In this document: positions 1 to 64,000 of the stretch, piece by piece
How positions within the stretch are numbered: position 1 is the stretch's first letter
How the letters are laid out: every line of letters starts with the position of its first letter
IMG/VR virus record: IMGVR_UViG_3300043399_000446
Span: 22,133 to 86,132 of that record
Reading direction: 5' to 3' (one strand)
Length of the DNA stretch: 64,000 nt
Source of the DNA: a virus
Translations under genes and position numbers: made by a program
The notes under the pieces: generated by a model
What the model was told of the DNA's origin: nothing
The model's database searches: none
Seen by the model: the letters and a program-made list of their open reading frames with translations, nothing else

Positions 1-8
1 TTATATAT

Positions 9-518
9 TTAAACATCCCAGCCTTGTGGGAGTGAAATTAGCATGCCTGTTGATTGATAAGATTGTCCTGAAACAATATCTACATTGGCTATTTCTAAAT
101 CAGCACCTGAACCTAATGTACCTACGGTTCCTATCATTGCACCTTTGTCAGTCATAGAGGTTGTGCCTGAACGGCATAATATGAACCAAGCAGCAGTACC
201 TGATGCTGATGCTGTGGTTACAGTTTGACATTTGCCAATTACATATTGTAAGTTTGTTCCACTATATCCTAAATTCTGATATTGACTAGATGTTGGTATA
301 GTAAATGTAATTAATAAATCACTAGCTCTAGTTGATCTATCAGTAAGTGCAGGAAAAGTTGCAGCCGTACCTTTATATATTAGTAATAAACTCACACTTG
401 ATGTACCAGAACCACTTATTATACTTGCAGAGGTAGATGAACCACTAGTTAATATTCCATTAGTGGAGTCATCTATCATGATATTTGCAGTCCCATTGGG
501 AATATATAAATTTGCCAT
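9..518 (-). CDS. putative virion structural protein (S/T/G-rich)
   Basis: 169 aa ORF with SD; shares GT-x-x-WF and G-x-V motifs with the adjacent 144 aa ORF. Confidence 0.5.
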   Translation of the reverse strand: MANLYIPNGTANIMIDDSTNGILTSGSSTSASIISGSGTSSVSLLLIYKGTAATFPALTDRSTRASDLLITFTIPTSSQYQNLGYSGTNLQYVIGKCQTVTTASASGTAAWFILCRSGTTSMTDKGAMIGTVGTLGSGADLEIANVDIVSGQSYQSTGMLISLPQGWDV

Positions 519-531
519 AATATAATTTACC

Positions 532-966
532 TTATGTTGCTGCTGCTAATGATAAAGAAAATGCTATTGTAAGATTTTGCCCTGATGTTGGAGTAAGGGT
601 ATTTAGAATTAATACTCCTCCACCCCCAGTGGTACTTACTGAATTTGATATTAGGGCTCCTCCCACAGTGCCAACACCAGATTGACCATAAATTGCAAAC
701 CAACTTACTGTTCCTGCACCAGTAGTTGCAACAGTAGTATTACCACCTGTTATAGTGATAACACCGTTAGATACAGTAGTGGTTAAATTAGCGAATTCTG
801 CTAAATGTCCTGAAGGCACATTACCTACACTATTTATAGGTGCATTTGGATATGCGACATTAGAACCATATACTCGCAATCTTTGATTATTTGTTGCACT
901 TAATATTCCCGATCTAAGCGCCGCAGCCATAGCATTAGCTGAAAAACTATTAAATTGTAAAGCCAT
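532..966 (-). CDS. putative virion structural protein, likely paralogue of 9..518
   Basis: 144 aa, AAGGA SD, upstream TAAATA, GTVSWF motif. Confidence 0.5.
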   Translation of the reverse strand: MALQFNSFSANAMAAALRSGILSATNNQRLRVYGSNVAYPNAPINSVGNVPSGHLAEFANLTTTVSNGVITITGGNTTVATTGAGTVSWFAIYGQSGVGTVGGALISNSVSTTGGGGVLILNTLTPTSGQNLTIAFSLSLAAAT

Positions 967-1025
967 ATCTAAATATCCTTTATTCTATTTATTCTTAATT
1001 TAAAAAAAATAATACTTTTTATCTA

Positions 1026-2981
1026 CTATTTCCTTAACAAGGGAGGTATTCCTGCCCTACTAACTTTAAATCCAAAAGCTTTAGCATTCTTTTTGATAGT
1101 ATTGGGTTTTACATCCACTGTTAGCGCAGTTTTAAATCTTGGATCATTCTTTTCTGCGTTGCTTGGTATATATCCTGAAGCACTTTCGTCAACTTTTGTT
1201 AGCGATTTCCATTTATTAGCTAAATTATTAACCAAGTCGCTAACATTATTAAGTTTATTTGCCTGCATGTATCTAATGATATTAATCGCATGTTCTCTAT
1301 CTGGACCTGAATTGGGTTTACGAGCATTACTTAAATCATTAGCAAGTCCTTTGGCCGCATCATTTTTATAGTAATCTTGGTATATCAAACTATAACGCAA
1401 TTTATTTGCTTTATCACTTAATAGGTTTTGATTGTTAGATTTAACTAATTCTATCCAAGGTAGTAAATAACCTTTATGTGTACTTATATAACCGCCTGTT
1501 CGTTCTTGTCCTGTTAAAATAGAAACATCTCCAAGTTTTCTTGTATCTTGATTTCTCCAAGCATTTTTATCTGTATAAAAGTATGTTGAGATTCCCAATC
1601 TTTTAGCTAAAATTAAATCTTGTCTAGCCCAAGCTTTGGTTCTTGACTCTGCTTCAGGCGACACATAAATATGTATTTCGGTTACTCCCTTAATACTCAT
1701 CGTAGGATCTTTACTAAAAATTCTATCTTCTGCTTCATGTGTTCTATGATGAGATTTTTGCGGGTCACGGTTGCTCCAATAATCTACAGGCGCGGCCTTG
1801 TAATGACTGCTATACCATTTACCATCTAACACAAATAAAACAGCGTCATCACCTATTGTTTCGTGGTATCCACCTCGTCTTGACCTTGTGGTGCTCAAAA
1901 AATAAGGATAACCTTTGGGGGCATATTGTTCTTCTACGCTTCCTAATGTGCTACTTAATTGAAATTCGCCTGTGCTTAAAATATTTTTTGCAGTAACGGC
2001 TGTAGTATAATGATATACAATTGGACTTAATCCTTCATTTAAAAAAGTTTCTTCTAAATTGGCTTTTAACAGTTTTGTATAGTAGTTGGGATCTTCTTTA
2101 AGATGGTCTAATGCTATTTCTTTAGCAACTTTTATGTCTTTAGTATGTTCTTGTTCTACTTTAATACCCTTCTTTAACTCTGCCATAATGTGTTCTACAC
2201 TAACATTATGTCTTTTAGTTAATTGTTGGGGAGTTAGAGTAGGGACATTTAATATAGATTGTTCATACATAGCTTCAATACTTAAACTCTTGCTATGTAG
2301 TTTGTCTCGTAGATCGTATAATTTTGTTAGCCAACCCTGACTGCGTAATGCTTTGTAAGCCAAGTTTTCGGGGCTGAATTCGCCACCTTTATCTAAACCC
2401 ACTTGACGATAGCGACGCATTGTTTTTAGAAGTTCTTCTACTTTTTTGATGTTTTTAGATTTCAATGCTATCTGTACTAAATCATATAGCTTTTTGAACT
2501 TTTGCTTTGTTATAGTTTGATCCAAGTTTGCTCTTCGTTTTACTGGAATTCTTAACCATTTATTTTGTAATAAACTATACTCACCCAAACTAATTACAGG
2601 CTCATTGCTGTCTTGTACATAAAGTTCTACAGGTACACCATGAACTTTTATATCGTGACTATCGTTATATATTGTCTTTTTGGCGTTGAATAACTCACGA
2701 TAAACTTCATCGTTAGATAGTTTGTTAAAATCTACTAAGATGTGTAAATCTAAATCGCTATGTGGCGTATAAGTATAGGCTGCATTTGATCCTGATATAG
2801 TGATATCTGCTACATCTAAATCTTTAATACCTAATTCTGTAATGAAATCCTTAGCTATCAATATCAATTGCTTTTTAACTTCAGGGCGTGGCTTATTGTT
2901 CACGAATAGTTTGGGATTCAACTTATCGTGAAATTTGACGGCGTCTGAGAGTTTGAAAGATTCTAATTGATTGATATTCAT
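1026..2981 (-). CDS. multidomain protein: Pol-beta-type nucleotidyltransferase + DUF5661-like + ADP-ribosyltransferase-like domain
   Basis: ISGSNA...SDLDLH (GS/DxD); ELKKGIKVEQEHT...IALDHLKEDPNYYTKL; VYHYT/LSTTRS/EAEDR. Confidence 0.65.
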   Translation of the reverse strand: MNINQLESFKLSDAVKFHDKLNPKLFVNNKPRPEVKKQLILIAKDFITELGIKDLDVADITISGSNAAYTYTPHSDLDLHILVDFNKLSNDEVYRELFNAKKTIYNDSHDIKVHGVPVELYVQDSNEPVISLGEYSLLQNKWLRIPVKRRANLDQTITKQKFKKLYDLVQIALKSKNIKKVEELLKTMRRYRQVGLDKGGEFSPENLAYKALRSQGWLTKLYDLRDKLHSKSLSIEAMYEQSILNVPTLTPQQLTKRHNVSVEHIMAELKKGIKVEQEHTKDIKVAKEIALDHLKEDPNYYTKLLKANLEETFLNEGLSPIVYHYTTAVTAKNILSTGEFQLSSTLGSVEEQYAPKGYPYFLSTTRSRRGGYHETIGDDAVLFVLDGKWYSSHYKAAPVDYWSNRDPQKSHHRTHEAEDRIFSKDPTMSIKGVTEIHIYVSPEAESRTKAWARQDLILAKRLGISTYFYTDKNAWRNQDTRKLGDVSILTGQERTGGYISTHKGYLLPWIELVKSNNQNLLSDKANKLRYSLIYQDYYKNDAAKGLANDLSNARKPNSGPDREHAINIIRYMQANKLNNVSDLVNNLANKWKSLTKVDESASGYIPSNAEKNDPRFKTALTVDVKPNTIKKNAKAFGFKVSRAGIPPLLRK

Positions 2982-2994
2982 TTACTTATTTATC

Positions 2995-3213
2995 TTATAA
3001 TTTATGACCGCAATGTGGGCAGCGTTTGGCATGTTCTTCTTTTGCTTCTTCGATAGCTTGTCTGATGCCTTTTATGTCTTTCAATAAGTGATTAAGTAGT
3101 TTTCTATCTCTGTGTTTTTTGTCTTTTTCCAGTTCTTTTTTAATGCGTTCTTTTTGACTATTAACGCGCTTTTCAAATACTTCAATGTAATGTGGTAATG
3201 ATTTTTTTGTCAT
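2995..3213 (-). CDS. small coiled-coil protein with C-terminal CPHC zinc knuckle
   Basis: start moved to ATG 3213 (MTKKS) because the upstream codons lie in a terminator. Confidence 0.55.
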   Translation of the reverse strand: MTKKSLPHYIEVFEKRVNSQKERIKKELEKDKKHRDRKLLNHLLKDIKGIRQAIEEAKEEHAKRCPHCGHKL

Positions 3214-3221
3214 AGTATAAA

Positions 3222-3247
3222 ATAAAAGGGGCAACTGCCCCTTTTAT
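3222..3247. terminator. intrinsic terminator
   Basis: ATAAAAGGGGCA-AC-TGCCCCTTTTAT inverted repeat downstream of the glycosyltransferase. Confidence 0.75.
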
Positions 3248-3265
3248 CCCTTTATCTAATAATTT

Positions 3266-4177
3266 TTATGATGTTGGTAACTCTGTTACTACTTTACCCG
3301 TGTTATCAACTACTTGTAGATTTTTTGATTTTAAGTATTCAACATACATTGGACCAATTGTCTTAAGTAGATGCTCTTGATTCTCCATACAGAATACATA
3401 GCTACCTGAGTGGCGTAGTAGGACACGTTTGTCTACCCAAACGCGGCCGCCTAGATCACGCCAGTTTTCGCAGAATGTCCAGTCTTCGCTGTAGTAACGA
3501 TTCTGACGAACGGCTGTGTCAAAGTATGTCTTTAGATACTTGTCATACTTTGGATCCATACCAATGTCATTTTTGTATGGCTTGACTGCTGGGTGAGCAT
3601 TTAGCTTCGCAAATACATGCTTCTTCATTAGCAAGAAACCTGTACCAGCTTTGCTTACTTCTTGTAGACCATCAGGGCCTTCTTCTGCACCTTCAAATCC
3701 ATTTACTACCCATTTGATAGGCATTGACTTCATTGGATATAGACCTGCGATAACGTCAACGTCACGATTTAGTAGAACTAGCAAATGCCATGGCTCCCAA
3801 CCAATGTCAGCATCTACGAAGAATAGATGTGTAGCTTCGGGCATATCTAGAAACTTAGCTGTTAGTGTGTTACGTGCGCGACTAATCAATGATTCATTGA
3901 CCATTGTTTCCAATGTCCAATCAATACCAAGTTGGCGAGCAGTATTTGCCCACTTGATGAATGACATGAATACAGATTCAGTTAGCATACCGCCATAGCA
4001 AGGCATAGCGATGTGTACGCGAGTGGTACGTAAGAAATCTACATTAACTTGAATTTGTCCAGCCTGTGGCTGTTGACCTTGCTCGACTTGAGCAGGTACT
4101 TGGGCTGCTTGTTGTGCTAATTCCTGTACAGCCTCTACAGGAACTTTCTTTTCTGTCTTGGGTTTTTTAGTTGCCAT
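3266..4177 (-). CDS. GT-A fold glycosyltransferase
   Basis: IAMPCYGG, ESLISRARN, FVDAD (DxD), GTGFLL, SEDWTFC motifs. Confidence 0.75.
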   Translation of the reverse strand: MATKKPKTEKKVPVEAVQELAQQAAQVPAQVEQGQQPQAGQIQVNVDFLRTTRVHIAMPCYGGMLTESVFMSFIKWANTARQLGIDWTLETMVNESLISRARNTLTAKFLDMPEATHLFFVDADIGWEPWHLLVLLNRDVDVIAGLYPMKSMPIKWVVNGFEGAEEGPDGLQEVSKAGTGFLLMKKHVFAKLNAHPAVKPYKNDIGMDPKYDKYLKTYFDTAVRQNRYYSEDWTFCENWRDLGGRVWVDKRVLLRHSGSYVFCMENQEHLLKTIGPMYVEYLKSKNLQVVDNTGKVVTELPTS

Positions 4178-4234
4178 AGTGTCCTCTTGTAAAGATAAAA
4201 TTATTTACACAGAGATGATGGCGATGAAATTTTT

Positions 4235-4903
4235 TTATTTTTCGTCTATATAGTCTTGATTTTCAAGGATATTTTGAGGTTTAGTTTCAACTAAATTTTC
4301 TGCTAGTGTTTCTGCAACCTGCTCGCCCATGACTTGGTCAAACATTTGAACAACATTTTGTGCTAATTTAGGATTAGTCTGTGCTTTAGGATACAAACTC
4401 ATAACTAATGCTGTTTTACGCTTATCGTTTAATGTAGGCCAAGCTTTACGAATTTGTGTGGCACTTGTTATGCCAGGTCCAAATTCAACAGTGGGCAAAT
4501 AAGCCATATATGCGTGCTTGCTAAAAGGTTGTAGGTTTTTTCCTGTATATGGTTGAAAGTACGCAGGTGAACCATCTTTCTTTGTTCCACCTGCTTGAGG
4601 GGGTTCGTTGCGATCCTTTTCGCTACGCACGAAAATCAATACATCTTCTTCGGGATTAAATTGTTGTGTAATTTCTTTAGCTTGAAATGGGCTTTTAACT
4701 TGAATAAAATGACCAGGTTCAACGCCTGCTAATTTTGCTAATTTTTCCTTTAGTGCGAACGGGAAAGGTCTTTCACTTTGGTCATTGGTTGCAGCTACAT
4801 AAACTTCAGCATTGGGGAATGCTTTTTTAGCCGATTGATATAACGCAAAATGCCCTGCGTGAAATGGATGAAAGCCACCTGGCATTATAACAAGCATACG
4901 CAT
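4235..4903 (-). CDS. HxGH-family nucleotidylyl/cytidylyltransferase
   Basis: PGGFHPFHAGH N-terminal motif, SATQIR motif. Confidence 0.75.
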   Translation of the reverse strand: MRMLVIMPGGFHPFHAGHFALYQSAKKAFPNAEVYVAATNDQSERPFPFALKEKLAKLAGVEPGHFIQVKSPFQAKEITQQFNPEEDVLIFVRSEKDRNEPPQAGGTKKDGSPAYFQPYTGKNLQPFSKHAYMAYLPTVEFGPGITSATQIRKAWPTLNDKRKTALVMSLYPKAQTNPKLAQNVVQMFDQVMGEQVAETLAENLVETKPQNILENQDYIDEK

Positions 4904-4904
4904 A

Positions 4905-5291
4905 TTAATAACTCAATTTTACAAAATCCAATGTACCACCATCAAAATCAACAATCTTAGCACGCATGTAAACAAAGTTGCCTTCAATGTTAGTATAAAC
5001 ACTAGCATCAGATGCTAATTGTGGTGCGGTATTAGCAGGAGCATTAGCGTTAGCCACTAATTCGTATACTTTGAACCAATCATTTTGTGTAGGTGATGTA
5101 GCTAAACTTGCTTCAATAACTATGTTGCCAGTCAAGCCTGTAGCTTTGATATTTATAGTTTGAAGATCACGATTTCCTAAATAATATGCGGCTGCAGGTT
5201 GAGAGTTACCTATTACTGTGTAAGGTGCCCCGTTACCTGGATTCAAGTAACTGGTTTGTGGCAATAGAATTAGTGTCGTTGTTTGAGACAT
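4905..5291 (-). CDS. hypothetical beta-rich protein, likely virion
   Basis: 128 aa; GNIVIEASL...WF...YMRA resembles the C-terminus of 56428..57201. Confidence 0.5.
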   Translation of the reverse strand: MSQTTTLILLPQTSYLNPGNGAPYTVIGNSQPAAAYYLGNRDLQTINIKATGLTGNIVIEASLATSPTQNDWFKVYELVANANAPANTAPQLASDASVYTNIEGNFVYMRAKIVDFDGGTLDFVKLSY

Positions 5292-5292
5292 G

Positions 5293-5460
5293 TTATGCTT
5301 TAACTACCTCTACAACAATAGAATCGCCTACTAATTCCTGTGATACTTGCTCTAGTGCGGATGCTACATCATCACTTAACAAGTTGGCAGAATCAGTTTC
5401 GCTATCTTTAACGATTTTACTGAATTTTACTACTAGTACTTCTTCAACAATTTTGGCCAT
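5293..5460 (-). CDS. 55 aa hypothetical protein (not in ORF track)
   Basis: MAKIVEEVLVVKFSKIVKD...VEVVKA*; GGAG SD and TAAATA upstream; fills the gap exactly. Confidence 0.7.
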   Translation of the reverse strand: MAKIVEEVLVVKFSKIVKDSETDSANLLSDDVASALEQVSQELVGDSIVVEVVKA

Positions 5461-5496
5461 GAAAAATACTCCAATGATAGAGTATTTATCATTAAT

Positions 5497-6174
5497 TTAT
5501 TGTTTTTCAAGTTTAAAATTTAAACCCAATGCCTCAGGTATTGACAGAGCTAGTATAGTATAATCGCTTTCGTTATCATAGCCTATATTAAAGCTATCTC
5601 TTATCCAATTTTTAGTCCAACCTGTGTTATAATTTAGCCAATACTTCAAGCTTTTATTAGGATAAAATTTAGTTGAACTGTTTTCGTATCTCTCAAAAAA
5701 ATCTTTGAGATTACGATAAAAGTCATTACTAACTTTAGTATTTTTAAAATACACCCTATATTTTGTAGGGGGATTCCTTTTAAAATATTTAATTCCGCCA
5801 GGTACATTAGCTATAGCTTGTTTATATACAGGTTGATAATTTTCAAAATAGGGGGCTATCTGTTTAAGAATTTCAATGTCGTTTGCGTAGACTGACAAAG
5901 AATTCATACATAATCTTATGCTTGCACCCTCAGTATTAAAATTACTTTTCCACAAAAAGTAATTTTGAAATGTAGTTGTACGCTCTTTAGTCCAAGTAAA
6001 GGATGAAGCTATCCATCCTTTACTTCTCAAGAAAGCAATTCTATCTTTTAACGCTTTGAAATCCTTACAGTACCTAGTTCTACCTATGTGAGATATCTTA
6101 AATACGACCTTGAATTCGTATTTTTTATAGTATAGTTCTGTCTTGTTTTCAGTTATTAACTTGAATGATGCCAT
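5497..6174 (-). CDS. hypothetical protein
   Basis: 225 aa, overlaps the clpA 3' end. Confidence 0.6.
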   Translation of the reverse strand: MASFKLITENKTELYYKKYEFKVVFKISHIGRTRYCKDFKALKDRIAFLRSKGWIASSFTWTKERTTTFQNYFLWKSNFNTEGASIRLCMNSLSVYANDIEILKQIAPYFENYQPVYKQAIANVPGGIKYFKRNPPTKYRVYFKNTKVSNDFYRNLKDFFERYENSSTKFYPNKSLKYWLNYNTGWTKNWIRDSFNIGYDNESDYTILALSIPEALGLNFKLEKQ

Positions 6175-8416
6175 TGCTATCCACGCTTGCAGTATGTTTC
6201 ATAGACATTACAAAGTCTACTTTGCCTTCTTTCATTACAGCAGCCACATTTGCGTTTTTGATCTTATCAAAAATAATCTTCTTACTTAGTGGAACTCTGA
6301 TTAGCTCATCGATCTTGCGTGCCAGGGGTCTTGCACCCATTTTCTTGTCATAGCCCACTTCTGCCAAATACTCTACTACTGGCTCTGTGATAGTAAGCGA
6401 AATGTTGTGCTTGTCTGCTAATTGCTTACGCAAATCTTCAGTAAACTTGATTACGATTTTCTTGATTGCTAGTGTATCAAGCTTGTTGAATTTACATACT
6501 AGATCAATACGATTTCTGAATTCTGGCTTGAAGAAGTCCTTTAGAGCTTTGTCATCTTCGCCCAATTTATCCTGACTACCGAAACCAATATTCAATCGTT
6601 CGCTATCGCTTGAACCTAGATTGCTGGTCATGATGATGATCGTATTCTTACATGATACTACTTTACCATTGCTGCCTGTGATCTTACCTTCATCTAGAAT
6701 TTGTAAGAAGATGTTGAAGATATCAGGATGTGCTTTTTCAACCTCGTCAAATAACATGATTGCGTGAGGATTCTTGCTAAGATCATTAATTAGTCGTCCA
6801 CCGCTTACTTGACTGTCGTTGAAGCCAACATAGCCAGGTGGGGGTCCAATCAATGACGATACAGCATGTTTCTCGCCAAACTCGCTCATATCATATTTGA
6901 GTAATGGCATGTCTAAGTTTTTACTTAGTAGTTTAGCCATTTCAGTTTTACCTGTACCTGTTGGTCCTAAGAACAAGAAACTACACATTGGCTTAGTTTC
7001 GTTGCTGATGCCAGCAAATGAAACATAAACACGCTCTAAGATTTCTTGTACGGTAGCATCCTGACCAAATAGCTTGTTCTTTACATTCAACTCTAAGGTA
7101 GAGATACGATCATAATTGTCACTTTTTAGCTTATCGGCAGGAACACCTGTAAACTTCTCTACTTGTTCGTAGATCAATTCTTTAGTGATGATAGCGCCAT
7201 GATTTTCTGCTACGCGCTGTTTAGCACAGGCTGCGTCAAGCAAGTCAATACTCTTGTCAGGATTTTTACGATCATGGATGTATCGTGCAGAGCTATCTAC
7301 TGCTGCCTTGATAGCCTCTTCAGTGATTTCAACATTATGAAACTCATTGAGGCGTTTGCTCAAGCCTGATAGAATCTTGATTGTAGATTCTTGACTTGGC
7401 TCATCAACGGATACCCGATAGAATCTACGCATTAGTGCGCGATCTTTCTCAAAGCTTTCGTAGAACTCTTCCCATGTTGTGCTTGCGATGACTTTGAGTG
7501 TGCCCTTAGTGATAGCGGGCTTAATCATGTTAGCAAAGTCGATAGAACCCCCTGTTGAATTACCTGAACCACGCATAGTATGCGCTTCGTCAATAAACAG
7601 AATAGCTTTCTTTTTAGTATTAAGTGCTTCAATAACTGCTTTTACTTTTTCCTCAAAGTCTCCGCGATACTTGCTACCCGCAAGCAATGAACCAATTTCA
7701 AGTGAATACACTTCATGGTCGTATAAAAACTCTGGGCATTCTTTTTCATAAATGCGTTTTGCTAATCCTTCTGCGATAGCAGTTTTACCTACGCCAGGAT
7801 CACCTACCATCAATACATTGCTTTTGAACTTCTTAGCTAATACATTGATAATATCTTCTAATTCATCATTACGACCAATTAGTGGTTCGATTTTATCTTC
7901 ATGTGCTAATCTTGTTAGATTAATAGTATATTCATCTAATACTTCGTCAGCTTGATTTTCAGTCAACTTAGTTGTGTATTCACTACCCTTATAGTGCTTT
8001 TGCCAATACTGAACAAACTCATTTTTGTTGACGCCATATTTCATTAGAAAGTAATGTGCGTGACTATTACCCTCGGAGATAATGCTTAAAAATACATCAA
8101 TAGTAGTAACCTGATTGCGATTAGTGAATAATACTTGCGTAACCGCCCTATTCATTACACGCTCTAATGAATTAGTCCTACGAGGTTCCACTGGGGTCGC
8201 GGTTGTCACGATAGAATGTAAACTATCCACATAAGCTGTTAGTTCGTTGATAAGCATATCTGCTTCAGCACCAAAATGTGCCAAACATTTTTTGAAGGGT
8301 TGATGCGATACTAGAGCTAAAGCAAGATGCTCTACGGTACAATATTTGTGGCTTCTTTCTTTCGCCAGTTCAATGGCTGCTTCAATGATGGCTTCAATTT
8401 CGGGTGAGTTTTTCAT
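6149..8416 (-). CDS. clpA: ATP-dependent Clp protease ATP-binding subunit, ClpA-like
   Basis: Clp N-domain, two AAA+ modules (GDPGVGKT; GPTGTGKT), IGF ClpP-docking loop, no ClpB M-domain. Confidence 0.9.
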   Translation of the reverse strand: MKNSPEIEAIIEAAIELAKERSHKYCTVEHLALALVSHQPFKKCLAHFGAEADMLINELTAYVDSLHSIVTTATPVEPRRTNSLERVMNRAVTQVLFTNRNQVTTIDVFLSIISEGNSHAHYFLMKYGVNKNEFVQYWQKHYKGSEYTTKLTENQADEVLDEYTINLTRLAHEDKIEPLIGRNDELEDIINVLAKKFKSNVLMVGDPGVGKTAIAEGLAKRIYEKECPEFLYDHEVYSLEIGSLLAGSKYRGDFEEKVKAVIEALNTKKKAILFIDEAHTMRGSGNSTGGSIDFANMIKPAITKGTLKVIASTTWEEFYESFEKDRALMRRFYRVSVDEPSQESTIKILSGLSKRLNEFHNVEITEEAIKAAVDSSARYIHDRKNPDKSIDLLDAACAKQRVAENHGAIITKELIYEQVEKFTGVPADKLKSDNYDRISTLELNVKNKLFGQDATVQEILERVYVSFAGISNETKPMCSFLFLGPTGTGKTEMAKLLSKNLDMPLLKYDMSEFGEKHAVSSLIGPPPGYVGFNDSQVSGGRLINDLSKNPHAIMLFDEVEKAHPDIFNIFLQILDEGKITGSNGKVVSCKNTIIIMTSNLGSSDSERLNIGFGSQDKLGEDDKALKDFFKPEFRNRIDLVCKFNKLDTLAIKKIVIKFTEDLRKQLADKHNISLTITEPVVEYLAEVGYDKKMGARPLARKIDELIRVPLSKKIIFDKIKNANVAAVMKEGKVDFVMSMKHTASVDSNGIIQVNN

Positions 8417-8418
8417 TT

Positions 8419-9231
8419 TTAATCCTTTTTGTGTTTGGCCATGCTAATAGCATTTATGATGCTTGAGTCTATATTATCAGGTATGTAGGGTTTTATCAAT
8501 AGAATTTGGTCCCCAAAACTACCTAAGTTATATATAGGAAGACCTTGTCCTGCTAATCTCAAATGTACATGTGGTTGTGTTTTGGGTGGAATTCTAACTT
8601 CTATTATACTACCCGAAATAGTTTTAAATTCCATACTTGTACCTACTACTAAGTCTAATACTGATACTGGAAAGTTTGATACCAAATCGTTATTGTGGCG
8701 ATCAAAATGTAGATGTTTTTGTGTTCTGAACTCAACTATTAAGGTGCCATTATCTATAACATTGGGTAATTTTATTTGTCCCCCTTCAGGTATTCCTTTG
8801 GGAATTTCTATATCAATAGTTTTAACTCCCGCATGAGTTTGTAATTGTATCGTTTGTCCCCCACCAAAATAAACCTGTTCAAGGGTCACCATAAGTGTAG
8901 TTTTGAAAACTTGTTGTCTTGCTTGATTAGTATTCTGTCCTTGATTTCGGAAAAAAGTATGGAAAAAATCTTCAAAACCATGTGCGTGAAACTGAAATCC
9001 GCTAGGAAAGCCTTGAGTGAATCCTGAAAAATCGCCAGCAACGTTAGGATCATCGTATTGTTTTCTTTTTTGGGGATCACCCAAAGTTTCATACGCAGCT
9101 TGTATTTTTTGGAATGTAGCTGTATCTCCACCTTTATCGGGATGGTGAATACTTGCTAATTTTCGGTATGCTTTTTTAATATCTTCTTGTGTCGCGGATT
9201 TATCGACACCTAAAGTTTGATAATAGTTCAT
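8419..9231 (-). CDS. dnaJ: DnaJ-class co-chaperone (CbpA-like, no zinc finger)
   Basis: J domain with HPDKGG, G/F-rich region, C-terminal domain; start set at MNYYQ. Confidence 0.85.
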
Positions 9232-9238
9232 TAAGTAT

Positions 9239-9685
9239 TTACTGGCGTAAAACACCTTCCAGTTTTTCTTTTGTTCTACCGTAAACTGCGATGCCTAATA
9301 CTGTACCCATTGCTATGTGGAATAATCCTGCACCCATTAATGTCATAGGCTGATATTGTGCTTCAACTTTGCCATTCATTAAAGCCTGTAAAATAGACCA
9401 TAAAACAGGGAACACAATAAAATCTGTTATACATACCACCATATACATCCATCCCATAGCAGGGCGCCATTTATTGTTTACCCAATCTTTGTTTGTGTTT
9501 TCTACTAAATTTTCACCATTATTTGCGGCAGTAGTTTCAGCAGATTGCATAAAATTTTGATTTTGCATTATAGGAGGACCAAATTGAGGTACAGTGGGAT
9601 CTTTTACCAATTGTTCTTCTGCTACATCATTTGTAGCAACAGGATTTTCGTTATCTGTTTTTTTGGGTAATTTAACTTCATCCAT
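9239..9685 (-). CDS. putative holin-like membrane protein
   Basis: [10 protein letters not shown] followed by hydrophobic helices and GRTKEK; start uncertain (MDEVK assumed). Confidence 0.55.
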
Positions 9686-9686
9686 G

Positions 9687-10232
9687 TTATAATCCGGCCA
9701 TAGCCTTGAAATTTTTAATTTCAACATCTGCGTCATCGTATATAGGTTTGGCACCTATTCCTGCAATCTCACGCATTTCATTTAAGTCACCTTCGGACTC
9801 TTCTTCTATTCTATATTCATGTGGTGAAATTGTTATGACTTGTTTTAATATATTGCTGTCAGCCTCAAATTCTTCTTCGTTGACCATAACAACCCACTCA
9901 GTAGGCTCTATACCTGTTAGTGTTTTTAAATCTGAAATAAGTTCAACTATATGTGCAGGTACTGTACTTCTGCGATTCATTTCAACGAATACAACCCATT
10001 TACCTGGAGATAGTTCACCTTCGCTTATGCTTGCATCAAGTACCCAATCATAGCCCCGCTCGAACCATTCAGCTAAATCTCTACCTGCCATTTCACTATA
10101 AACAACAAATGCTAATGTAACGATGTCGCTATCTTTACCCATTTTAGCAGAGTATTCATCGACTGATACGGTTGAATCCATCATGCCTTCTAAGTCGTGA
10201 TAGTCTAATCCCTCTTTAAGAATTCTTTTCAT
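9687..10232 (-). CDS. conserved acidic hypothetical protein
   Basis: 181 aa, SD present, N-terminal ILKE motif. Confidence 0.6.
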   Translation of the reverse strand: MKRILKEGLDYHDLEGMMDSTVSVDEYSAKMGKDSDIVTLAFVVYSEMAGRDLAEWFERGYDWVLDASISEGELSPGKWVVFVEMNRRSTVPAHIVELISDLKTLTGIEPTEWVVMVNEEEFEADSNILKQVITISPHEYRIEEESEGDLNEMREIAGIGAKPIYDDADVEIKNFKAMAGL

Positions 10233-10240
10233 GTCTATCC

Positions 10241-10855
10241 TTATGCTACTGGTGGAGGTGCCATTCCAGGTGCCATAGCAGCTTGATCTCCTGCACCCAT
10301 CTCAGCGCCTTCTGCGCCTTCATCTTGAGTCAATCCTTCTTCATCCAAATCGTTGCCATAAGCATCATTCAATTCTTGTAAATCGATTTCTTGATCTGCT
10401 AAGTCAATAGAACCTTCTTTAATGTCGTTCATTAGTTCTTTTGGTATTTCTATTTCAACGAACCAAACTTTTCTTTTCTTCATTCTAGGATATCTTGTAC
10501 CAGGAACAAAGTCTTCATAGTCTTTTACTTCAACAGGTACTTTTAAAGATGATTTACCGTATGTTATTTTGCACCCTAAATTCAATAGTCTTTTTGCACC
10601 TTTAGGATCTGGCATCAATTTATAAGGCCACATGAATGCACATTTAACAGTATAACGCTTGACTATAGGTCCTTGAACCAATTCACCTAATAGCCAATTC
10701 TTGAATGCGTAAATGTCTGCTTCATCTAAAACTCGTTCAAAGTCTAAAAGAATAGACATAGAACCATCACTGGTCATGATACCCTTGATAGTGTCTACTA
10801 TACTAACGAAATCTATATCGTTGAAAAATTCATTTGCAGGTTTGTTTTTCATCAT
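10241..10855 (-). CDS. conserved hypothetical protein
   Basis: 204 aa, acidic tail, TAAATA immediately upstream. Confidence 0.6.
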   Translation of the reverse strand: MMKNKPANEFFNDIDFVSIVDTIKGIMTSDGSMSILLDFERVLDEADIYAFKNWLLGELVQGPIVKRYTVKCAFMWPYKLMPDPKGAKRLLNLGCKITYGKSSLKVPVEVKDYEDFVPGTRYPRMKKRKVWFVEIEIPKELMNDIKEGSIDLADQEIDLQELNDAYGNDLDEEGLTQDEGAEGAEMGAGDQAAMAPGMAPPPVA

Positions 10856-11008
10856 GTATTTATCATAATGAAAAACTTTTTTTAATTAAGGAATTTTACT
10901 GACTATAGCCCAATATTTATCATGTATTTTTCGTAAAAAACGCTGCTATTAATGTGTAATAGGATCACCTTAAATATTTTTGCGTTCAATCTTATTAAGG
11001 AGATAACT

Positions 11009-11794
11009 TTGAGTAAAAGAAAAACTAGTGCGCTAACCCGTGGTCATGACCAAACAAAAGCTCATTCAAGAAAGCTCGATGCTAGCAATACTTTTTATAT
11101 GCATGAGTCTAAAACGATTGATTTTTCTCAGGCGTATCCTAAGCAGCGAAATAAAAAAGTAGCTGAATTGATACCCCGAAGTTTAAATCAAGAGAAGTAT
11201 ATCATTGCTCTACTTGACGAGAATACTGATATCGTAATCGTTTCGGGCCCTGCTGGTACAGGCAAAACTTACTTAGCTATGGTCGCTGCTATAAAAGCGT
11301 TACGCGCAGGTGAATGCGAAAGAATAATACTTACAAGACCCGCTGTAGGTGTTGACGATGAAAAACATGGTTTCTTACCAGGCGACCTAAATGCAAAAAT
11401 GGAGCCTTGGACTAGACCATTACTTGATGTGCTTAGAGAATTTTACAACGCAAAGGAAATTGCCCACATGCTAGAAGAACAAATAGTGGAGATAGCACCC
11501 CTAGCATTTTGTCGAGGTAGAAATTTCAAAAATAGCTGGATAATTTTAGATGAAGCACAAAACGCTACTCCTAGTCAAATGAAAATGATTATGACTAGGA
11601 TAGGAGTGGGTAGTAAGATTGTTATCTGTGGTGACGTTGAACAAACCGATCGTAGAACACATGATAATGGCTTGATGGACTTGTTAGCAAAAATGGACAA
11701 AAATGCAGTTCCAGGAATGCAACTATGTAAGTTTGAGATTAAGGATGTACAAAGACACAAAATAATTGAACATGTACTAAAACTATACTCATAA
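11009..11794 (+). CDS. phoH: PhoH-family ATPase
   Basis: GPAGTGKT, TRPAV, GFLPG, RGRNF, DEAQN, GDxxQ; TTG start after AAGGAG. Confidence 0.92.
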   Translation: MSKRKTSALTRGHDQTKAHSRKLDASNTFYMHESKTIDFSQAYPKQRNKKVAELIPRSLNQEKYIIALLDENTDIVIVSGPAGTGKTYLAMVAAIKALRAGECERIILTRPAVGVDDEKHGFLPGDLNAKMEPWTRPLLDVLREFYNAKEIAHMLEEQIVEIAPLAFCRGRNFKNSWIILDEAQNATPSQMKMIMTRIGVGSKIVICGDVEQTDRRTHDNGLMDLLAKMDKNAVPGMQLCKFEIKDVQRHKIIEHVLKLYS

Positions 11795-11823
11795 AGAAAC
11801 GGGGACATATGTCCCCGTTTCTT
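11794..11823. terminator. bidirectional terminator
   Basis: perfect 30-bp palindrome AAGAAACGGGGACATATGTCCCCGTTTCTT between convergent genes. Confidence 0.8.
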
Positions 11824-12094
11824 ACTTTGATTTCTCTTTAGCAGTTATTGTTGCTTCTTTTTCAAGTTGCGCAATAAGTGCAGGATAGATTTTCTTGTAA
11901 TACTGATTGGCTTTATCCCAATCCATATCAACTATTTTACCCTCAATTACGCACTTTTCTATTTTCTTTGTGGCGTAATCTAAAATCACATTACAGGTTT
12001 GTTTATCGGTAGCTTTCAACTTTTTGCTAGTTGAAACTTGTTCATCGATCTGGCCGCCAGGCTTTCTCCAAAATGTAATAAGTAAGTAACGGAT
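11822..12094 (-). CDS. hypothetical protein, probable non-canonical ATC start
   Basis: frame open for 25 codons upstream of the TTG at 12019; AAGGAG SD 6 nt before ATC. Confidence 0.55.
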   Translation of the reverse strand: MRYLLITFWRKPGGQIDEQVSTSKKLKATDKQTCNVILDYATKKIEKCVIEGKIVDMDWDKANQYYKKIYPALIAQLEKEATITAKEKSK

Positions 12095-12104
12095 GATAAT
12101 CTCC

Positions 12105-13028
12105 TTACATAGTCAATTCTGCTAACGAAGCTGCTAATGATATTTCGGGGACACCCACTAAAGGTAAATTAGCAAGACCATTTCTAATGATAATAATGCT
12201 TGCGTCACGTTTTTCTTGTGTCTTACCCCACAAGTCAAGGTTTTGATACATCCAAACATAAATCTCTTCTACTCTTGTAGGATATAAAGAAATGTATTGC
12301 ATCAACTGTTGACGACCTTCAAGCACTTTACCTGCTTTGAATAGTTGGCTTGCTTCTACAAGTAGTTCGTTTTCGCTACTTCCTGCTTTCTGTGGGGGCA
12401 ACAGTTTACCTGTATTGCTATTTACTTGAAGTTGATTCAAGCATTTACGCAAGTCAGGATAAGTTGCGCGAACATAATCATCTAGTGTATCTAAATCAAA
12501 TACTACATTCTCTGTTACTAGAACTGTAGCGGCGCGCGCTGTGAATTCCGTCTTATCTGTTTTAGCTATATGGAATTCGTGACAGCGTGATTTTAGTGCA
12601 GGGATGATCTTGTGCTGATAATTACAAGTTAGAATGAATCTAACAGTTTGATGATATGCTTCCATATCATTACGCAATGCTGCTTGAAACTCTGCGGATG
12701 TATAGTCAGCCTCGTCAAGTAGAATCACTTTGAAGTTACCAAAAGGCATTGTTTGTGCAAACCCATTGATTTTTTCTCGCACAATAGCAACGCCATTCTC
12801 TCTTGACGCATTGATTTCTAGCACATCGTAATCTTCTACGCCTAGCTCATTAATCAATACTTTTGCTAGTGTAGTTTTACCTGTGCCAGGATCACCTGAA
12901 AGCAATAGATGAGGTATACTACCGTCTTTGATCCATTGTTCAACTTGCTGCTTTTGTCGTTCATCTACGAACACATAATCAGCAACAGATTTAGGACGAT
13001 ACACCTCAACCCATAATTTATTTTTCAT
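12105..13028 (-). CDS. clamp loader AAA+ subunit (gp44/RFC-small-like)
   Basis: LWVEVYRP, GDPGTGKTT, DEAD, SRC motifs. Confidence 0.9.
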   Translation of the reverse strand: MKNKLWVEVYRPKSVADYVFVDERQKQQVEQWIKDGSIPHLLLSGDPGTGKTTLAKVLINELGVEDYDVLEINASRENGVAIVREKINGFAQTMPFGNFKVILLDEADYTSAEFQAALRNDMEAYHQTVRFILTCNYQHKIIPALKSRCHEFHIAKTDKTEFTARAATVLVTENVVFDLDTLDDYVRATYPDLRKCLNQLQVNSNTGKLLPPQKAGSSENELLVEASQLFKAGKVLEGRQQLMQYISLYPTRVEEIYVWMYQNLDLWGKTQEKRDASIIIIRNGLANLPLVGVPEISLAASLAELTM

Positions 13029-13701
13029 ATTTGATTTCTTTTCTCTCTAAAACTAGAACCACTTCAAACCCTTCTAAAAGACATTGATTGAGTTTTGCCT
13101 TATTCCTATTTTCTAAAATAGGATCTTTTCCTTTTTTATTCCAAGTCCAGTTAGACTTAATCTCGTAAATCGTATTATCTATGATATAATCACTTATGTA
13201 AAGTTTTTTGGTATTATCTTCTGGATCTAGGTACCATACGCAAGGACCCCGCTTTACATTTTTGGATATCCAGTCAGACCCATAAACCTTTTCTAAAGTT
13301 TCTAAAAAATCAAATTCATATGTACCTTGATAAGGTATTCCTAAATTTTTATACTCTAAAATAGGACAGTTTTTATTATTGTCCCAAGGATTGTTTTCCC
13401 AATGCTTTCGCATTGTATTTGCTAATTTTTTATAATGCCCTTGTTGTTTTCTTGTTGCTGTTGCTTTAATTTGAGATGTTTTAGTTATACCTAATTTAGT
13501 CCTAGTCTCTAAAGATTTTTTGGCTCTTTCTAAATGGTCTGTTCTGTCAGAAAATTGTTTCCGCTTCCCCATACATGAGTTATGATGGGCAGAGCAACAA
13601 TATTTGCCATTTGAAAAAATAAAGTTTGCTTGCCCATCACATCCATAGTTACATTTAGTTTCTATATTAATTTCTTTAGCAATAGGTTTTTGAAATTTCA
13701 T
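13018..13701 (-). CDS. putative free-standing homing endonuclease (N-terminal Cys cluster + PD-(D/E)XK-like domain)
   Basis: CNYGC/CC/HNSC N-terminus, basic linker, ISDY...IYEIKS; own late promoter and hairpin. Confidence 0.55.
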   Translation of the reverse strand: MKFQKPIAKEINIETKCNYGCDGQANFIFSNGKYCCSAHHNSCMGKRKQFSDRTDHLERAKKSLETRTKLGITKTSQIKATATRKQQGHYKKLANTMRKHWENNPWDNNKNCPILEYKNLGIPYQGTYEFDFLETLEKVYGSDWISKNVKRGPCVWYLDPEDNTKKLYISDYIIDNTIYEIKSNWTWNKKGKDPILENRNKAKLNQCLLEGFEVVLVLERKEIKYEK

Positions 13702-13766
13702 AAAAATCTTCTCCTACACTATTTATGCATAGAAAAGACTTTTCAACCCAAAGTGTATTTTTCATA

Positions 13767-14063
13767 TTACCCACGTAATGATTCAAAACTAATGATTTTA
13801 CCCAATTCTTCACCTAAATCTTTATCTTCAGTAATGATATGCAGCCTTTGATCGTGACGATCAGTTCTTCTATCATATACACTATATGATACCACATACC
13901 CACCATTGGCTTTATTGATAGTGAAATTTATAGAAGATGCTGATTCTATGCTTCGGACCCCAACCCCAATTACTGATGATTTAGTTTGATTAGCATAGGG
14001 AACGTCAACTAACAATTCTGTTTGCTGAATTCTTCTACGCAGCCATGTGAAAAACCAATTCAT
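13767..14063 (-). CDS. hypothetical protein
   Basis: 98 aa, ATGA-coupled to the upstream gene. Confidence 0.6.
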   Translation of the reverse strand: MNWFFTWLRRRIQQTELLVDVPYANQTKSSVIGVGVRSIESASSINFTINKANGGYVVSYSVYDRRTDRHDQRLHIITEDKDLGEELGKIISFESLRG

Positions 14064-14278
14064 TTTGTTTCCAGTAGTTTTTTAAGATTAAAGATAGCTT
14101 CTGGTCCAAGCAAAAATTCGCATTTACGCTGCTCTGATTTTGGGTTCTTTGCACCAGTCCAAACACTATAGAAGCTTAGTTGCTTAGTGTTTTCAGGATT
14201 GGCACAATCAACCAATTCAGCATAAAGTTGATAAGTTTCACCGCTTGTGTCTTTTACTTCATGTAATAGTTGTTTCAT
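14060..14278 (-). CDS. hypothetical protein
   Basis: 72 aa, translationally coupled. Confidence 0.6.
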   Translation of the reverse strand: MKQLLHEVKDTSGETYQLYAELVDCANPENTKQLSFYSVWTGAKNPKSEQRKCEFLLGPEAIFNLKKLLETK

Positions 14279-14640
14279 TATAGTACCTTATCACTCATAG
14301 TTTGATCGTTGACGGGTTCGTCACTTACTAGTAGTATATCATTATTATCTACTTTGCGTATGACTTTTTCGCCCTCATTATCTTCTATTTTAACACCTCG
14401 CGTCCAACGACCGTGAGCGATTAGGACATATTGCCCAACTTTTACATCTTTCTGCTCACTACCCACAGCGTAAACTTTTGCCCAACGTGGACGAATTCCA
14501 GAGTTTTTCATATCATCATTTGGAATGATGATGCCACCTTGACTGATACGCTCTTCAAACTTCATGTCGCATACGATTACTGCATCATTTAATGGGATTA
14601 TTTTGTTGACTTTGTGTGCTGCAAATGCTAGTTTACTCAT
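14278..14640 (-). CDS. groES: co-chaperonin GroES-like protein
   Basis: PLNDAVIV, GGIIIP, VYAVG, VKVGQYVL motifs. Confidence 0.8.
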   Translation of the reverse strand: MSKLAFAAHKVNKIIPLNDAVIVCDMKFEERISQGGIIIPNDDMKNSGIRPRWAKVYAVGSEQKDVKVGQYVLIAHGRWTRGVKIEDNEGEKVIRKVDNNDILLVSDEPVNDQTMSDKVL

Positions 14641-15017
14641 TTTTTACCTCGTTTTTGCTGTGCCTTTAGTTCTTCTTGTTTGATTCTTTCTACTTCTGCG
14701 TCATCTGCCATATCTTCTTCCAACTCTTTTTCAAATTGGCTCAACTCAATTAGCTCTTCAGCTTGGGGCTGAGGTGCTTGTGGTTTTTTAGATTCAGGCA
14801 TGGGTTTTCTAACTGGATTGGCACTGCGATTGCCTACAGTTTTACTATAGTTTTGATTTACCTTTTCAGTAACAGGTGTAATTACCTTACCTTGAGCGTC
14901 GATAGTGTCTCCCCGTGCATTTACCGACATGTTTCCTACTGCGCGAACCTTTTCGTTTTTAGTAGCTAGTACGCTCATATCAACTGTTTTACCTAATGCT
15001 GTCCTATATTTGGCCAT
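14637..15017 (-). CDS. conserved hypothetical protein
   Basis: 126 aa, AVGNMSVNARGD motif, SD present. Confidence 0.6.
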   Translation of the reverse strand: MAKYRTALGKTVDMSVLATKNEKVRAVGNMSVNARGDTIDAQGKVITPVTEKVNQNYSKTVGNRSANPVRKPMPESKKPQAPQPQAEELIELSQFEKELEEDMADDAEVERIKQEELKAQQKRGKK

Positions 15018-15026
15018 TATGTTCTC

Positions 15027-15533
15027 CTATTTCAAAAATTCTTCTATATCTAAGTCATAGAATAAACTATTTACCCTATGAACACCTATCAAAAATAATA
15101 CAAAACTTGCTACTGAGCTACCTCTGCCCACTCCCCATACGATGTTATTTGCTCGCATAGTATCTACTAAGTATTTCAAATATTTTAGTAAGGGAAATAG
15201 GTCTCTTTCCTGATATAACATTAGCTCATTTGCTGCTCGTTGTAGTTCTGCTTCGCCCCTGCATTGATCTAAAATCCATTTAGCGATATCTATGTTTTTG
15301 TAATCTTCGGGCATCAACCAAATGTTTTGACAGATTTGGTCGAACTCAGATTTATTTATTTTAGGATCAATATAAGTGATTAACTCAGGTTTATTAGATA
15401 TATTTAACTCTGGGTCAAAAGTGATTTCTTTATCAACTAAGCATTTTTTGAGTGATAGCTCAGGGTTAGACATGATGGCGTCTAACAAGTCTTTTTCAGA
15501 GAAAATAGGGTTACCACAGCTATCAATTTTCAT
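15027..15533 (-). CDS. DNA polymerase III alpha-like N-terminal palm fragment
   Basis: GVGRGSSVASFVLFLIG matches the DnaE G-x-GRGS motif; only 168 aa. Confidence 0.75.
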   Translation of the reverse strand: MKIDSCGNPIFSEKDLLDAIMSNPELSLKKCLVDKEITFDPELNISNKPELITYIDPKINKSEFDQICQNIWLMPEDYKNIDIAKWILDQCRGEAELQRAANELMLYQERDLFPLLKYLKYLVDTMRANNIVWGVGRGSSVASFVLFLIGVHRVNSLFYDLDIEEFLK

Positions 15534-15540
15534 AACTTAC

Positions 15541-15569
15541 ATTATTACATCTATCGATGATTTAGTCAA
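15541..15569 (-). promoter_or_regulatory. sigma70-like promoter, leaderless
   Basis: TTGACT-17 nt-AATAAT with extended TG, ATG 7 nt downstream. Confidence 0.5.
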
Positions 15570-16178
15570 TCAAACTGGTGTTTTTTCCTGAGGATTGGTA
15601 AAAAGTATTTCTGCTACAGTTGTCTTGTCTGTTTTGATTTCCCAAAGCAAATCCTGATCCCAATCGTTAGATATAGCGTGTAGCTTTACTATTTTTTCTT
15701 TCTTGTTTATTTTGTTGAAGTTTGATATGCATGTATTTGGGTTAAACCACCAGCCATCGTTTTTTGCGAATTCTTCGTCTATGACTTCGATGTCACCAAA
15801 AAACTTCACACCATCACTCATTTTTGAACTTAGAATTATTTCTGTTACGACAAATCTACCTTCTGTAATCGAATTAAGTTTTAGCAATAATGCTTGCATC
15901 ACTACTTGGTCATATGGTTCATTGGGCAATGTGCAAACTTTTATATTAGCATCTATGTATTTGTCTATAGCACGCTTTTCTTTTTCATTAACAAATACTG
16001 AATTCTCTAAGCAATCTAATAGAAAGTGTTTTATTCTTTCCATAGCTATGTTTTGTTCTTTGGGACAATTTATTTCCACATAAATTATAAGTGAAAGAGA
16101 ATACAGATTCATCAAGAACTTATTATCATAATGAACACCAGCTTGAAATGCAAAGTCACGCTGTATTTTTGTACTCAT
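15570..16178 (-). CDS. hypothetical protein
   Basis: 202 aa ORF in operon. Confidence 0.6.
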   Translation of the reverse strand: MSTKIQRDFAFQAGVHYDNKFLMNLYSLSLIIYVEINCPKEQNIAMERIKHFLLDCLENSVFVNEKEKRAIDKYIDANIKVCTLPNEPYDQVVMQALLLKLNSITEGRFVVTEIILSSKMSDGVKFFGDIEVIDEEFAKNDGWWFNPNTCISNFNKINKKEKIVKLHAISNDWDQDLLWEIKTDKTTVAEILFTNPQEKTPV

Positions 16179-16185
16179 TTTATTC

Positions 16186-16410
16186 TCATTTTACGTTGAT
16201 TTGTTTTTTGATGTTTTGCTTTTCAAGCATTGCATCCATTTTACGTCTGTATTCGTTCTTATAACTTTCAATAACCATTTGAAGCTGATGTATTAGTGGA
16301 GCATTGCCAGTTCTGTATGCAAAGGTTAGTTTATTTGTGAGGTCTGAAATTGTGTTTTGTAACTCTTCAAGAGTTTTCTTTTCTAAGCTTTGTACAAAGG
16401 GATGTTCCAT
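16186..16410 (-). CDS. small helical hypothetical protein
   Basis: start set at MEHPF just after the upstream stop. Confidence 0.55.
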   Translation of the reverse strand: MEHPFVQSLEKKTLEELQNTISDLTNKLTFAYRTGNAPLIHQLQMVIESYKNEYRRKMDAMLEKQNIKKQINVK

Positions 16411-16412
16411 GA

Positions 16413-17177
16413 TTACCACGCACTTAAGCTAACGCGCTTCCAAATAGCTGTCGATCCATCATAAGTACCTACACAAACATAAAGATAATCACTGTCAACT
16501 GCTACTGTACCTGCCCTATCACCCAGCGAACCCACATTGCTTGCGGGAACTGTAGTTTGTATCTGTGTAACTTTTCTAGGACGATTATATGGCTCTATGA
16601 GGATCGTATTGCCGCAATCTAAACTACTTAATCTATAATCTAGTTGACTGACACCTGCAGGTGCGGTGACAGTAGCCACATTTGCTACAACTGCATAATT
16701 TTCTAATGTAGTTACACCAAAATTATTATTACTGTTTACTACTTCACTGGGAAAACTGATGATTGCGTTAGCATTACTCACGGCTAGTTGCAATTGAACA
16801 TTGCTTTGTGTACCTGTAGGGGCCCAACCACTAAATTGCAGCGTAACATCTCCTACTACAGTACCATACTGGACATCTCCGGATTGTACATTTACAACTA
16901 CAATGCCTGATAATGAACTTCCTAAATTATAAGTAGTTGCTCTAAATCCCCGCGTGGAAGCATTACTAATAAGTGTTCCCTCCATGTCATTATTTACAGT
17001 AGAGTTGGCTAATGCTTGTTTTACGACTACTTTTGTTTGTAGATCAGTAATTTCATTTGCTGCTGTATTTAAATTAGTTTTTATAGAGGCGAAATTATCC
17101 CTAAAACCTTGAGAACTATTGTTCTGTCCAGGTATAGGATAATTTACATTTATTCCACTTGTATTAATTGTACTCAT
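16413..17177 (-). CDS. virion structural (baseplate/fibre-associated) protein
   Basis: N-terminal YPIPGQNNSSQGFRDNF motif and C-terminal YLYVCV...IWKRV fibre-type motif; late promoter. Confidence 0.6.
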   Translation of the reverse strand: MSTINTSGINVNYPIPGQNNSSQGFRDNFASIKTNLNTAANEITDLQTKVVVKQALANSTVNNDMEGTLISNASTRGFRATTYNLGSSLSGIVVVNVQSGDVQYGTVVGDVTLQFSGWAPTGTQSNVQLQLAVSNANAIISFPSEVVNSNNNFGVTTLENYAVVANVATVTAPAGVSQLDYRLSSLDCGNTILIEPYNRPRKVTQIQTTVPASNVGSLGDRAGTVAVDSDYLYVCVGTYDGSTAIWKRVSLSAW

Positions 17178-17205
17178 AGTTTATTCCCTATAGTATTTAT
17201 TACCT

Positions 17206-19725
17206 TTAATCTTTAGGTAAAATTGTTTCTCTAGGAAACAATACATAAAAATCTTCGCTGTCGATAGGATTAGGAGTAGGAGTAGCACTTGGTAAGTCAG
17301 TATACTCCCAAATTGGTGGATCTATTTCTGTCCTATCAATATCATAGGTAATACTTTTATCAACTGTAAATCTATCAATTTGGAAATTAATTTCATTTAA
17401 CCTATAGTTTCTGCCTATTGGATCTTTCCAATTATTGTTTATATTATTTGCTATAGTTTTTGCAAATCCGGGCTTAGTGTAACAAATAACCCAAGCTTGT
17501 GTGTACCCTAAAGTACTACCATTTTCTTGCTGTGAAGTCATCCATAATGGTAATAATGAGCTATCAGGTTCTTCTCCTAAAACATCACCTACTTGAACCC
17601 TCATATTGTAAAGTGAGTTTGGATGCAATATCTGTGCGAAGCCTGGACTTAGGCTTGTATAGTATTCTTTACCTAATATCTCTATCCAACTGACATAAAT
17701 GTTCACAACGCTAGTCCAATAAGGACCTAAAAATAAGGGTATCAATCTAGGCCAAACTATAGTTTTTGGTATACTCGCGCCTTCAGGATTTACTAGGTTA
17801 TCAACTACCTCGCTATATACAACTTCGTATACTACTTCTCCTAAATTGTTTTTTGCTATGGCCGTTTTTATTTCACCTAAAGTAATGTTTCTCCAATAAT
17901 GATTTTCATTAATGGCGGATAAGTACTGATTAATATCACTGGCGTAAATATTATAGGAGTGTGCATAAATTACGCTTGTTGCTTTCCCAAAATATATGTC
18001 ATCAGGTCTATATAAAAATTCTTGGGGTATCAGTTCATTATTTTGTAATAAGCTATTTAAAATTTCTCTATCTTCTATACTTGGTGATGCTTTAATGTAT
18101 AGTTTATCTGTAGGTTGTGCATATCTTTGTAGAACATTAATAGTAAATTCCTTCGATAATGTAACTACTGAAAATTCTGGAGAAAATGCTCTTATTTCAA
18201 ATGAAAACTCTGTGTTAGTTCCTAAAGGTAATTCTACGCTTGTGGGTTGGTTTGCAACAACCCCTGTTATTTCGCCATTATTTAATAAAGATAAATTAGG
18301 TGGCAAGCTTCCATTAATAATTTCATATTGTAAATCAACATCCGATATTGCTGCTACTCTTAGGGTACTTATAGTGCCATTAAATATCGTTCCTAAATCT
18401 TTTGGAGTTATCCAAGTAATTACGCCTTTTACAGTCTTATATACTAGTAAGGAAAAATTAAATATTGGACTAACTACTGCTAGATTATTACTTTTTATAA
18501 CTCTAACTGAAAAATTAAATTCCTGTATGCCTTCTTCATCTAGAATAGGTGTTCCTACTATCCATCCGGTCTGAGAATCTCCTGATAAGAATGTAGGAGT
18601 ATTAAGGAATTGATATATTAGTGTAGAACCATCAAAATCATATCCTAGAATTCTAAAAGCAAAATAATTATTACTTTCTTTTTTACCTATGTCTGCAAAT
18701 GATGTTAACGGTACAGTAAATTGCTGACTAGGTTCAGCTGGTACTATATAATATCCAAAATTCTCAGGGTCACTCTTGCTTATGTTAAATGTAAGTGGTC
18801 TAGTGTTTAATATAGTAGGTATTCTGGTATTAGGCAAATATCCTGGCCCACCTGAAAAAACGGAAGTATTTTGATTAATTATTGTAATCGAATATTCAGA
18901 AGTATCATTACCTAATGGGCTATTCAATCTTAAGACAAAGGTATAGGTTTGGATAGTAGGAGATCCAGACGAAACGCTGGGTAATGTTGTAGTCATAAAT
19001 CCTGTTCCAGAATTTAGAATTACAATAGGCCCATTTTGTGTAGAACTAATAGTAAAAGTCGTACTATTCAGTATTTCTTTTACATAATACGTAGTTCCTT
19101 CAGAAATTCCACCAAAAACACTGCCTGAAAATATTATAGGCCTACCGACAACAAACCCTGTAGTACTTATACAAGTAAAAGTATTATTAGAATTATCAGT
19201 AATAGTCGTGGCTGTCTCAACTAAGGGAGAACTAATGTTTATTAAAGGAGCTTGTGGATATCCCCTTAGTATTCCTAATTCATTAATTTCTAATCCTGGG
19301 GGTAGGATACCTTCTTTTACTTCGATGTAAACAGGATTGTCTGGGTTAGGATTTGAATACTCAATGGCTAATTCGACCCAGGTACTATCTAATACACTTA
19401 ATAAATCACCTTCAGGTGTCGTAAACTGAGGAATAGCCGCACCTGAAATAGTGATAGAAAATGTTCTATCTCTTAAACCACCTAAATTATCAATAGCGCG
19501 TAAACTAAATGTATATATAGTATCTTTGTCAACTGTAGCAGGAGTACCACTTAGTACACCTGTATTTTGAAATGTTACTCCTTCAGGTAAATCTCCACTC
19601 AAAAAAATGTAGGAAACACTTACTGCGGGACTTACAGGAGTTGCGATAAAAGTATATTCAAGAAAGATTTGTGCAGGGAAACTGCCTAAACTTCCTGATT
19701 TTGTTTGCCAAATAGGTTGTGCCAT
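17206..19725 (-). CDS. baseplate/virion protein with Ig-like repeats
   Basis: repeated G-x-LP-x-G(L/V)...G-x-(L/I)-x-G-x-P Ig motifs, 839 aa. Confidence 0.6.
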   Translation of the reverse strand: MAQPIWQTKSGSLGSFPAQIFLEYTFIATPVSPAVSVSYIFLSGDLPEGVTFQNTGVLSGTPATVDKDTIYTFSLRAIDNLGGLRDRTFSITISGAAIPQFTTPEGDLLSVLDSTWVELAIEYSNPNPDNPVYIEVKEGILPPGLEINELGILRGYPQAPLINISSPLVETATTITDNSNNTFTCISTTGFVVGRPIIFSGSVFGGISEGTTYYVKEILNSTTFTISSTQNGPIVILNSGTGFMTTTLPSVSSGSPTIQTYTFVLRLNSPLGNDTSEYSITIINQNTSVFSGGPGYLPNTRIPTILNTRPLTFNISKSDPENFGYYIVPAEPSQQFTVPLTSFADIGKKESNNYFAFRILGYDFDGSTLIYQFLNTPTFLSGDSQTGWIVGTPILDEEGIQEFNFSVRVIKSNNLAVVSPIFNFSLLVYKTVKGVITWITPKDLGTIFNGTISTLRVAAISDVDLQYEIINGSLPPNLSLLNNGEITGVVANQPTSVELPLGTNTEFSFEIRAFSPEFSVVTLSKEFTINVLQRYAQPTDKLYIKASPSIEDREILNSLLQNNELIPQEFLYRPDDIYFGKATSVIYAHSYNIYASDINQYLSAINENHYWRNITLGEIKTAIAKNNLGEVVYEVVYSEVVDNLVNPEGASIPKTIVWPRLIPLFLGPYWTSVVNIYVSWIEILGKEYYTSLSPGFAQILHPNSLYNMRVQVGDVLGEEPDSSLLPLWMTSQQENGSTLGYTQAWVICYTKPGFAKTIANNINNNWKDPIGRNYRLNEINFQIDRFTVDKSITYDIDRTEIDPPIWEYTDLPSATPTPNPIDSEDFYVLFPRETILPKD

Positions 19726-19726
19726 A

Positions 19727-20347
19727 TTATCCTTTTAGGTATTTTAACGCAATATCATAATGATGCTGTCTATCTGCCAATCCATTAGTTCCACCATTGA
19801 TTCTTTTTGTTAAGCCAATAAAATCATTTCTATCACAAAACGCATTTAGTTTGTTAGTATCCCAAAACCATCCTGCACTTACACATGCTCCTGAGGGTGT
19901 TTCTAAGTATTCTACTGCTGCATCCAAGTCCATTTCTAACGATTTTGCGAATCTTGTATAATTATCTCTGCCTGTTATTTGTATCAACCCTCTGCCTCTA
20001 AACTTCCATCCGTCACCTGATTTTTCATCACCATTTTTCATACGATTTGCATATACGCGATTAGCTATTTTCTCTGGATTTCTTGCGTATTGATTTGCTA
20101 ATTCTCTTGTAGGAAAATATCTAGGGAATATGCGCAATAACCCATCAGCAGAATAGTTCAAATTTTCTATTACAAGGTTAAATCCACCTGATTCGTGTGC
20201 AAGTTGTGCTAAAAACGCCGCAGTTCTTTCCTCAGTATCCAATATATTATAATACATTGCTATAGTATATAAAGGCCCCACGTATCGTTCTAACACAATT
20301 CTACGTGTTCCTGGACAAACTTTTTGTAATAATTCTATAGTAATCAT
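19727..20347 (-). CDS. glycoside hydrolase family 19 endolysin
   Basis: AFLAQLAHESG, FRGRGLIQITGRDNY, TKRINGG. Confidence 0.9.
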   Translation of the reverse strand: MITIELLQKVCPGTRRIVLERYVGPLYTIAMYYNILDTEERTAAFLAQLAHESGGFNLVIENLNYSADGLLRIFPRYFPTRELANQYARNPEKIANRVYANRMKNGDEKSGDGWKFRGRGLIQITGRDNYTRFAKSLEMDLDAAVEYLETPSGACVSAGWFWDTNKLNAFCDRNDFIGLTKRINGGTNGLADRQHHYDIALKYLKG

Positions 20348-20362
20348 AATTTTTCCTAATTA

Positions 20363-21577
20363 TTAGGATATAGCTCCTATAATATACCATTGAGTTGTTG
20401 AGGCTGCGATATAATTTATAGTGGAGTTAGCTGCTTGAACATATGCTGCATTAGCAGATCCAAACCCTATAGATGCGTTACTAGCTGGAAACACATTCAA
20501 GGTGTCTGATGTAGTATTTGTTATGTAAATAACTAATCCAGATACAGCTACAGGTAATATAACACTGTTTGCACCTGAAGTTACCGTACTAACTATATTT
20601 ATTGTATTTCCCAATGCTGTGGCAGTACCTTGTGTAGTACCTGCAGCACTTATGCCTGTTTGTACTGAATTTATTAAATATTGATTGGTTCTTAAGTTAC
20701 CGCCTTGAATATTTCCTGTTGCTGTTATTAGACCTGTAGTGCTTATATTACCTATGTTAGCATTACCTACAATATTTGCAGTGCCATTAGTCCTAATTAC
20801 CAAATTACCAACATTAGCAGTTCCTGTAACAAATACATTACTAAGATTACCCACCGAAGTAATATTAGGTTGTGCACCAACACTAACGGTATTCGCTACA
20901 TTTGAAAATGCTGATCTTAGGTTAGGAACCTGAGTAGTTGAAGTAACTATTAAAGGTGCGTTGCCTGTAGCTATTGTAGAAATTAAACGAGAACCCGTAA
21001 TATTACCTGAGGCCGTTACTAAAGTGACACCTATATTACCTATGTTAGCATTACCTGATACACTTAGGCTTGCTAATGCACCAAGTGATGTAATATTGGG
21101 CTGAGACGCTGTAATTATTGTGCCACCTAAAAAATTTGCGCTTATTAAATTAGCGCCTAATAAAGATCCTCCATTACCGCTACCCAATAAAATATCATCG
21201 CTAAATATGGCTGTATTTGCTGAAATATTGTTGACACCTAAAATATTTCCGCCCGTACCATTGGCAATTACTATGGAACTTTCAATATTTACATTCCCTA
21301 TATTAGCATTACCTGTTATACTTAAATTTGCTAGTATTCCTAATGAAGTAATATTAGGTTGTGCATTGGTTGTAACCGTACCTGCATTAATTGCACTATT
21401 GGACCAATCTAAATTACCTTGACTGTCAATAATTAAAACTTGTGATGTTGAACCTGTATTAGCCGGTAAATTTAAAGAATAAGGCGCGGTTGCCCTATTA
21501 GAAGATAAAGTTATACCTTGTAACCCTATTTGAAAACTATTACTAGTAGTTCCTGCTAATTTTATTTTATTCGCCAT
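20363..21577 (-). CDS. fibre-like repeat protein
   Basis: three QPNITS repeats, GNANIGN beta-helix-like repeats. Confidence 0.65.
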   Translation of the reverse strand: MANKIKLAGTTSNSFQIGLQGITLSSNRATAPYSLNLPANTGSTSQVLIIDSQGNLDWSNSAINAGTVTTNAQPNITSLGILANLSITGNANIGNVNIESSIVIANGTGGNILGVNNISANTAIFSDDILLGSGNGGSLLGANLISANFLGGTIITASQPNITSLGALASLSVSGNANIGNIGVTLVTASGNITGSRLISTIATGNAPLIVTSTTQVPNLRSAFSNVANTVSVGAQPNITSVGNLSNVFVTGTANVGNLVIRTNGTANIVGNANIGNISTTGLITATGNIQGGNLRTNQYLINSVQTGISAAGTTQGTATALGNTINIVSTVTSGANSVILPVAVSGLVIYITNTTSDTLNVFPASNASIGFGSANAAYVQAANSTINYIAASTTQWYIIGAIS

Positions 21578-21601
21578 TTTCGCATTCCTTTAAGAAGAAC
21601 A

Positions 21602-21626
21602 GGAGAGTTGCGGCTAACAACTCTCC
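21602..21626 (-). promoter_or_regulatory. 5'-UTR hairpin / possible attenuator
   Basis: GGAGAGTTG-7 nt-CAACTCTCC between TAAATA (21641-46) and the SD of 21577. Confidence 0.45.
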
Positions 21627-21649
21627 CACGATTACAACTTTATTTATAA

Positions 21650-23149
21650 TTAAATTGGTAAGGCATAAGTTATTAGAACTCTACCCGAACCTCCTGATGC
21701 CCCTGCAGCAGTGTAATATAATTCTACATTAATGGGGGTTCCCACTGGACCCACTGATGAAGGAACGTCGTATCTACCTACTGTTGTCAAGTCGCTATCA
21801 CCGGCACCAGCAAATTGAGTAGGAATACCTTGTGGACCCACAGTGATAGTTGCTCCAGTGCCACCGCTGAATGCTGAATCAACGATAATGCTTACTGTGT
21901 CAACAATAGCATTTGCAGGTAAAGTAAATGCACTTATTGTAGCATTTGAACTGACAACGAAAGGTGTGCTTACAACCGTCATCATACCTACAGGCTGTGG
22001 TGCACTCCAACTTAAGTTTCCATTTCCGTCAGTTGATAAGAATTCACCTGCATTTCCGCCTGAAATCTTGACATTAGAAACAGGACCTAGGTTAGCAACA
22101 CCATCTACTGTTAGACCTGTTAGAGTTCCAACAGAAGTAATGTTTGTCTGTGCATTTGTTAATATAGTACCACTTAAATTACCAATGAATGTGTCAGCGC
22201 GTACATTACCTAACGTTGTCCAGTTAACAACTTCATTGTTGATACTTACTTGACTACCAAATGCAAATTCACTATTACTTGTGTCCCAGCCCATAAATGC
22301 TGTTGCACCTGCATTACCAGCAGTGTTCCAATAGTTTAATGCAGTACCAACGTCATAATTAGTGTTAGAAGTTAGTGGACCACCATTAGAACTTTGTAAT
22401 TGTATGATTGGATCTTTTACTGACAATGTATCAACATTAATGTATGTTAAATTACCATTGACAGTTAAATTACCACCAACTAAAACGTTACCTTGAACAT
22501 CTAAATTTGTTAATGTACCAACGCTTGTAATATTAGGTTGTGCATTTGACGTAACAGTCTCAGCTATTAAAGCGTTTGCTACCTGTCCTGTTATATTAGC
22601 AGCCGTAATACTTGTTAGTAACGCACCATTTCCGCTTAAGTTTGTAGCGAATAATGTATTAGTATCAGTGTTAAATGTGAAGTTAGCACTAGCACCAAAT
22701 GAACCGCTACTGTTGAACTGAACTTGTGTATTATCACCACCTGCCTGTTGGAAATCAACAGGAGCGCCATTTGCGTAATAATAGTTATCAGTTAGAATAC
22801 CACCTGTACTTATATTACCTGTAACGTTAGCATTTCCTGATACACTTAGATTTGCCAGTGTACCAAGTGATGTGATATTGGGTTGTGAGCTTGAAGTAAC
22901 TGTATCAGCAACTAATGCATTTGCTACTTGACCAACAATGTTAGCTGCTACAATGTTAGTTAAGCCTGCTGCATTACCTACGAAAATACCTTCAGATGCA
23001 GTAATATTACCTGCAGTTAGGCTTACAAAAGAGGTATTTGCACCATTTTTTACTTCAAGATTACCTGAAGCATTTTGTAGCAAAGGACCCGTAAATCCTA
23101 ATTGGAAATTACCTCCTTGGGTACCTTTAATTTTAATCCATGTACTCAT
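21650..23149 (-). CDS. fibre-like repeat protein
   Basis: Q(P/T)NITS repeats, VQFN-x-x-G-x-FG, TDGNGNLSW motifs. Confidence 0.65.
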   Translation of the reverse strand: MSTWIKIKGTQGGNFQLGFTGPLLQNASGNLEVKNGANTSFVSLTAGNITASEGIFVGNAAGLTNIVAANIVGQVANALVADTVTSSSQPNITSLGTLANLSVSGNANVTGNISTGGILTDNYYYANGAPVDFQQAGGDNTQVQFNSSGSFGASANFTFNTDTNTLFATNLSGNGALLTSITAANITGQVANALIAETVTSNAQPNITSVGTLTNLDVQGNVLVGGNLTVNGNLTYINVDTLSVKDPIIQLQSSNGGPLTSNTNYDVGTALNYWNTAGNAGATAFMGWDTSNSEFAFGSQVSINNEVVNWTTLGNVRADTFIGNLSGTILTNAQTNITSVGTLTGLTVDGVANLGPVSNVKISGGNAGEFLSTDGNGNLSWSAPQPVGMMTVVSTPFVVSSNATISAFTLPANAIVDTVSIIVDSAFSGGTGATITVGPQGIPTQFAGAGDSDLTTVGRYDVPSSVGPVGTPINVELYYTAAGASGGSGRVLITYALPI

Positions 23150-23161
23150 TTTTATATTCCT

Positions 23162-24997
23162 TTATTTAAAATTGATTATTAAGAGTCCCTCACCTGTGGA
23201 GCTTAAACCCGAATCAATGGTTAAAATTAATTGGGTAGCTAAGGCATATTTATACGCAGGTGAAACCGTATATGTGCCCACTGAATTTGCTAAACAGTCT
23301 GTAGTTGTAAACAATCTATTAGCATTTAAAGAATCTCCCACACTTAGTGTAGGGTTAGTACCATTAAATGGTGTATTTATTATTATTGAAATTTCTGTTA
23401 TTATAGTATTAGCTGCAACTAGAACTAAATTTAATAAAGATGCCGATGTATAACTAAACGGTGTTTTAATAGTTCCCGCAACATTGTTTGCTACATTAGC
23501 AGTTTCAGCATATGAAACTATAGCATTTAATGTGCCTGAAACACTTAGATTACCTGTAACATCTAAGCCTGATTGGCTGAATACTGCAATATTAGATGTT
23601 CCTCCTATACTAGCAGTAATATTTCCGCCGGCTGCTGGTATAGATAGATTTGAATCACCGTTTATTATATTAGATACTGCCACATTACCAAGCGAAATAT
23701 TACTTAAAAGACCCCCATCACCAATAAAGTAGTTAGCTGTAATGGTGTCAACACCTAAAATATTTCCGCCTGTCCCATTCCCAATAATTATTGCATCTTG
23801 GGCATTTAAGTTACCTATATTAGCATTGCTAGTAACACTTAAACTGTTAAGAGTACCTATTGAAGTAATATTAGGTTGTGATGGCGTTGTGATTGTACCT
23901 GCTAAATAGTTAGCACTAATTAAATTTGCACCTATTAAAGAACCACCGGTGCCATTACCTAAATTTAATTCTCCCTCTAAATTAGCACCATTGCTATGTA
24001 CCTGTAATATATTTGATACGCCATTAATACTAGTATTAACATTGCCATTTAATTCTACAATTACACTACTATTTCCGTTAACGATTGCAGTTCCATTTCC
24101 TATGTTACTAGATGTAGTGCTCCAAGATAGGTTACCTGATCCATCAGTAGTTAGTACTTGTCCACTTGATCCTCCGGTAATTATTATATTACTTACATTA
24201 CCTAAATTAGCTGTGCCTGCTACTCTTAAATTTGCTAATATTCCAACTGAAGTAATATTAGGTTGTGCAGAGGTTCGTAAAGTACCATAAAAGGAATTGG
24301 ATGTGATATTATTTGCACCTAAAATATCTCCACCCGAACCTGAAGCTATAACTACGGAATCTTCAGCGACTTGTAATACATTAGCTACACCATTAACACT
24401 CGTATTGACATTTCCATTTAATTCTACAACTACATTACTATTTCCGTTTATTATAGCGGTGCCATTAGCTTGATTTGTTGCCCAAGATAAATTTCCAGAA
24501 CCATCGGTGGTTAGAAATTGCCCAATTGTTCCGCCTCTGATAATTACATTACTTACATTACCTAAATTAGCAATTCCTGATACATTTAGTGATGAAAGTG
24601 TACCCGTTGTTGCTGATATGTTACCTGATAAATTAATATTATTAACAGTATCTATGTCTGTTGGTAATTCAATATATAAAGTTTGGTTTGAATCTATTAA
24701 AGTTGCCGTGGTAGGTAATGTACTAGGTATAGTTTGTGTGAATAAATATAAAGTACTTGAATATGTCCTAACGCAGGCAATTTTAGCAGAAATAACAACA
24801 TCACCTGTAGGTTTAGGTGTTACCGTTATACCTGCGCCCGGAGTTTTATTAACAGATGACACGCCCGTGGTTACTTGATTTTGGAATAATTGATTAAAAT
24901 TTTCTTGAGTTTTTTGAAAAGCGGATCTTATAGGATCCGCACTAGGGTCGTCTGGAAAATCCCCAAAATCTATATTTTTTTGACTCACCGTTATCAT
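23162..24997 (-). CDS. fibre-like repeat protein
   Basis: N-terminal DDPSADPIRSAFQK baseplate-attachment-type motif, internal duplication, TDGSGNLSW. Confidence 0.65.
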   Translation of the reverse strand: MITVSQKNIDFGDFPDDPSADPIRSAFQKTQENFNQLFQNQVTTGVSSVNKTPGAGITVTPKPTGDVVISAKIACVRTYSSTLYLFTQTIPSTLPTTATLIDSNQTLYIELPTDIDTVNNINLSGNISATTGTLSSLNVSGIANLGNVSNVIIRGGTIGQFLTTDGSGNLSWATNQANGTAIINGNSNVVVELNGNVNTSVNGVANVLQVAEDSVVIASGSGGDILGANNITSNSFYGTLRTSAQPNITSVGILANLRVAGTANLGNVSNIIITGGSSGQVLTTDGSGNLSWSTTSSNIGNGTAIVNGNSSVIVELNGNVNTSINGVSNILQVHSNGANLEGELNLGNGTGGSLIGANLISANYLAGTITTPSQPNITSIGTLNSLSVTSNANIGNLNAQDAIIIGNGTGGNILGVDTITANYFIGDGGLLSNISLGNVAVSNIINGDSNLSIPAAGGNITASIGGTSNIAVFSQSGLDVTGNLSVSGTLNAIVSYAETANVANNVAGTIKTPFSYTSASLLNLVLVAANTIITEISIIINTPFNGTNPTLSVGDSLNANRLFTTTDCLANSVGTYTVSPAYKYALATQLILTIDSGLSSTGEGLLIINFK

Positions 24998-25032
24998 TCC
25001 TTTACGATAATGTATTTATCAAAAGTTTGTCC

Positions 25033-25063
25033 AAAAAAATACCCGGGAATTCCCCGGGTATTT
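25033..25063 (-). terminator. intrinsic terminator
   Basis: AAATACCCGGG/CCCGGGTATTT stem with T-run on the minus strand. Confidence 0.75.
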
Positions 25064-25078
25064 AAAATGCAGTTTATT

Positions 25079-27190
25079 TTACTTTAATCCTGCTAGCTTT
25101 TTCCAGTCAGTTAAAGAATCACCTTCTGTTACTTTAACTGATGTGTGGGGTAGCGTTGTTTGATCACGCTTTTGTTTATTCAACCCACCTGATATTACCT
25201 TAGTCATAAAATCCATATCCGCTTCAAATGTATCATCAGCACTGTTTGCAAATGATTCTTCTAATCCATCATCCTGTTCTTCATCTGATTCTTCTTCAAG
25301 TTTAGAATCATCTGCACCTGCTGAATTTGCTAATCCTATGTTATCAGCAGCGATTTCTTTATCTTCTGCGTCGACTTCTTCTGCACCTGAATCGGGAGGA
25401 TTATCTTCAGAAACTTCAAATTCCATCTGATCCTCTGTTTCGACTTCATCAACCATTTCTTTATCGCCGCAAGAATGTCCTGCTTCCAGCATGCCACCGC
25501 ATTCTTGGCATGTTTCTTTATGACCGTCACATTGGCAATCTTGCATACCGCAATCAGGGCATACTTCACCGTGTTCGTGATCGTGACTACCCATCTCATC
25601 AGCATAATCGTGAGAATCATCATGTGAGCCACCTGGCATACCTGTTCCAGCTACTTTCTTAATTAGTGCCATCATACCATCATGATCGTCAACTACTGTA
25701 AGATCGCCATGTTGTTTAACCGTATCTTGGTCAGCATGTGAAACTCCATAGTCGCTAGGTTGTTCTTCACCGCCTAGAATTCCCATTTGCTTTACTAAAG
25801 CCATAAGCTTGTCTGCATCACTATCGCTAGCAGTTACACTTACTGAATCAGGAGCACCCATTTGACCTTTTGATACAGAAATGCTCATCCCTTCTTCGAT
25901 GGCTTCACCTTCAGTTAGAAGTTCATTTAGTTGGTTGTCCCAACCTTCAAATGCCATCATCATTTCATCAACTTTAGCATCATAATCTGATGTATCTTTG
26001 AAAGTTTTGCCACCAACACTAAACTTTTCACCTTTTTCTGCTTTTGCTAATGCTGCTGTGAAAGCATTTCCTTCTTCCATTTCATCTTCCATTGCTGGCA
26101 TAGCTTGACTTGCCATTCCAGAAACTGTTGCTGCGGGCATTTCTTCACCAACTACTACACCACGCATTGGCATGATACCATAGCATTCGTCAAGACCCAT
26201 TTTGTATCCTTCGTGATACATACGAGCTTCTTCGCTGCCTTCATCATAACGGCAGTGATAACTTTCTTTAGCAAGAGCGTGTGATTTGCCTCTGTGGTGT
26301 GCTGCTTTTAGGCGTTGATCCATGCCTTCTTCTACTTTCTTTTTCTTTTTATCACCAGCAGCCTTCTTCATGGTTTCTTTCTTGTTTCCATCTTTATCTA
26401 AGTCTAGAAAATCTGGTTTTGATCCTTTTGCTTCTAATGTTAAAGGAGATGCTAATGCGTCATTTGGTGGCATATCAGCTTCATTAGTTTTAGCACGTAG
26501 TTTAGCTAATACTGCACCTGCTACTTTTTCACCACGCTCTTTTGAACCATAATGCTCGCCCGCACTCTTAGCAATCTTAGCAAACTGCTTACCAGGCTTA
26601 CCAATGTCTTTACCTGCACGGGCTGCCTTAGCTGAGTAATCGGCTTCACCTAGCTCGCTACCTGCCAAACTCATTTCACCCTTGCCAATAGCTTGTTTGA
26701 TTGTGTTAGCTAGTTGTGGATTAGCAACTTGTCCTAATACTTTAGTACCTTGTTTGATTACTTGTGTAGATGCTTTAGCTGGTTCTATAGTTAATTGTTC
26801 TGCTTCGGCTAGCATATCCAACTCAGCAATCCAATCTTTTAGGCTTTCTTTGACTTTCTTTTTCTCTGATGGCTCCTTGTCAGATAGCTTGTGCTTTGTT
26901 TTTCCTAGCTTTTCTAGTTCTTTGCTTTTCTTAGGAACGCTACCTACAATATAACGCTGTAACTCTGATGCTCCACCATAACGCTTTGATGTATCAGCTT
27001 CACCACCTGCTTTACGAGGACGGCCGCGGCCACGCTTTTCAGCAGGAGCCGCAGTTTTTTTCTCACCATCTTCGTCATCTTCGTCATCATGTTGTGCGGC
27101 GCCACCATAAGCTTTACCTGCGACTTTTCTTGATGTCATTTCAGCTTCGTTAAGCTGGTCTAGTTTTCCTAAAAGACTTTTGAAATCCAT
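25079..27190 (-). CDS. large acidic, low-complexity putative internal head/prohead-core protein
   Basis: 703 aa, many (L/V/I/M)-x-E sites, KRGRGRPRK AT-hook, DLDKDGN, Cys/His cluster. Confidence 0.5.
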   Translation of the reverse strand: MDFKSLLGKLDQLNEAEMTSRKVAGKAYGGAAQHDDEDDEDGEKKTAAPAEKRGRGRPRKAGGEADTSKRYGGASELQRYIVGSVPKKSKELEKLGKTKHKLSDKEPSEKKKVKESLKDWIAELDMLAEAEQLTIEPAKASTQVIKQGTKVLGQVANPQLANTIKQAIGKGEMSLAGSELGEADYSAKAARAGKDIGKPGKQFAKIAKSAGEHYGSKERGEKVAGAVLAKLRAKTNEADMPPNDALASPLTLEAKGSKPDFLDLDKDGNKKETMKKAAGDKKKKKVEEGMDQRLKAAHHRGKSHALAKESYHCRYDEGSEEARMYHEGYKMGLDECYGIMPMRGVVVGEEMPAATVSGMASQAMPAMEDEMEEGNAFTAALAKAEKGEKFSVGGKTFKDTSDYDAKVDEMMMAFEGWDNQLNELLTEGEAIEEGMSISVSKGQMGAPDSVSVTASDSDADKLMALVKQMGILGGEEQPSDYGVSHADQDTVKQHGDLTVVDDHDGMMALIKKVAGTGMPGGSHDDSHDYADEMGSHDHEHGEVCPDCGMQDCQCDGHKETCQECGGMLEAGHSCGDKEMVDEVETEDQMEFEVSEDNPPDSGAEEVDAEDKEIAADNIGLANSAGADDSKLEEESDEEQDDGLEESFANSADDTFEADMDFMTKVISGGLNKQKRDQTTLPHTSVKVTEGDSLTDWKKLAGLK

Positions 27191-27202
27191 TTTAAGTTCC
27201 TT

Positions 27203-27826
27203 TTATTTCTTGGCGCCAGTTTTTGGTAATGCTGGTCGTTTAATTGTAGTCATTGGACTCTTTACACCTAAAGATGCGTCATCTTTTTGTGGCTTCCATG
27301 GGTCAAAACTATCTTTAGTTTTAGGAGCATCAAAATGCTCAGTGCCCTTGATATGTCCATCATCCGTTTGTTTCTTGATTTCATCTAGATACGAATTGCC
27401 ATAAGCTTTAGCAGCTTCTTTACCATTATCAGGCATTTCTTCATGAGTAAGAACAGGACTATTGTCCATCTGATTCTGATACTTTTCTGCTTCACTGTTC
27501 TGACTATCATCAAATGATGTAGAAACTAATCTAACCATGTTGACATTGTAGCCTAACAGTTGGGCCATTTGCTGAACCATAGGCTCAGTTGCTGGATATC
27601 TAAATTCACACTTGATTATTGTTACAGGTTGATTTTCTATTCCAGGAAAGCCATATGGTGTTTTCTGAATAGGAGTAGAAACAGGTTCACTGATTTTGAT
27701 TGGGTCAAATTTTTTCAAGTTAAACTTGAACATATCTAACCAATTCTTATCAACTTCACCTGCAATCTTAATGGTGTAATTATATGTCTTTACACTTTCA
27801 GAGATAAATTGTTTTAACTGTTTCAT
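27203..27826 (-). CDS. conserved hypothetical late protein
   Basis: 207 aa, MKQLKQFISES N-terminus, TAAATA upstream. Confidence 0.6.
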   Translation of the reverse strand: MKQLKQFISESVKTYNYTIKIAGEVDKNWLDMFKFNLKKFDPIKISEPVSTPIQKTPYGFPGIENQPVTIIKCEFRYPATEPMVQQMAQLLGYNVNMVRLVSTSFDDSQNSEAEKYQNQMDNSPVLTHEEMPDNGKEAAKAYGNSYLDEIKKQTDDGHIKGTEHFDAPKTKDSFDPWKPQKDDASLGVKSPMTTIKRPALPKTGAKK

Positions 27827-27855
27827 TTATGATATTCCGTATTTTATTTATCTAT

Positions 27856-28422
27856 TTATATTTTTTTTCTACAGTTATCAAAATGCCATCTTGACATAGC
27901 AGGGTGCTGCCCCATTTTTCCACATTTAGGGCAAGTGGAAATAGGCTTAGGTCCTTTATTTTTACCCAATAATGCTTTACTTATATTAGGCCTTTTTCTA
28001 CCCTTAAGTGCTTTACTAACATGTGGTAGAGGCTTACCTAATTTACTAATACTTATAGATTTGCAATGTTGTTCAGACTTTTTCTTGCCCTCATGAGATT
28101 TACTCATTTTATTGCGTTGAGTTTTTGAGAATTTGAACCCCTCTATACCTTCACCCCCATCTGTAAGATTTCTTAGAATTCCTGTTCCTAAATCCTTTCT
28201 ACCATACCACTTAATCATTCTTCTTTCTATAGCAAGGGCACCCAATTCAGTTAAATTATGCTCTAATATTATTATTTGAGAAAAATCTTTTGGTATATTT
28301 ATAGTATGTTTTTCAATGGCTCTGGTGTTCTTTCCTTTACCAATATAATAAGGTGTCCCATCTTTTCTAAGGTAAGCGTAAACGTAAAAACCAACAGGAA
28401 TAATTTTTTTGCTAAATACCAT
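27856..28422 (-). mobile_element. GIY-YIG-like homing endonuclease A (NUMOD3-like + Zn/RWHFDNC tail)
   Basis: FYVYAYLR...PYYIGKG...RA...E...[10 protein letters not shown]; start after AAGGAG SD. Confidence 0.75.
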
Positions 28423-28492
28423 GGCTGACTGCTCCTTACAAGCGTTAGAGAGGATGGGTATTTCCAGTACCGCGATCCTCAATATCTATTTA
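28413..28492 (-). promoter_or_regulatory. conserved structured endonuclease leader, copy 1
   Basis: TAAATA-GAGGAT CGC GGTA loop TACC C ATCCTC-TCTAACGCT-AAGGAGC-CAGC-ATG, plus antisense TAAATA. Confidence 0.75.
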
Positions 28493-28981
28493 TCACTTAT
28501 CTTTGGTTTTCTGACCTAGCATTTTCAATAGCTCATTTCTATCAGCTATTAATTTACCTTCACCTAAAGGAGTATTTTCTAGTTCTTTATTTGCTGCTTC
28601 ACTTTTTTGATCTAGTGCAGCTTTTTTCAACTGTAACTCAATCATTTTTAGCTTTTTATTAAGTTTAGCTGTTTTTGCTGTTATTGCATGACCTAAAAAT
28701 GTCCCTGCCGCTGCAAATATTTCACTGCTATAGCGACTATCTACCTGCATACCTAGCTCTTTCAAGTCCTTAAAACTGTCTACCGCTAAGTTTGCTAGTT
28801 CATCCATTTCTATATCGCTAGCTTCTAAACCACGCACTTGAGGTAATGCGTTGTCTATCTTTTCTAAATTGTCTAATGCGTCTTGTGTAACTTCTTTTAT
28901 TTCTTCTTTAGGTATAGGAAGATCGTCGTTAGATTCGTCATGCTGTGCTAGTTCAAAAAGTTCTGATAGTTTTTTAGTCAT
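28493..28981 (-). CDS. possible terminase small subunit
   Basis: 162 aa helical protein with a gp16-like pattern, next to gp4; weak resemblance only. Confidence 0.4.
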   Translation of the reverse strand: MTKKLSELFELAQHDESNDDLPIPKEEIKEVTQDALDNLEKIDNALPQVRGLEASDIEMDELANLAVDSFKDLKELGMQVDSRYSSEIFAAAGTFLGHAITAKTAKLNKKLKMIELQLKKAALDQKSEAANKELENTPLGEGKLIADRNELLKMLGQKTKDK

Positions 28982-29004
28982 AATAGGTATTTATGACTAT
29001 AGGT

Positions 29005-29439
29005 TTATCTTTTACTTTTATGAAAGATATCATCTTCAGTTACGATTCTAAATGTAAGACCTGCACTCTTGCAGAATGCCATAGCCGATTTCCATTTAGC
29101 ATGGTTAACAGCTACTATTGCTCTATCTTTAGCTGTAGCTGCTTTGCTTTCTATTAGACTTTGTTTTTTAGGTTTTATTTCCACTATTTCTGCCATTCTT
29201 TGGCCATATTTGTTTTCATAAACTACTAAAAAATCAGGTATATAGTTAGCTTTCTTTCCTGTCAGTGGATTAATATAAGGTATGAATATTGGCTCACTTG
29301 CCCATTGTAAGATGCTAGGGTTGTTGTCCAAAAACATCATCATGGTCATTTCCCATCCTGATCTGTATTTAGGTTTATGTTTTCCTATATATTTTTCAGG
29401 ATTTTTAGGATTGAAAATGCCTTGAGCAAAGTTTGCCAT
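29005..29439 (-). CDS. head completion nuclease (T4 gp4/TnsA-like)
   Basis: NPEKYIG, YRSGWE, WASE, YIPDF, EIKP. Confidence 0.85.
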   Translation of the reverse strand: MANFAQGIFNPKNPEKYIGKHKPKYRSGWEMTMMMFLDNNPSILQWASEPIFIPYINPLTGKKANYIPDFLVVYENKYGQRMAEIVEIKPKKQSLIESKAATAKDRAIVAVNHAKWKSAMAFCKSAGLTFRIVTEDDIFHKSKR

Positions 29440-29441
29440 CT

Positions 29442-29801
29442 TTATTGAACAATGTTTCTTGCTATAAATTGATTAGGAGGAGGTGTTACAGATACACCAT
29501 ATAGTGATGTTTTAGATTTAAAGCTATTCAAGTAATAACTAATAACTTTATTCATTTGTAATGCTGTAGTACCTTGGATAGAACTTAATAGTTCTAGCAC
29601 TGGTATTCCAGTTTCTTGTGCTATTCTAAAAAATACAGCCGTAAAATTACCTGCTATATTTTGTGTAGCACATACTGTTCTAAAATATCCATAAACAATA
29701 TCAAAATCACTGGCATTAACTTGTAGATCAAAGGCATAAAAAGAATCAAAAATTCTTACTGTTTGGTCTAATGAAGTTCTAGTATCAAGAATTTGTGGCA
29801 T
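29442..29801 (-). CDS. hypothetical structural protein
   Basis: 119 aa in tail operon. Confidence 0.55.
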   Translation of the reverse strand: MPQILDTRTSLDQTVRIFDSFYAFDLQVNASDFDIVYGYFRTVCATQNIAGNFTAVFFRIAQETGIPVLELLSSIQGTTALQMNKVISYYLNSFKSKTSLYGVSVTPPPNQFIARNIVQ

Positions 29802-30994
29802 TATCTTCCTCTTGTAGCTTGCCCTGCTGTTGGATTAGGTCCTGCATTAGGAGGCTGTTGATTTGCTTGTGGTGCTCCTGCTGTCCCTTGTGAGGAGGGA
29901 GTTGCACCAAAAATGGGTGTATTAAACAACTGATTCCTATTAGGTGTACCTTGAATACTATTTATAATGCCTGTAGTTACTTCGGACCTTGCTATTTTTG
30001 CTAAATTTTGTCCTTTAAATGCGTTGTATGTTGTGCCTGCATTTCTAACAGCACCCAATACATCTCCTTCTAAAATCAAGCTCTTTAATGTCCCACCTAC
30101 ACCATCCACTAATCCCCCTTGACCCATTATAGTTCTGTTAGATCCTGGTTTAGCTATTGGACTAAGCAATCTATCGTATGTAGCTTCATCACCAAATCCA
30201 GGTATATAATTTTCTGGTTTTCCCCCATCTAGTTTACCTTCGTTGTATACTACGGTTTCATAATCTAATGTCATACTATTTTCCATAGTACCTGCATTTT
30301 CACCATAACTATATGTATCGTGTGCAAATCTTGTTATTATAGGGTTTATCAAAGTATATGCAGTAAAATTGTGTTGATTGAATCCAAAAATAGTAATATC
30401 TTTAAAGAAAGGAACCTTTTGGGGTGCATTAGGATTTGTAGCTTCACCCGTAAAGCCCCAATCATTATTTACTATTTGTTCTGAATATATATCTCTGTAA
30501 TTATAATTAGCTAATGTGGGGCTTCCTTGACCATTAGCAGGACCTTGAGTGCCTTGTGCTGGTCCACCCCTTGCACCACCAAATACTACATTAGGATTTC
30601 TAGCATCTCTGAAATAGTATGTGAAATAACTTACCCACATTCCATTAATCAAATTATTATTGTCATCATGAAAAGTGATATCAATAGGATCATACTTAAC
30701 TTTTGTATAAGTTAATCTTTTTCTATTATATTGATTGTGTTCTGATGATTGTAAAGTAAAACTGGGGAGCTTTGCTGTCTTAACAGCTAATCCAAAATTC
30801 TCATTTCTAAGGGTATTTCTTGTATAAGCGTCTTGATTTATATTAAAATATACATGAAAAAGAAATTTGAATTTAGGTGCGTACTGATAACCATTACTTC
30901 TAAATGTTTTAGAAGCATGTGTATAATCTCTTAAATAATCGCTGCCGAAGAACGCTCCAGCAGCGTTATTAAATTGGTTATTAAACCATCCCAT
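29801..30994 (-). CDS. tail-tube-fold baseplate/tube initiator protein (gp48/gp54-like)
   Basis: VKTAKLP...YDPIDITFHDD tube-like pattern, adjacent to the tube gene. Confidence 0.6.
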   Translation of the reverse strand: MGWFNNQFNNAAGAFFGSDYLRDYTHASKTFRSNGYQYAPKFKFLFHVYFNINQDAYTRNTLRNENFGLAVKTAKLPSFTLQSSEHNQYNRKRLTYTKVKYDPIDITFHDDNNNLINGMWVSYFTYYFRDARNPNVVFGGARGGPAQGTQGPANGQGSPTLANYNYRDIYSEQIVNNDWGFTGEATNPNAPQKVPFFKDITIFGFNQHNFTAYTLINPIITRFAHDTYSYGENAGTMENSMTLDYETVVYNEGKLDGGKPENYIPGFGDEATYDRLLSPIAKPGSNRTIMGQGGLVDGVGGTLKSLILEGDVLGAVRNAGTTYNAFKGQNLAKIARSEVTTGIINSIQGTPNRNQLFNTPIFGATPSSQGTAGAPQANQQPPNAGPNPTAGQATRGR

Positions 30995-30995
30995 A

Positions 30996-31637
30996 TTACT
31001 GGCTTATTGAACTACCTATACCTGTAACTGAAGTTCCGCCAAATGCACGACCAACGCTTGCACCAACGCCAGAAGCCAATGGTGCTTGAATTGCGTTATC
31101 AAATCTTATTGATAGTGATATAGTTACAACATCGCTTGTTCCATAATTTAGAGTATTATAGTTAGCTGATGCTAAGAAGCAACCATATAATTCCCATGTC
31201 TCTAGAACTTGAGGTACTGCTGCACCATTTCCACCGTCTAGAATTTCGACGTTTGTTTGGAACTTATAGTCTTGACCTGTTGCTGCACTAGCTTGCTCAA
31301 CAAAGTCCATTTGCTTCTGAATTTGTTGACCTACTAGTTTAGCTACACTACCTGATGCGTCGTCACGAATATTGATAGACATTGGTGCCCAAGTATGTTT
31401 ACCTGATAGATAAATCGTAGAGTTGTACACTGGTAATGTAATTTCCGAAAAGGTTACATTAGGTCTAGAACAATCTATAACTTGTTTAGTCAATTCTATT
31501 GAATTTGCTTCTACACCAAAGTTTAAGAAATTTACTCTAAAACGGAATTGTAGTTTAGGCATTAATAAGCCTTGGCTTCCCCCAGCGTTATCTGACGCTA
31601 CGGTCATGTTGAACAATGATTGTGAGGCTGTTGCCAT
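30996..31637 (-). CDS. tail tube protein (gp19-like)
   Basis: PKLQFRFRV, W-x-L-x-GCF, directly downstream of the sheath. Confidence 0.8.
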   Translation of the reverse strand: MATASQSLFNMTVASDNAGGSQGLLMPKLQFRFRVNFLNFGVEANSIELTKQVIDCSRPNVTFSEITLPVYNSTIYLSGKHTWAPMSINIRDDASGSVAKLVGQQIQKQMDFVEQASAATGQDYKFQTNVEILDGGNGAAVPQVLETWELYGCFLASANYNTLNYGTSDVVTISLSIRFDNAIQAPLASGVGASVGRAFGGTSVTGIGSSISQ

Positions 31638-31672
31638 TTTTTTATCTCCTATTATTTGTATTTATCATTACT

Positions 31673-31696
31673 AGATAAGGGGTTTCCCCCTTATCT
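31673..31696 (-). terminator. hairpin/terminator after tail sheath
   Basis: AGATAAGGGG-TTTC-CCCCTTATCT. Confidence 0.6.
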
Positions 31697-34600
31697 TAGG
31701 CTGATAATTCTCCTGTGTTTAGAACACGAACTGGAATGTAGATGAATTCAGCAGCTTTCACTGGCTCAATCGCAACGTCAACCCATAGTTCATTTCTATC
31801 TATTCTAGCAGGTGTGTTATTACTTTCATCACAAACTACTAGATAGTCGTAAATACCACGTTTTGCAACTAAATCAATCATAAGTGTTTCGATAACACCT
31901 GCGATTTCATTACGTGTCAATGCATCATTAGGTTCAAACACAAATGGTCTAGAAGCTAGTGTTAGCTGACGACGGATATATGCTACCAATCTTGCTACAT
32001 TAGTTCTGTCTAGTGCGCTTTGTGAATTGAAACTTGTCTTATTGCCATAGTTCAATAATCCTACACCCGTAAAGAATACTAATGGGTTGATGAAATTGGT
32101 ATACAATACATCACGAATACCTATACGTGTCTTAATTGTTACAAACTCACCTGTTGTTCTATTCAAGTAACCTATGTTAGTTGCGTTATCAATGATACCA
32201 CGGCGTGTACCTGCTGCTGCTAACCATGGATAAGAAATAGTATCATTACGCAAGAATGTACGTAGCATCATATGTGATGCTGGTACAGCAACTAAATTAC
32301 CATTCAAGTCTGAAGTGATACCACTGGGATAAAATAGACCCATGTAAGTATTACGTGATACTAGACCTTCTTCGCCTGTTGAAGTTGCACCTACAGCATT
32401 ATTTGCCCATGCTTGAATTGCGGTAGCGTCATCAGCTAAACCCATTGGTGTGTCACCAATAATATAGGCTGTTTCACCTCTATCAGCATTTAATACTATC
32501 ATGTTAGGTTGTAACTCAGGATAGTTGGGAGTAGCAATTAGATTGAAAAAGTTATCTTCATCACGTATATCTGTGTTAGTATCAATTGCTTGACGCATTG
32601 ATTGAACAACCATATTACGCTGTGCTTTACGGCCCATAAATGGCGCACCATTACTTTGTAAACCACTTACTGATACCCAAGCATCTTTTTGTGCAGGTAA
32701 CGATTGATTTGGAAAGTTGCTTCCACTGAAATAGTTTGCTCTAAACTGTTTTACGTTATATCCCGAGCGTCTTGTGTTGAATAAAAGCATACCTGTTGGA
32801 TACAATGAAGCATCAGGAGCATCTAAGTCAAGATAATTGCTTGTTAATAGTGAAGCAATTGTGGGAACTGGATCATCGACTGCACTTGTTGTACTATTAG
32901 TTGCCCAACGAGCATCAGCAAATAAAACACCATTTGAACTTACTTGATCTGTATTATTGATTAGCGTCCACTGATCTTCGCCATCCACACTTTCATAACG
33001 GCGTATTATGGGATAATTTTCTAAATCACTCGTATCTATCCATAAATCACCATAAACTAGTGACGTTCCATCGCTCTGTGCTGTAGGTGCTGTTGCACTA
33101 ATGATAGGACCATTTGGATCAGTAGCGTTTGTTCCACTGGGTGTTGGAAAACCTGAAGAATCATAATTTTGATTCTTATATCCCCTCCAGTTACCATTGT
33201 AGTTTACCATGATATCTACTTGGTCGACTACTGAATAGAACCAATTTGTACCGTTCGCTGGTGCTTGTGCAGGCTCGCCTTCATTAGCAGTATATGTAAA
33301 TTCAACCCAGTTACTGATCTGCGTAGTATAATTGCTTGCTGCTGTTCCTGAAATATATGTGACGCGGCTAACTGCTCCACCTGTTACAGCAGCCACTTCA
33401 ATGACAAGATTATTTGCTGGCGCAGTGCCTCCTAAACTATTACCCGCGATAGTAATTTGATCGCCTACAGCGTAACCTGAACCGCTTGCTGAAGGTATTG
33501 GAGCAACAGTATAAGATTCATATGATTTTGTGATATTAAATATTGCACCTGTACCTGCTCCAGTTGTTGATGTTTGCGAAACTGAAAACATTTTCACATC
33601 TGAAGGACCTATTTTACAACCTGACGTTGTTCCCACAACGAATCCTGCTGTTACTAATAATCCATTAGAAACGCCAGTTAGGGTATTGTAGTCATTAAGA
33701 ACAATTTCACCACCTTGTGTATGAACTAGCTGTATTGAACCGCTAGTGGTAACTGAGGCTACTGTGTTAGGTATATTTGCAGCAGACCAACGAGTTACAA
33801 AATCTGTAGCAGTATCATTATTATTTATAGTAACAGTGTAATAAGATGAAAGTGATGAACTACCTGGTGTACTTACTGCCACACGTAATGTATATGGTCC
33901 TGATGAGAATACTGGATTATCGACAGAACCTGTTACAACTGTTGGACCAGTAGCTATACGCTCCCATAAATAAACTGGTGTCAAACTTGAGTCATTAAAG
34001 TTGTATTGCGCGTAAATAGAACCTGCAGGAATCGCTTTTCCACCAGTCGCGTCTAAGCTTTCTGTTGCTGCCCAGTCACTTGTAGCTAATGTTACAGCTT
34101 TTGTTGACCATGATGCTATGCCCGCGTCATAGCGAGCAATTACAGGAGCTAAACCTCCTCCTGCTGCACCTACTTTAACCCATACTGAACCTGTAGGTCT
34201 TGGATTAGTTTGACTGCTTGTCCATAATGGCATTTGCGCCGCCGTACCATAATAAAAGCCTGGTTGTAAATAATTACCCGTATTTATTCCTAAATCTGTT
34301 AGTACTGTGCTACCTAATACTTGAGTTATTTCAATATAATTAGCATTACTTTGGCCTTTTTGCCTTGAATAGATAGCTAGTTTTCCATCTACCACTTCAG
34401 CAAATAAGTCATACCAACCTAGTTCATTAATAACATTTTGTACACCGTGAACTGTATTATCAGGTGCTAGAGGTACTATAATATTTGCACTTATTGTGCC
34501 ACCTAGACTTAATACAAAAGAATCACCAGCTGTTAGTGTAGGTTCACTTTGCGTTCCCTGGATTGTTGGCCAATCTGCTTTCCACGCATCTGAACCTAAT

Positions 34601-35238
34601 GGTACCCATACATTGTTGGTTGATTTATAAAAATATTGTGCTGCATCGCTTGGTGCTGCTGTAATTTGTATAGCATTTACAGCGTATTCACCTATGTTAC
34701 CAATGCTTGCTAATGGTACTCCACCTGACAATTGATCTGAATCTGTAATAACGATAGGGAATTGTTGTGTGAATTTACCAGTTGTAGCGTTGAATTCGAA
34801 AATTCCCCATGTACTATCTGTGGTATCTAACCAGTAAGCACCATTATCTGGTGCACCTGTTGGACGACCTGTTTGACCTACTAGGGCTGCTAAGTCAATG
34901 TCTGAACGAAGTACGTAACAACGATTTGTTGCGCCTAATACTGAGTAGGCTGCTAATAAACCATATTCGTTTAGTTCATAACCTTGAATAGGTGTACCAT
35001 TTGTTGTTGTATAAAAGAATGGTGTACCATAAAGATTTACTAAATCACGCTGACTTGTTACTAAGAATAATTTATTAGAGTTAGCTAATGTCGTAGCTTG
35101 TGCGACACCTGTACCCGAGGCGTCTGCCTTGTTCTGTGCTGTAGCTACAACTACAAGAGGTACTGAATTTGTTGGGGCAGGAAGATATTGACTTTGGTCA
35201 ATAATCGTTACTTCTACGCCGGGTGATGTTAAAGCCAT
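31696..35238 (-). CDS. contractile tail sheath protein (gp18-like)
   Basis: SPGVEVTIID N-terminus; PWLAAAG, FVFEPND, VCDESNN, AEFIYIP C-terminus. Confidence 0.93.
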   Translation of the reverse strand: MALTSPGVEVTIIDQSQYLPAPTNSVPLVVVATAQNKADASGTGVAQATTLANSNKLFLVTSQRDLVNLYGTPFFYTTTNGTPIQGYELNEYGLLAAYSVLGATNRCYVLRSDIDLAALVGQTGRPTGAPDNGAYWLDTTDSTWGIFEFNATTGKFTQQFPIVITDSDQLSGGVPLASIGNIGEYAVNAIQITAAPSDAAQYFYKSTNNVWVPLGSDAWKADWPTIQGTQSEPTLTAGDSFVLSLGGTISANIIVPLAPDNTVHGVQNVINELGWYDLFAEVVDGKLAIYSRQKGQSNANYIEITQVLGSTVLTDLGINTGNYLQPGFYYGTAAQMPLWTSSQTNPRPTGSVWVKVGAAGGGLAPVIARYDAGIASWSTKAVTLATSDWAATESLDATGGKAIPAGSIYAQYNFNDSSLTPVYLWERIATGPTVVTGSVDNPVFSSGPYTLRVAVSTPGSSSLSSYYTVTINNNDTATDFVTRWSAANIPNTVASVTTSGSIQLVHTQGGEIVLNDYNTLTGVSNGLLVTAGFVVGTTSGCKIGPSDVKMFSVSQTSTTGAGTGAIFNITKSYESYTVAPIPSASGSGYAVGDQITIAGNSLGGTAPANNLVIEVAAVTGGAVSRVTYISGTAASNYTTQISNWVEFTYTANEGEPAQAPANGTNWFYSVVDQVDIMVNYNGNWRGYKNQNYDSSGFPTPSGTNATDPNGPIISATAPTAQSDGTSLVYGDLWIDTSDLENYPIIRRYESVDGEDQWTLINNTDQVSSNGVLFADARWATNSTTSAVDDPVPTIASLLTSNYLDLDAPDASLYPTGMLLFNTRRSGYNVKQFRANYFSGSNFPNQSLPAQKDAWVSVSGLQSNGAPFMGRKAQRNMVVQSMRQAIDTNTDIRDEDNFFNLIATPNYPELQPNMIVLNADRGETAYIIGDTPMGLADDATAIQAWANNAVGATSTGEEGLVSRNTYMGLFYPSGITSDLNGNLVAVPASHMMLRTFLRNDTISYPWLAAAGTRRGIIDNATNIGYLNRTTGEFVTIKTRIGIRDVLYTNFINPLVFFTGVGLLNYGNKTSFNSQSALDRTNVARLVAYIRRQLTLASRPFVFEPNDALTRNEIAGVIETLMIDLVAKRGIYDYLVVCDESNNTPARIDRNELWVDVAIEPVKAAEFIYIPVRVLNTGELSA

Positions 35239-35358
35239 TTTATATTTCCTTTATTGTAAAATTTTGAGGTTTACCGCCTGAGTTATAAGATTATTTAGCA
35301 AAAATTTCAAAAAAGTGCTCAAACCGTGCCTTCGAAGGTTCCAAAACATAAATACTTT

Positions 35359-35703
35359 ATGAGACCTATTTGCGAAACCTGTAACAAAAATGTCAGGTCA
35401 ATAAATTACATTAAAAATGGACAATACCATTACCGTAGCCAATGCGATGAGTGTAGAAGAAAGAAAATAAATCTACCACCTAGAAAACCTAATTGGCTCA
35501 GGAGTGGTTATAAGAAAAAACCCGCATGTGATTTATGCGGGTTTAAGTGCATCTATCAATCTCAGATAGTAGTCTATCACATTGATGGTGACTTAGAGAA
35601 CATTGAATTTAATAATTTACGCAGCGTGTGTTTGAATTGTATTGAAGTAGTAAAACGTACAAAGGTTACTTGGCGCAGGGGTGATTTAAAAGTTGACTAC
35701 TAA
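35359..35703 (+). CDS. zinc-finger/HNH-like protein
   Basis: CxxC pairs, VYHIDGD...N...NL...CLNC; start 4 nt after TAAATA. Confidence 0.6.
   Translation: MRPICETCNKNVRSINYIKNGQYHYRSQCDECRRKKINLPPRKPNWLRSGYKKKPACDLCGFKCIYQSQIVVYHIDGDLENIEFNNLRSVCLNCIEVVKRTKVTWRRGDLKVDY
35515..35544 (-). terminator. terminator embedded antisense in the HNH ORF
   Basis: AAACCCGCAT/ATGCGGGTTT stem with T6 on the minus strand. Confidence 0.5.
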
Positions 35704-36318
35704 TTTAACTTTTTTGTGTAACTCATCTATAGTGCCGTCGTTTTGAATTACAAAATCATATTTCAATCCCACGCTACTATACTCGCTAGCATGAATACCA
35801 GCTTTTTCTAATCTACTTCTTGCCATTGCCCAACCATAATGGCGATCACCTTTTTGAAATTCTTCAGCATCAGCATACCATTCTGGATTCTTACCACGTT
35901 CGACTCTGATAGTCATCCCACCCGCGTTTTTAATAGCTTTTAGCTCATTAGGGAATCTACAATCAGTAATTACTACGTTGTGTTTAGTTTGCCTAAGTTT
36001 ATTTTCTACGCTTGCCACCCAGATGTCGTTGTGAAAGTTTTGACGACAAACTTCTGTGCCCCAATACTGTAGGATCCATCTTGGGGTAAGATGTGGCATT
36101 CTTAAACGCTCAGACCACCATGGGTCTACTTGCTCACGCCATTCTCTGCTTGCTTTAGTTGTACCTTCAAGCATTTCACGATTCCAACCAAAAACATTAG
36201 CGACAGCATCCTTTAAAGATCCTGCGAAGCTCATACGCTTAAATCCGTGAAATGTACAAAGATAATCTGCTATTGTATCTTTACCTGAACCAATTAGGCC
36301 TGTTATTCCTACAATCAT
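35686..36318 (-). CDS. deoxynucleoside monophosphate kinase (T4 gp1-like)
   Basis: GITGLIGSGKDT, TPRWILQYWGTE, ITDCRF, HASE, NDGTI. Confidence 0.9.
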   Translation of the reverse strand: MIVGITGLIGSGKDTIADYLCTFHGFKRMSFAGSLKDAVANVFGWNREMLEGTTKASREWREQVDPWWSERLRMPHLTPRWILQYWGTEVCRQNFHNDIWVASVENKLRQTKHNVVITDCRFPNELKAIKNAGGMTIRVERGKNPEWYADAEEFQKGDRHYGWAMARSRLEKAGIHASEYSSVGLKYDFVIQNDGTIDELHKKVKLVVNF

Positions 36319-36390
36319 TGAAACCCCCGTGATTTCTTATGACATAGTATTACAACATAGATAAAATGTAAAGAGATAAGGTTACCTATT

Positions 36391-37176
36391 TTATCCCTGT
36401 ACCCAAGTCAACGGCTGTGAATAGTCAACATAACGCTTGAGTTCATCAATCAAACGTTCTTGGTCAGCTTTGCTTTCAGCTTTCATAGCTGAACCATTCA
36501 ATGTTGTGCCACCACCTGGACCCACAATACTACCATATTTTTCACGGGCCTCACCTATGATACCTTTTAGAACTGCTAGTGTATAGTCACCTATCCAAAC
36601 ACCAGCACCTGGATCTTGTAGTAGCACTTCTTCAGGTCTTTGGACATCTGCCCAAATAAGGACTCTCTCGCCTGTTCCTTTAGGGTCACGGACAATACGT
36701 AATACTTTGGTAACAGGGTCAAATGTATAGATAACGTAACCACCAAACATACGTGCAGCCAGTTCTACATAACCTGCGTAAAAGTCATAAGTTGCCATAC
36801 CACCAGCATAGTTATAATTTAGCAGGTAAGTATTAAGGATAGCACTACTAAAAGGATCAAATGAAGATGATGCTGGTCCTGTTTCCATACCCACGGTTCT
36901 GCGGAAGATTGATCTTACGTTTATGAATTCCTGTGGCAATGTATAAGTGTCAACATTCTTGACCACAGTCATTAATGTATATGATTCCGCTGTGGCATTT
37001 TGTGCCCGTTGACGGTAAATTTTAATGGCGTAATTATAAGCAGCTTCAAAATGCTGGGGATCTAACTCCAGGTCTACAATATCACCACCTAATCTTAGGC
37101 GCAGATTTTCAAACATTGCGTTTTTTAATTCGTCTAACGTGTATCCATTAGGTGTATTAAGTATATTAGCTGCCAT
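36391..37176 (-). CDS. neck protein (gp13-like)
   Basis: LRLGG...ELD, GEAREKY...GPGGGTTLNG. Confidence 0.8.
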   Translation of the reverse strand: MAANILNTPNGYTLDELKNAMFENLRLRLGGDIVDLELDPQHFEAAYNYAIKIYRQRAQNATAESYTLMTVVKNVDTYTLPQEFINVRSIFRRTVGMETGPASSSFDPFSSAILNTYLLNYNYAGGMATYDFYAGYVELAARMFGGYVIYTFDPVTKVLRIVRDPKGTGERVLIWADVQRPEEVLLQDPGAGVWIGDYTLAVLKGIIGEAREKYGSIVGPGGGTTLNGSAMKAESKADQERLIDELKRYVDYSQPLTWVQG

Positions 37177-37243
37177 AATTTTAATCCATTTATAAATTTA
37201 TTTATCTGGATTTTCTGGTTCTCTAATCATTCCTAGGCAAAAG

Positions 37244-37266
37244 GCGAGTAGATATGCTCTACTCGC
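37244..37266 (-). terminator. intrinsic terminator closing the candidate ncRNA
   Basis: GCGAGTAGA-5 nt-TCTACTCGC followed by CTTTT on the minus strand. Confidence 0.65.
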
Positions 37267-37269
37267 AAA

Positions 37270-37612
37270 AATAAAAACCATTCCTTAGGCTCTATTACAG
37301 AGGCGACGATGAATTTAAAGATTAAGGTGGAGGATTGTCTATGTCTCACCTACCCCTCAAGGGGACTTTACCATATTCGCTGCAAAGTCAAAACATTATT
37401 CATCGGGTAGTTTTGACCAGCCTGGGCCCTCTATCGCTATTACCATGACCCAGCAACATCAACCATTAAGATACAGGAAACGTTTCCGTCAAGGGACGGA
37501 CGTTTAGGCATCATAGGGTAGTCCTGTAAATTCGGCGTTGGTCTCACCTGCCACCGTCACCCGTGAATAGGGAACGGATTATAGACACACTCCAGGGCGT
37601 GTGTTTGCCCAT
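37270..37612 (-). ncRNA. candidate large structured ncRNA (unassigned family)
   Basis: ORF-free, GC-enriched, multiple helices and pseudoknots, G-U pairs favour the minus strand. Confidence 0.6.
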
Positions 37613-37629
37613 TAACCAATAATTATTAC

Positions 37630-38499
37630 TTACTTGCTATTTTCGTAAGACCATTTCCAAGTATAACCTTCTTCTAGACCTAAACTGTCACACAATTCAT
37701 CAGTAAAGGTACCATCAATTCGTAATGTATATCTAAATCCTGGTTCAGGATCTACACCATGATAGTCGCGGTTATTGAAAAAATAACTTCTAGCTCCTGA
37801 AGGGAGATAATGTTTTTCTTTATTTTTTTCATCCCATATAAAGCTAGGTCTCCACCCACCATCAAAGAACAAGTTTATATTGTGATCTTTATGTTCTGCT
37901 ACGATACTATCTCTGTGTATAGTTACCCCTGCGTTGGGATAAGTAGTGAAGAACATTATTCTTCCTATTTCTTTGAAAGGTAGTGTTTTTATATATTCTA
38001 GTAGTTTAGGGAAATGCGATGCTGCAGGAGTCCAATTATCATTATTTTGAGTTTTATTCCTGAAGTCACCGTGCTTTAGATAAAGAGCAAAGAACCAAGG
38101 TATAGCTGACCCTAAAGCAAAGTACGCATACTTATAAAATGCCTGTATTTCTTGGCCTTTAGGGGCTTTACTTATCAGATCCAGTAAAGCGTGATGATGA
38201 ATCCCTGAGGGATCTAAAGTAGATAGAATTTTAGTCCATGACCCGTGATTATCATATCGCAATTCTTCTTCAGGGGGTATATCACCATATATCATTCCCA
38301 TCTTGTATTCAGTAGCTAATGCTAATCCTTGGCAACATTCTATATGTAATTCAGTATCCATACTATGGTCGATAAATTGATCCATAGATATTATCAGTTG
38401 TTTTTTGATACCTACACCTTTAGCTCCATATTCTTGGTATTCAAAATGGGGTATTGAAATGTTTCCTATACTGAATATTTTATGTGCTTGGTTGTTCAT
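37630..38499 (-). CDS. 2OG-Fe(II) oxygenase / Asp-Asn beta-hydroxylase-like protein
   Basis: IHRD (HxD), FNNRDYHGV distal His, RYTLRIDG. Confidence 0.6.
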   Translation of the reverse strand: MNNQAHKIFSIGNISIPHFEYQEYGAKGVGIKKQLIISMDQFIDHSMDTELHIECCQGLALATEYKMGMIYGDIPPEEELRYDNHGSWTKILSTLDPSGIHHHALLDLISKAPKGQEIQAFYKYAYFALGSAIPWFFALYLKHGDFRNKTQNNDNWTPAASHFPKLLEYIKTLPFKEIGRIMFFTTYPNAGVTIHRDSIVAEHKDHNINLFFDGGWRPSFIWDEKNKEKHYLPSGARSYFFNNRDYHGVDPEPGFRYTLRIDGTFTDELCDSLGLEEGYTWKWSYENSK

Positions 38500-38924
38500 A
38501 AATCTCTTTCTTTTCTATTTTCGCTATAGAAGGGATCAAACTCTCCACCAGGATATCGTGCTTTTAGTTTTTCTACATTCTCAGCAACAACATCATTGGG
38601 ATCGTAACCTAGTGCGCGGCAAGCATTTATCCAATACCAAATGATATCGCCTAATTCACGTTTCATGTGATAGCGATTTTCTTCAGTATAGGGCTTACCT
38701 TGAAACGCCATCTTTTTGACGATTTCACTAAACTCCCCGCCTTCACTTGCCAACCCAATACTTGCGGTAAGTAGTAAGGGCATGTTTAGTTGTAAACTAT
38801 GAACAGCAGCCTGCCTTTCCAACTTATGAATAGAATCTATAAAAGACTCTACATAATTTGATTGGTTGCTAGTTACGCCAGCTACAAACTCTTTGTATTT
38901 GTTTAAGTCGATTTTTTTATCCAT
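38496..38924 (-). CDS. mazG: MazG-like NTP pyrophosphohydrolase
   Basis: GLASEGGEFSEIVKK...ELGDIIWY, NVEKLKARYP. Confidence 0.88.
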   Translation of the reverse strand: MDKKIDLNKYKEFVAGVTSNQSNYVESFIDSIHKLERQAAVHSLQLNMPLLLTASIGLASEGGEFSEIVKKMAFQGKPYTEENRYHMKRELGDIIWYWINACRALGYDPNDVVAENVEKLKARYPGGEFDPFYSENRKERDL

Positions 38925-38932
38925 ATTTTTCC

Positions 38933-40165
38933 TTAGAATGCTTTCAGCAGAATCATATCAGCGTTAAACCTGCCGCTAGGGTTACCAGCTACCGCACGAA
39001 TGTCTTTGAAATATTTCCGTGCCGCAGGCTTGCTACCCATGATCTCCTTGATTTGTTCAGCAGGACGACGCAGCGTTTTCATTTCGCTTTTCAGCGTATC
39101 AAACCCCAGAAGCGTATTGCCCTTGACCGAGAAAGTCTTGGCAAGATCATCCGCAACATAGTGGTGCAGCTTGCGTTTCGCCGTATCATAGACCCACGCC
39201 TCACTCGCCCCCAGCAACATCTTGGGATGAATGCTGACAAGATTCAGCTTAGTCTCAGCGTCCTTGAATTCCTTCAGGAACTTGAGTTTAGCTACAATCT
39301 TCTCGGGCGGCACAGCCTTACGCTTGCGCGGCGCTTTCGTAGCCTTTTTGTTGCTGACATAGCTACCCACACTAGCCAGCATAGCTTCGATAAACTTGAT
39401 CGTGTTTTTGACCTGAGTTTTCGTAAGATGCGAGTACGCTTGAACCAGTTGCGGGTCCCTACCCTCAAGCACCTCATTGTACTCTGCTAGCTTGCGCTTC
39501 CAAGCATCAGTAACAATTGAAGTATGCTGAGGCATAACATTGTATTTTGTCAGGAACCCAACAGCATCAGCAGGCGTATTAGCCTTCGATCCACCAAGAT
39601 TGAAGTCATCCATCACACCTTCAAGCTCACCCGCAGCTTGACGCGCCTTTTCACGCATCACTTCCTGAATATTAGGACGTGCTGCGGCGTCTTCCTTGAC
39701 CTTCTTCTTGCCACCAATCAGTGACTCGACCCTGACAATGGGAGCAAGGAGACGGGCAACTTCAGCATCCAGTTGCTTTTGTTCCACCTCAGTAAGGATC
39801 AGACCACGTAGAGTGAGGCGAGCCAGCCAGGCATACGTGGGAATAGCGAATTCGCTGTCATCTACCTTAGCCATGATTTTGGCTTCAGTAGTCTTTCCGT
39901 TATGGAGAAGGAACTGAATCATCAGGTCTTTGGCATCTTTACGACCATAGAACCTGTTGTACCAGTGTAGCGACGTAGCAAGGACGCTTTTGCGAACATC
40001 CTCATTGGGCTGAACCGTAAACTCAGGTTCATACCCAATACGAGCCACTTCAGGATCTTTAGGATTGAGAGCCTTGACGGTAGCAGAGTTGTCGATCAGC
40101 ATCGACTTTTTAGTCACCCTACGTGCGACAGGCTTAGCAGGCTTTACAGCGGCTTTACGAGGCAT
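38933..40165 (-). CDS. conserved early hypothetical protein
   Basis: 410 aa, visibly GC-richer than the flanks, consensus sigma70 promoter. Confidence 0.7.
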   Translation of the reverse strand: MPRKAAVKPAKPVARRVTKKSMLIDNSATVKALNPKDPEVARIGYEPEFTVQPNEDVRKSVLATSLHWYNRFYGRKDAKDLMIQFLLHNGKTTEAKIMAKVDDSEFAIPTYAWLARLTLRGLILTEVEQKQLDAEVARLLAPIVRVESLIGGKKKVKEDAAARPNIQEVMREKARQAAGELEGVMDDFNLGGSKANTPADAVGFLTKYNVMPQHTSIVTDAWKRKLAEYNEVLEGRDPQLVQAYSHLTKTQVKNTIKFIEAMLASVGSYVSNKKATKAPRKRKAVPPEKIVAKLKFLKEFKDAETKLNLVSIHPKMLLGASEAWVYDTAKRKLHHYVADDLAKTFSVKGNTLLGFDTLKSEMKTLRRPAEQIKEIMGSKPAARKYFKDIRAVAGNPSGRFNADMILLKAF

Positions 40166-40195
40166 AGTGTTTCCATGTGAGTAGACATTTCAAGC

Positions 40196-40224
40196 ATTAT
40201 AACAGAGTGCCTATTTATTGTCAA
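40196..40224 (-). promoter_or_regulatory. consensus sigma70 early promoter
   Basis: TTGACA-17 nt-TATAAT with extended TG. Confidence 0.85.
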
Positions 40225-40405
40225 GTTTTGGTGCCCGATTTAACTTAAGGCGCCAAAACATCCGCCAGCGAATGCTTTGTGGGGTTTTGTGTAGACTTTG
40301 CGTCCCAGTCAGCCATTTACCGTCAATAAGTTTGCCAAAAGGCTTTGGTTTAGGTTGACCCTTTAGCAATCGGCGTGCTACTTGTTCGTAGGGAGAAAGT
40401 TTCAT
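40211..40405 (-). CDS. small basic early protein, leaderless
   Basis: MKLSPYEQ..., ATG 7 nt after the -10 box. Confidence 0.5.
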   Translation of the reverse strand: MKLSPYEQVARRLLKGQPKPKPFGKLIDGKWLTGTQSLHKTPQSIRWRMFWRLKLNRAPKLDNK

Positions 40406-40412
40406 AGCAACT

Positions 40413-40441
40413 ATTATGACACGACCCTCATTTATTGTCAA
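40413..40441 (-). promoter_or_regulatory. sigma70 early promoter
   Basis: TTGACA-17 nt-CATAAT; shares TTGACAATAAAT with the 40224 promoter. Confidence 0.75.
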
Positions 40442-40477
40442 CTTATTGAACCAAATAACTTTGCGATAAATAAGAGT

Positions 40478-42184
40478 ATGCCCAAACTATCTTTATACAA
40501 ACCAAATAAGCAAAATGACTATAGGTTCTTTGATCGTACCATTTCAGAAATGTTTACGGCTGGAGCCACTGATTTGTATGTACACAAGTATGCGGGCGTA
40601 GCCAATACAGGCCCAAGCAATGACTTTACACAGCCTGAATACGATAAACCAGATCCAACACAAATACAAGATTTACTATTCTTAGAGAATAGGGATCGTG
40701 TGTACGACCAAAACATTTATAGATTACGTGGTCACTACAATGTACAGAACCTGGACTTCGACTTGAGTCAGTTTGGTTTGTTTCTAAACAATGATGTGAT
40801 CTTTATAACTGTACATTACAATGACATGATCGACATCATGGGTCGCAAGTTGATGGTAGGCGATGTAATAGAACTACCCCATCTTATTGATTACAATCCT
40901 CTTGACGAATCATTACAGTATGCTTTAAAAAGATTTTATCAAATCACTGACGCAAACTATGCCAGCGAAGGTTTCAGTCAAACTTGGTTCCCACATCTTT
41001 GGCGTATAAAGTGTGAACCCTTAATCAATAGTCAAGAGTTCCAAAACATACTCAACAAACCCAACAATGAAGATAACTATTTGGGCAATTATGATCCCGA
41101 TAAAACTTATCCACCTGGGTATACGGTTCAGTATGGCGACAAAGTTTATGAGTCATTGAAAGAAGTTCCTATAGGTAAAAATCCACCCGATCCAGAATTT
41201 TGGAAAGAAATACCTGAGGGTGGCACATTATCTGACATTATTTCAACTTATAATAAGAATATCGCAGTTAACGATGCGATGCTTGAAGAAGCAAAACGAT
41301 TGCTACCTAAGTCAGGATACGATACAGGTAATCTTTATGTCGTGCCAACTTACGGAGTAAAATCAGGTAAATTTGACCAACCTGCACCACCTATAAACAT
41401 TTTGGGTAGTCCATTAGGATTAAGTGCTGTTATAGGTACAGTTGTATTGATGAAAGATCCCAACTATAAGAATAGTAGCCCTGTCATCAAAGTGTCAAAG
41501 CAGGCAGTGCAGAGCTTTTGGGACATGACTGCTGACATGGATCACATAAGCGATCCATTAGACGCATTCGTTGCTTTAAGTTTAGAAACAGATGAAATAG
41601 CTCCTGAAAGAACATCCACAGGATCGGGTGCAGTAAGCGGTGAGAAAGTTGTTGTAGCACAAAGTAATGGTATCATTTTAGGACCCTATGGTACCGCCGA
41701 TAATACTTACGCAACTGCTGACCAAGATCCAGTAGCTCCTGGATTTACAGGTACAGAGCCATATGGTCCCAATACAATGAACTATCGCGCAGACTGCGAT
41801 CCAAGATTTCAGTTCATAGCGCGTAGCAGTCCAAGATCATTTGGTTATACTACAGGATACCTAACAGGTGACGGTACTGCACCAAATGGTTTCCCAACAG
41901 GCGTGGGTATTTCCTTCCCACAAGATCCTAAAGTAGGCGATTATTTCTTGCGTATAGATTATTTTCCTCAACTACTTTATAGATGGGATGGTAATCTTTG
42001 GATTAGAATAAGCGAAAATGTAAGAACAGATACAGGCTTCACCGCAGAAGATCAATCACAACTATCCGGATTCATCAACAATGAAAACACAACTACATTG
42101 ACTGATGGCGAAGTTGTACCTCAAGCACAAGCACTATCTACAATCTTGACTGTAGCTCCTGACGACATTCCTCCAGAAGCTTAA
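40478..42184 (+). CDS. neck/head-closure protein (gp14-like) with extensions
   Basis: MPKLSLYKP, LSQFGLFL, VGDVIELP; start 5 nt after TAAATA. Confidence 0.7.
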   Translation: MPKLSLYKPNKQNDYRFFDRTISEMFTAGATDLYVHKYAGVANTGPSNDFTQPEYDKPDPTQIQDLLFLENRDRVYDQNIYRLRGHYNVQNLDFDLSQFGLFLNNDVIFITVHYNDMIDIMGRKLMVGDVIELPHLIDYNPLDESLQYALKRFYQITDANYASEGFSQTWFPHLWRIKCEPLINSQEFQNILNKPNNEDNYLGNYDPDKTYPPGYTVQYGDKVYESLKEVPIGKNPPDPEFWKEIPEGGTLSDIISTYNKNIAVNDAMLEEAKRLLPKSGYDTGNLYVVPTYGVKSGKFDQPAPPINILGSPLGLSAVIGTVVLMKDPNYKNSSPVIKVSKQAVQSFWDMTADMDHISDPLDAFVALSLETDEIAPERTSTGSGAVSGEKVVVAQSNGIILGPYGTADNTYATADQDPVAPGFTGTEPYGPNTMNYRADCDPRFQFIARSSPRSFGYTTGYLTGDGTAPNGFPTGVGISFPQDPKVGDYFLRIDYFPQLLYRWDGNLWIRISENVRTDTGFTAEDQSQLSGFINNENTTTLTDGEVVPQAQALSTILTVAPDDIPPEA

Positions 42185-42804
42185 CTAGGTTTAAACTTAC
42201 AGTTATCAAAGTGCCATCTAGGCATGGTACACGATCCCCCTTGCTTATTGCAATGGGGACATGTTACTATTGGGTATTTCATACCAGTCCTTGACTTTGC
42301 GCTTTTTTCTATCCATTCTTTTGATAAAGGTCTTCCTTTATTTTTATTAGGTCGTGTTCTTTCTTTAGATTTATTAGATTTTTTATATTTTAATCCTATC
42401 TTTTTTGCAAGATATTCAGGAGAGCGTTTTATACCTCTTTGTCTTTTACTTTTATTTTCGTTTTCTTCAGTAGAATGTTTTTTGCCTTTAAGCGCCTCAA
42501 TGATTTTTTTTCTACCCTCAAGTCCAGGATCGCCTCCATCCTTGCCATTCTCGTACTTTAAATTGGCCCAATGTACAGACTCAACTATATTATTATCCAT
42601 GGAAAATTGCAATGCAAAATTAGTGCAATCTTCTTGATTGTTGAATTCCCATACAGAAACGGTTTCTATGTCTTTTCCGTGTTTTTTTAAATGTCTATTC
42701 CAATATTTTCCAGATCCTGTATAATTATAAGGATCTATGGTTGTCTTTCCAAAATAATTCAATCCGGTTTTACGATGACGTTTATGATATAGATAAATAA
42801 TCAT
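42181..42804 (-). mobile_element. Seg-like GIY-YIG homing endonuclease B, inverted between gp14 and gp15
   Basis: IYLY...YFGKT...Y-x-GSG, NUMOD3-like basic repeats, CPHC...RWHFDNC. Confidence 0.75.
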
Positions 42805-42869
42805 GCTGATAGCTCCTTCATAGCATTAGAGTAGTTGGGGACTGCAATCCCGCGAACTACACATATTTA
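42794..42869 (-). promoter_or_regulatory. conserved structured endonuclease leader, copy 2
   Basis: TAAATA-GTAGTT CGC GGGA loop TCCC C AACTAC-TCTAATGCT-AAGGAGC-CAGC-ATG, plus antisense TAAATA. Confidence 0.8.
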
Positions 42870-42884
42870 TTCAAGGAATTAATT

Positions 42885-44255
42885 TTGGCTACCTATTTTT
42901 ATGACGCGCAGATAAGACGATTTTTAATTCAATTCGCAAAAATCTTCAGTTCGTGGTATGTCACTAAAGGCAAGGATCCTAACGGAAATCCTATACTTGT
43001 TCGTGTTCCTATCATGTATGGAGATAGTAGCCGCCAAGCAGCTACTATTATTGCTAATAATAGTGCCAGCAATTTACCTACTGCACCTTTACTTACATAC
43101 CACATTACAGGATTAGAATACGATCAACGTAGAACTCAAGTACCTACTTTAGTAGACAAGATGCAGGTAAGACAAAGAACTTACAATCCTGAATCACAAA
43201 GTTATGAGACTACTCAGGGGCAGGCATTTACTGTTGAAAGATTGATGCCCGTACCTTATACACTAAGATTACAGGTAGATTTTTGGTCTACAAACTATCA
43301 GCAAAAATTAGAGTTAGTAGAACAGTTAGGAACATTATTCAATCCTGGCTTAGACATTCAAAGCACAGATAACTTTATAGATTGGACATCGCTAACGGTA
43401 GTATTTCAAGATGGTATAACTTGGAGTTCTCGTAGCATACCGCAGGGCACAAACAATCCTATCGACGTACTGTCTTGGAAGTTTTACATTCCTATTTGGA
43501 TCAGTACTAGTGCTAAACTTAAAAAGATGGGTGTTATTCATAAAGTTATTGCTTCGATACATAAAGGCACAGCTTTACAAGACATACAAGACGAAGATTT
43601 ATTGTTGGGAACAAGACAAAAGATTTCACCTTATGGTTATAAAGTACTATTGATAAATGGTATGCTACAGCTATTACCAAATGATGTAGCTTTTTATCCA
43701 CCTAATGAGTCTATTGAAGAACCTACAAATCCCAATACATCGATTTATTGGTCATCGTTGTTAAATGTTTATGGTACTATAAAACCAGGAATTTCACAAA
43801 TTTGGTTACAAAATCCCTATATGGAAACTGAAATTGTAGGTACAATAACACCTGATCCATTAGACGATAGATTCTTGATCTATAATATTGATCCTGATAC
43901 ATTACCTCAAAATACATTGGGACCTGTCGATAGTATCATCAATCCACAATTAGTAGGTCCTAACGCGGGGTTACCAGGACCTGTAAATGGTCGAAGATAC
44001 CTAATAGTTGAAAACATTGGATTCCCAGGTAGCCCAACAGTAGCTTGGGGTGATTTGGTAGCTAATGCTAACGACATAATAGAATACAACTCCAGTACTG
44101 GTGAATGGCATGTTTCATTTGACAGTCAAGTATCAGATAGTGTAGAATACGTTACTAATCTTACTACCAACATTCAATACCGTTTTACAGAAGGTGTTTG
44201 GATGAAATCATTTGAAGGGTGGTATGGAGAAGGCGATTATTCTATAGTTATCTAA
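42885..44255 (+). CDS. tail terminator / sheath stabiliser (gp15-like)
   Basis: YFYDAQIRRF, VPIMYG, MPVPY, QKLELVEQ...FNP; TTG start. Confidence 0.8.
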   Translation: MATYFYDAQIRRFLIQFAKIFSSWYVTKGKDPNGNPILVRVPIMYGDSSRQAATIIANNSASNLPTAPLLTYHITGLEYDQRRTQVPTLVDKMQVRQRTYNPESQSYETTQGQAFTVERLMPVPYTLRLQVDFWSTNYQQKLELVEQLGTLFNPGLDIQSTDNFIDWTSLTVVFQDGITWSSRSIPQGTNNPIDVLSWKFYIPIWISTSAKLKKMGVIHKVIASIHKGTALQDIQDEDLLLGTRQKISPYGYKVLLINGMLQLLPNDVAFYPPNESIEEPTNPNTSIYWSSLLNVYGTIKPGISQIWLQNPYMETEIVGTITPDPLDDRFLIYNIDPDTLPQNTLGPVDSIINPQLVGPNAGLPGPVNGRRYLIVENIGFPGSPTVAWGDLVANANDIIEYNSSTGEWHVSFDSQVSDSVEYVTNLTTNIQYRFTEGVWMKSFEGWYGEGDYSIVI

Positions 44256-44256
44256 A

Positions 44257-44670
44257 ATGAACAATACAAGCGCAGGAATTTTTTTCTATTCACAATCTAC
44301 TAACAGATACCTTTATCTACTAAGAAATGATTCTAAGAATAATTCTTGGGGTCTTCCAGGTGGTAAGATTGAAGAGTCAGAAACTCTCTTAGAGGGATTA
44401 GTTAGAGAATGCGAAGAAGAGATTGGATTCTTCCCAAATAATACAAAATTAGTACCTATACAAAAATTTATAAACAATAATTTTGTTTATCATACATTTT
44501 TTTGTATTGTAGAAAATGAATTCATACCTATTTTGAACGATGAGCATTCAGGTTATGCTTGGGTAGTTTTGGGACAATATCCTAAACCTTTACATCCTGG
44601 GGTATTCAATATGATAAACTTTGAAGTAGTTCAAGAAAAACTTAGCTTACTTACTAAAAAAGCCCCTTGA
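44257..44670 (+). CDS. Nudix hydrolase
   Basis: GG-x-x-E-x7-RECEEEIG Nudix box. Confidence 0.88.
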   Translation: MNNTSAGIFFYSQSTNRYLYLLRNDSKNNSWGLPGGKIEESETLLEGLVRECEEEIGFFPNNTKLVPIQKFINNNFVYHTFFCIVENEFIPILNDEHSGYAWVVLGQYPKPLHPGVFNMINFEVVQEKLSLLTKKAP

Positions 44671-44682
44671 AGGGGCTTTTTT
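44656..44682. terminator. bidirectional terminator
   Basis: A6-GCCCCT-TGA-AGGGGC-T6. Confidence 0.85.
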
Positions 44683-45004
44683 ATTGAAACAATTTTGCAA
44701 TAGAATCTATACCTAAATAGCCTATTACTATACCTGCACCCATAATCATCCAACGCCATTTTTCTAAACCGTTTATTTTTCTTTCTAGTTTAGTGTGGGC
44801 ATCTAGATTACCCTGATGAACTTCTTTGAGTAATCGTTGAGTTTCTTCAGAGTTTTTATCCAATTTAGCTGTGACTTCCTTCAAGTCCTCTTTGATGTCG
44901 TTGAATTTTTCTTCAACATTACCAACTCTGACTTGAAGGACAGCTACTTCAGTATCCAACTTAGATGATCGCGCTCGCTGCGCTTTCGCTACATTGAGTG
45001 CCAT
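44681..45004 (-). CDS. coiled-coil protein with C-terminal TM helix (XhlA/holin-like)
   Basis: heptad region followed by LEKWRWMIMGAGIVIG. Confidence 0.5.
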   Translation of the reverse strand: MALNVAKAQRARSSKLDTEVAVLQVRVGNVEEKFNDIKEDLKEVTAKLDKNSEETQRLLKEVHQGNLDAHTKLERKINGLEKWRWMIMGAGIVIGYLGIDSIAKLFQ

Positions 45005-45010
45005 GATTCA

Positions 45011-45961
45011 TTATTCCTTGTTGATACTTACGATAGGATAAGTTACACCAGCGGCTGCATTAGCATCTTCTGCACTATTGAATGTTGCATAAGCAGGATT
45101 TGCATTTTGTAGTAAGGGCGCACTGTTACCAAAAATTTCAAGATTCACATCGCTCAAGCTTTGTACAAATGCTGTAGCAGCATTAGCATAAGTTGCGATA
45201 ATGTTCATTGTATTTGGTGTTAGTGAAGCATTAGCTACGTTAGCTGTTTGACACTGAGCTACTAGGCCACTTGTTGCACCTTGAACTAGATACTTTTGTT
45301 TGCCTTTTTGACGAACAATAAATCCTGGCTCGTTTGTGGCAAAAACGAATGCGGCATCAGTAGCATCAACTTCTGCGTTTGCAGCTAGTTCTAGTTCAGT
45401 ATCACTTGTAATTGAATCTACGTAGCCCACTAATGTACCGTCAGCTAATGTTAGAACTGAACCCACAGCTAGTTCTGTATCAAATGCTGTATCTACACCA
45501 GTAACTGTTGTGCTTGTAGCGTCTGTAGTAATTGTTCCGGTACCTGTTTGACCAATAGCTACACGGCACAATACTTGATTACCATAAATTGCTGTATTAC
45601 CACCGACTACACCATAAGTGTTTGAAATACCAGCTGGATTGTTGAAACCTGAATCAACTACACCAACTGATGCTGCTACACTTTGACCTGTTGTTGCTGA
45701 AAGATTTACAGGTGTATAAGTAGGATTTGCATTTAGAGGTGTCGCTGATACTGTGAAAGTAGAAGCACCGGTAACTTTTAGAATCCAGTATGTTGTACCA
45801 GCAACCAAGCCACCTACGTTACTTGCTGCAACGAATGGCATACCTGCAATAATACCTAGGCTAGCTAATGTCTGTGATACTGTAACTTCTTCTGTACTTG
45901 CGTTTGTTGCTGTGATTGTAAGCACGGCTTGTGCTTTTGCGATTTTTAGAGGACGTCCCAT
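45011..45961 (-). CDS. virion structural protein (MGRPLK family)
   Basis: A/T/G-rich, IVRQKG motif, strong SD, late promoter. Confidence 0.6.
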   Translation of the reverse strand: MGRPLKIAKAQAVLTITATNASTEEVTVSQTLASLGIIAGMPFVAASNVGGLVAGTTYWILKVTGASTFTVSATPLNANPTYTPVNLSATTGQSVAASVGVVDSGFNNPAGISNTYGVVGGNTAIYGNQVLCRVAIGQTGTGTITTDATSTTVTGVDTAFDTELAVGSVLTLADGTLVGYVDSITSDTELELAANAEVDATDAAFVFATNEPGFIVRQKGKQKYLVQGATSGLVAQCQTANVANASLTPNTMNIIATYANAATAFVQSLSDVNLEIFGNSAPLLQNANPAYATFNSAEDANAAAGVTYPIVSINKE

Positions 45962-45976
45962 TTGTTTCTCCTTTTG

Positions 45977-46040
45977 TGACGGGCGTTCTAGGCCCTACGC
46001 GGTGGGGACCGCATAAACTCTCCCCATGAGAGTATAGTCA
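45977..46040 (-). ncRNA. cis-regulatory structured leader (4-way junction with kissing loops)
   Basis: P1 TGAC/GTCA encloses three hairpins; TGGG(GA) and TCCCCA loops are complementary. Confidence 0.65.
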
Positions 46041-46064
46041 AGTATTTATCTAAAACGGATAATT

Positions 46065-46310
46065 TTAGAGGCGCCAGGGACGGCCTAGTGCAGGCAATAC
46101 CGCCCTATCAGCCCAAGTAGTAAACACATTATATTCTCTGTAATAAGGTTCACCTACAGCAGACCTTATAGGTTCAGACACCATCAATAGTTTTATACTT
46201 GCTTTAGCTTGTTGGAAGGTTAGGCCTTGACTGGTCATAAGGGCAGGTGCGTTTTCAGTTATGTATTGATTCCAATTACTATATCCTGGGGGTACTAAAG
46301 GCAAAGCCAT
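46065..46310 (-). CDS. hypothetical protein
   Basis: 81 aa, SD, C-terminal GRPW. Confidence 0.6.
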   Translation of the reverse strand: MALPLVPPGYSNWNQYITENAPALMTSQGLTFQQAKASIKLLMVSEPIRSAVGEPYYREYNVFTTWADRAVLPALGRPWRL

Positions 46311-46322
46311 ATTACAATTTCC

Positions 46323-48959
46323 TTATGTAAGTAGTGCAATTTTTTGAATAAATGCAAGCGCGAAGAAACCGGGAACTGTCGCTGACGCACTTAATCCATG
46401 GCTGTGGGCACCATCTGAAATTATCCCATGAAAGTGTGGATTAGCACCCGCGTTCTCGTTTCCTTGGGCAGGACCTGAATTCTGACCACCAGTCCATCTC
46501 GTGCCTGAATCTATGAAAAAAACACCATTATCATAATCCATTCCTCTACTTGAACCTGGACCCTGCAGGAATTGATAACCATAAACGGGGTCTATCCATT
46601 CATATATAGCTCCAGTAAATGCTTCACTATATCTAATATTTCTGAATGTATGCGCGTGGCCGGGTATTTGATCTATAGACAGCCATGCTCCCTGTGTACT
46701 AAATCCGTGAGCATGAGTACCTGCAGTAAATGTTGACCCTGATACCGGAGTGCTTCCCTGGCCGGCCCACCATCCGCCAGTACCATTTTGACCATATATG
46801 CCCCCACCAAATGCTGCAATAAATCTGTCAGTCAAATTAAGAGTACCGTTTTGACCATTACATAAAGCCCAACCTGAAGGTATGTTACCCATTGTCCCGG
46901 CCCATGCTTTAATTGTACCTAGAGGTTCTATGGTGTTAATCAAATTTTTAACCCATGCTTCAGTAGCACTAGCCCCCCAATTTACATTAGTTCCATTAGA
47001 TACTAAAACGGCGCCCGCGTTGCCTGATTGACTAGGTAACAAAGCATTAATTGCAGCAGCCCTTGTTGACTGGCCTGTTCCTCCTGATGATATAGGTAAT
47101 ATTCCTGAGACTTGGCTAGTTAAACTTACTGGATTATTTAAGTTTGCTGTGGGGATTGATGTTAGTCCTATACCATTGCCCACGATGGCTGCGTTCGCTC
47201 CACCAATGGTACTGGCGTTAACTGTTGTAAATGTACCCTGCGAGGCTTGAATATTTCCACTACTGATATTTCCTGTTACACTTGCTGATCCACCTATGGA
47301 AATATTACCTGTAGCTGATAGCGCAGCGGCAGTTATAGTTAATTGTCCAGATCCTACAACTCCTAAATTACCACTTGCCATTAATCTTACATCATAGTCA
47401 ACTGCATTTCTACTAGTATTAAAATCTATATAAGGAGATGATGACGCTGTACCATTGACTAACCCTAGACTTATTGATCCTCCTGAATCAGTCTGTGTTA
47501 TAACTCTGCCTGCAACACCATTTGCAGTAAATATGCCAGAAGTAACAATACCTGAAACATTTAACCCTGTTAGTGTGCCTAATGATGTAATATTAGGTTG
47601 TGCGTTAGTGTATACTGTGCCTGCTATTAATGCGCTTGCTACCTGACCATTGATATTTCCTGCAGGTAAATTTGTTAGTAAAGCGCCGTTACCTGACACA
47701 TTTACAAATACACCATTTGTTGCACCTAAATTACCAACATTAGCATTCCCACTTACACTTAATAGACCTGTTGTTCTTAAATTACCCCCTTGAATATTAC
47801 CCGTTGCTGTTATTATACCTGCAGTGCCTATGTTACCAATATTAGCATTTGCAGTTATATTAATACCTGTAGAAGTAAATGTCGCAACACTTGCTGTTCC
47901 TGTTATGCCTACTATTATATTGCCGCTAGTATTAACAATTATGTTGCTATTGCCATTAATTAAATTTCCTGCAGTTTGAACATTAGCATTAGGTATTCTA
48001 ATAGAACTTGATACTACCAAAGGAGCTTGACTTATTGTAGTTGAAACTATTTGTGAGCCAGTGACTGTTGCCGCAGTACTTAAAGCACCAGCATTAATTG
48101 TACCACTGACATTTGCATTTCCTGAAACGTTTAATAAGCTGTTGATCCAAGTTAATTGAGCACTACCATTAGAGAAACCGCTTTGGTTGAATTGTATGGA
48201 TCCTTCAATACCCTGTGCTATACTGCTTACGTCCGAGGCCGAGGATAATAAAGATACCGCTATGCCTGAGTTAGGAATATAAGTTCCTAATGTATTACCG
48301 TTTACTGCTACTTGGCGACTGGGATCATAGAATAATGAAACATTACCTGACACAGGGAAATCGTTGGCCACATCAACATAAAAATCCTGGCCATTAAGTA
48401 TAGTATTTGCATTGGTAGCATTTGCACCTGATATAGTAATTTTTAAACCATTTACATATGGTGCATTGGGATCTATTTTTATTATTAGAGGTACTTCATC
48501 AGAATACAAATTTAAAATTTGATTTCTTAATGTACCTTTAGTACTCCAAGATAAATTCCCTTGGCCATCCGTTTCCAAAACATATCCCAATGACCCACCG
48601 CCTAGTTTTACATTACCTACATCACCTAAATGTACTTTATTATTTCTGTATTCCGAGGTATTGCCAGGATTAAGTGCATTGCCGCCTGTATTAACCCATG
48701 TATTTGATATTTTGTTATAAGTTATGAGTTGACCTTCTACAGGAGTAGAAAAATCTAAATTACCATAACTACCCTCTATTTGCCCAAAACTAATGTCTGA
48801 ATAAGAAGTCAAAACCTCAACATTTTCATCAGGAGTGGTACTACCAATAAACAATCTTCTAGCATCATTGGCCCATCCCAACTCTGCTTCAGCTAATTGA
48901 GGCAAATCTACAAGGTCACCTGATCTTTGAATTATTCTTGATATCTGAATTATAGCCAT
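46323..48959 (-). CDS. tail fibre protein with collar-type C-terminus
   Basis: MAIIQISRI...LPQLAEAELGW...RLFIG N-terminus; PLGTIKAWAG...PSGWALCNG collar; H-x-H tip motifs. Confidence 0.8.
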   Translation of the reverse strand: MAIIQISRIIQRSGDLVDLPQLAEAELGWANDARRLFIGSTTPDENVEVLTSYSDISFGQIEGSYGNLDFSTPVEGQLITYNKISNTWVNTGGNALNPGNTSEYRNNKVHLGDVGNVKLGGGSLGYVLETDGQGNLSWSTKGTLRNQILNLYSDEVPLIIKIDPNAPYVNGLKITISGANATNANTILNGQDFYVDVANDFPVSGNVSLFYDPSRQVAVNGNTLGTYIPNSGIAVSLLSSASDVSSIAQGIEGSIQFNQSGFSNGSAQLTWINSLLNVSGNANVSGTINAGALSTAATVTGSQIVSTTISQAPLVVSSSIRIPNANVQTAGNLINGNSNIIVNTSGNIIVGITGTASVATFTSTGINITANANIGNIGTAGIITATGNIQGGNLRTTGLLSVSGNANVGNLGATNGVFVNVSGNGALLTNLPAGNINGQVASALIAGTVYTNAQPNITSLGTLTGLNVSGIVTSGIFTANGVAGRVITQTDSGGSISLGLVNGTASSSPYIDFNTSRNAVDYDVRLMASGNLGVVGSGQLTITAAALSATGNISIGGSASVTGNISSGNIQASQGTFTTVNASTIGGANAAIVGNGIGLTSIPTANLNNPVSLTSQVSGILPISSGGTGQSTRAAAINALLPSQSGNAGAVLVSNGTNVNWGASATEAWVKNLINTIEPLGTIKAWAGTMGNIPSGWALCNGQNGTLNLTDRFIAAFGGGIYGQNGTGGWWAGQGSTPVSGSTFTAGTHAHGFSTQGAWLSIDQIPGHAHTFRNIRYSEAFTGAIYEWIDPVYGYQFLQGPGSSRGMDYDNGVFFIDSGTRWTGGQNSGPAQGNENAGANPHFHGIISDGAHSHGLSASATVPGFFALAFIQKIALLT

Positions 48960-48997
48960 AAGTGATAATTACCATTATCACTTATTTATCATTTATA

Positions 48998-49684
48998 TCA
49001 TACTAATTGGAGATAGTACTGTTCTATACGGCGCCACATCAGGTCTACATATTTTTCCCATTCAGCGCCTTCCACTATGAATTCTTGGTATATGTTATCA
49101 GCGGTACACATAAAAATAACACCTTTTTGTATATTTGTGCCATATACTTCATTGTGTGCTGTGGCATAAAATGCTAACTGAATGAAATAATCATCAATCC
49201 ATTCGCGTTTTTTTAATTTATTAGATTGTTTATGATCCATTATAGCTTCGGAACCATCATGTACGCCTACTAAGTCAGTAGTTCCTGCATAAACTTTGGG
49301 AAAATAAAGTGATACCTCTGTACCCCAAAATTCATTACATTTAGATAGCCCTTGATAGATGATAGATTGTGCCATTTTATGGCTTTGTATGGAATAGGGA
49401 TTATTTCCTGGAGTACCTAAAACTCCTGTTTTTACATAATCTTCTATCCACTTGTGCATTCTAGTACCACGACCAGCAGCCTCAGTAGTAATGGCCTGTG
49501 CTTGTTTATGTCCTACACGATTACGCCATTCTTGTAGTGCTTTTTTCTTTTCTTCGGGCTTTGTGGTTTCAAGTATAGTAGTAACACTGGGTAATTTTAA
49601 ACCATCAGGTGTAGCGTATTTGCGAGATCCATCTATATTTTCTCGGGATAAAGGAGTGTAATTAAATTTATTCGGAATATACAT
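48998..49684 (-). CDS. PD-(D/E)XK exonuclease
   Basis: PSVTTIL, GTRMH, AGTTDL, MDHKQ, QLAFYA. Confidence 0.8.
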   Translation of the reverse strand: MYIPNKFNYTPLSRENIDGSRKYATPDGLKLPSVTTILETTKPEEKKKALQEWRNRVGHKQAQAITTEAAGRGTRMHKWIEDYVKTGVLGTPGNNPYSIQSHKMAQSIIYQGLSKCNEFWGTEVSLYFPKVYAGTTDLVGVHDGSEAIMDHKQSNKLKKREWIDDYFIQLAFYATAHNEVYGTNIQKGVIFMCTADNIYQEFIVEGAEWEKYVDLMWRRIEQYYLQLV

Positions 49685-49690
49685 CACTAT

Positions 49691-49719
49691 ATTATATCAT
49701 ACCTTAATGGTAGATACAA
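49691..49719 (-). promoter_or_regulatory. sigma70-like promoter, leaderless
   Basis: TTGTAT-17 nt-TATAAT with TG, ATG 6 nt downstream. Confidence 0.6.
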
Positions 49720-49724
49720 ATCGT

Positions 49725-50045
49725 TTATACCCTAAAACTCTCTCCGCAACCGCAGCGGCTTTTTTCTTTAGGATTGTTAAACTCAAACCCTTCATTTAGG
49801 CCTTGTTTAACGTAGTCAACGGTTATTCCCTCTAGATAAACTATAGATTTAGCATCAATTAGAACCCTACACCCCTCGAATCCAAAGATGCTGTCACCCA
49901 GTTCAAATTTGTCAGCGAATTCTATTGTATATGCTAAACCTGAACAACCCGTAGTTTTTACTCCTAAACGGATTCCTAATCCTTTTCCTCTTTTTTCTAT
50001 TTGAGATTTTACTTTTTCTATTGCAGCAGGAGTTAATGTAATCAT
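49725..50045 (-). CDS. iscA: iron-sulfur cluster assembly protein IscA
   Basis: GVKTTGCSGLAY, NP...CGCGESF. Confidence 0.92.
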   Translation of the reverse strand: MITLTPAAIEKVKSQIEKRGKGLGIRLGVKTTGCSGLAYTIEFADKFELGDSIFGFEGCRVLIDAKSIVYLEGITVDYVKQGLNEGFEFNNPKEKSRCGCGESFRV

Positions 50046-50377
50046 GTTAAATCATTAGCACTTTTTGCCATTTGAGCAACTATTTTTTTACTATCTTGAT
50101 TAGTGTCGCTAGATTGCGGAGTAGCACTATCTTGTCCTTTAAATACTACAACATCACCTTGAATATTACTTATAACATTATTTAACGGTGGTTTTTGTAT
50201 CATATCATACAAATCGGTAACGTCAAGTGAAATTCCGTATTTTTGGAAATACTGAAGAAGATTATCAGTAGACCATTGTAGGTTTGGATTTTTATCCAAA
50301 CCTACGCGAAGCTGATCTGTAATTGCTATTAGGGTAGCAATTTGAGGATCTATTTCAGTCAACTCTAATAAACGCAT
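50042..50377 (-). CDS. hypothetical late protein
   Basis: 111 aa, MRLLEL N-terminus. Confidence 0.6.
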   Translation of the reverse strand: MRLLELTEIDPQIATLIAITDQLRVGLDKNPNLQWSTDNLLQYFQKYGISLDVTDLYDMIQKPPLNNVISNIQGDVVVFKGQDSATPQSSDTNQDSKKIVAQMAKSANDLT

Positions 50378-50378
50378 G

Positions 50379-51086
50379 TTACCGTTTAGTTCTACCTACA
50401 CTTGTAGCAGCCATTGGTTCAGGTTCAGCAATTTCTTCCTCACCTGAAACATCAATATCCATCTCAGCCTCTTCCTCGCCAGGAACTGATTCAGGTTCAC
50501 CCATTGCGGCAGCGTCACCACCCATATCAGGTTCAAATTCTTCCATTCCACCCTGACCTGTAATAGTACCTAGTGCAGATTTTAGTGTAGCTTGGCTTGA
50601 CGTTAGTGCTGATTGAATTGCAGTAAGAGCTTCACTAGCTTGTGAACTAAATTGTGTTCCCTCGTTTGCGCCTATCTCTGACTGAATTGAATCAGTTAGT
50701 GCTGGCAATTCTTTTACAAGCATATCGCTGACTTCTTCAATCATTTTCTGCACACTGTCTACCATGTCTTGAGCAGCTAGAACTACCTGTGACTTTTCAA
50801 CTTCTTCATTTTCTAAAACGATGCGTGAAGGACGAGACATCAATTCAGAAACGCGATAAGACAAGGCTTGCTCCATAAAAACTAATTTCATGTAAGCAGG
50901 AGTCGTTTTCTTGCTATAGAAATCTTGTGACTGCTTTGCTTCGCTGATTAGCCCTCTTACCTTTTTCAACATTGTTTGTGATGCAGGTAAAGACATTTTA
51001 TTAAAGTTCATAGAAACATTATAGTTTTCTTTTAGAGCTTTTTCAGTTGTTGCTATTTTATTTTTATCAAAATCTGTTAGTTTCAT
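50379..51086 (-). CDS. hypothetical helical/acidic protein, possible prohead core
   Basis: 235 aa, late promoter, acidic tail. Confidence 0.55.
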   Translation of the reverse strand: MKLTDFDKNKIATTEKALKENYNVSMNFNKMSLPASQTMLKKVRGLISEAKQSQDFYSKKTTPAYMKLVFMEQALSYRVSELMSRPSRIVLENEEVEKSQVVLAAQDMVDSVQKMIEEVSDMLVKELPALTDSIQSEIGANEGTQFSSQASEALTAIQSALTSSQATLKSALGTITGQGGMEEFEPDMGGDAAAMGEPESVPGEEEAEMDIDVSGEEEIAEPEPMAATSVGRTKR

Positions 51087-51117
51087 GATTAGTTTCCCAA
51101 ACTATGTTATGTATTTA

Positions 51118-51603
51118 TCATTTATTCAAAGATTTTACAGAAGCAGCAAATCGTTTTAGTTGCCAGTACTTAGCATCTAATACATACTGCTTTATTTCGT
51201 GTAATATATACTGCTTTTTTAGCTTATCTTCGTTGAGTTTAGCCAAGTAAATTAGCTTGTTGTCTATGTCGGTTGTTGATACCGCCAATCTTTTATGCTG
51301 TTCGATCATCGCATCTATGCCAGTTAGCATTTGATCTAATTCTTCAATTCTAAGCATTTCGTAAAACTTGTCTCTGTGGTTAAATGTACACCACATAACA
51401 GCATTTTTTAAGAAAGAAAATGTTCGTTGTTCATGATCTGTGCTTACTAAGAACTTGTAATCTGAGATTTTGCGAATAAAAAACTTATTGAATAGTTCAT
51501 ATGTTCCATCATCATGCTTGAAAATAGCAGCATCAGATAAATTAACGTGCAACTCTTTCAGTATGAATGTTTCGACTTTTTTAAAGCTGCCTAAGTCAAG
51601 CAT
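51118..51603 (-). CDS. hypothetical protein
   Basis: 161 aa, coupled to the upstream gene. Confidence 0.6.
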   Translation of the reverse strand: MLDLGSFKKVETFILKELHVNLSDAAIFKHDDGTYELFNKFFIRKISDYKFLVSTDHEQRTFSFLKNAVMWCTFNHRDKFYEMLRIEELDQMLTGIDAMIEQHKRLAVSTTDIDNKLIYLAKLNEDKLKKQYILHEIKQYVLDAKYWQLKRFAASVKSLNK

Positions 51604-52048
51604 TTTTTATTACCTCAAAATAAATGTTTCGTGTGTTAATGTGCGTATCCAAATAGTTTGACAACTTGTGCCATTCTGTGCCACATAGCATCATAGGTAT
51701 TTTATCGCAATCATTATATAAATGACCTAATTCGTTTATACCATCATTAAATACGCTAGCATAACTGATGTCAAAATCAAAGAACCAAAAAGGTATTTCT
51801 TCTTTGAATGACTTGTCAAACAGTAAACCAAAATTATGCTTGTTTTTGAATAGCAAGCTGTTTTTTGTGGGTGTAGTGATGTTTTCAGGCTGTGAGCGTA
51901 GCGATATAGCTTGAACTACTGTATCAAAATTGCATTGTTGATTTCTTCGCTGCACCCATACAGGATCTTCGTTATTAGCATTTCTCCGACTAATAACTCC
52001 TGTTTGTGTGATATCAAATAATGTATTGCAGCGCACAGTAAAAGCCAT
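51596..52048 (-). CDS. hypothetical protein
   Basis: TLFDITQTG, RNQQCNF; start 5 nt after TAAATA. Confidence 0.6.
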   Translation of the reverse strand: MAFTVRCNTLFDITQTGVISRRNANNEDPVWVQRRNQQCNFDTVVQAISLRSQPENITTPTKNSLLFKNKHNFGLLFDKSFKEEIPFWFFDFDISYASVFNDGINELGHLYNDCDKIPMMLCGTEWHKLSNYLDTHINTRNIYFEVIKNA

Positions 52049-52066
52049 GCAACTATTTATAGACAT

Positions 52067-52095
52067 AAAAAAGCCCGAGAATAAATCTCGGGCTT
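52067..52095 (-). terminator. intrinsic terminator
   Basis: AAGCCCGAGA/TCTCGGGCTT with T6 on the minus strand. Confidence 0.8.
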
Positions 52096-52113
52096 AGTAA
52101 TCTAAGTTTTAGA

Positions 52114-52497
52114 TTAGTTTGTGAATGTTGCTGATGCTGTAACTGTTACGTTATTTGCTGTACCAGCTGCGGTTAGAGCAGCTTCAACAGCAGCTTCTAG
52201 TGATGCAGCGTCCCAAGCTTCGTTAGGATATACAGCCATTGCTAGTGTGTCATTAGTTGTATCTGTGTACTCATAGATGTAAACAGTAGCTAGTTGCTGT
52301 GTTGCCTGAATGATTGTGTTTACTTGTGCGCCTGTTAGAGCACCTGCGGCTGTTACAGTGAAGAACTGTAGCTTTGGACCTTGTGGCTGAACTGTTGCGC
52401 CTGACTCAACTGCGTATAGACCGCTGTTTGTATATGAACCTTTGTCATAGTTGATTACTGGTAGAAAGTCACCATTTACTTTTGTGAATTGTGCCAT
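52114..52497 (-). CDS. small virion structural protein (possible decoration protein)
   Basis: A/T-rich, own late promoter, SD and terminator. Confidence 0.55.
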   Translation of the reverse strand: MAQFTKVNGDFLPVINYDKGSYTNSGLYAVESGATVQPQGPKLQFFTVTAAGALTGAQVNTIIQATQQLATVYIYEYTDTTNDTLAMAVYPNEAWDAASLEAAVEAALTAAGTANNVTVTASATFTN

Positions 52498-52572
52498 GAT
52501 ATTTTTCCTTAAATGTTATGAGCATTCGCTCTACATTTATTTATCACCAATTCAAAAAAACTTGGGTTTTGG

Positions 52573-53742
52573 TTATCTACCTGCGAGATTTTGACGACTA
52601 AATCCCATGCGGTCAACGAATTTCAAGCCCTGAGCTACGAAGCCCTCTTGTGTTTGAGTGCCATCTTGTAGATAACCCTTTACAGGACTCTCTTCTGCTG
52701 CCTTATTCAACTGTGCTACTATATCCATTTTAAGATTATAGATAGCTATCCAAATTGAAAATATACCAATAATACCCTCAGTGTTCTCAGATAAATGCTT
52801 CATTATCTTTTGGCGCATACTTTCAGTCATATTACGGGTCTGCACAAACTCCATAAAATCATCAACCAAGTTGTTTAGATCACCTGATACAATTTTTCTG
52901 TTTATGTATGTAGTGAATAACTGATTGAATGTATTTCTTGCTTGAGGTGCAGTAGACATTAGTTGTTCGGCTGCGGCTCCATATTGAGAAATAGCTTTTT
53001 TAGCATTATTGACCAATGAATTATTGATCTTCAATGCAGGAGTATTTGGCATCTTACTTGGTACTATAGCAACATTGCTGTTATTCTTTAGTTGTCCTAA
53101 AGTTCCATCTAAAGGAGTTGCATCATCTGTAGATGAAGCGTTTGGTGGTATGAATTGATGAACTGCAATAGCAGCAGTTTTGTTAGCGATTAGCTTACCT
53201 AAATCGCTAGTAGCATCAATTTGATATGCTATACCATTGGGGTTAGCTCTAAAACTATACACATTATTTTTTGGTTCTAGTTGCTGACCAAACAATAAAT
53301 CTCCCCAGTAATAACCCTTTGCCCCAGTACTGGCTTTTTCTAACCCAGCCCAAAGATTATTAATTAGTTGATGTAGATTTGATCTATCCACACCCCGTTC
53401 CATGTCGTATTGTACAAACTGTTCAGGACTATAAACTGCCCTACCTGACATGTCTTTTTTATTGAACATGTGTTTGTCCATGATAGCAAACTTGCCATTA
53501 GTGCCTCTACCAAATATCAGAGCAGGATATCCATCCCATTTGATAGTTACAGTTTTAGGATTCTTAACTGTATTAACTGTAGCATCTATTGCCCGTTGGG
53601 CACCCTGTACACCATCTAAAAATACTAAATCTTCAGGGTGATCTAAATGACCCTTAGCTTCAGCTAGTATCTCAAAAGTTTCTACATCTTTTATATCATC
53701 TAGCTTTTTTAAAGTTTCAGCTAATAGTTGCGTTAGATTCAT
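52573..53742 (-). CDS. KxDG-motif ligase/nucleotidyltransferase-like protein (DUF6267-like)
   Basis: HLDHPED, TIKWDGYPALIFG, GDLLF, EGFV, KFVDR...FS. Confidence 0.6.
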   Translation of the reverse strand: MNLTQLLAETLKKLDDIKDVETFEILAEAKGHLDHPEDLVFLDGVQGAQRAIDATVNTVKNPKTVTIKWDGYPALIFGRGTNGKFAIMDKHMFNKKDMSGRAVYSPEQFVQYDMERGVDRSNLHQLINNLWAGLEKASTGAKGYYWGDLLFGQQLEPKNNVYSFRANPNGIAYQIDATSDLGKLIANKTAAIAVHQFIPPNASSTDDATPLDGTLGQLKNNSNVAIVPSKMPNTPALKINNSLVNNAKKAISQYGAAAEQLMSTAPQARNTFNQLFTTYINRKIVSGDLNNLVDDFMEFVQTRNMTESMRQKIMKHLSENTEGIIGIFSIWIAIYNLKMDIVAQLNKAAEESPVKGYLQDGTQTQEGFVAQGLKFVDRMGFSRQNLAGR

Positions 53743-53981
53743 TTCCCAGCCTTTTTTAGTGATTTTACAAATCTATCGCTGTCTCTGCCTTTGATAGCAC
53801 TCAATAACTTTCTTTCAAGTATTTCAGCTTTTTCAGGATCGTAATGTTTATTAATCATTTCTAATAGATTAATGGCGCTGGCGATAATATTAGATGCTCT
53901 GCTTTCGATAAGATGTGAGGTATCTCTCTTATTGCCTAGAGCTTCAAGTTCTTCTAAGAGGCTACGAGTTTGTTTTTGCAT
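53739..53981 (-). CDS. conserved hypothetical late protein
   Basis: 80 aa, TRSLLEEL. Confidence 0.6.
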   Translation of the reverse strand: MQKQTRSLLEELEALGNKRDTSHLIESRASNIIASAINLLEMINKHYDPEKAEILERKLLSAIKGRDSDRFVKSLKKAGK

Positions 53982-54018
53982 AAAAGTTATCCCAAATACT
54001 ATTTATCTTGGGTATATG

Positions 54019-55434
54019 TTATTTTGCTTTTATAGAACTCAACAATGATTTCAATTTCGACCCTTGAATATCTACTGCAATACTTTTTTCTTCGGGCTGT
54101 AATACTTCACCTGTTTCTTGGTCTACAATTGTAGATGTTGATTTCAATTTAGACATAATACTATTTGGGCTAGGCTGACTCTTATTATTTTCATAGTTGT
54201 CAGGATTCTCATTAGTAATACGCATAGTTTCAATATTGTATTCTAAGTCAATTTTTTGACCTACACCAGTAGAACTACGTGATTTCATACATTGAATCTG
54301 ATACTTACCACGCTCACGCATACTGCGACTTGTAAAGATACCAAATACATTATCTGCGGTATTAATCTTACTGATACCACCTGCGATATGACTATGATCG
54401 AATTCAATTTCTTCTACTGCACTACGATTTAACTGCGATGCAGTAACCATTAGAACACCCAATTCTTTAGCTAAGTTACGCAATTCTTCAGACACATATT
54501 TGTCTTTGATAAATTGATCATTGGGACTTACTTTGACGCTTACAGGCATTACAAGATCCAAATAGTCAACCATTACAAAGTCTACTTTTATTCCTGTTTG
54601 AATTTGTACTTCTTTCAAATAGGACCTGATATCATTGACATTACTTTGTGCAGGCATACCTTTAATTCTATACTTGCCTGCCTTTTTACCTACCATTTTG
54701 ACTTTGATTTCTGTGCTATCAACATCTTTACGAATCTCGCGAGTACTCATGTTAGTCAACATCGCATCTGTACGCAATGCTGTTAATTCCTCGCTCAATT
54801 CTAAGGTAATGTATACACCATTTAATCCTTGCTGTAACCAATTCAATGCGATGTTCATCATTACAAGTGATTTACCTGAACCTGATCCACCTGCAAAGAT
54901 GTTTAGCTCGCCACGATTGAAACCACCATATAATAGTTTATCCATTTGTGGCCATCCTGTACTAACTTGACCTCCACTATTGAAATATTTGTTGATACGG
55001 TCTTTAGGATTACCAAAATAATCAGTGCCCATATCTTTTTGTAGGCTGATTTGTACTGCGTCTTTGATTAGTTTTTCTACAGGACCATATTCACCTTTTT
55101 CTAATAAGTCAGCACTTTTTAGAATAGCACGCTCTAATTCTTGTCGCTTAGTAAATTGTTCAAACGCATCTAAGAACCATTCTTTATGCCCATCGTTCAT
55201 TTCATCAATGGGCTCTAACTCTATTCCTGTAATAGCTTTGATTTGATTTATATCAGGAAGTATTCTATATTTGTCGCTGTGATCTTTGAACAAGTTAGCA
55301 ACAGGCCTTAAACTTTTATCAAAGTTTTCAGCATTCATAATATTCATGACGCGAGTATATAACTCTGCGTCACAAATCATCATTCGCAAAAATAGTTTTT
55401 GAACATCAGTATTATAATTATAATCCTTTAGCAA
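54019..55434 (-). CDS. DnaB-like replicative helicase (gp41-like)
   Basis: STGW, GGSGSGKS, ITLEL, VDYLDL, TASQLNR. Confidence 0.92.
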   Translation of the reverse strand: MLKDYNYNTDVQKLFLRMMICDAELYTRVMNIMNAENFDKSLRPVANLFKDHSDKYRILPDINQIKAITGIELEPIDEMNDGHKEWFLDAFEQFTKRQELERAILKSADLLEKGEYGPVEKLIKDAVQISLQKDMGTDYFGNPKDRINKYFNSGGQVSTGWPQMDKLLYGGFNRGELNIFAGGSGSGKSLVMMNIALNWLQQGLNGVYITLELSEELTALRTDAMLTNMSTREIRKDVDSTEIKVKMVGKKAGKYRIKGMPAQSNVNDIRSYLKEVQIQTGIKVDFVMVDYLDLVMPVSVKVSPNDQFIKDKYVSEELRNLAKELGVLMVTASQLNRSAVEEIEFDHSHIAGGISKINTADNVFGIFTSRSMRERGKYQIQCMKSRSSTGVGQKIDLEYNIETMRITNENPDNYENNKSQPSPNSIMSKLKSTSTIVDQETGEVLQPEEKSIAVDIQGSKLKSLLSSIKAK

Positions 55435-56389
55435 TCTGCCTTCTCCTCATTTCAATTTTGATTTTGCTATTTGTCGCTGCGTTTGTTATGCTCAATAATG
55501 TTGCTAATTTACCATACTTTACTACTGCGTCATTTATATCTTTAACACTACTATGCCACTCAGGCAAACTTACTTGATACCCTAATTCAATAGCTCTATC
55601 ACACATTTCTAAGCCAGTAGCATCTTGATCTGGGACTACTATTATTCGTCTATTTAAGGTACTCAATAATGCTGCTTGATCGTCGCTGATAGTATTGTGC
55701 ATTGTAGCACATGCCCTAATGCTTAGTGCGTCAAATATACCCTCTGCTACTATACATATTTGCCAATGTGGATTTTGAAAGTCGATACCAAAAACATATC
55801 CAGGTTGTTGTTCATTGATGTATTTAGGTATGCGATTATCTGTAAATCTGCTTGTGTGACCTACCAACTTGTCTTTGTAAAAATATGGAATGATTATCCT
55901 TTGAGCATAACGTCCCTGAGCGTGGGGAGTTACATAAAACGGATAGTCATTAATATCTATCTTTCTGCGGTGCAGATAATCTACATATAGTTTGTGTTTT
56001 GGGTTATTAGGATTTATAGCTTCGCATTCATGTAATTTATGCTCTTCAAATTTTATCTTGACTTTCTTTTTAGATTGTGTGAAATATAATAAATCTTTAT
56101 TTTGTAAGCTTTCTAAATTCCATCTTTGTATTTCACTTTCGTCTATCCCACACCAACTAAGTAGTTTTCTTGTCTTTTGGGTAATTGGCTTACCTAAAAT
56201 AAAATTACATTTATATTGGCAGTTGAAACAATGATAACTCCAGTTGTTAGTTCCATCAAACTTTATTCCGCCCCTTGACCTCCGATCAGCCTTATGACCA
56301 AAGTGTTGGCAACATATAGCATTAAAGCTATGCCAACCACTTGAGGTTAATTTCTTTTTACCCGGAATGATAGATAGAATGTCGAACAT
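55418..56389 (-). CDS. DNA primase (gp61-like)
   Basis: Zn finger CC...HCFNC, RIIIP, AEGIFDA, PDQD TOPRIM. Confidence 0.88.
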   Translation of the reverse strand: MFDILSIIPGKKKLTSSGWHSFNAICCQHFGHKADRRSRGGIKFDGTNNWSYHCFNCQYKCNFILGKPITQKTRKLLSWCGIDESEIQRWNLESLQNKDLLYFTQSKKKVKIKFEEHKLHECEAINPNNPKHKLYVDYLHRRKIDINDYPFYVTPHAQGRYAQRIIIPYFYKDKLVGHTSRFTDNRIPKYINEQQPGYVFGIDFQNPHWQICIVAEGIFDALSIRACATMHNTISDDQAALLSTLNRRIIVVPDQDATGLEMCDRAIELGYQVSLPEWHSSVKDINDAVVKYGKLATLLSITNAATNSKIKIEMRRRQIAKGL

Positions 56390-56427
56390 TCTGTTATTGT
56401 AGCATAGAACAGGGATGTATTACAATA

Positions 56428-57201
56428 TTATCTGGCTAAAATGTTAGTGACTGCGCCCGTATTGCTTACAAATTGCATTCTAATGTATGGATGAAATCCA
56501 CGAATAGTGTATCCTTGTGTCTCACTAACATCATTATAAGAATGTGCTGAAATAGGATACCAATCACCATCTACTATTGTGCTACCCTCGATGATTACAT
56601 TTCCCACGTAGTCAATGTATTGTGCTTGAATAGTGATTATTGGATTATCTTCGGTTGAGATTACACTACTGAAATAAGTTTGTGCATTACTATTAGCATT
56701 AGAAATATTACTCAAATTGGGGAAAGGTTGTCCTGTAGGTATAGATACGGGTTGTGAGGGTACAAAGCTGGGTAATATGCTGTCTACGATATTCATATCA
56801 CCTCTTGCACCAGCATTTTGGTCAACAAACACAGGGAAGTCAAATTCATTTACAGGTATTTCTAAAGTATAGTATGCCTTTTGGGGAGTAATGTTTTCTA
56901 TGTCTGCTGCATTCAAAATAAGTGAGCATATACCGGTTGCAGGTAATTGTAGAGTTAATGCTTTTTGTATCAGTAACTCATTACCTTCATAATTCAATAT
57001 TCTACAAGTTATAACTTTTCCTGTTATATCCACAGGCTTCTGCTGTTGATCCAAAAATTGAAATTGTATCTGGTTGTCAACGCCACGATGAAGTGTTAGG
57101 GGTTTTGCGTATTGGGGCATATATGCTCTCGGTGAAAAGCCAGATAAAAGGACAACAATTTGTCGTTGTGTATATACAAAAACTTGTGTGCTGTAAGCCA
57201 T
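56428..57201 (-). CDS. virion structural protein (baseplate upper protein-like)
   Basis: LHRGVDN...QKPVDITG; late promoter. Confidence 0.5.
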
Positions 57202-57243
57202 TTGGTCCTTTTTCTGTTATTATCAGTATTTATCGTCAGGTAA

Positions 57244-57319
57244 TAAATAAAAAGGTAGTTCGCGGAATTGGCCTTCCCAACTACTCTAATGCTATAAGGA
57301 GCACCAGCTTGTATATTTA
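57244..57319 (+). promoter_or_regulatory. conserved structured endonuclease leader, copy 3
   Basis: TAAATA-GTAGTT CGC GGAA loop TTCC C AACTAC-TCTAATGCT-AAGGAGC-CAGC-TTG, plus antisense TAAATA. Confidence 0.8.
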
Positions 57320-57983
57320 TTATGTTTACGCATATTTGCGGCAATTTAATTCAAACACGGGTAAGGCAGGAACTCCCTATTATATTGGAAAGGGGAAACA
57401 TAAAAGGGCTTGGTCAAAGAACCACTCTGTAAATCTTCCAAAACTAAGTTCAAATATAGTAATTTTAGAAAGTGGTCTAAGTGAATGTGGAGCTATAGCA
57501 TTAGAACGACGCCTTATTAAATGGTGGGGGAGGGTAGATATTTCTACGGGAATTTTACGAAATAGAACTGACGGAGGCGAAGGTACTGAAGGTAGAAAAA
57601 ATAAGTTCAATCAATCGGGAAGCCTTAATCCATCTTTCGATGATACTATCTATACATTTTACCATAAAACAGGATTGATTGAAAAATGTACACAATTTGA
57701 ATTACGGAAAAAATATAATCTTAGGGCAGGAAATCTTAGTGCCGTAATTAAAGGATATGAAAAATCAGTAAAGGGTTGGCGTATTACGGAAGAATTTATT
57801 GACTTAACAGGTAAAAGGCAGCGTGGATGTGATGATGTTTATACTTTTATTCATACTTCAGGTATAATAGTCGAAATGACCCAAAGACAATTATTTTTAA
57901 ATTTTAATTTAAAAACAAGGTCAGGTATAAGCCTCTTATGCCATAATAAAATAAAATCATACAAAGGATGGAGATTGGGGTAG
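57309..57983 (+). mobile_element. GIY-YIG-like homing endonuclease C with two C-terminal HTH-like repeats
   Basis: YYVYAYLR...PYYIGKG...[10 protein letters not shown]; two YTF-x-H...KS-x-KGWR repeats; TTG start. Confidence 0.75.
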
Positions 57984-58036
57984 CCTATTTATTACAATTA
58001 ATTTTCTAAATGGTTTTGTGTAAATAAATAACCAGT

Positions 58037-58417
58037 ATGTCTAATTCTGATTTCTTTCAAAAGCTTAGTCAAAATCATCCGTTTATTACGGTTTGCCATT
58101 ATGCCAGTCAGGATTATGTAGGTATAGTTCAAAATCGTGATGATATAGTCACCACAATTTATGATTATGGTGCTATAGTTGATCCTATAGTAAAAGAAAA
58201 ATTCTTAGAATTAGGCGAAATATGGTGGTGGGAAAGTAATAGGCTTATACCAATAAACTTGTTTTTGAAAGAAGAGTGGATTATATTCAAGCCATTCTTA
58301 AGAACTTTTAATAACAAAAGCTTAGTAATACTACATGGGCCTGCTACTTCAATGAATGAACTAAGCAAACGTAAAAGCAAGCGCCGTAGTATTACTCTTG
58401 TAAAACGTTTACCTTAG
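58037..58417 (+). CDS. conserved hypothetical protein
   Basis: WWWESNR-x-IPINLFL motif; leaderless late start. Confidence 0.65.
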   Translation: MSNSDFFQKLSQNHPFITVCHYASQDYVGIVQNRDDIVTTIYDYGAIVDPIVKEKFLELGEIWWWESNRLIPINLFLKEEWIIFKPFLRTFNNKSLVILHGPATSMNELSKRKSKRRSITLVKRLP

Positions 58418-58903
58418 ATTTTTCTTTCTACGCTTTTGCGCCATCTGTAAACTAAGTTTGCCTACTTTTTCAACAAAGCAATGCCCATTCAAGTGGTCCA
58501 ATTCGTGCTGAAATACCCTTGCCATCAAATCTTCAAACTCTTCTTCTTTAGTTTCGCCATTAATAGTTTGATAGCGAGCTATGATTTTCTTGTATCGCTT
58601 GACATGTAGCCATAATCCTGGAAAGCTTAGACATCCTTCAATATCTTGTACTTCTCCCTCACCTGAAACTAATTCAGGGTTGACACAAACAATAAGCTTT
58701 TCTTCGTTACCCATAATAAGTATGCGCTTGCTGATACCTACTTGTGGAGCAGCTAAACCTATACCACCTTTTAGAAACATTGTTTTAGTCATAGCTTTGA
58801 CTAATTCTTCTAAGTTAGGTTCTACAATCCAGTTATCAAAATCATATGGCTCTGCTGCCTGCTTTAATACTGGATCATTCTCATCTACTAATTGTAATTC
58901 CAT
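58409..58903 (-). CDS. def: peptide deformylase
   Basis: GIGLAAPQVG, EGCLS, QHELDH. Confidence 0.95.
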   Translation of the reverse strand: MELQLVDENDPVLKQAAEPYDFDNWIVEPNLEELVKAMTKTMFLKGGIGLAAPQVGISKRILIMGNEEKLIVCVNPELVSGEGEVQDIEGCLSFPGLWLHVKRYKKIIARYQTINGETKEEEFEDLMARVFQHELDHLNGHCFVEKVGKLSLQMAQKRRKKNLR

Positions 58904-59472
58904 TATTTTCCCTCTAATATATTCATATGTACTACTACAAGATGACTATAGGCAACAGCATGTGCCTTTTTAAATGAATAACCATTCTCATCTTTGTCCC
59001 AAACTGTTTTACTAACTACATTCCAAGGTTCACCAATAAGATGCTTTTTTGATGGTCTGATTATAGCCAAGAACATCGCTAAACGGGGTATACTATTCAC
59101 AGGCTCAGGCATCTTTCGCAAACTATCATAATGATTGCTAAGATGAATAAGTTTCTCTACAAAATGCCTATCTTTTAGTTTGTCCCAATTAGGCTCATCC
59201 ATCAATTGAATTAAATGTAGTTCATCCCTAACTTGCTCATATACATGAACATTCAACAAGTCTAATTTGAAATATCCACGCTTATCCATTTCCCTATAAT
59301 CTACAGCACACATATCAGTAATAGGATTATAGGGCACTGGCTGTACATAAACTCCAGTAGCATGTTTTCTGATAGGGTTAGCTTGTAACATAGCAGCGGG
59401 AGTATGCTCAATTATCTCCAATAACTTATTTCTATCAGGAAGATCAATGTCAATATCTGACTGAAATTTCAT
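58903..59472 (-). CDS. DNA polymerase III alpha-like catalytic/finger fragment
   Basis: SDIDID, KHATGV, GYFKLDLL, YSFKKAHAVAY; only 189 aa. Confidence 0.78.
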   Translation of the reverse strand: MKFQSDIDIDLPDRNKLLEIIEHTPAAMLQANPIRKHATGVYVQPVPYNPITDMCAVDYREMDKRGYFKLDLLNVHVYEQVRDELHLIQLMDEPNWDKLKDRHFVEKLIHLSNHYDSLRKMPEPVNSIPRLAMFLAIIRPSKKHLIGEPWNVVSKTVWDKDENGYSFKKAHAVAYSHLVVVHMNILEGK

Positions 59473-60017
59473 AACAATCCATGTTTGATAAGCTTACGAT
59501 AGGCATCTTGAACCACAATAGCCTGATGTTCAGCATCTTCTACAGCCTTGTGTGTAGTTCTAGTGCCATATTTTTTATCTTTCAAACTTACTCCAGTGAT
59601 ATCAAATAATGTACGTGTGTCTCTAGCGTTATAATACGGCCAAGGAATAGCTAAGTCAACATTACGGAAACCAGTTTCTAAAGCCACGATGTCGAAGCCA
59701 GCACCATTGCTCCAAATAGCTCTACGATTCCAGCAAAACTTGTAAAGTAATTCCAAGCATTCTTTGAATGGCAGTCTACCAACTTCGCTAAATGCTTCGT
59801 TCATAGCATCAGGACTTTGTGTAGCCCACCATTTTATAGTCTCATCGTCAATAGTGCGATTGTATAATTCTGTTTGTTCTTCTATTGTGGGTTTTAGCTC
59901 TAACTTTTCAACTATACCCATGCCTTTAGGATCAAATCGTACAGCACCAATTGAGAGTATTACACAGTTTGGTTTTGTATCTAATGTCTCTAAGTCTACC
60001 ATTATATCATTTGCCAT
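59469..60017 (-). CDS. DEDDh 3'-5' exonuclease
   Basis: MVDLET, WSNGAGFD, RDTRT, HKAVEDA. Confidence 0.85.
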   Translation of the reverse strand: MANDIMVDLETLDTKPNCVILSIGAVRFDPKGMGIVEKLELKPTIEEQTELYNRTIDDETIKWWATQSPDAMNEAFSEVGRLPFKECLELLYKFCWNRRAIWSNGAGFDIVALETGFRNVDLAIPWPYYNARDTRTLFDITGVSLKDKKYGTRTTHKAVEDAEHQAIVVQDAYRKLIKHGLL

Positions 60018-60018
60018 A

Positions 60019-60384
60019 TCATTCCCATCTCAATTTAAATAATACTAATTCTTGGTCACTTGCCAAGTAAATTCTGTTTTTAGCATCCCTATCATGTTTC
60101 CAACACCAATGTTTATTTTGACTTTTAGGCGTGGTATTAGCCGTATTGAGGACTATATTTTGTATATTAAAATTCTTATCGGTAATCCACTCATCAACTT
60201 CTTTACTCGCACCCCAAGTTTGCCAACACCATTCACGCCATTCAAAAAACAAATTGTCTGGTGCACGATTTTTGAATAAATTATAAGGTGCGTTAACAGA
60301 AATTAGATACTTGAAGTCGGGATATCCAGTGTATCTACGATCAACTTTCTTTATATCTAAACTCATTGTTTCAATTTTTGCCAC
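60019..60384 (-). CDS. F-x-L-R-W family small protein
   Basis: EWCWQTWG...DQELVLFKLRWE. Confidence 0.6.
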   Translation of the reverse strand: MAKIETMSLDIKKVDRRYTGYPDFKYLISVNAPYNLFKNRAPDNLFFEWREWCWQTWGASKEVDEWITDKNFNIQNIVLNTANTTPKSQNKHWCWKHDRDAKNRIYLASDQELVLFKLRWE

Positions 60385-60704
60385 ACTATTGCCTTTTCTA
60401 ATCTGTCTTTGAATTCTTCTGCTTGCTGTATATTATTAAATCCTACACCTGATATCTTGAATGTGCGCTCTACCCAATTACTATAGTTCCTACTTTTATC
60501 CTGTAGCCAAATACTATCATTTACCCATGTGATCCAATGTTTTTTAAGATCCAAATCTGTTTCAACTAATCCTATAACATAACATTTCATTTCACCAAAT
60601 ACGGTATCTAATATCCTCATAGTGGGATCTATATCCCGTAGAGTTTTACCATGACTCCAAACTACAAGATAATTACCATCGAAAGGTTCTATAATTATGT
60701 TCAT
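60363..60704 (-). CDS. hypothetical protein
   Basis: 113 aa. Confidence 0.55.
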   Translation of the reverse strand: MNIIIEPFDGNYLVVWSHGKTLRDIDPTMRILDTVFGEMKCYVIGLVETDLDLKKHWITWVNDSIWLQDKSRNYSNWVERTFKISGVGFNNIQQAEEFKDRLEKAIVWQKLKQ

Positions 60705-61006
60705 TGAAATTTAAGAACATAAAGTATGTACTTTTGTTCATCTACTATTTGGTAGTCCCCACCGATATTACCTTCTACAAAGTTTAATTTGATGCCATAT
60801 TTGTCAGTGATCCATTCTTCAAATTCATACGCATCAAAATTCGTATGCTCATTTTGAAATTCATCACGAAGTTTTTTTAATGTTGCCCAAAAATCATTTC
60901 TACGCTTTCTATCTGAATGAAGAGCCTCAATGGCTTCTTGGTCGCCCTGCATAACAGCATTAACCAAACTTTGTACCCTTTTTAAATAATCTTCGTCATC
61001 TTCCAT
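60701..61006 (-). CDS. F-x-L-R-W family-like small protein
   Basis: ends DEQKYILYVLKFQ. Confidence 0.55.
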   Translation of the reverse strand: MEDDEDYLKRVQSLVNAVMQGDQEAIEALHSDRKRRNDFWATLKKLRDEFQNEHTNFDAYEFEEWITDKYGIKLNFVEGNIGGDYQIVDEQKYILYVLKFQ

Positions 61007-61206
61007 TCGTGGTCACGGCCCCATGTTAGCATGAATAGAGTATAATCTTTTTCTTCGGAAAATTCAATAAGTAATTTATCATCCTGCACTTTTCCGGTAA
61101 AATTCACCTTATGTTTATCTGCCCAAATATACAATCTAATCTCTATTGTGCTTTTAACAAGATCCCTCAGTGCTTTATCTTCGGAGGGTAAATAAAATTC
61201 AATCAT
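60982..61206 (-). CDS. F-x-L-R-W family small protein
   Basis: FSEEKDYTLFMLTW. Confidence 0.6.
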   Translation of the reverse strand: MIEFYLPSEDKALRDLVKSTIEIRLYIWADKHKVNFTGKVQDDKLLIEFSEEKDYTLFMLTWGRDHEWKMTKII

Positions 61207-61436
61207 TCCCACCTCAATTTGGCTAATAATGCCATATCTTTATTCCATATTCTTATGATGTATAGTGTAGGTTCAGCAAAGATACTATTATTGTAATCTG
61301 TTCCTAAAGGTAATAATTCCCAGCCATCACCGTAGGCTGACCAAAAATGGTTATTTATTTTGAACTTACCCACATTATTTTCAAGCCAAGAAATTATTTC
61401 CTGCCTACCACCCCTAGCCTTTACTTCATATGGCAT
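61203..61436 (-). CDS. F-x-L-R-W family small protein
   Basis: WLENNVG...DMALLAKLRWE. Confidence 0.6.
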   Translation of the reverse strand: MPYEVKARGGRQEIISWLENNVGKFKINNHFWSAYGDGWELLPLGTDYNNSIFAEPTLYIIRIWNKDMALLAKLRWE

Positions 61437-61437
61437 A

Positions 61438-61692
61438 TTACCACCTTAAGGCACACAATAAATAATCTCGTTCGTATCTGAATTTTATACAGAATGAGTT
61501 GTCGTCAAATGCCCACCTACAATGACGTTCGCAATTTGGAATGCTATCATAGATCCAATCTAAAATATCACCGTACCAATTTACAAATTTACTATGTGTG
61601 TTTATTTCAGGTAGAGGTATAGTATGTTGATACCATCCAGGTTTGACATCACACCAATCTTTTTGTGTTTCGTACCACTCTAACTTTTTCAT
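61438..61692 (-). CDS. F-x-L-R-W family small protein
   Basis: FRYERDYLLCALRW. Confidence 0.6.
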   Translation of the reverse strand: MKKLEWYETQKDWCDVKPGWYQHTIPLPEINTHSKFVNWYGDILDWIYDSIPNCERHCRWAFDDNSFCIKFRYERDYLLCALRW

Positions 61693-61961
61693 AACCAACG
61701 CATAGTGAACAATAAAGCATCCTGTTCGTTTTTAAAATACATCATTGTATAATTAAAATCTTTTTCTAATATCCATAAAATATCGTTATCTGTACAACTT
61801 TCTTCAACAGAACATATATCGCCGGGACCGTAATAAGTATAAGATACTATGTTACCCTTACCTAAATAAGTTTCACAAAAAGAAATAATATCTTCCAGTT
61901 GATTATAAAAATTTTTATATAAACTGATTTTCTCCCAACCTTGAGGTATATCTATTATCAT
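61689..61961 (-). CDS. F-x-L-R-W family small protein
   Basis: FCETYLG...FKNEQDALLFTMRWL. Confidence 0.6.
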   Translation of the reverse strand: MIIDIPQGWEKISLYKNFYNQLEDIISFCETYLGKGNIVSYTYYGPGDICSVEESCTDNDILWILEKDFNYTMMYFKNEQDALLFTMRWL

Positions 61962-62182
61962 AACCAACGCATACAAAAGAAAAGGGCGTCTTTTTCAAAT
62001 TTAAAATAGAATGTATCAGAGTATCTATGGACCCAACCATATCTCCAAATACATTTTTTATTTCTACCACCTTCACCAAAGTTGTCTCTACACCACTGAA
62101 TGACTTCGTGTAAATCATCGTGAGTATATGGTTTTATTGATAGCTGAACTCTAAATTCATGCTTGCTCTTACGTTTAATCAT
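61958..62182 (-). CDS. F-x-L-R-W family small protein
   Basis: WCRDNFG...FKFEKDALFFCMRWL. Confidence 0.6.
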   Translation of the reverse strand: MIKRKSKHEFRVQLSIKPYTHDDLHEVIQWCRDNFGEGGRNKKCIWRYGWVHRYSDTFYFKFEKDALFFCMRWL

Positions 62183-62619
62183 GACCACCTCGTCACGAAC
62201 CAAATATAATCAGCATCATCCATGAAAGCAAAGAAAATAAAATCATACCCGCCGATATCATTCATAGAATAATCAGTGGGATTATCAGCATTATTAGGAT
62301 CAGTAAAGAAGTTGTTAGGTAACACCCTATGAATATCAGTGCGCCATTTACCTACACAATTACTTTTACACCATTCTTTTAGTTTCTCATAGCCATCAGT
62401 CCAATCGGGGTATCCTATAAAGGCTTCACTGGTGGCATCTTTTATAACGTAGACATAAGGATAATTCATGTAGAAAGATTTAGTTGTTCCTGCCCAGTTA
62501 TTTATGTCGGGGTCAAACCTGTGATTATACTCTGCCCAATTTTTACAACCGTGCCTTTTCAAAAATCTTTTATCTTTCCACCTTAAATAGTTACTATATA
62601 ACCTACCAATCAAGTACAT
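62179..62619 (-). CDS. F-x-L-R-W family small protein
   Basis: EWCKSNCVG...FMDDADYIWFVTRWS. Confidence 0.6.
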   Translation of the reverse strand: MYLIGRLYSNYLRWKDKRFLKRHGCKNWAEYNHRFDPDINNWAGTTKSFYMNYPYVYVIKDATSEAFIGYPDWTDGYEKLKEWCKSNCVGKWRTDIHRVLPNNFFTDPNNADNPTDYSMNDIGGYDFIFFAFMDDADYIWFVTRWS

Positions 62620-62620
62620 T

Positions 62621-63331
62621 TCAGTACCCAGCCAACCTTAATATTTCTGTGACCTGCGCCACATGCTCGGGATTTTTCTTGAATTTGATAGCCCACAATT
62701 CAGGATTGATATAATCCATAATCAATCTTTCTTGATCTGGTGTAATCTTGTTCAAAAAATCCACACCACTATTACTATGGTACATAATCCAGGGGCTGAT
62801 TTTTCCTGTGGTGATTAGATAGCAAATCTTATTACTATTGCCATACCTCAATACGTCATTGTTTTTTATGTGTAGGTCTTCTGCCAAACTAATGGTAGTT
62901 TCAATACTGCGAGCAATAGCATCAAGTGGATCTTCTACGCGCAAATATTCGCACAGAAATTTTGTGTATATTACATCACTACACCAATCATCAATCTTGA
63001 TTTTGTTTTTGATAAGCCAATCAATGAACCTACTGGGGTTCAAACAATTTATATCGATACAATATATGCCAAATTTTATAAAGGCAATATAGTAAGGCGA
63101 CTTGATGAATTCTTCGTAGGGTTTTACTTTTTTAGACGCTGTGTTTTTCTTCATGAACTGAAGAAATAGTTGATATGCTATACGATTACCTGGCTTATCT
63201 TTTTCTTGCCAGCGATGTTTGTATTCACATATATGACGGATAACCGTAGTTTCGCGGACAAATGTTCGCCCACAAAACTCACATCCAAATTTAGATGTTT
63301 CCTTGGTCTCGTTCGTATTGCTTGATTTCAT
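62621..63331 (-). CDS. conserved protein with N-terminal C2HC zinc finger
   Basis: CEFCGRTF...HIC; GKISPW. Confidence 0.6.
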   Translation of the reverse strand: MKSSNTNETKETSKFGCEFCGRTFVRETTVIRHICEYKHRWQEKDKPGNRIAYQLFLQFMKKNTASKKVKPYEEFIKSPYYIAFIKFGIYCIDINCLNPSRFIDWLIKNKIKIDDWCSDVIYTKFLCEYLRVEDPLDAIARSIETTISLAEDLHIKNNDVLRYGNSNKICYLITTGKISPWIMYHSNSGVDFLNKITPDQERLIMDYINPELWAIKFKKNPEHVAQVTEILRLAGY

Positions 63332-63881
63332 CGTCTGTTACCAATTCAGCAAGAATTTCTATATCCTGATATTTTAGATTAGGATATATTGTGGCAATAT
63401 ACATCTTTTTCTTTTGCGTGTCAACAAATGATTTGGCTAATTCATCCAAAGAACCGCTATCTGTTTTAGGATAAATTTTTTGGAAATACTCTTTAACTTC
63501 TTTTATCTTAGCGGGTTCCTTCAGCTTTGTCATTTTATCTTTAAGATGTGGTATCCACTGATGATATTGTTTGCCGATACCAGGACTGGCAGCACATAAC
63601 ATCAACCATTGTAATTCAGGATGCTTTTGGATAGTTTCATTGAAGTAATATTTGTTGGCATGATAATCTACACTTTGTAGATAATATTGCTGGACTTCAC
63701 CTGAACCCTTAACTGCGCTGACCCAATGTAGCATCATGTAGGGTACAAACTTCTTTTTCTGTTCTTCGCTGAGTTTACTGAACCAAGCATAATCTTTCTT
63801 ATCTATAGCCAAGAGGGCTTCAAACAAATCAAAATCTTGCTTCTCAAACTTCTCGTCTTGGGATACTTTTTCTTTAGCCAT
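63291..63881 (-). CDS. clamp loader small subunit (gp62-like)
   Basis: KFVPYMMLHW, HPELQW, G-x-QYHQWI pattern. Confidence 0.6.
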   Translation of the reverse strand: MAKEKVSQDEKFEKQDFDLFEALLAIDKKDYAWFSKLSEEQKKKFVPYMMLHWVSAVKGSGEVQQYYLQSVDYHANKYYFNETIQKHPELQWLMLCAASPGIGKQYHQWIPHLKDKMTKLKEPAKIKEVKEYFQKIYPKTDSGSLDELAKSFVDTQKKKMYIATIYPNLKYQDIEILAELVTDDEIKQYERDQGNI

Positions 63882-63999
63882 TTTGTTTGTTAGGCCCTAA
63901 CGTCCAAATCAATTTGATAATTTCAAAACTCACAGCATCAGGATGATTGGGACTTATATCTACACCTTCACTATCTAAATCGGGAGTCCATTTTTGTTC
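63874..63999 (-). CDS. 3' end of a hypothetical gene truncated by the window edge
   Basis: 42 open codons ending in TAA overlapping the gp62-like start. Confidence 0.45.
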   Translation of the reverse strand, partial: EQKWTPDLDSEGVDISPNHPDAVSFEIIKLIWTLGPNKQNG

Positions 64000-64000
64000 C

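Follow-up and report, generated by a model that had tools for sequence, protein, structure and literature searches.

A large, multi-pseudoknotted RNA with a selected fold in uncultured freshwater giant phages

What occupies the longest stretch without an open reading frame in this phage DNA, and does it act as an RNA in its own right? The window, that is, the whole stretch of viral DNA analyzed here (64,000 nt), contains no ORF of at least 60 aa between positions 37177 and 37629 (453 nt), and this gap is the longest in the window, as the preliminary description, made from the letters alone, had maintained; all ORFs overlapping the gap are at most 38 aa long. The GC enrichment noted at the same time is equally real (0.464 for 37240-37612 versus 0.368 for the window), and single-sequence folding yielded a structure of -123.9 kcal/mol (z = -2.86) that none of 100 shuffles equaled. 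The observation of a structured RNA in the gap is confirmed, and about 100 homologous RNA loci were identified in IMG/VR. As far as conservation reaches in alignments A2, A3, and A5, the RNA gene occupies 37229-37622 on the minus strand (~390 nt) and runs from a 5' leader to a conserved 3' block, GCCUAGGAAU; the nhmmer match of the RNA spans model positions 2-390.

A selected RNA fold upstream of an adaptor gene

The gene downstream of the RNA (36391-37176, minus strand) encodes a protein of 261 aa that matches PHROG 211 (phrog_211, E = 3.5e-22), the head-tail adaptor Ad2 family; this is the gene labeled 'gp13' earlier. In 81 of the 87 main-lineage loci, the adaptor gene is located no more than 400 nt downstream of the RNA and on the same strand. 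The adaptor protein is less than 40% identical to its counterparts in the best isolates, Atu_ph07, K64-1/Muenster, and PA5oct. The upstream neighbor of the RNA varies between loci. In the window, it is an ORF of 289 aa (37630-38499, minus strand) that belongs to an unknown family with only three relatives in IMG/VR; the 'oxygenase' label once given to it is unsupported, there being no Pfam or PHROG match, and this ORF is not linked to the RNA. In the window genome, it sits between mazG and the RNA. Outside the RNA and just before the adaptor start, a CAGAUAAAUA box is carried in a small hairpin (37199-37208, minus strand). In relatives devoid of the RNA, the same box comes directly after the upstream stop codon and precedes the adaptor gene; the RNA, where present, lies upstream of this box. 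Several main-lineage loci possess a terminator-like hairpin immediately upstream of the leader, and no promoter for the RNA was identified in a sequence scan.

Selection acts on the RNA fold of 37229-37622. The RNAalifold consensus of 49 distinct homologues consists of 47 pairs, 24 of which display compensatory changes. Across 61 distinct rows of the 5' domain, 88.9% of the cells are paired, versus 75.4% in shuffles, and the covariation score of 0.395 (0.146 when shuffled) was reached by none of 500 shuffles, with slid controls not exceeding 0.085. The corresponding values for the 3' domain (49 rows) are 95.0% versus 82.1% of cells paired and a covariation of 0.386 versus 0.156, again reached by 0 of 500 shuffles, with slid controls at or below 0.081. 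Alignment A4 was fitted to the structure of the model and is, accordingly, biased in favor of that same structure. Furthermore, most of the loci were retrieved via a conserved 17-mer located in the loop of hairpin n, and the invariance of that loop is therefore partly a matter of ascertainment. Three pseudoknots carry compensatory changes, namely, the 5' H-type pseudoknot, the leader-to-loop pseudoknot, and the loop-to-3' pseudoknot. Among the non-Watson-Crick cells, G-U (169) outnumbers A-C (74), and at one position the commonest pair is U-G (35 of 49 rows), which speaks for an RNA encoded on the minus strand and against a DNA element. The preliminary description had inferred a large, multi-pseudoknotted phage ncRNA and had named two outcomes that would refute it, the lack of both a transcript and compensatory changes in homologues, and evidence of a DNA element. 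Compensatory changes are present in nearly all of the helices that it listed, the preference for G-U speaks against the second outcome, and the strong covariation, combined with the absence of a match in Rfam 15, supports the inference.

Architecture of the two domains

Besides two hairpins and a junction in which certain letters are invariant, the 5' domain contains the leader-to-loop and H-type pseudoknots (this and all following features are on the minus strand). The leader UUGGUU (37614-37619) pairs with loop bases 37538-37543 of hairpin d to form a pseudoknot, an interaction that had previously been overlooked. In this pseudoknot, 89% of the cells are paired and all six pairs have changed on both sides, the leader/loop variants being UUGGUC/GACCAA, UUGACU/GGUCAA, UUGAUC/GAUCAA, UUAGUC/GACUAA, UUAGGC/GCCUAA, UCAAGC/GCUUGA, CUGAAU/GUUCAG, and UAGAAC/GUUCUA. 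The H-type pseudoknot (37585-37610), with stem 1 GGGC/GCCC and stem 2 ACACAC/GUGUGU, had been read correctly from the single sequence: stem 1 is 95% paired, and three of its four pairs have changed on both sides. Stem 2 is 43% paired in the model alignment, where the model misaligns it; when each sequence was inspected separately by a script, the knot (stem 1 of at least 3 bp and stem 2 of at least 4 bp) was recovered in 41 of the 48 distinct segments, and stem 2 occurred with 20 different strands. Hairpin c (CCGUU...GACGG, 37554-37577), also proposed earlier, is 99% paired and shows compensatory changes in homologues at all five pairs. Hairpin d (GGUG/CGCC, 37534-37548; 95.5% paired, four of four pairs changed on both sides) presents the loop GACCAA, the partner of the 5' leader. 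Helix e (UACAGGA/UCCUGUA, 37472-37528) had been recognized as a stem enclosing an inner hairpin and is paired in 100% of the cells, with changes on both sides in five of seven pairs. Inside the junction that it closes are GGACUACC...GAUGC..UAAACG, which is universally conserved, and long hairpin f, the inner stem of which is 96% paired and covaries at five of five pairs. Not even in distant homologues do the junction letters vary.

Three elements make up the 3' domain: a hairpin whose loop is conserved, a stem-loop with a loop that pairs further downstream, and a three-way junction bearing an invariant 17-nt loop. Hairpin h (CUGGGUC/GGCCCAG, 37422-37453), another of the helices listed at the outset, is 99.7% paired, with six of seven pairs changed on both sides, and its loop, AUGGUAAUAGCGAUAGAG, is conserved in distant homologues. 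It is followed by helix i (GCUG/CAGC; 100% paired, two of four pairs covarying), which is arranged around hairpin j (GUCAAAAC/GUUUUGAC; helix and hairpin at 37379-37421). Hairpin j, initially described as the 8-bp hairpin GTCAAAAC/GTTTTGAC, is 81.6% paired in the MAFFT alignment and covaries, with changes on both sides, at seven of eight pairs. Its loop CGAUGAAU (37398-37405) provides the 5' strand of a long-range pseudoknot, and AUUCAUCG (37307-37314) provides the 3' strand; this pairing, likewise anticipated, is formed in 100% of the cells, with two of seven pairs changed on both sides, and takes the forms CACAAUG/CAUUGUG, CCGUGG/CCACGG, and UUCACU/AGUGAA in distant copies.

The three-way junction (37316-37370) is built of helix l (UAAAG/CUUUA; 93.8% paired, four of five pairs covarying), hairpin m (CCCC/GGGG), and hairpin n (GGUG/CACC; 95.5% paired). 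Hairpin m, as predicted, is kept in homologues but is almost invariant. The loop of hairpin n, AGACAUAGACAAUCCUC (37330-37346), is invariant in the main lineage, and its core, GA.AUAG.CA..CC, is retained in all distant copies. Two other long-range pairings suggested by the single sequence did not survive comparison. The 5' partner in GGTGG(C)AGG/CCTCCACC is GGUAGAAG in homologues, and CACC pairs locally with GGUG, covarying at four of five pairs; in TGTCTAT/ATAGACA, the 5' partner is not conserved in the alignment. The repeat of AGGTGAGAC does exist and corresponds to the 5' strand and loop start of two different hairpins. Small hairpin o (CUCU-GUAAU-AGAG, 37290-37302) is optional, with GNRA- or UUCG-type loops in some homologues, and is absent from many. 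The terminal 9-bp hairpin (37244-37266) has an invariant 3' strand, AUAUCUACUCGCC, followed in the window by CUUUUGCC; it is terminator-like by scan, folds at -14.6 kcal/mol (z = -5.14), and has an outer GGC/GCC that is 98% paired. Of the closing terminator once proposed, the hairpin is real; the U tail exists in the window but is absent from most homologues.

Distribution and distant copies

Uncultured freshwater giant myoviruses carry the RNA as an accessory gene, one that has often been gained, lost, or exchanged. It is missing from many close relatives: among the best 80 adaptor-gene loci, nine contain the RNA and 71 gave no match, and at least 13 changes between presence and absence are needed to account for its occurrence on an adaptor-protein tree of 96 rows. 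The RNA is single-copy in a complete 364-kb genome. The 277-kb genome G404 carries two diverged copies, the second of which lies far from the adaptor gene, among unrelated small ORFs. The family is also present at other loci in other phage lineages, where distant homologues (cmsearch scores of 40-65 bits) have a RusA-like gene on one side and a convergent baseplate-hub gene on the other. Two of the three distant copies beside the RusA-like gene (L312 and L302) end with a GC-clamped hairpin followed by U6-7; a strict terminator scan made no call on the plus-strand hairpins after the distant copies, and the hairpins of L312 and L302 emerge from folding.

A bacterial metagenome-assembled genome (MAG) harbors a copy of the 5' domain (L214; 95 bits) in an island with two integrases, and the 3' half of this copy could not be matched to the 3' domain. 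L214 also provides a lead, and no more than that, to freshwater Betaproteobacteria as candidate hosts. The island has no protein in common with the phage loci fetched, and a BLAST search of 400 other genomes of the same order with the L214 5' domain returned only two 22-nt matches at chance level. A pattern scan of bacterial genome contigs produced at least 120 stretches; among the matches listed, L214 was the only one matched by nhmmer, and the covariance model, applied to 100 of the bacterial stretches listed, found no match at E up to 1, the 19 others being covered by nhmmer only. Among isolated phages (50,697 records), no DNA match was obtained with either the window RNA or a homologue, even at an E-value cutoff of 1.

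Known RNA families and possible modes of action

The RNA represents a new family that is not in Rfam. No Rfam 15 family matched the window or 20 homologous loci (14 plus six distant ones) at either gathering or permissive E-values, which is the outcome of the cmscan search that the preliminary description had proposed; its failure to recognize hallmarks of tRNA, tmRNA, RNase P RNA, or group I/II introns is borne out by the model searches and ARAGORN. No printed description of the RNA was found in the literature searched. The accessible portion of PMC10690425, in which the candidates average 67 nt, contains no jumbo phage, mazG, or neck element; fragments of the present RNA may figure in its supplementary tables.

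Neither GOLLD (RF01998) nor ROOL (RF03087) was matched in the window at gathering thresholds, in 37100-37750 at E ≤ 10, or in the 14 plus six loci at E ≤ 5. The present RNA shares with them large size, multiple pseudoknots, a phage-borne and non-coding nature, unknown function, and patchy distribution among related genomes. It is, however, smaller (~390 nt), and the 64-kb window is without any tRNA gene according to ARAGORN, in contrast to the frequent proximity of tRNAs to GOLLD and ROOL, which occur in phages and prophages. Cryo-EM work on GOLLD and ROOL reportedly revealed RNA-only homo-oligomeric assembly. Covarying 'pseudoknots' of these RNAs are reported, on the basis of cryo-EM, to be contacts between copies (10.1101/2024.12.08.627333). 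By analogy, the covarying pseudoknots of the present RNA could in principle be inter-copy contacts as well.

The phi29 pRNA (RF00044), for which there was no model match in the window, is comparable as a phage-encoded structured RNA with covarying loop-loop pairings, and the main-lineage gene described here adjoins a head-tail connector gene. Unlike pRNA, the present RNA is more than twice as large and its distant copies are not near such virion genes; because it is absent from many close relatives, it is not essential for packaging. With tmRNA and RNase P RNA it shares the size class of ~350-400 nt and the presence of several pseudoknots. ARAGORN detected no tmRNA gene in the window or in L328, and no Rfam tmRNA model matched 37100-37750 (E up to 10) or the homologous loci; in contrast to tmRNA, neither an acceptor/T-arm pairing between the ends nor a tag frame was seen. 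RNase P RNA models gave no match in 37100-37750 at E up to 10, nor in the 20 homologous loci. The Intron_gpI model matched neither the window nor these loci. Upstream of the RNA, the sequence changes from locus to locus, its last element often being a stop codon or a terminator-like hairpin. The helix order presumably does not include the P3/P7 arrangement of group I introns, and AUAGACAAUCC resembles what we take to be group I core elements, a likeness that no test supports. HEARO/IscB omega-RNA and other guide RNAs likewise had no model match in the window or the 20 homologous loci; the neighboring genes vary, none of them being a nuclease by PHROG or Pfam, and both ends of the RNA are conserved, with no variable guide segment. 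RVT_1 (PF00078), the signature sought for retron/DRT-type reverse transcriptases, occurs in none of three phage records searched, one of which is the complete 364-kb RNA carrier.

Taken together, we consider it probable that 37229-37622 (minus strand) encodes, as a gene of its own, a stable ncRNA of ~390 nt that acts in trans and belongs to a family outside Rfam; neither a transcript nor a 5' or 3' end of one has been seen. A stand-alone gene, rather than a leader, is indicated by the distant loci elsewhere in genomes, the genome with two copies, the bacterial-island copy, and the position of the RNA upstream of the CAGAUAAAUA box, as well as by the terminator-like hairpin that precedes the leader in several loci and the U6-7 ends of L312 and L302. 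The 5' pseudoknots and the 3' hairpin might protect the ends of the RNA, which would be released from read-through or produced by its own transcription. Its compact fold, with conserved unpaired letters in the junction and loops, may be a scaffold that binds a phage or host protein or else self-assembles, as GOLLD and ROOL are said to do, and would not act as a leader for the neighboring gene. Such a scaffold or assembly mechanism is inference only, and no partner protein for the RNA was found.

Several other readings merit consideration. The RNA could be a cis element of the late/virion operon, either an inter-cistronic leader or a processing/stability element that controls read-through, decay, or adaptor translation. 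This is suggested by the adaptor gene closely following on the same strand in most main-lineage loci, by the terminal hairpin called terminator-like in the window, and by the small hairpin with the CAGAUAAAUA box and a Shine-Dalgarno (SD)-like arm before the start codon. Nonetheless, we regard it as unlikely: close relatives express the adaptor gene without the RNA, as in the 71 loci with no match; distant homologues are not beside that gene, with a convergent gene facing one kind of them; the second G404 copy is found in an unrelated setting; and the leaders known to us need far less than ~390 nt and three pseudoknots. Given that 81 of 87 copies lie directly upstream of the adaptor gene, a cis role in the main lineage is not excluded. 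The invariance across deep divergence of GGACUACC, GAUGC, UAAAYG, GA.AUAG.CA..CC, and the hairpin-h loop could alternatively reflect the active site of a new ribozyme, self-processing or acting on other RNA, and large ribozymes are multi-pseudoknotted, similar to the architecture described here. We find this quite improbable, considering that no ribozyme family was matched in the window or homologous loci, that conserved flanking exons or a cleavage-site signature are lacking, and that upstream sequences differ between loci.

An RNA belonging to a mobile or selfish element, be it a degenerate intron-like or homing element or a moving cargo with a preferred insertion site as its conserved position, would fit the fact that the RNA is either present or cleanly missing in precisely the interval from the upstream stop codon to the CAGAUAAAUA box, the 13 or more state changes on the adaptor tree, the copy in the integrase-bearing island, and L154, which, on our reading of the alignment, looks like a chimera of two RNA subtypes. 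Yet neither a target-site duplication nor terminal repeats adjoin it in phages, nor does any endonuclease, transposase, or reverse transcriptase; RVT_1 is absent from the three phage records searched, intron models of groups I and II gave no match in the window or the homologous loci, and recombination among related phages accounts for the patchiness, too; this origin appears very unlikely. Scarcely tenable, and disfavored, is the notion that the conserved entity is not an RNA at all, being instead a DNA element (an origin or packaging site) or an opposite-strand peptide of 35 aa preceded by a perfect GGAGG-7 nt-ATG. The complement of the invariant loop does read GGAGGATTGTCTATG and is followed by a 35-codon frame in the window. 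However, the ATG is lost in distant copies, G-U is tolerated on the minus strand only, and pairing is preserved by compensatory changes in three crossing pseudoknots. The antisense small ORF itself was rejected since its frame is closed after three codons in 22 of 49 homologues. Also rejected was the idea of an antisense target, in which the loop complement resembles an SD sequence plus AUG: it is not conserved in distant copies, and its only occurrence in the window or in the 86-kb record is on the opposite strand of the gene itself. Sense-strand ORF lengths in homologues are scattered from 18 to 83 aa.

To return to the stand-alone RNA gene that we favor, a possibility that can be advanced only tentatively is that it embodies a new functional class, either a self-assembling RNA whose leader-to-loop and loop-to-3' pairings, like those of ROOL and GOLLD, form between molecules, or else a new ribozyme, and serves as an exchangeable accessory module. 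Such a module would be carried by giant phages and other mobile elements, for instance, to counter host defense. It is because of the patchy distribution that the RNA is viewed as an accessory module, and accessory modules are the class of genes in which functions in phage-host conflict concentrate. Not many large RNAs of bacteria or phages are known to have complex tertiary folds, and those that have been solved, namely, tmRNA, RNase P RNA, omega-RNAs, and the GOLLD and ROOL cages, all gave new biology. With its three covarying pseudoknots, ~100 sequences, and deep variants, the family is ready for structure determination and biochemistry; the comparative signal is unusually clean for an RNA family, and the host setting is that of abundant but uncultured freshwater giant phages. 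The alignments and covariance model from this analysis permit annotation of the RNA in viromes. The two copies in G404 have wholly different sequences in the leader-to-loop and loop-to-3' pairings, which fits, without proving, a role of these pairings as specificity-determining contacts.

An unassigned RNA gene and its homologues

The 86-kb IMG/VR virus record containing the window is estimated to be 25% complete, and its source is, judging from sequence comparison, an uncultured giant phage, because its adaptor protein shares no more than 38-40% identity with the adaptor proteins of giant myoviruses such as Agrobacterium phage Atu_ph07, Klebsiella K64-1/Muenster, and Pseudomonas PA5oct. In minus-strand order, a MazG-like gene (38496-38924) and a 289-aa ORF without an assigned family (37630-38499) are followed by the gap that holds the RNA gene (37177-37629), directly after which come the genes for the head-tail adaptor Ad2 ('gp13'-like; 36391-37176), dNMP kinase, and tail sheath. 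As the preliminary description had it, this gap is the longest ORF-free stretch of the window (no ORF of 60 aa or more) and GC-enriched (0.464 for 37240-37612 vs 0.368 for the whole window). The minus-strand RNA of the gap has a predicted folding energy of -123.9 kcal/mol (z = -2.86), and none of 100 shuffled sequences was as stable.

Covariance-model searches against Rfam 15 at permissive thresholds matched no family to the RNA gene in the window, 14 homologous loci, or 6 distant loci; the RNA family is absent from Rfam 15. Neither tRNA nor tmRNA was detected in the window, and a search of three phage records, including one complete genome, found no encoded reverse transcriptase. The RNA had been proposed to be a large ornate phage RNA in the manner of GOLLD and ROOL, and these large RNAs of phages and prophages are indeed the closest known kind, but the likeness is one of kind only, membership in either family having been tested and not met. 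Our literature searches turned up no published description of the family outside the supplementary tables of PMC10690425, which may list fragments. An ORF on the opposite strand, with a perfect GGAGG located 7 nt from the ATG and 35 codons in the window, was rejected: in 22 of 49 homologues a stop codon ends it after 3 codons, and its ATG is missing in distant copies.

A search of IMG/VR yielded 448 confirmed relatives of the adaptor protein, and only the best 80 were carried forward; the gap DNA was matched in 9 of these 80 loci and in one more reached through the 289-aa ORF, and in most other loci among the best 80, ~60 nt separates the upstream gene from the adaptor gene. A 17-mer taken from the block with the strongest conservation retrieved 82 viral stretches, 75 with a BLAST match, 5 of these very short, and 59 unique full-length windows were taken from the matches. 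After omission of the 7 loci without a match and the 5 with tiny ones, the remaining 48 were aligned with the window (alignment A2). A second, gapped pattern from a different conserved block yielded further viral loci. A profile HMM gave 103 matches in 325 collected loci, with weak partial matches identifying distant homologues, namely, L316, L319, L312/L291/L302, and L214, the last from a bacterial metagenome-assembled genome (MAG). The 5'-domain covariance model R1 (159 positions) matched 64 places in 86 sources, scoring 135 bits for the window, 95 bits for L214, and 40-65 bits for distant viral copies.

Two domains and three pseudoknots in the conserved fold

Comparison of the homologues shows that the fold is conserved and comprises two domains, with three pseudoknots. 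RNAalifold predicted 47 pairs on A2, with compensatory changes in 24; the structure was then specified by hand and its pairs were counted. In the 3' domain (A2, plain MAFFT; 49 rows, 42 pairs), 95.0% of cells were paired vs 82.1% in shuffles, and the covariation score, 0.386 vs 0.156, was reached by none of 500 shuffles, with controls in which partners were slid not exceeding 0.081; further pair types showed no excess in this domain (58 vs 58.0 in shuffles). The values for the 5' domain (alignment A4; 61 distinct rows, 41 pairs) were 88.9% vs 75.4% paired and 0.395 vs 0.146, again reached by 0 of 500 shuffles, with controls slid by 1-3 columns at or below 0.085; A4 was aligned to the model and is thus biased toward the specified structure. 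Compensatory change, by which the proposed helices could be checked, is seen in the homologues.

The H-type pseudoknot read in the preliminary description at 37585-37610 is supported by a per-sequence script: 41 of the 48 distinct segments contain both stems. In stem 1, 95% of cells are paired; stem 2 is represented by 20 different strands with a mean length of 4.15 vs 3.15 when partners were swapped, and its register is wrong in the model-based alignment (43% paired). Several of the 7 segments in which the script failed (L085/L100 type) also form the knot by eye. The pairing of the hairpin-j loop (within helix i, 37379-37421) with 37307-37314 was likewise borne out, being 100% paired and formed by wholly different sequences in distant copies. 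A pseudoknot missed at first joins the 5' leader to the loop of hairpin d (37534-37548), with all 6 pairs altered on both sides and at least 8 sequence versions readable among homologues. Helix l (UAAAG/CUUUA), closing the three-way junction at 37316-37370, is new as well. The two proposed long-range pairings, GGTGG(C)AGG with its partner and TGTCTAT/ATAGACA, failed, neither being conserved in homologues. The RNA is read from the minus strand: at one position U-G is more frequent than any other pair, and G-U outnumbers A-C (169 vs 74) among non-Watson-Crick cells. Constant across deep divergence are unpaired junction and loop nucleotides: GGACUACC, GAUGC, UAAAYG, the loop of hairpin h (37422-37453), and GA.AUAG.CA..CC.

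Genomic context: adaptor-gene leader or stand-alone gene

Of the 87 main-lineage loci whose sequence covers the RNA 3' end, 81 have the adaptor gene on the same strand within 400 nt downstream; 3 of the 6 exceptions have little sequence left. What lies upstream differs among loci: an ORF of 72 or 195 aa, MazG-sized ORFs, or, a few bases ahead of the leader, terminator-like hairpins. In RNA-less relatives, the CCUGAUAAAUA box, part of a small hairpin that precedes the start codon, directly follows the same upstream stop codon; in RNA-bearing loci, the RNA sits between stop codon and box. A FastTree phylogeny of 96 adaptor proteins, from 48 RNA-bearing and 48 RNA-less loci, requires at least 13 presence/absence changes, vs 32.4 on average (minimum, 25) with shuffled labels; RNA-bearing rows were ascertained via RNA motifs, no support values are available, and rows identical in protein and state as well as loci with <450 nt upstream were left out.

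A complete 364-kb genome carries a single copy, and a 277-kb phage genome with terminal repeats (G404) carries two, ~70% identical over 226 nt (L336, G404:C1:251009-251175; L337, G404:C1:30236-30403); one lies one ORF upstream of the adaptor gene, the other, at a distance of ~220 kb, is surrounded by small unknown ORFs, and both long-range pairings differ in sequence between them. The L312/L291/L302 copies have a RusA-like gene on one side and a convergent baseplate-hub gene on the other; in L312 and L302, the copy closes with a GC-clamped hairpin and a U6-7 run, and a strict terminator scan did not call these hairpins. In L214 (6298-6459; G001:C3, ~22.3 kb), part of a 1.9-Mb MAG labelled Pseudomonadota, two porin genes flank an island of ~7 kb that holds a good copy of the 5' domain along with two integrase genes, an AAA ATPase gene, and a DUF6641 gene; BLAST did not find this copy in 400 further genomes from that order.

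Taken together, these findings on locus and context lead us to favor a stand-alone, exchangeable RNA gene over an adaptor-gene leader. The combined reading, a stand-alone RNA that acts in trans, we regard as probable, with considerable room for doubt, and no data rank scaffold, self-assembly, or catalysis within this reading. By inference, the terminal structures would stabilize the RNA ends, the conserved unpaired letters would form a binding or active surface, and the RNA would act in trans as a protein-binding scaffold or an RNA-only assembly.

Additional observations

The L154 copy (1284-1738, minus strand) looks chimeric, combining an L087-type 5' domain, with an expanded hairpin d, and an L095-type 3' domain, which suggests recombination within the RNA gene. 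The hairpin directly before the adaptor start codon (window 37177-37215), present in nearly all relatives, carries the late-promoter-like CCUGAUAAAUA in its 5' arm and an SD-like AGGA/AGGU in its 3' arm, and could serve as a promoter box, as a translational operator, or in both roles. Upstream of the leader in three related phages, L312 (737-800), L291, and L302, AGGTCT boxes are repeated (…TAAGGTCT…CAGGTCT…) and may represent a phage-specific promoter or operator. The L214 stretch also contains a Betaproteobacteria toxic sRNA (RF02278; 2452-2512, 56.7 bits) and may offer a lead to the host group.

Elsewhere in the window, the tail sheath gene (31696-35238, minus strand) encodes 1180 aa, about twice the usual length, with only residues 471-1176 matching the PHROG sheath. 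A 410-aa ORF (38933-40165, minus strand; phrog_11903, unknown function) has a GC content of 0.47-0.52, well over the window mean, and 61007-62178 comprises 1172 nt without an ORF of at least 100 aa (431 nt without one of at least 80 aa) at GC 0.33-0.35. The sole Rfam match in the window, freshwater-2 RNA (RF02980; 45959-46033, minus strand; 63.3 bits vs a gathering score of 49.9), places this motif, whose function is unknown, in the genome of a giant phage.

Follow-up and report, generated by a model that had tools for sequence, protein, structure and literature searches.

We describe a portable two-strand cassette of about 85 bp which, in uncultured water phages with T4-type late promoters, appears to supply the 5' end of free-standing homing-endonuclease genes. 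Two late-promoter motifs face each other across it, and between them lie two hairpins whose wobble pairs fall on the strand opposite to the gene. We propose that it carries an antisense brake on the endonuclease comparable to RNA-OUT of IS10, a reading that in our judgement has an even chance of being correct.

Among the selfish genes of large lytic phages, homing endonucleases are the principal ones. To our knowledge, how they are kept harmless is understood only for a few T-even cases, in which the ribosome-binding site is masked within a hairpin that holds the late promoter. If our proposal is right, the cassette would be a second and widespread solution for restraining phage nucleases, in the form of a compact and portable antisense module. 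It would also represent a large new phage RNA family with hundreds of copies, none of them in Rfam, a clear case in nature of G·U wobbles making a fold strand-selective, and a ready metagenome marker for free-standing endonuclease genes and their insertion sites. The cassette further predicts late promoters that fire towards each other from 70 bp apart.

Three copies in one virus record, and their relatives

The window, by which we mean the whole stretch of 64,000 nt that was analysed (positions 22,133 to 86,132 of IMG/VR record IMGVR_UViG_3300043399_000446), contains copies A, B and C of the cassette; a pattern search and the covariance model R1 found exactly three copies in the whole 86-kb record. 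When the sequence was re-read, all three sites were present as the initial annotation had described them, with the order ATAAATA, a spacer of 3-6 nt, a bulged hairpin (HP1), TCTAAYGCT, AAGGAGC, CAGC and start codon in 3/3 copies. For the outer arms of HP1, copies A and C have GTAGTT/AACTAC whereas copy B has GAGGAT/ATCCTC; the inner stems among the three are GGGA/TCCC, GGTA/TACC and GGAA/TTCC. The full cassette consists of a TAAATA late-promoter motif, HP1, an 8-bp second hairpin (HP2) around the Shine-Dalgarno sequence (SD), the start codon, and an inverted TAAATA in the first codons.

Copy A
42790-42873, plus strand (antisense; gene on minus): whole cassette; R1 83.7 bits, E 9.8e-21, model positions 1-85
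42864-42870, minus strand: sense late-promoter motif ATAAATA, with a 3-nt spacer before HP1 (motif)
42831-42860: HP1, with outer 6 bp, bulge, G-C, bulge and inner 4-5 bp (covariation and folding)
42806-42829: HP2, around SD AAGGAG at 42813-42818 (R1 and folding)
42804-42802: start codon ATG
42793-42799, plus strand: antisense late-promoter motif ATAAATA, codons 2-4; predicted antisense +1 at G 42805 (spacing rule as given in PMC2988020)
42181-42804, minus strand: endonuclease gene A, P0001, 207 aa (phrog_314 and phrog_655, 'homing endonuclease')
42885-44255, plus strand: tail gene beside the copy, starting 16 nt past the cassette; no further TAAATA precedes it
Copy B
28409-28496, plus strand (antisense): whole cassette; R1 62.8 bits, E 1.1e-14
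28487-28493, minus strand: sense late-promoter motif ATAAATA, 6-nt spacer (motif)
28450-28480: HP1, outer stem as given above (R1 and folding)
28425-28448: HP2, around SD 28432-28437 (R1 and folding)
28422-28420: start codon ATG
28413-28418, plus strand: antisense TAAATA (CTAAATA form), codons 2-4; predicted antisense +1 at G 28424 (R1)
27856-28422, minus strand: endonuclease gene B, P0002, 188 aa (PHROG and profile matches)
Copy C
57240-57323, minus strand (antisense; gene on plus): whole cassette; R1 89.9 bits, E 1.6e-22
57243-57249, plus strand: sense late-promoter motif ATAAATA, 5-nt spacer, predicted +1 at G 57255 (motif)
57255-57284: HP1 (R1 and folding)
57286-57307: HP2, around SD 57296-57301 (R1 and folding)
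57309-57311: start codon TTG
57314-57320, minus strand: antisense late-promoter motif ATAAATA, codons 2-4; predicted antisense +1 at the G opposite 57308 (motif)
57309-57983, plus strand: endonuclease gene C, P0003, 224 aa, TTG start (PHROG and identity with P0002)

Some details of the first description had to be revised. The leader had been put at about 60 nt, but the conserved unit is about 85 bases long and reaches into the first codons (TATTTAY). What had been called an invariant CGC/C internal loop is a G-C pair between two bulged C, and this pair varies (GC 76, AC 13, AU 12 among the matches listed). The short GCT/AGC stem is the core of the 8-bp HP2, CUAAYGCU/AGCNUCAG.

Two IMG/VR pattern scans with different anchors yielded at least about 200 distinct relatives. 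The pattern of scan 1 was made of the linker and SD only, with the hairpin left out; it returned at least 116 distinct stretches in IMG/VR, of which 102 are full leaders whose hairpin pairs and the other 14 are chance matches. Since 102 of the 116 matches listed for this hairpin-free pattern have the full leader and a pairing hairpin, the cassette match is far beyond chance. R1 alone found 11 copies outside both patterns, and both TAAATA motifs are present in 11/11. The R1 search of the family loci covered 100 of 212 loci (L004-L103), and the membership of L035 was confirmed by R1. Cassette-bearing phages span about 140 kb to over 500 kb.

Two alignments and a larger set are used below. In set 1 (A2) the 14 chance matches and L035 were left out, and the linker and SD, being fixed by the pattern, are invariant. 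Set 2 (A3) uses 108 of 116 rows, one row with an N and 8 rows with long inserts having been left out; here the HP1 arms are invariant because the pattern fixes that sequence. The set of 176 cassettes was obtained from 209 entries after 33 were dropped as unparsed or duplicate.

The family does not match known RNAs in the databases searched. A gathering scan of the window against Rfam 15 gave only freshwater-2, located elsewhere, and when both strands of the three loci were searched at E<=10 there was no match on the cassette (HEARO, RNA-OUT and COG2827-type motifs included). No match was obtained by blastn against 50,697 phage records with a leader close to the consensus as query, by megablast of 6 kb of the window against cultured phages, or by R1 against T4 and S-PM2 at E<=10 and against S-SRM01, S-N03 and ACG-2014f, records with endonuclease homologues. 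In B23 the R1 matches were marginal only (E 0.88, or 0.039 with filters off). We found no description of the cassette in the literature searched, supplements apart. Pseudoalteromonas phage vB_Psh_XG4 holds one divergent copy without the antisense TAAATA, which counts against antisense control.

Pfam assignments for 127 distinct downstream proteins among the matches listed include NUMOD3 (29), HNH_3 (15), HNH (7), GIY-YIG (6), SegE_GIY-YIG (5) and TnsA-like (2). By these domain predictions the cargo is a range of unrelated nucleases of the GIY-YIG, HNH and TnsA-like types, and the constraint therefore belongs to the cassette rather than to one enzyme. Because such unrelated families share it, an autoregulatory operator for the cognate enzyme, one of the functions suggested initially, is unlikely. 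The broader idea, that the module is portable, covaries, moves together with mobile endonuclease genes and is better conserved than its cargo, is borne out by the varied nuclease families downstream.

For the three window proteins themselves, the GIY-YIG label of the initial annotation can be kept only tentatively. At E<=0.01 Pfam finds nothing for P0001, P0002 or P0003; the GIY-YIG family reaches E=1.1 with P0002 and does not match P0001 or P0003, and a profile of 40 relatives matches a PDB 'GIY-YIG domain-containing protein' at E=0.003. PHROG 314/655 'homing endonuclease' are significant for P0001 and P0002, and P0003 matches only phrog_15526/10829. P0002 and P0003 are 56% identical over the N-terminal 108 aa, and P0001 and P0002 are 30% identical over nearly the whole length of P0001.

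Facing promoter motifs and neighbouring genes

TAAATA occurs upstream of 21 of the 79 window genes, versus 4.1 +/- 1.9 at random positions. In the cassette the sense motif lies 3-9 nt 5' of the first base of HP1, most often 5 nt away (119 of 176 cassettes, among the matches listed). From there the left TAAATA would start the endonuclease mRNA on, or close to, the base that opens HP1. With a 3-nt spacer, as in 18 of the cassettes listed, copy A included, transcription is predicted to begin 2 nt within the stem. The contrast with T4 I-TevI that had been drawn earlier is upheld by this arrangement, in which the promoter is upstream of the hairpin.

The second motif points the other way. Past the start codon, 99 of 101 cassettes among the matches listed have TATTTA, in all three reading frames (78, 14 and 7; set 1, among the matches listed). 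A tally of 185 cassettes includes 34 without a start codon found by regular expression, 10 that run off the contig end and 2 without TATTTA. In 133 of 176 cassettes among the matches listed, 5 nt separate the inverted TAAATA from the base of HP2, and the start codon slides within this spacer. A 5-nt spacing is consistent with a TATA box at -13 to -6, the position given in the description available to us (PMC2988020). From codons 2-4, this right-hand TAAATA would start a predicted antisense RNA one base before HP2. The two motifs face each other about 70 bp apart, and no sigma-70-like sites were found on the three window cassettes.

The predicted antisense RNA would close with a 3' hairpin, after which comes the complement of the left promoter, rich in U. 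Over the 10 nt past HP1, the antisense strand has 6.0 U on average (176 cassettes among the matches listed), with a longest U run averaging about 3 (among the matches listed); this tail is also simply the complement of the sense promoter. A simple terminator scan flagged 0/3 window copies on either strand. HP1 has two bulges, and a discrete short antisense RNA is not assured. A search for sequencing runs that contain this DNA listed two DNA runs from a single freshwater sample and no RNA run. No difference in the antisense U tract was seen between contexts that would need read-through and those that would not (p 0.67 and 0.21, among the matches listed).

A promoter on this strand could also serve the gene to the left of the insertion. 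On its left the insert begins exactly with the cassette. Of 151 assignable cases among the matches listed, 92 have a divergent upstream neighbour, and 60 of these 92 neighbours have no TAAATA of their own. The tail gene beside copy A, having no other TAAATA, would have to be transcribed through the cassette in the antisense direction; the closest empty-site relatives among the matches listed carry their own GATAAATA there, and L222 has an independent insertion at the same site and in the same orientation. T4 endonuclease genes are likewise reported to embed promoters for their neighbours (PMC2988022). It is thus conceivable that the antisense promoter and hairpins mainly restore late transcription to the left host gene after an inverted landing, supplying a stabilising 5' structure, and that any effect on the endonuclease is a by-product. 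We consider this unlikely: the upstream gene is co-directional in the other 59 of the 151 cassettes listed, often ending a few bases from the cassette, and leftward transcription has no gene to serve there; the neighbour of copy C has its own ATAAATA at 57227-57233; and a promoter donor needs neither two covarying hairpins nor an anti-SD loop. With antisense control as the main function, the antisense promoter of a cassette lying inverted in a late operon may still feed the neighbouring gene. For the tail gene beside copy A, which has no promoter motif of its own, this would need read-through past the end of the antisense RNA, a point that counts against our proposal.

Hairpins and their strand asymmetry

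Both hairpins covary, as had been claimed for the stems of HP1. Compensatory changes are found at 10 of the 11 pairs of HP1 (101 scan-1 cassettes among the matches listed), and both sides have changed at 6 of the 8 pairs of HP2 (108 antisense rows among the matches listed). In these 108 rows 98.0% of cells pair, versus 89.6% in shuffles, with 0/500 shuffles reaching that value, and pairing falls to 35-52% when the partner is slid along.

The non-Watson-Crick pairs are distributed very unequally between the strands. On the mRNA strand, HP1 has 0 G·U versus 24 A·C (3 versus 32 with the loop-proximal pair included; set 1, among the matches listed); on the antisense strand, HP2 has 167 G·U versus 4 A·C (108 rows among the matches listed). 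One HP2 G·U is invariant on the antisense strand, in 108/108 rows among the matches listed, and is an A·C mismatch on the sense strand. Since an A·C on the mRNA strand is a G·U on the opposite strand, the fold seems to have been under selection in an antisense transcript with its start at the base of HP2. The mean core MFE is -16.46 kcal/mol for the antisense strand versus -13.09 for the sense strand, and the antisense fold is the stabler in 158 of 176 cassettes (both among the matches listed). In the window copies the antisense MFE structure is the two-hairpin fold, and is stabler than the sense one, in 3/3. Single-sequence z-scores for these copies are modest (antisense -1.8, -1.7 and -1.9; sense -0.4, +0.3 and -0.8).

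Two other readings of this region were dropped, namely a nut-like boxB-boxA (hairpin plus CUCUAAC) and CUCU as an anti-SD, because CUCUA is the 5' arm of HP2.

The structure had originally been taken for an mRNA leader, and this view does not fit hairpins that carry A·C and practically no G·U on the mRNA strand. A leader in which HP1 makes the late mRNA more stable or is bound by a repressor, while HP2 regulates the access of ribosomes, would be in keeping with a sense promoter that sets +1 at the base of HP1 and with a sense strand that still forms HP1 and a short HP2; in the window copies the latter has only 3-4 bp and the conserved A·C mismatch, with the SD in its loop and 3' arm. We regard it as decidedly unlikely, since the wobble asymmetry (24:0 in HP1 and 167:4 in HP2, among the matches listed) favours the other strand, the A·C mismatch in sense HP2 is invariant and the sense fold is weaker in those 158 of 176 cassettes, again among the matches listed. 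It would also leave unexplained why an inverted late-promoter motif is conserved in the first codons in any frame, at a fixed 5 nt from the base of HP2.

G·T is also tolerated in single-stranded DNA, so that strand asymmetry alone is no proof of RNA. Hairpins extruded from one strand, or a protein-binding site for homing, recombination or PeSL-like cassette shuffling, would suit an element that is the exact left edge of the insertion and has different cargo domains shuffled behind it; PeSLs are indeed proposed to mediate such shuffling in one account (PMC4122927). However, both promoter spacings put the predicted starts at hairpin bases, and a DNA role needs no such spacing; we find it very improbable. 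We give next to no credence to a mask of the T4 type (the paradigm is described in PMC2988022), in which read-through RNA would pair the upstream AUAAAUA with the downstream UAUUUAU, perfect complements that bracket the SD and start, and so close the translation start, late transcripts lacking the 5' arm: the flanking position does not covary (complementary in 91 of 176 cassettes versus 88.3 expected, among the matches listed), a 7-bp A-U helix across 70 nt is weak, and the wobble pattern of the antisense strand is left unexplained.

Proposed antisense control and known systems

In the antisense control that we propose, the predicted RNA would contain two conserved hairpins, the 5' one displaying an anti-SD CCUU in its loop. 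Its G·U wobbles would allow it to fold tightly, the same positions being A·C mismatches in the mRNA. It would be complementary to the mRNA throughout, from +1 to just before the start codon, as any RNA read from the other strand of this segment must be. By base pairing there it would most likely block the ribosome-binding region and lower endonuclease synthesis, as RNA-OUT does for the IS10 transposase, and promoter interference would perhaps add to the repression.

A bolder possibility, which we are inclined to doubt, is a phage-wide governor, with the same antisense module on all homing endonucleases of a phage, whatever their catalytic family. Since the 5' hairpin and linker are conserved from copy to copy, the antisense RNAs might then act in trans on every copy (multi-copy inhibition) and cap total nuclease. 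If true, nuclease output would be capped while the genome replicates, facing late promoters would let the element insert either way and leave its neighbours unsilenced, and the G·U wobbles would serve to let one DNA segment encode an RNA that folds tightly and, from its other strand, a leader that stays open to translation.

RNA-OUT of IS10/Tn10 is described as a 69-nt antisense RNA from a promoter facing the transposase promoter, complementary to the translation initiation region, with a stable stem-loop, and acting in trans by multi-copy inhibition (PMC5006887). Relative to that description the cassette also sits on a gene of a selfish element, has an opposite-strand promoter near the 5' end (at the level of a motif only, in 99 of 101 cassettes listed) and has a conserved stable fold on the antisense strand, as judged by covariation and the G·U/A·C asymmetry. 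Unlike RNA-OUT as described there, it uses the phage late-type TAAATA, its RNA, a prediction from sequence, would form two hairpins and show the anti-SD in a loop, and it is common to unrelated nuclease families. The two have no sequence or Rfam relation.

T4-type leaders, for which I-TevI, I-TevII, I-TevIII, segB and Aeh1 mobE are cited, have the late promoter inside the hairpin, and late transcripts lose the mask (PMC2988022). The purpose predicted for the cassette is the same, to limit nuclease synthesis; compared with the leaders of that account, however, its promoter precedes both hairpins, its fold fits the opposite strand and there is a second, inverted promoter motif. In cyanophage S-PM2, CfrI is reported as an antisense RNA of about 225 nt that links psbA to F-CphI (PMC2984593, PMC12197685). 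It too is an antisense RNA over a homing-endonuclease gene in a T4-like phage, the RNA of the cassette being predicted; but S-PM2 has no R1 match at E<=10, and these reports, as far as they were available, describe no portable cassette for CfrI.

PeSLs are promoter-terminator cassettes of T4-like phages, repeated and tied to modular shuffling according to their descriptions (PMC4122927, PMC2839356), and resemble the present element as small conserved composites of promoter and stem-loop repeated in a genome. They carry early (sigma-70-type) promoters, whereas our motif is the late-type TAAATA, and in the portions of those descriptions at hand they do not head endonuclease genes or have an antisense design. 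Finally, seg43(25) of Aeromonas phage 25 is described with a stable hairpin just upstream of a ribosome-binding site that is not sequestered (PMC2988022). That hairpin is a single case, unlike the cassette family, and can be likened by description only; it also heads a seg-like endonuclease gene.

A repeated cassette ahead of endonuclease genes

The three leader sites named in the initial annotation are real, and all show the same order of elements: ATAAATA, a spacer of 3-6 nt, a bulged hairpin (HP1), TCTAAYGCT, AAGGAGC, CAGC and the start codon. They lie in ~85-bp cassettes that close with an inverted TAAATA:

42790-42873, minus strand: copy A, start codon ATG at 42804, ahead of the gene for endonuclease P0001 (207 aa)
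28409-28496, minus strand: copy B, start codon ATG at 28422, ahead of the gene for endonuclease P0002 (188 aa)
57240-57323, plus strand: copy C, start codon TTG at 57309, ahead of the gene for endonuclease P0003 (224 aa)

Across the whole 86-kb parent record, which CheckV puts at about 25% complete, the copies number exactly three, both by pattern search and by covariance model; such a model had been proposed in the annotation, and its matches in the window are the three copies already named. The source is an uncultured freshwater myovirus, with a tail sheath ~46% identical to those of jumbo phages such as PA5oct, Atu_ph07 and Phosso.

Scanning IMG/VR with the linker and Shine-Dalgarno (SD) sequence only (CTCTAAYGCT, 2-6 nt, AGGAGC), with the hairpin left free, returned at least 119 stretches, at least 116 of them distinct; among the matches listed, the whole leader is present in 102 of the 116 distinct stretches, the other 14 being chance hits. 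A second scan, anchored on the promoter motif and the commonest 5' arm of HP1, left the linker and SD free and returned at least 117 distinct cassettes (43 of 117 fit the first pattern, among the matches listed). The covariance model built from the scan-2 alignment, R1, detects 107 full-length copies in 100 fetched loci and has no match in the 14 chance loci; 11 of the 107 fit neither search pattern, yet show every cassette element.

Contigs carrying cassettes range from a few kb up to 524 kb among the matches listed. In cellular genomes a strict pattern was found in 6 stretches, with three true cassettes, all on MAG contigs. Full cassettes (70-80 bits) at fetched loci L303, L305 and L308 are on MAG contigs labelled Bacteroides, Nitrosomonadales and Haliscomenobacter, probably phage sequences that were wrongly binned into cellular genomes. 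The cassette was not found in cultured cyanophages with homologous endonucleases. A divergent cassette (42.6 bits) is present in Pseudoalteromonas phage vB_Psh_XG4 (PP712099.1 56129-56220; locus L301:1501-1592), where both hairpins are kept and the inverted TAAATA past the start codon is missing. Among deposited phage records it is the sole match, and the record is flagged UNVERIFIED_ORG and carries no annotation.

Two hairpins and the probable folding strand

In the alignment of 101 scan-1 rows (A2), which includes the three window copies, RNAalifold recovers HP1 with compensatory changes in 10 of 11 pairs. A second hairpin (HP2), seen through scan 2, has an 8-bp stem (C-U-A-N5 / N5-C-A-G) and a loop, nnnAAGG, that contains the SD. 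In this stem the arm sequences interchange freely (ATGCT/AGCAT, TGATT/AATCA, ACATT/AATGT and ATACT/AGTAT, among others), and CUCUA...CAGC and CUUUA...CAAC change in concert. HP2 pairing was assessed in 108 of 116 scan-2 rows (one of the 117 was dropped for an N, and 8 more were omitted for long inserts); both sides have changed in 6 of 8 pairs, and antisense pairing holds in 98.0% of cells, versus 89.6% in shuffles (a value as high occurs in 0 of 500) and 35-52% with slid partners. A long-range helix between the two promoter motifs is unlikely: it gains no support from covariation, with 91 complementary flanks against 88.3 expected.

An A.C mismatch on one strand corresponds to a G.U pair on the complementary strand. 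The HP1 cells of A2 comprise 1060 Watson-Crick pairs and, on the mRNA strand, 3 G.U against 32 A.C or C.A; the latter counts become 0 and 24 once the loop-proximal pair, of uncertain alignment, is set aside. Read on the antisense strand, HP2 has 675 Watson-Crick pairs, 167 G.U and 4 A.C, and one G.U is invariant (108/108 rows). Mean core minimum free energy (MFE) is -16.46 kcal/mol for antisense versus -13.09 kcal/mol for sense, and 158 of the 176 parsed cassettes have the more stable fold on antisense. Each of the three window copies adopts the two-hairpin fold as its antisense MFE structure (-16.3, -19.7 and -18.4 kcal/mol; z -1.8, -1.7 and -1.9), and on the sense strand HP1 is kept and HP2 reduced to 3-4 bp (z -0.4, +0.3 and -0.8); these single-sequence z-scores are modest, and the strand argument rests mainly on the comparative counts. 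Selection on the fold likely acts through the antisense strand. The covarying leader described in the annotation stands, and its placement of the fold on the mRNA strand is disfavoured by both the G.U/A.C counts and the energies.

The CGC/C internal loop of HP1 had been called invariant, which is nearly so for its flanking bulged bases; the inner pair varies in A2 (G-C 76, A.C 13 and A-U 12 on the mRNA strand) and follows the classic path from G-C through G.U to A-U on the antisense strand. The two bulges, C when read on mRNA and G on antisense, occur in HP1 of all copies, on either side of this single covarying pair (for example at window 42851-42854, 28471-28474 and 57261-57264), and may form a protein-binding site.

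Facing promoter motifs and a predicted antisense RNA

TATTTAY, which contains the reverse complement of the TAAATA core, lies shortly after the start codon in 99 of the 101 cassettes of A2. It is kept across three reading frames (xxT-ATT-TAY in 78, TAT-TTA in 14, xTA-TTT-Axx in 7), indicating conservation of nucleotides and not of codons. In 133 of 176 cassettes, 5 nt separate the inverted motif from the final C of CAGC, the start codon sliding within this spacer, and in 119 of 176 the sense TAAATA lies 5 nt ahead of the invariant G that opens HP1. The T4 late promoter is described as an 8-bp TATA box with its first base at -13 (PMC2988020); by analogy, the 5-nt spacer would put +1 on the G at the base of each hairpin. 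TAAATA is found 9-70 nt before 21 of the 79 window genes, against 4.1 +/- 1.9 for random positions and 7 on the opposite strand of the same stretches; judged by this placement, it behaves as a late-promoter motif of the source phage. A freshwater-2 RNA (Rfam RF02980; 63.3 bits, gathering score 49.9) at 45959-46033 (minus) lies 10 nt downstream of ATAAATA (46043-46049, minus), directly before the gene at 45011-45961 (minus), and resembles a late-transcript 5' leader.

The predicted antisense RNA would read, 5' to 3', G, HP2 with loop CCUUnnn, AG, HP1 with two bulged G, CAC and a U-rich tail; the CCUUnnn loop would constitute an anti-SD. The tail averages 6.0 U in 10 nt and its longest U run ~3, without dependence on genomic context, and it is also the mere complement of the sense promoter. 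A simple terminator scan flagged none of the three window copies (0/3), and a discrete, terminated antisense species is a tentative proposal.

Rfam 15, a comparison suggested in the annotation, holds no match to the cassette, and no description of it was found in the literature searched. A T4-type hairpin masking the ribosome-binding site is unlikely: the T4 hairpins described as controlling endonucleases contain the late promoter (PMC2988022), whereas the cassette promoter precedes the hairpins, in line with the difference from I-TevI already proposed, and R1 has no match in T4. PeSL cassettes are described as portable units of promoter and stem-loop (PMC4122927), with an early-type promoter in contrast to the late-type TAAATA. 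In S-PM2, the antisense RNA CfrI over a homing-endonuclease gene is given as about 225 nt (PMC2984593, PMC12197685), and S-PM2 has no R1 match. The nearest working analogue is IS10 RNA-OUT, reported as an antisense RNA of 69 nt that is complementary to the start of transposase translation and works in trans (PMC5006887). We read the element as a widespread, novel form of cis-antisense control that accompanies homing-endonuclease genes, and give even odds to the full mechanism with its predicted transcripts.

Cargo and insertion sites

P0001 and P0002 match the PHROG 'homing endonuclease' families 314 and 655, and P0003 matches phrog_15526 and phrog_10829 only. The Pfam GIY-YIG domain was not called at E<=0.01 in any of the three (best E=1.1, P0002); a profile of 40 relatives matched a PDB GIY-YIG protein at E=0.003. 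P0002 and P0003 have a common N-terminal domain (56% identity over 108 aa), and P0001 and P0002 are 30% identical over nearly their full length, both with a C-terminal zinc-finger-like tail. The endonucleases are thus of modular make-up and less well conserved than the leader ahead of them, as had been claimed. In place of that tail, the C-terminal half of P0003 (57309-57983, plus) has two copies of a ~60-aa repeat (…YTF.H..G…KGW…) that matches no Pfam family.

Downstream proteins that are complete and reach at least 100 aa, 127 distinct ones among the matches listed, contain NUMOD3 (29), HNH_3 (15), HNH (7), GIY-YIG (6), SegE_GIY-YIG (5) and TnsA-like (2) Pfam domains; most match PHROGs homing-endonuclease or HNH families, with phrog_314 in 64. 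Twelve of 139 complete downstream ORFs fall below 100 aa (range 4 to 99 aa), and may be decayed endonuclease genes with an intact cassette, or start-codon parsing errors.

The copy A endonuclease gene is inverted between two plus-strand structural genes, and the tail gene at 42885-44255 (plus) starts 16 nt past the cassette. This site is empty in 78 of 80 relatives of the tail gene; the closest four with an empty site have GATAAATA of their own at this place, and of the others, most adjoin the upstream gene. An independent cassette occupies the same site, in the same orientation, in fetched locus L222. Since the tail gene has no other TAAATA ahead of it and the L222 insertion is alike, the antisense promoter may also drive the neighbour there, an effect that a strong terminator would block. 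L222 has cassettes at 3907-3991, upstream of the tail-gene relative, and at 5374-5459, right after that gene, whose start appears to be ATT, not ATG.

By crude gene calls (longest ORF of at least 90 aa), the upstream neighbour of the cassettes listed is divergent in 92, co-directional in 59, unassignable in 27 and unparsed in 4, and 32 of the 92 divergent neighbours have their own TAAATA. The stop codon of a co-directional upstream gene is often within the sense TAAATA or a few bases from it; about 30 of 59 such gaps measure between -9 and +9 nt, which places the insertion point of the cassette right at the end of the gene before it.

Follow-up and report, generated by a model that had tools for sequence, protein, structure and literature searches.

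Homing endonucleases need enough expression to spread and little enough to spare the phage that carries them, and they must not break the operons into which they insert. In T4-type phages, the known controls of these genes are late promoters, hairpins that hide the ribosome-binding site (RBS), and autorepression. In the insertion sequence IS10, the promoter pOUT lies inside the 5' end of the transposase gene and can drive adjacent genes. The RNA-OUT of IS10, 69 nt long, runs antisense across the translation start of the transposase, blocks ribosome binding and causes multicopy inhibition (PMC5006887), and art200 of IS200 is a further case to compare (PMC4513863).

CfrI of cyanophage S-PM2 lies opposite a homing-endonuclease gene and is credited as the first antisense RNA to be discovered in a T4-like phage (PMC2984593). 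Promoters for neighbouring genes have been found embedded in endonuclease ORFs, in an account that raises antisense transcripts only as a possibility (PMC2988022). Dassa et al. reported hairpins in 15 of 16 5' UTRs of metagenomic "fractured gene" endonucleases, ten of them including TATAAATA, which is named there as the T4 late-promoter consensus, together with two conserved motifs (PMC2677866). In the passages retrieved by full-text literature search, an antisense promoter or RNA in an endonuclease leader appeared only as CfrI; the leader motifs of PMC2677866 may overlap the leader described here. PeSL cassettes of T4-like phages are modules of stem-loop and promoter that lie at the borders of variable genes and act as exchange points (PMC4122927).

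We analysed 64,000 nt (the window) of a phage genome represented by a partial, 86-kb contig, namely positions 22,133 to 86,132 of the IMG/VR record IMGVR_UViG_3300043399_000446. Three endonuclease genes in the window begin with a box that probably launches a small folded antisense RNA over the endonuclease RBS. Like RNA-OUT of IS10/Tn10, the predicted RNA would be a small folded product of the opposite strand that covers the translation-initiation region of a selfish, nuclease-type gene. Unlike RNA-OUT, it belongs to a phage homing-endonuclease cassette and has a presumed T4 late-type promoter, and both promoters of the cassette would fire late; it is predicted to form two hairpins and to cover the whole 5' UTR, and there is no sequence similarity between the two. 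With CfrI it would share its place opposite a homing-endonuclease gene in a T4-like phage, whereas CfrI is about 225 nt long, links the endonuclease gene to psbA, has a function given as unknown, and is not presented in PMC2984593 as a leader module that is portable and has its promoter within the first codons.

In I-TevI, I-TevII, I-TevIII, segB and Aeh1 mobE, a hairpin that includes a promoter-proximal arm sequesters the RBS on the read-through sense RNA. The leader hairpin studied here is unlike these in lying wholly downstream of the predicted sense start, in keeping off the Shine-Dalgarno (SD) sequence, and in being apparently selected on the other strand: its helix P1 starts at the predicted sense +1 and ends before the SD. 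The leader recalls PeSL cassettes as a short, conserved, composite regulatory module that recurs; PeSLs are set apart by their description, combining an early promoter with a terminator in hyperplastic regions, whereas our leader, which goes with endonuclease genes, contains an SD, a start codon and a pair of late-type boxes that face each other.

Three endonuclease genes with a common leader

The features of the three sites are as follows.

Site 1
42181 to 42804, minus strand: endonuclease ORF, start at 42804, 207 aa, first codons ATG ATT ATT TAT; phrog_314, homing endonuclease
40382 to 42184 and 42885 to 44255: gp14-like ORF and gp15, the neighbours between which the endonuclease lies inverted
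42792 to 42799, plus strand: antisense box, a full GATAAATA, with TAAATA at 42794-99
42805, plus strand: predicted antisense start (G), 80 nt 5' of the gp15 TTG (42885)
42805 to 42872, plus strand: predicted antisense RNA and gp15 leader, with P2' at 42806-42829, P1' at 42831-42860 and the tail ACAUAUUUAUUC
Opposite 42864-42869, minus strand: sense promoter box

Site 2
27856 to 28422, minus strand: endonuclease ORF, start at 28422, 188 aa, first codons ATG GTA TTT AGC, in the same orientation as both neighbours
28413 to 28418, plus strand: antisense box GCTAAATA, the weakest of the three, with predicted start at G28424
28424 to 28493, plus strand: predicted antisense RNA, with P2' at 28425-28448, P1' at 28450-28480 and a tail opposite the sense promoter GATAAATA (28487-28494)

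Site 3
57309 to 57983, plus strand: endonuclease ORF, TTG start, 224 aa, first codons TTG TAT ATT TAT; phrog_15526, for which the PHROGs function entry is "unknown"
57296 to 57301, plus strand: Shine-Dalgarno sequence AAGGAG
57244 to 57249, plus strand: sense late-promoter box; 5 nt separate it from the G at the base of hairpin P1
57314 to 57319, minus strand: antisense TAAATA box (extended, AATAAATA), within endonuclease codons 2-4
Opposite 57308, minus strand: predicted antisense start (G)
57243 to 57308, minus strand: predicted antisense RNA, with P2' opposite 57286-57307 and CCUU in its loop, P1' opposite 57255-57284, and a U-rich tail opposite the sense promoter

Pfam returned no family for any of the three endonucleases, and only two of them (P0002 and P0003) fell into PHROGs families called "homing endonuclease". 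By our reading of its sequence, the YIGKG of the site 3 endonuclease is a GIY-YIG-like motif. The fourth endonuclease of the genome has a different leader and carries no antisense box.

The earlier note on this DNA had placed an antisense TAAATA, exactly 5 nt and then GCTG at all three endonuclease starts, and both the sequences and the codon strings proved to be as it described. The pattern TAAATA-N5-GCTG matched three times in the window, always at an endonuclease start, against an expectation of 0.40 ± 0.60, and none of 100 shuffles reached three. Since alignment A1 shows homologous copies of a single leader at the three sites, they do not count as three independent events. By itself, the TAAATA hexamer is common, unspecific and no promoter, with 97 copies in the window where 124 ± 10.6 were expected.

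The leader, about 75 nt long, is widespread in IMG/VR contigs of uncultured phages, where at least 221 distinct versions occur. A first scan gave at least 121 matches and 107 distinct leaders (the listed leaders below). A second gave at least 202 matches and 155 distinct leaders, of which 153 underlie the counts because contig-end cases were skipped; one leader without a parsable CAG and start was left out, and alignment A3 took in 150 of 152 leaders. From a third scan we left out core matches with fewer than four Watson-Crick pairs in the lower stem, including the chance matches L358 and L359, and kept at least 224 leaders, 221 of them with a P2 helix that was picked by Watson-Crick pairs only. 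The leader appears to be common to GIY-YIG-like and HNH-like genes, labels that reflect our reading of N-terminal motifs. Single-linkage clustering of the 107 ORFs put 91 into one cluster and so did not separate families.

Rfam held no match to sites 3 and 1 at E ≤ 10 on either strand, and none to site 2, which was searched at the gathering score only; the sole match in the window at that score was freshwater-2, elsewhere. Among GenBank phages, no DNA match was found to the 93-nt leader in a distant search or to the 3-kb region in a near search, and the best relatives of gp15 came from jumbo phages at about 35% identity. The nearest cultured homologue of the window's endonuclease, in Synechococcus phage S-SRM01, lacks the leader and has a sigma-70-like upstream region.

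Conservation of the box in the first codons

In 101 of the 107 listed leaders TATTTA, the complement of TAAATA, lies 4-7 nt 3' of CAGC, and in 88 of the 107 the distance is exactly 5 nt; five more have TACTTA in its place. The box carries 1.3-1.9 bits per position in these 107 leaders, compared with 0.48 and 0.07 bits for the two preceding bases, and past the box, into the ORFs, information drops to 0.03-0.7 bits.

Conservation of an N-terminal peptide, the I-Y of GIY-YIG enzymes, combined with AT-rich codon usage could in principle produce such a box. The I-Y pair resembles the first GIY-YIG motif, and 78 of the 101 leaders read ATG NNT ATT TAY, for M-x-I-Y. However, the start codon stands 0, 1 or 2 nt before TATTTA in 11, 12 and 78 of the 101 leaders, so that all three reading registers are used; the hexamer is thus kept in the 23 of 101 that read M-Y-L... 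or M-[IVL]-F-..., as well as in proteins with HNH-type motifs. Synonymous positions are frozen too. In all 79 of 79 M-x-I-Y starts, codon 2 ends in T, whichever of nine amino acids it encodes (T in 6435 of 19374 in the background); 78 of the 79 spell Ile as ATT (background 509 of 1258) and 66 of the 79 spell Tyr as TAT (background 567 of 832). Nine leaders of the ATG TCC AGC type, with the start codon 8 nt upstream of the helix end, still have the box at CAGC+5; its distance of 5 nt to the G that forms the base of the 5' antisense hairpin holds when the start codon is shifted. The fourth endonuclease of the genome, with its other leader and no box, also speaks against the peptide. We regard that origin as refuted by the registers, the synonymous freezing and the CAGC+5 position, and give it practically no credence. 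The check across homologous cassettes that the earlier note had proposed thus came out in its favour, with TATTTA owed neither to amino-acid conservation nor to AT bias. As judged from these comparisons, the box is conserved at the nucleotide level, with fixed spacing to the hairpin base.

A second promoter-like box

Across the 150 leaders of A3, the columns of the antisense box read T145, A147, A144, A138, T146 and A146. Immediately before the box stands A in 117 of 150 leaders, and one base further out A in 63, T in 37 and G in 34, with no C at all; behind the box follow 4 nt and then a T in 132 leaders and a G in 145. The sense promoter of the 107 listed leaders has the same layout, with A in 77 before the box, C in only five two bases before it, and T in 103 and G in 102 at the positions that match the antisense T and G. 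Each cassette would accordingly contain two facing late-type boxes, as had been proposed, the antisense one matching the sense-promoter layout of (A)TAAATA, 4 nt, T, G. Within the same cassette, no match was seen between the base two before the sense box and the equivalent antisense base.

The antisense box has the TATAAATA-like -10 element and the lack of a -35 element that mark a T4-type late promoter; it lies in endonuclease codons 2-4 at a fixed spacing and would, if active, be an outward-facing promoter of the RNA-OUT type. In purely geometric terms, 88 of 107 listed leaders place a G 5 nt past the box, at the base of hairpin P2'. By our count, 20 of the 24 copies of GATAAATA in the genome precede a same-strand ORF start by no more than 85 nt, among them the copy at 42792 (plus strand). 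This site 1 box, a full match to the phage's own promoter octamer, is the sole GATAAATA ahead of gp15. The site 2 box is a poor match to GATAAATA. The commonest variant of the antisense box, TAAGTA (10 of 150), would be a change at a conserved position if the box is a promoter.

RNA structure on the antisense strand

The claim that the antisense RNA could fold gained support from pair counts and covariation, which point to structural selection on RNA read from that strand. Over 19 pairs in 149 distinct leaders, the antisense strand has 2510 Watson-Crick pairs, 299 G·U pairs and 21 unpaired positions; read on the sense strand, the same pairs give 2510, 9 and 311. In A3, 99.3% of the cells in structure pairs are paired, compared with 87.1 ± 0.4% after shuffling and 33-51% with slid partners, and seven pairs show compensatory change. 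Several P2' and P1' columns were fixed by the search patterns of the first two scans; the third scan is free of this for P2 only. In its 221 leaders, P2 pairs 4-8 covary (AT/TA/GC/CG), and pair 3 is A·C on the sense strand, hence G·U on the antisense strand, in 217. The other non-Watson-Crick pairs on the sense strand are 134 A·C against 2 G·U in P2 and 31 against 2 in the lower stem of P1, which brings the total to 382 sense A·C (antisense G·U) against 4 sense G·U. The fifth position of the upper stem shows both classes and is probably loop, and was set aside as wobble evidence.

Predicted stability agrees with the pair counts. Of 152 leaders, 149 fold more stably on the antisense strand (means of -18.9 for antisense and -14.0 kcal/mol for sense), and the antisense minimum free energies are -18.4 at site 3 (z -1.80; sense z -0.76), -16.3 at site 1 (z -1.81; sense z -1.15) and -19.7 at site 2 (z -2.14; sense z -0.03). 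Taken as they stand, the alignments indicate that both leader helices are selected on the antisense strand, that is, opposite the gene. The GCU/AGC stem named in the earlier note is present, but it is not the whole stem, being the inner part of an 8-bp antisense hairpin, CUGRY-GCU / AGC-RUUAG. Like an RNA of the RNA-OUT type, the modelled antisense RNA is folded and runs across the complement of the SD; the loop of its P2' shows CCUU.

The commonest antisense tail, ACTTTTATTTAT, occurs in 23 of 107 listed leaders, and a run of at least four T follows the antisense hairpin in 30 of 97. A terminator scan with a program that models no bulged stems called none at the three sites. A weaker U tract before essential genes was considered and dropped, since the mean number of T in the first 8 nt was 4.22, 4.43 and 4.40 by context (Mann-Whitney p = 0.41).

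Proposed mechanism

We propose that TATTTA provides, on the opposite strand, the TAAATA core of an additional late promoter of the T4 type. This antisense promoter would be part of a portable leader of about 75 nt common to unrelated homing-endonuclease genes, and would make a cis-antisense RNA of about 65-70 nt comparable to RNA-OUT of IS10. We put the probability of this reading at roughly 0.6. The transcript would start at the G of GCUG, 5 nt past the box, and would have three parts. Its 5' hairpin, P2', would pair C-U-G-R-Y, an optional bulged U and G-C-U with A-G-C-R-U-U-A-G, and would show in its loop CCUU, the complement of the SD core AAGG. One unpaired A would lead to the 3' hairpin P1', followed by a U-rich tail complementary to the sense late promoter. 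The RNA would be fully complementary to the endonuclease mRNA over its 5' part, up to the base before the start codon. If the antisense box fires, we infer that either this RNA or convergent transcription itself would keep endonuclease expression down, much as RNA-OUT acts on transposase; where the cassette lies inverted between host genes, transcripts that pass the hairpin would serve the next gene, gp15 at site 1.

Genomic context and alternative readings

At site 1 the endonuclease was said to have cut gp15 off from gp14, and comparison with orthologous loci free of the insertion bore this out: 53 of 54 distinct related loci have a gp14-like ORF abutting gp15 and no endonuclease, which places the insertion between the two genes. 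(Identical upstream sequences were collapsed, and listed loci whose match starts less than about 650 nt into the locus were left out.) The gaps between gp14 and gp15 are 3, 9 and 60 nt in the three endonuclease-free loci measured. The closest relatives, L197 and L199, have their own GATAAATA 41 nt before gp15, and L203 carries an inverted cassette at the same gp14/gp15 site, also with a GATAAATA box. The antisense box of site 1 is therefore likely, on this comparison, to be the gp15 promoter.

Outward transcription might even be the selected role of the box in general: the antisense promoter would be real and would serve late transcription of the host gene beyond an inverted cassette, the folded 5' end would only stabilise that mRNA, and the endonuclease would be silenced incidentally or not at all. 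Besides the full GATAAATA at site 1, where in relatives gp15 adjoins gp14 or has its own octamer, several counts fit this. Of 98 callable cassettes, 58 have their upstream neighbour on the opposite strand, and both neighbours are opposite in 40 of 82 (both are co-oriented in 26 of 82); between cassette and neighbour start there is no other TAAATA in 42 of 57 divergent cases; and promoters of downstream genes are embedded in seg and mob genes of T4 (PMC2988022). Yet the box is kept equally where it has no gene downstream of it, in 36 of 40 cassettes with a co-oriented upstream gene as against 56 of 58 divergent ones, and the 7-mer TATTTAT occurs in 28 of 40 and 40 of 58, respectively; these neighbour strands were called by a crude longest-ORF rule. 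At site 3, moreover, the neighbour has its own native promoter, and the cassette is absent from 46 of 46 relatives (identical upstream sequences collapsed, 10 loci with too little upstream sequence set aside). Stems with G·U on the antisense strand only are found in co-oriented cassettes too, which make up 4 of the 17 leaders with A·C pairs; a tie of such stems to the inverted context (12 of 58 against 4 of 40) was too weak to use. An outward promoter that cancels the polarity of the insertion, as the earlier note had suggested, thus suits site 1 but is not the general reason for conservation, the box being kept in either orientation, and we consider outward transcription as the selected role possible but somewhat unlikely. 

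Two further readings make TAAATA part of a longer helix. The antisense structure may be real and TAAATA not a promoter but a part of the RNA, or a protein-binding site, in an RNA that arises by read-through from host genes across inverted cassettes; the box would then pair with the UAUUUA copied from the sense promoter and close a three-helix fold. The two boxes are indeed exact inverted repeats that bracket the conserved segment, the TAAGTA variant would keep a G·U pair with U in the closing helix, and pairing extends outward slightly further than with permuted partners (1.45 against 1.27 ± 0.08, p = 0.015), although the flanks show no covariation at the second position. Co-oriented cassettes (26 of 82), which have no evident source of antisense read-through, nevertheless keep both box and structure, no other conserved promoter candidate lies further into the ORFs, and the box ends exactly 5 nt from the first base of the hairpin, just as the sense promoter does from its own; we therefore think this reading quite unlikely. 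Less probable still is occlusion on the sense strand, of the kind seen in T4 e and I-TevI, by which UAUUUA after the AUG would pair with the promoter UAAAUA and enclose the RBS in read-through mRNA, while late transcripts would start inside the helix and so be translatable. Control of this sort is well established in I-TevI, segB, Aeh1 mobE, e and soc (PMC2988022), and here the two hexamers are complementary, the possible pairing amounting to 9 bp (site 3), 7 bp (site 1) and 6 bp (site 2). The helix, the sole long-range candidate for an I-TevI-type structure, exceeds a probability of 0.5 in 30 of 97 leaders (31%) folded with their flanks and reaches 0.59 at site 3, but its median probability is 0.04, it is near zero at sites 1 and 2, it lacks second-position covariation, and RNAalifold does not predict it. 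It would consist of 6-9 A-U pairs closing a loop of about 60 nt, with the SD and AUG themselves unpaired. TATTTA is kept in four of five leaders that have no sense TAAATA within 40 nt (L005, L011, L029 and L066), all one-sided changes in the leader favour the antisense strand, and the fixed CAGC spacing is left unexplained. With a flank extension only weakly above that of permuted partners, this long-range pairing on read-through mRNA is retained as a minor and very unlikely alternative.

The cis-antisense RNA driven by a late-type promoter remains our preferred reading, and a more far-reaching form of it can be stated tentatively. The leader may be a portable, orientation-proof expression module whose RNA-OUT-like small RNA works in trans and causes multicopy inhibition. 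Because the SD-proximal part is nearly identical between cassettes, the RNA would act on every cassette in the cell, so that each endonuclease, resident or co-infecting, would be inhibited in a copy-number-dependent way; whenever a cassette lands inverted, the same promoter would also supply the host gene that comes next, and the module would have been exchanged among unrelated nuclease families in many uncultured T4-like phages. In this full form, we hold the proposal to be unlikely.

Conclusions

If the preferred reading is true, a conserved module with an antisense RNA gene of its own would add a third kind of endonuclease control, and phage endonucleases would be tied to the antisense logic known from insertion sequences. 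The module would also offer a small RNA of T4-like late transcription that can be tested directly. Furthermore, it would explain why so many environmental endonucleases begin with M-x-I-Y.

A common leader at three endonuclease genes

The source of the window is a distant T4-like phage on an 86-kb contig of which the window is part; identity between its gp15 homologue and the gp15s of jumbo phages such as Agrobacterium phage Atu_ph07 is about 35%. Three endonuclease genes lie in the window:

42181-42804, minus strand: endonuclease gene, site 1
27856-28422, minus strand: endonuclease gene, site 2
57309-57983, plus strand: endonuclease gene, TTG start, site 3

Two of the three products fall in 'homing endonuclease' families of PHROGs, and Pfam gave no family for any of them. 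All three genes have in common a leader of about 75 nt (alignment A1), consisting in order of a TAAATA box, 5 nt, the bulged hairpin P1, CUCUAAYGCU, AAGGAGC, a short spacer, CAGC, the start codon and TATTTA. The earlier note had pointed out that this TATTTA, in the first codons, is an antisense TAAATA box set 5 nt from a GCTG; when the sequence was re-read, its coordinates, codons and spacing were right at all three sites. Since bare TAAATA is frequent (97 copies in the window), the hexamer alone proves nothing. The combination TAAATA-N5-GCTG occurs three times against 0.40 expected, always at an endonuclease start, and none of 100 shuffles gave three.

A fourth endonuclease of this genome, an HNH-like ORF (MVKRTQTYRKVYVQHYG...) preceded by the motif GATAAATA and a different, G+C-rich leader, lies on the minus strand some 12 kb ahead of the window, near window coordinate -12072; such HNH-like or GIY-YIG-like labels outside the window are motif readings by eye, not family assignments. 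No TATTTA follows its start codon, so that in this genome the box is tied to the 75-nt leader and not to endonucleases generally. A full-length freshwater-2 RNA (Rfam RF02980; 45959-46033, minus strand; 63.3 bits, gathering score 49.9), located between GATAAATA at 46043-46050 and an ORF at 45011-45961, places the phage among freshwater viruses.

The leader is widespread in IMG/VR and has no description in the libraries searched. A first IMG/VR scan with the hairpin core plus CUCUAAYGCU matched at least 118 stretches; for two further patterns the leader totals are likewise lower bounds, and counts are among the matches listed. Rfam returned nothing at E <= 10 on either strand for the leaders at sites 3 and 1, and nothing at the gathering score for that at site 2. 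No GenBank phage record matches the leader, and the nearest cultured endonuclease homologue, from Synechococcus phage S-SRM01, is without one. ORFs behind the listed leaders carry N-terminal motifs of several nuclease types, read by eye as GIY-YIG-like and HNH-like. Nine of 100 complete ORFs behind intact listed leaders encode only 4-87 aa (L051, L028 and L056, for example). The leader seems to persist after endonuclease genes decay.

The leader structure belongs to the antisense strand

Our main new result, drawn from pair counts and predicted folds, is that the structure of the leader belongs to the antisense strand. In the sense alignment A2, the P1 hairpin predicted by RNAalifold had six compensatory pairs and no G·U, and all one-sided departures were A·C. 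The P1 lower stem has 622 Watson-Crick, 18 A·C and no G·U pairs in 107 listed leaders, and 886, 31 and 0, respectively, in the 153 listed after the second scan. A·C occurs in 12 of the 31 distinct P1 stems among these 153, and G·U in none; leaders are counted here as distinct sequences rather than independent events, with A·C in at least 12 different stem sequences. Because a sense A·C is a G·U on the opposite strand, these departures keep pairing on the antisense strand only.

Folding of the reverse strand uncovered a second hairpin, P2', which is present on the antisense strand only and consists of C-U-G-R-Y, an optional bulged U and G-C-U paired with A-G-C-R-U-U-A-G, with CCUU in the loop. 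The antisense fold is the stabler one in 149 of 152 listed leaders (mean -18.9 vs -14.0 kcal/mol for sense). Over 19 pairs in 149 distinct listed leaders, either strand has 2510 Watson-Crick pairs; the antisense strand adds 299 G·U and leaves 21 unpaired, whereas the sense strand adds 9 and leaves 311. In the antisense alignment (A3), 99.3% of cells are paired, compared with 87.1 +/- 0.4 in shuffles and 33-51% with slid partners, and seven pairs show compensatory change.

As the first two search patterns had fixed parts of P2, the sense form of this helix, the pattern of a third scan specified nothing beyond the sense box and the P1 core. It added leaders with other P2 sequences, P2 being picked by Watson-Crick pairs alone, a strand-neutral rule. 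Across its 221 listed leaders, P2 pairs 4-8 covary (AT, TA, GC, CG) and pair 3 is a sense A·C in 217; other non-Watson-Crick pairs on the sense strand are A·C 134 times vs G·U twice in P2, and 31 times vs twice in the P1 lower stem. Each of the window's own copies is predicted to adopt this two-hairpin antisense shape, with z = -1.80, -1.81 and -2.14 at sites 3, 1 and 2 (sense strands: -0.76, -1.15 and -0.03). The suggestion in the earlier note that an antisense RNA could fold is thus supported by two predicted hairpins.

TATTTA is held at the nucleotide level

TATTTA lies 4-7 nt after CAGC in 101 of 107 distinct listed leaders, and exactly 5 nt after it in 88; TACTTA takes its place in five and something else in one. 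The start codon precedes the box by 2, 1 or 0 nt (78, 12 and 11 listed leaders), and this floating position brings the hexamer into each of the reading frames, giving M-x-I-Y, M-[IVL]-F-x or M-Y-L. Information reaches 1.3-1.9 bits per position in the box, is 0.48 and 0.07 bits at the two preceding bases, and drops after the box. The comparison of synonymous positions, which the earlier note had proposed, was decisive. In 79 M-x-I-Y leaders, where codon 2 specifies nine different amino acids, its third base is T without exception (background 33%); the Ile codon is ATT in 78 (background 40%) and the Tyr codon is TAT in 66 (background 68%). In nine leaders of a variant class the start codon, in the context ATG TCC AGC..., sits 8 nt ahead of the end of the helix, and the box is still at CAGC+5. 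The frozen synonymous bases and this fixed distance rule out amino-acid conservation plus AT bias as the cause of TATTTA, the explanation that the earlier note had itself named as fatal to its reading. In this variant class (L388, L389, L390, L405, L420, L423 and others) the start codon falls within the 3' arm of the second helix and the SD is placed in its loop.

The box as probable promoter of the antisense RNA

Judged by its sequence and position, the antisense TAAATA box is probably the promoter of the folded antisense RNA. Between its end and the G just ahead of the first paired base of P2' lie 5 nt, and the sense box keeps an equal distance from the G at P1's base. TCGCGG stands 10 nt past the end of the sense TAAATA in 74 of 107 listed leaders, and of the 107, 103 have T and 102 have G after that box; in A3, 4 nt after the antisense box are followed by T in 132 of 150 and G in 145. 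The two boxes have similar flanks among listed leaders: A immediately precedes 117 of 150 antisense and 77 of 107 sense boxes, and C is avoided two bases before them (0/150 and 5/107). The octamer GATAAATA is highly specific, with 24 copies in 86 kb, of which 20 by hand count lie no more than 85 nt ahead of an ORF start on their own strand. It seems to be the late-promoter consensus of this phage, with G in place of the T found in T4. The antisense box at site 1 is one of these copies. Deeper in the ORFs, the listed leaders showed no further conserved stretch able to act as another promoter.

That the box is instead part of the antisense RNA is a reading kept alive by the variant TAAGTA (10 of 150 listed leaders), which would retain a G·U pair. 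It needs, however, another source of that RNA, and box and structure are kept in co-oriented cassettes, which are without one, host read-through being no possible source there. Sense-strand occlusion, following the logic of T4 e and I-TevI (PMC2988022), is a weak candidate: the helix would close a loop of about 60 nt with 6-9 A-U pairs, it has a median probability of 0.04, it is absent from the RNAalifold prediction, and TATTTA is kept in four of five listed leaders without a sense TAAATA.

The leaders of L011, L029, L066 and similar loci have no sense TAAATA. Just past the hairpin their antisense strand carries TTGACA, 17 nt and TATAAT, which together make a perfect promoter of the sigma-70 type directed outward from the endonuclease; a stem-loop placed beside an early-type promoter recalls PeSL cassettes. 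In many other leaders TGTCAA lies 8-12 nt ahead of the sense box.

Proposed outward transcription at the gp14/gp15 junction

The antisense box had also been proposed as an outward promoter cancelling the polarity of the insertion, and at site 1 comparison with relatives lets this idea hold up well. The inverted endonuclease does separate gp15 from gp14: in 53 of 54 distinct relatives gp15 directly adjoins a gp14-like ORF with the C-terminus ...APDDIPPEA retained, and no endonuclease lies there. In the two closest relatives a GATAAATA of their own stands 41 nt ahead of gp15, and in the window the antisense box is the only GATAAATA ahead of that gene. An inverted cassette, again with a GATAAATA box, occupies the same junction in L203. 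This independent contig has its cassette about 29-130 nt upstream of its gp15 match and reads ATT TCC CAA TTT where relatives start gp15 with ATG GCA CAA TTT. At 42181-42184 in the window, the inverted endonuclease and the gp14-like ORF, which lie on opposite strands, overlap by the stop codon of the former and the stop region of the latter, and the TTG start of gp15 is only 15 nt past the complement of the site 1 sense promoter box; with both edges so tight, the inserted unit is essentially leader plus ORF, about 700 bp.

As a general role, outward promotion did not stand. By a crude ORF rule for neighbour strands, the upstream neighbour is divergent in 58 of 98 listed cassettes, and of 57 divergent neighbours 42 lack another TAAATA of their own. 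Conservation of the box is just as good in co-oriented (36/40) as in divergent (56/58) listed cassettes, so outward promotion cannot be the general reason for it. At site 3, where the cassette is missing in 46 of 46 relatives examined, the neighbour has a native promoter.

Proposed action of the antisense RNA

Past P1', the antisense counterpart of P1, the predicted RNA continues as a tail, most commonly ACUUUUAUUUAU, that is complementary to the A-rich sense promoter. A run of at least four U follows the hairpin in only 30 of 97 listed leaders, and a simple scanner called no terminator at the three window sites. Both promoters, we propose, would act late. Complementarity between the antisense RNA and the endonuclease mRNA would extend over the entire 5' UTR, with the anti-SD bases displayed in the loop of a hairpin. 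Since the two promoters face each other across only about 65 bp, convergent transcription could in addition disturb the sense promoter directly. According to PMC5006887, RNA-OUT of IS10 is a 69-nt antisense RNA that stops ribosome binding on the transposase mRNA. By analogy, it would be the closest working counterpart of the antisense RNA predicted for these leaders.
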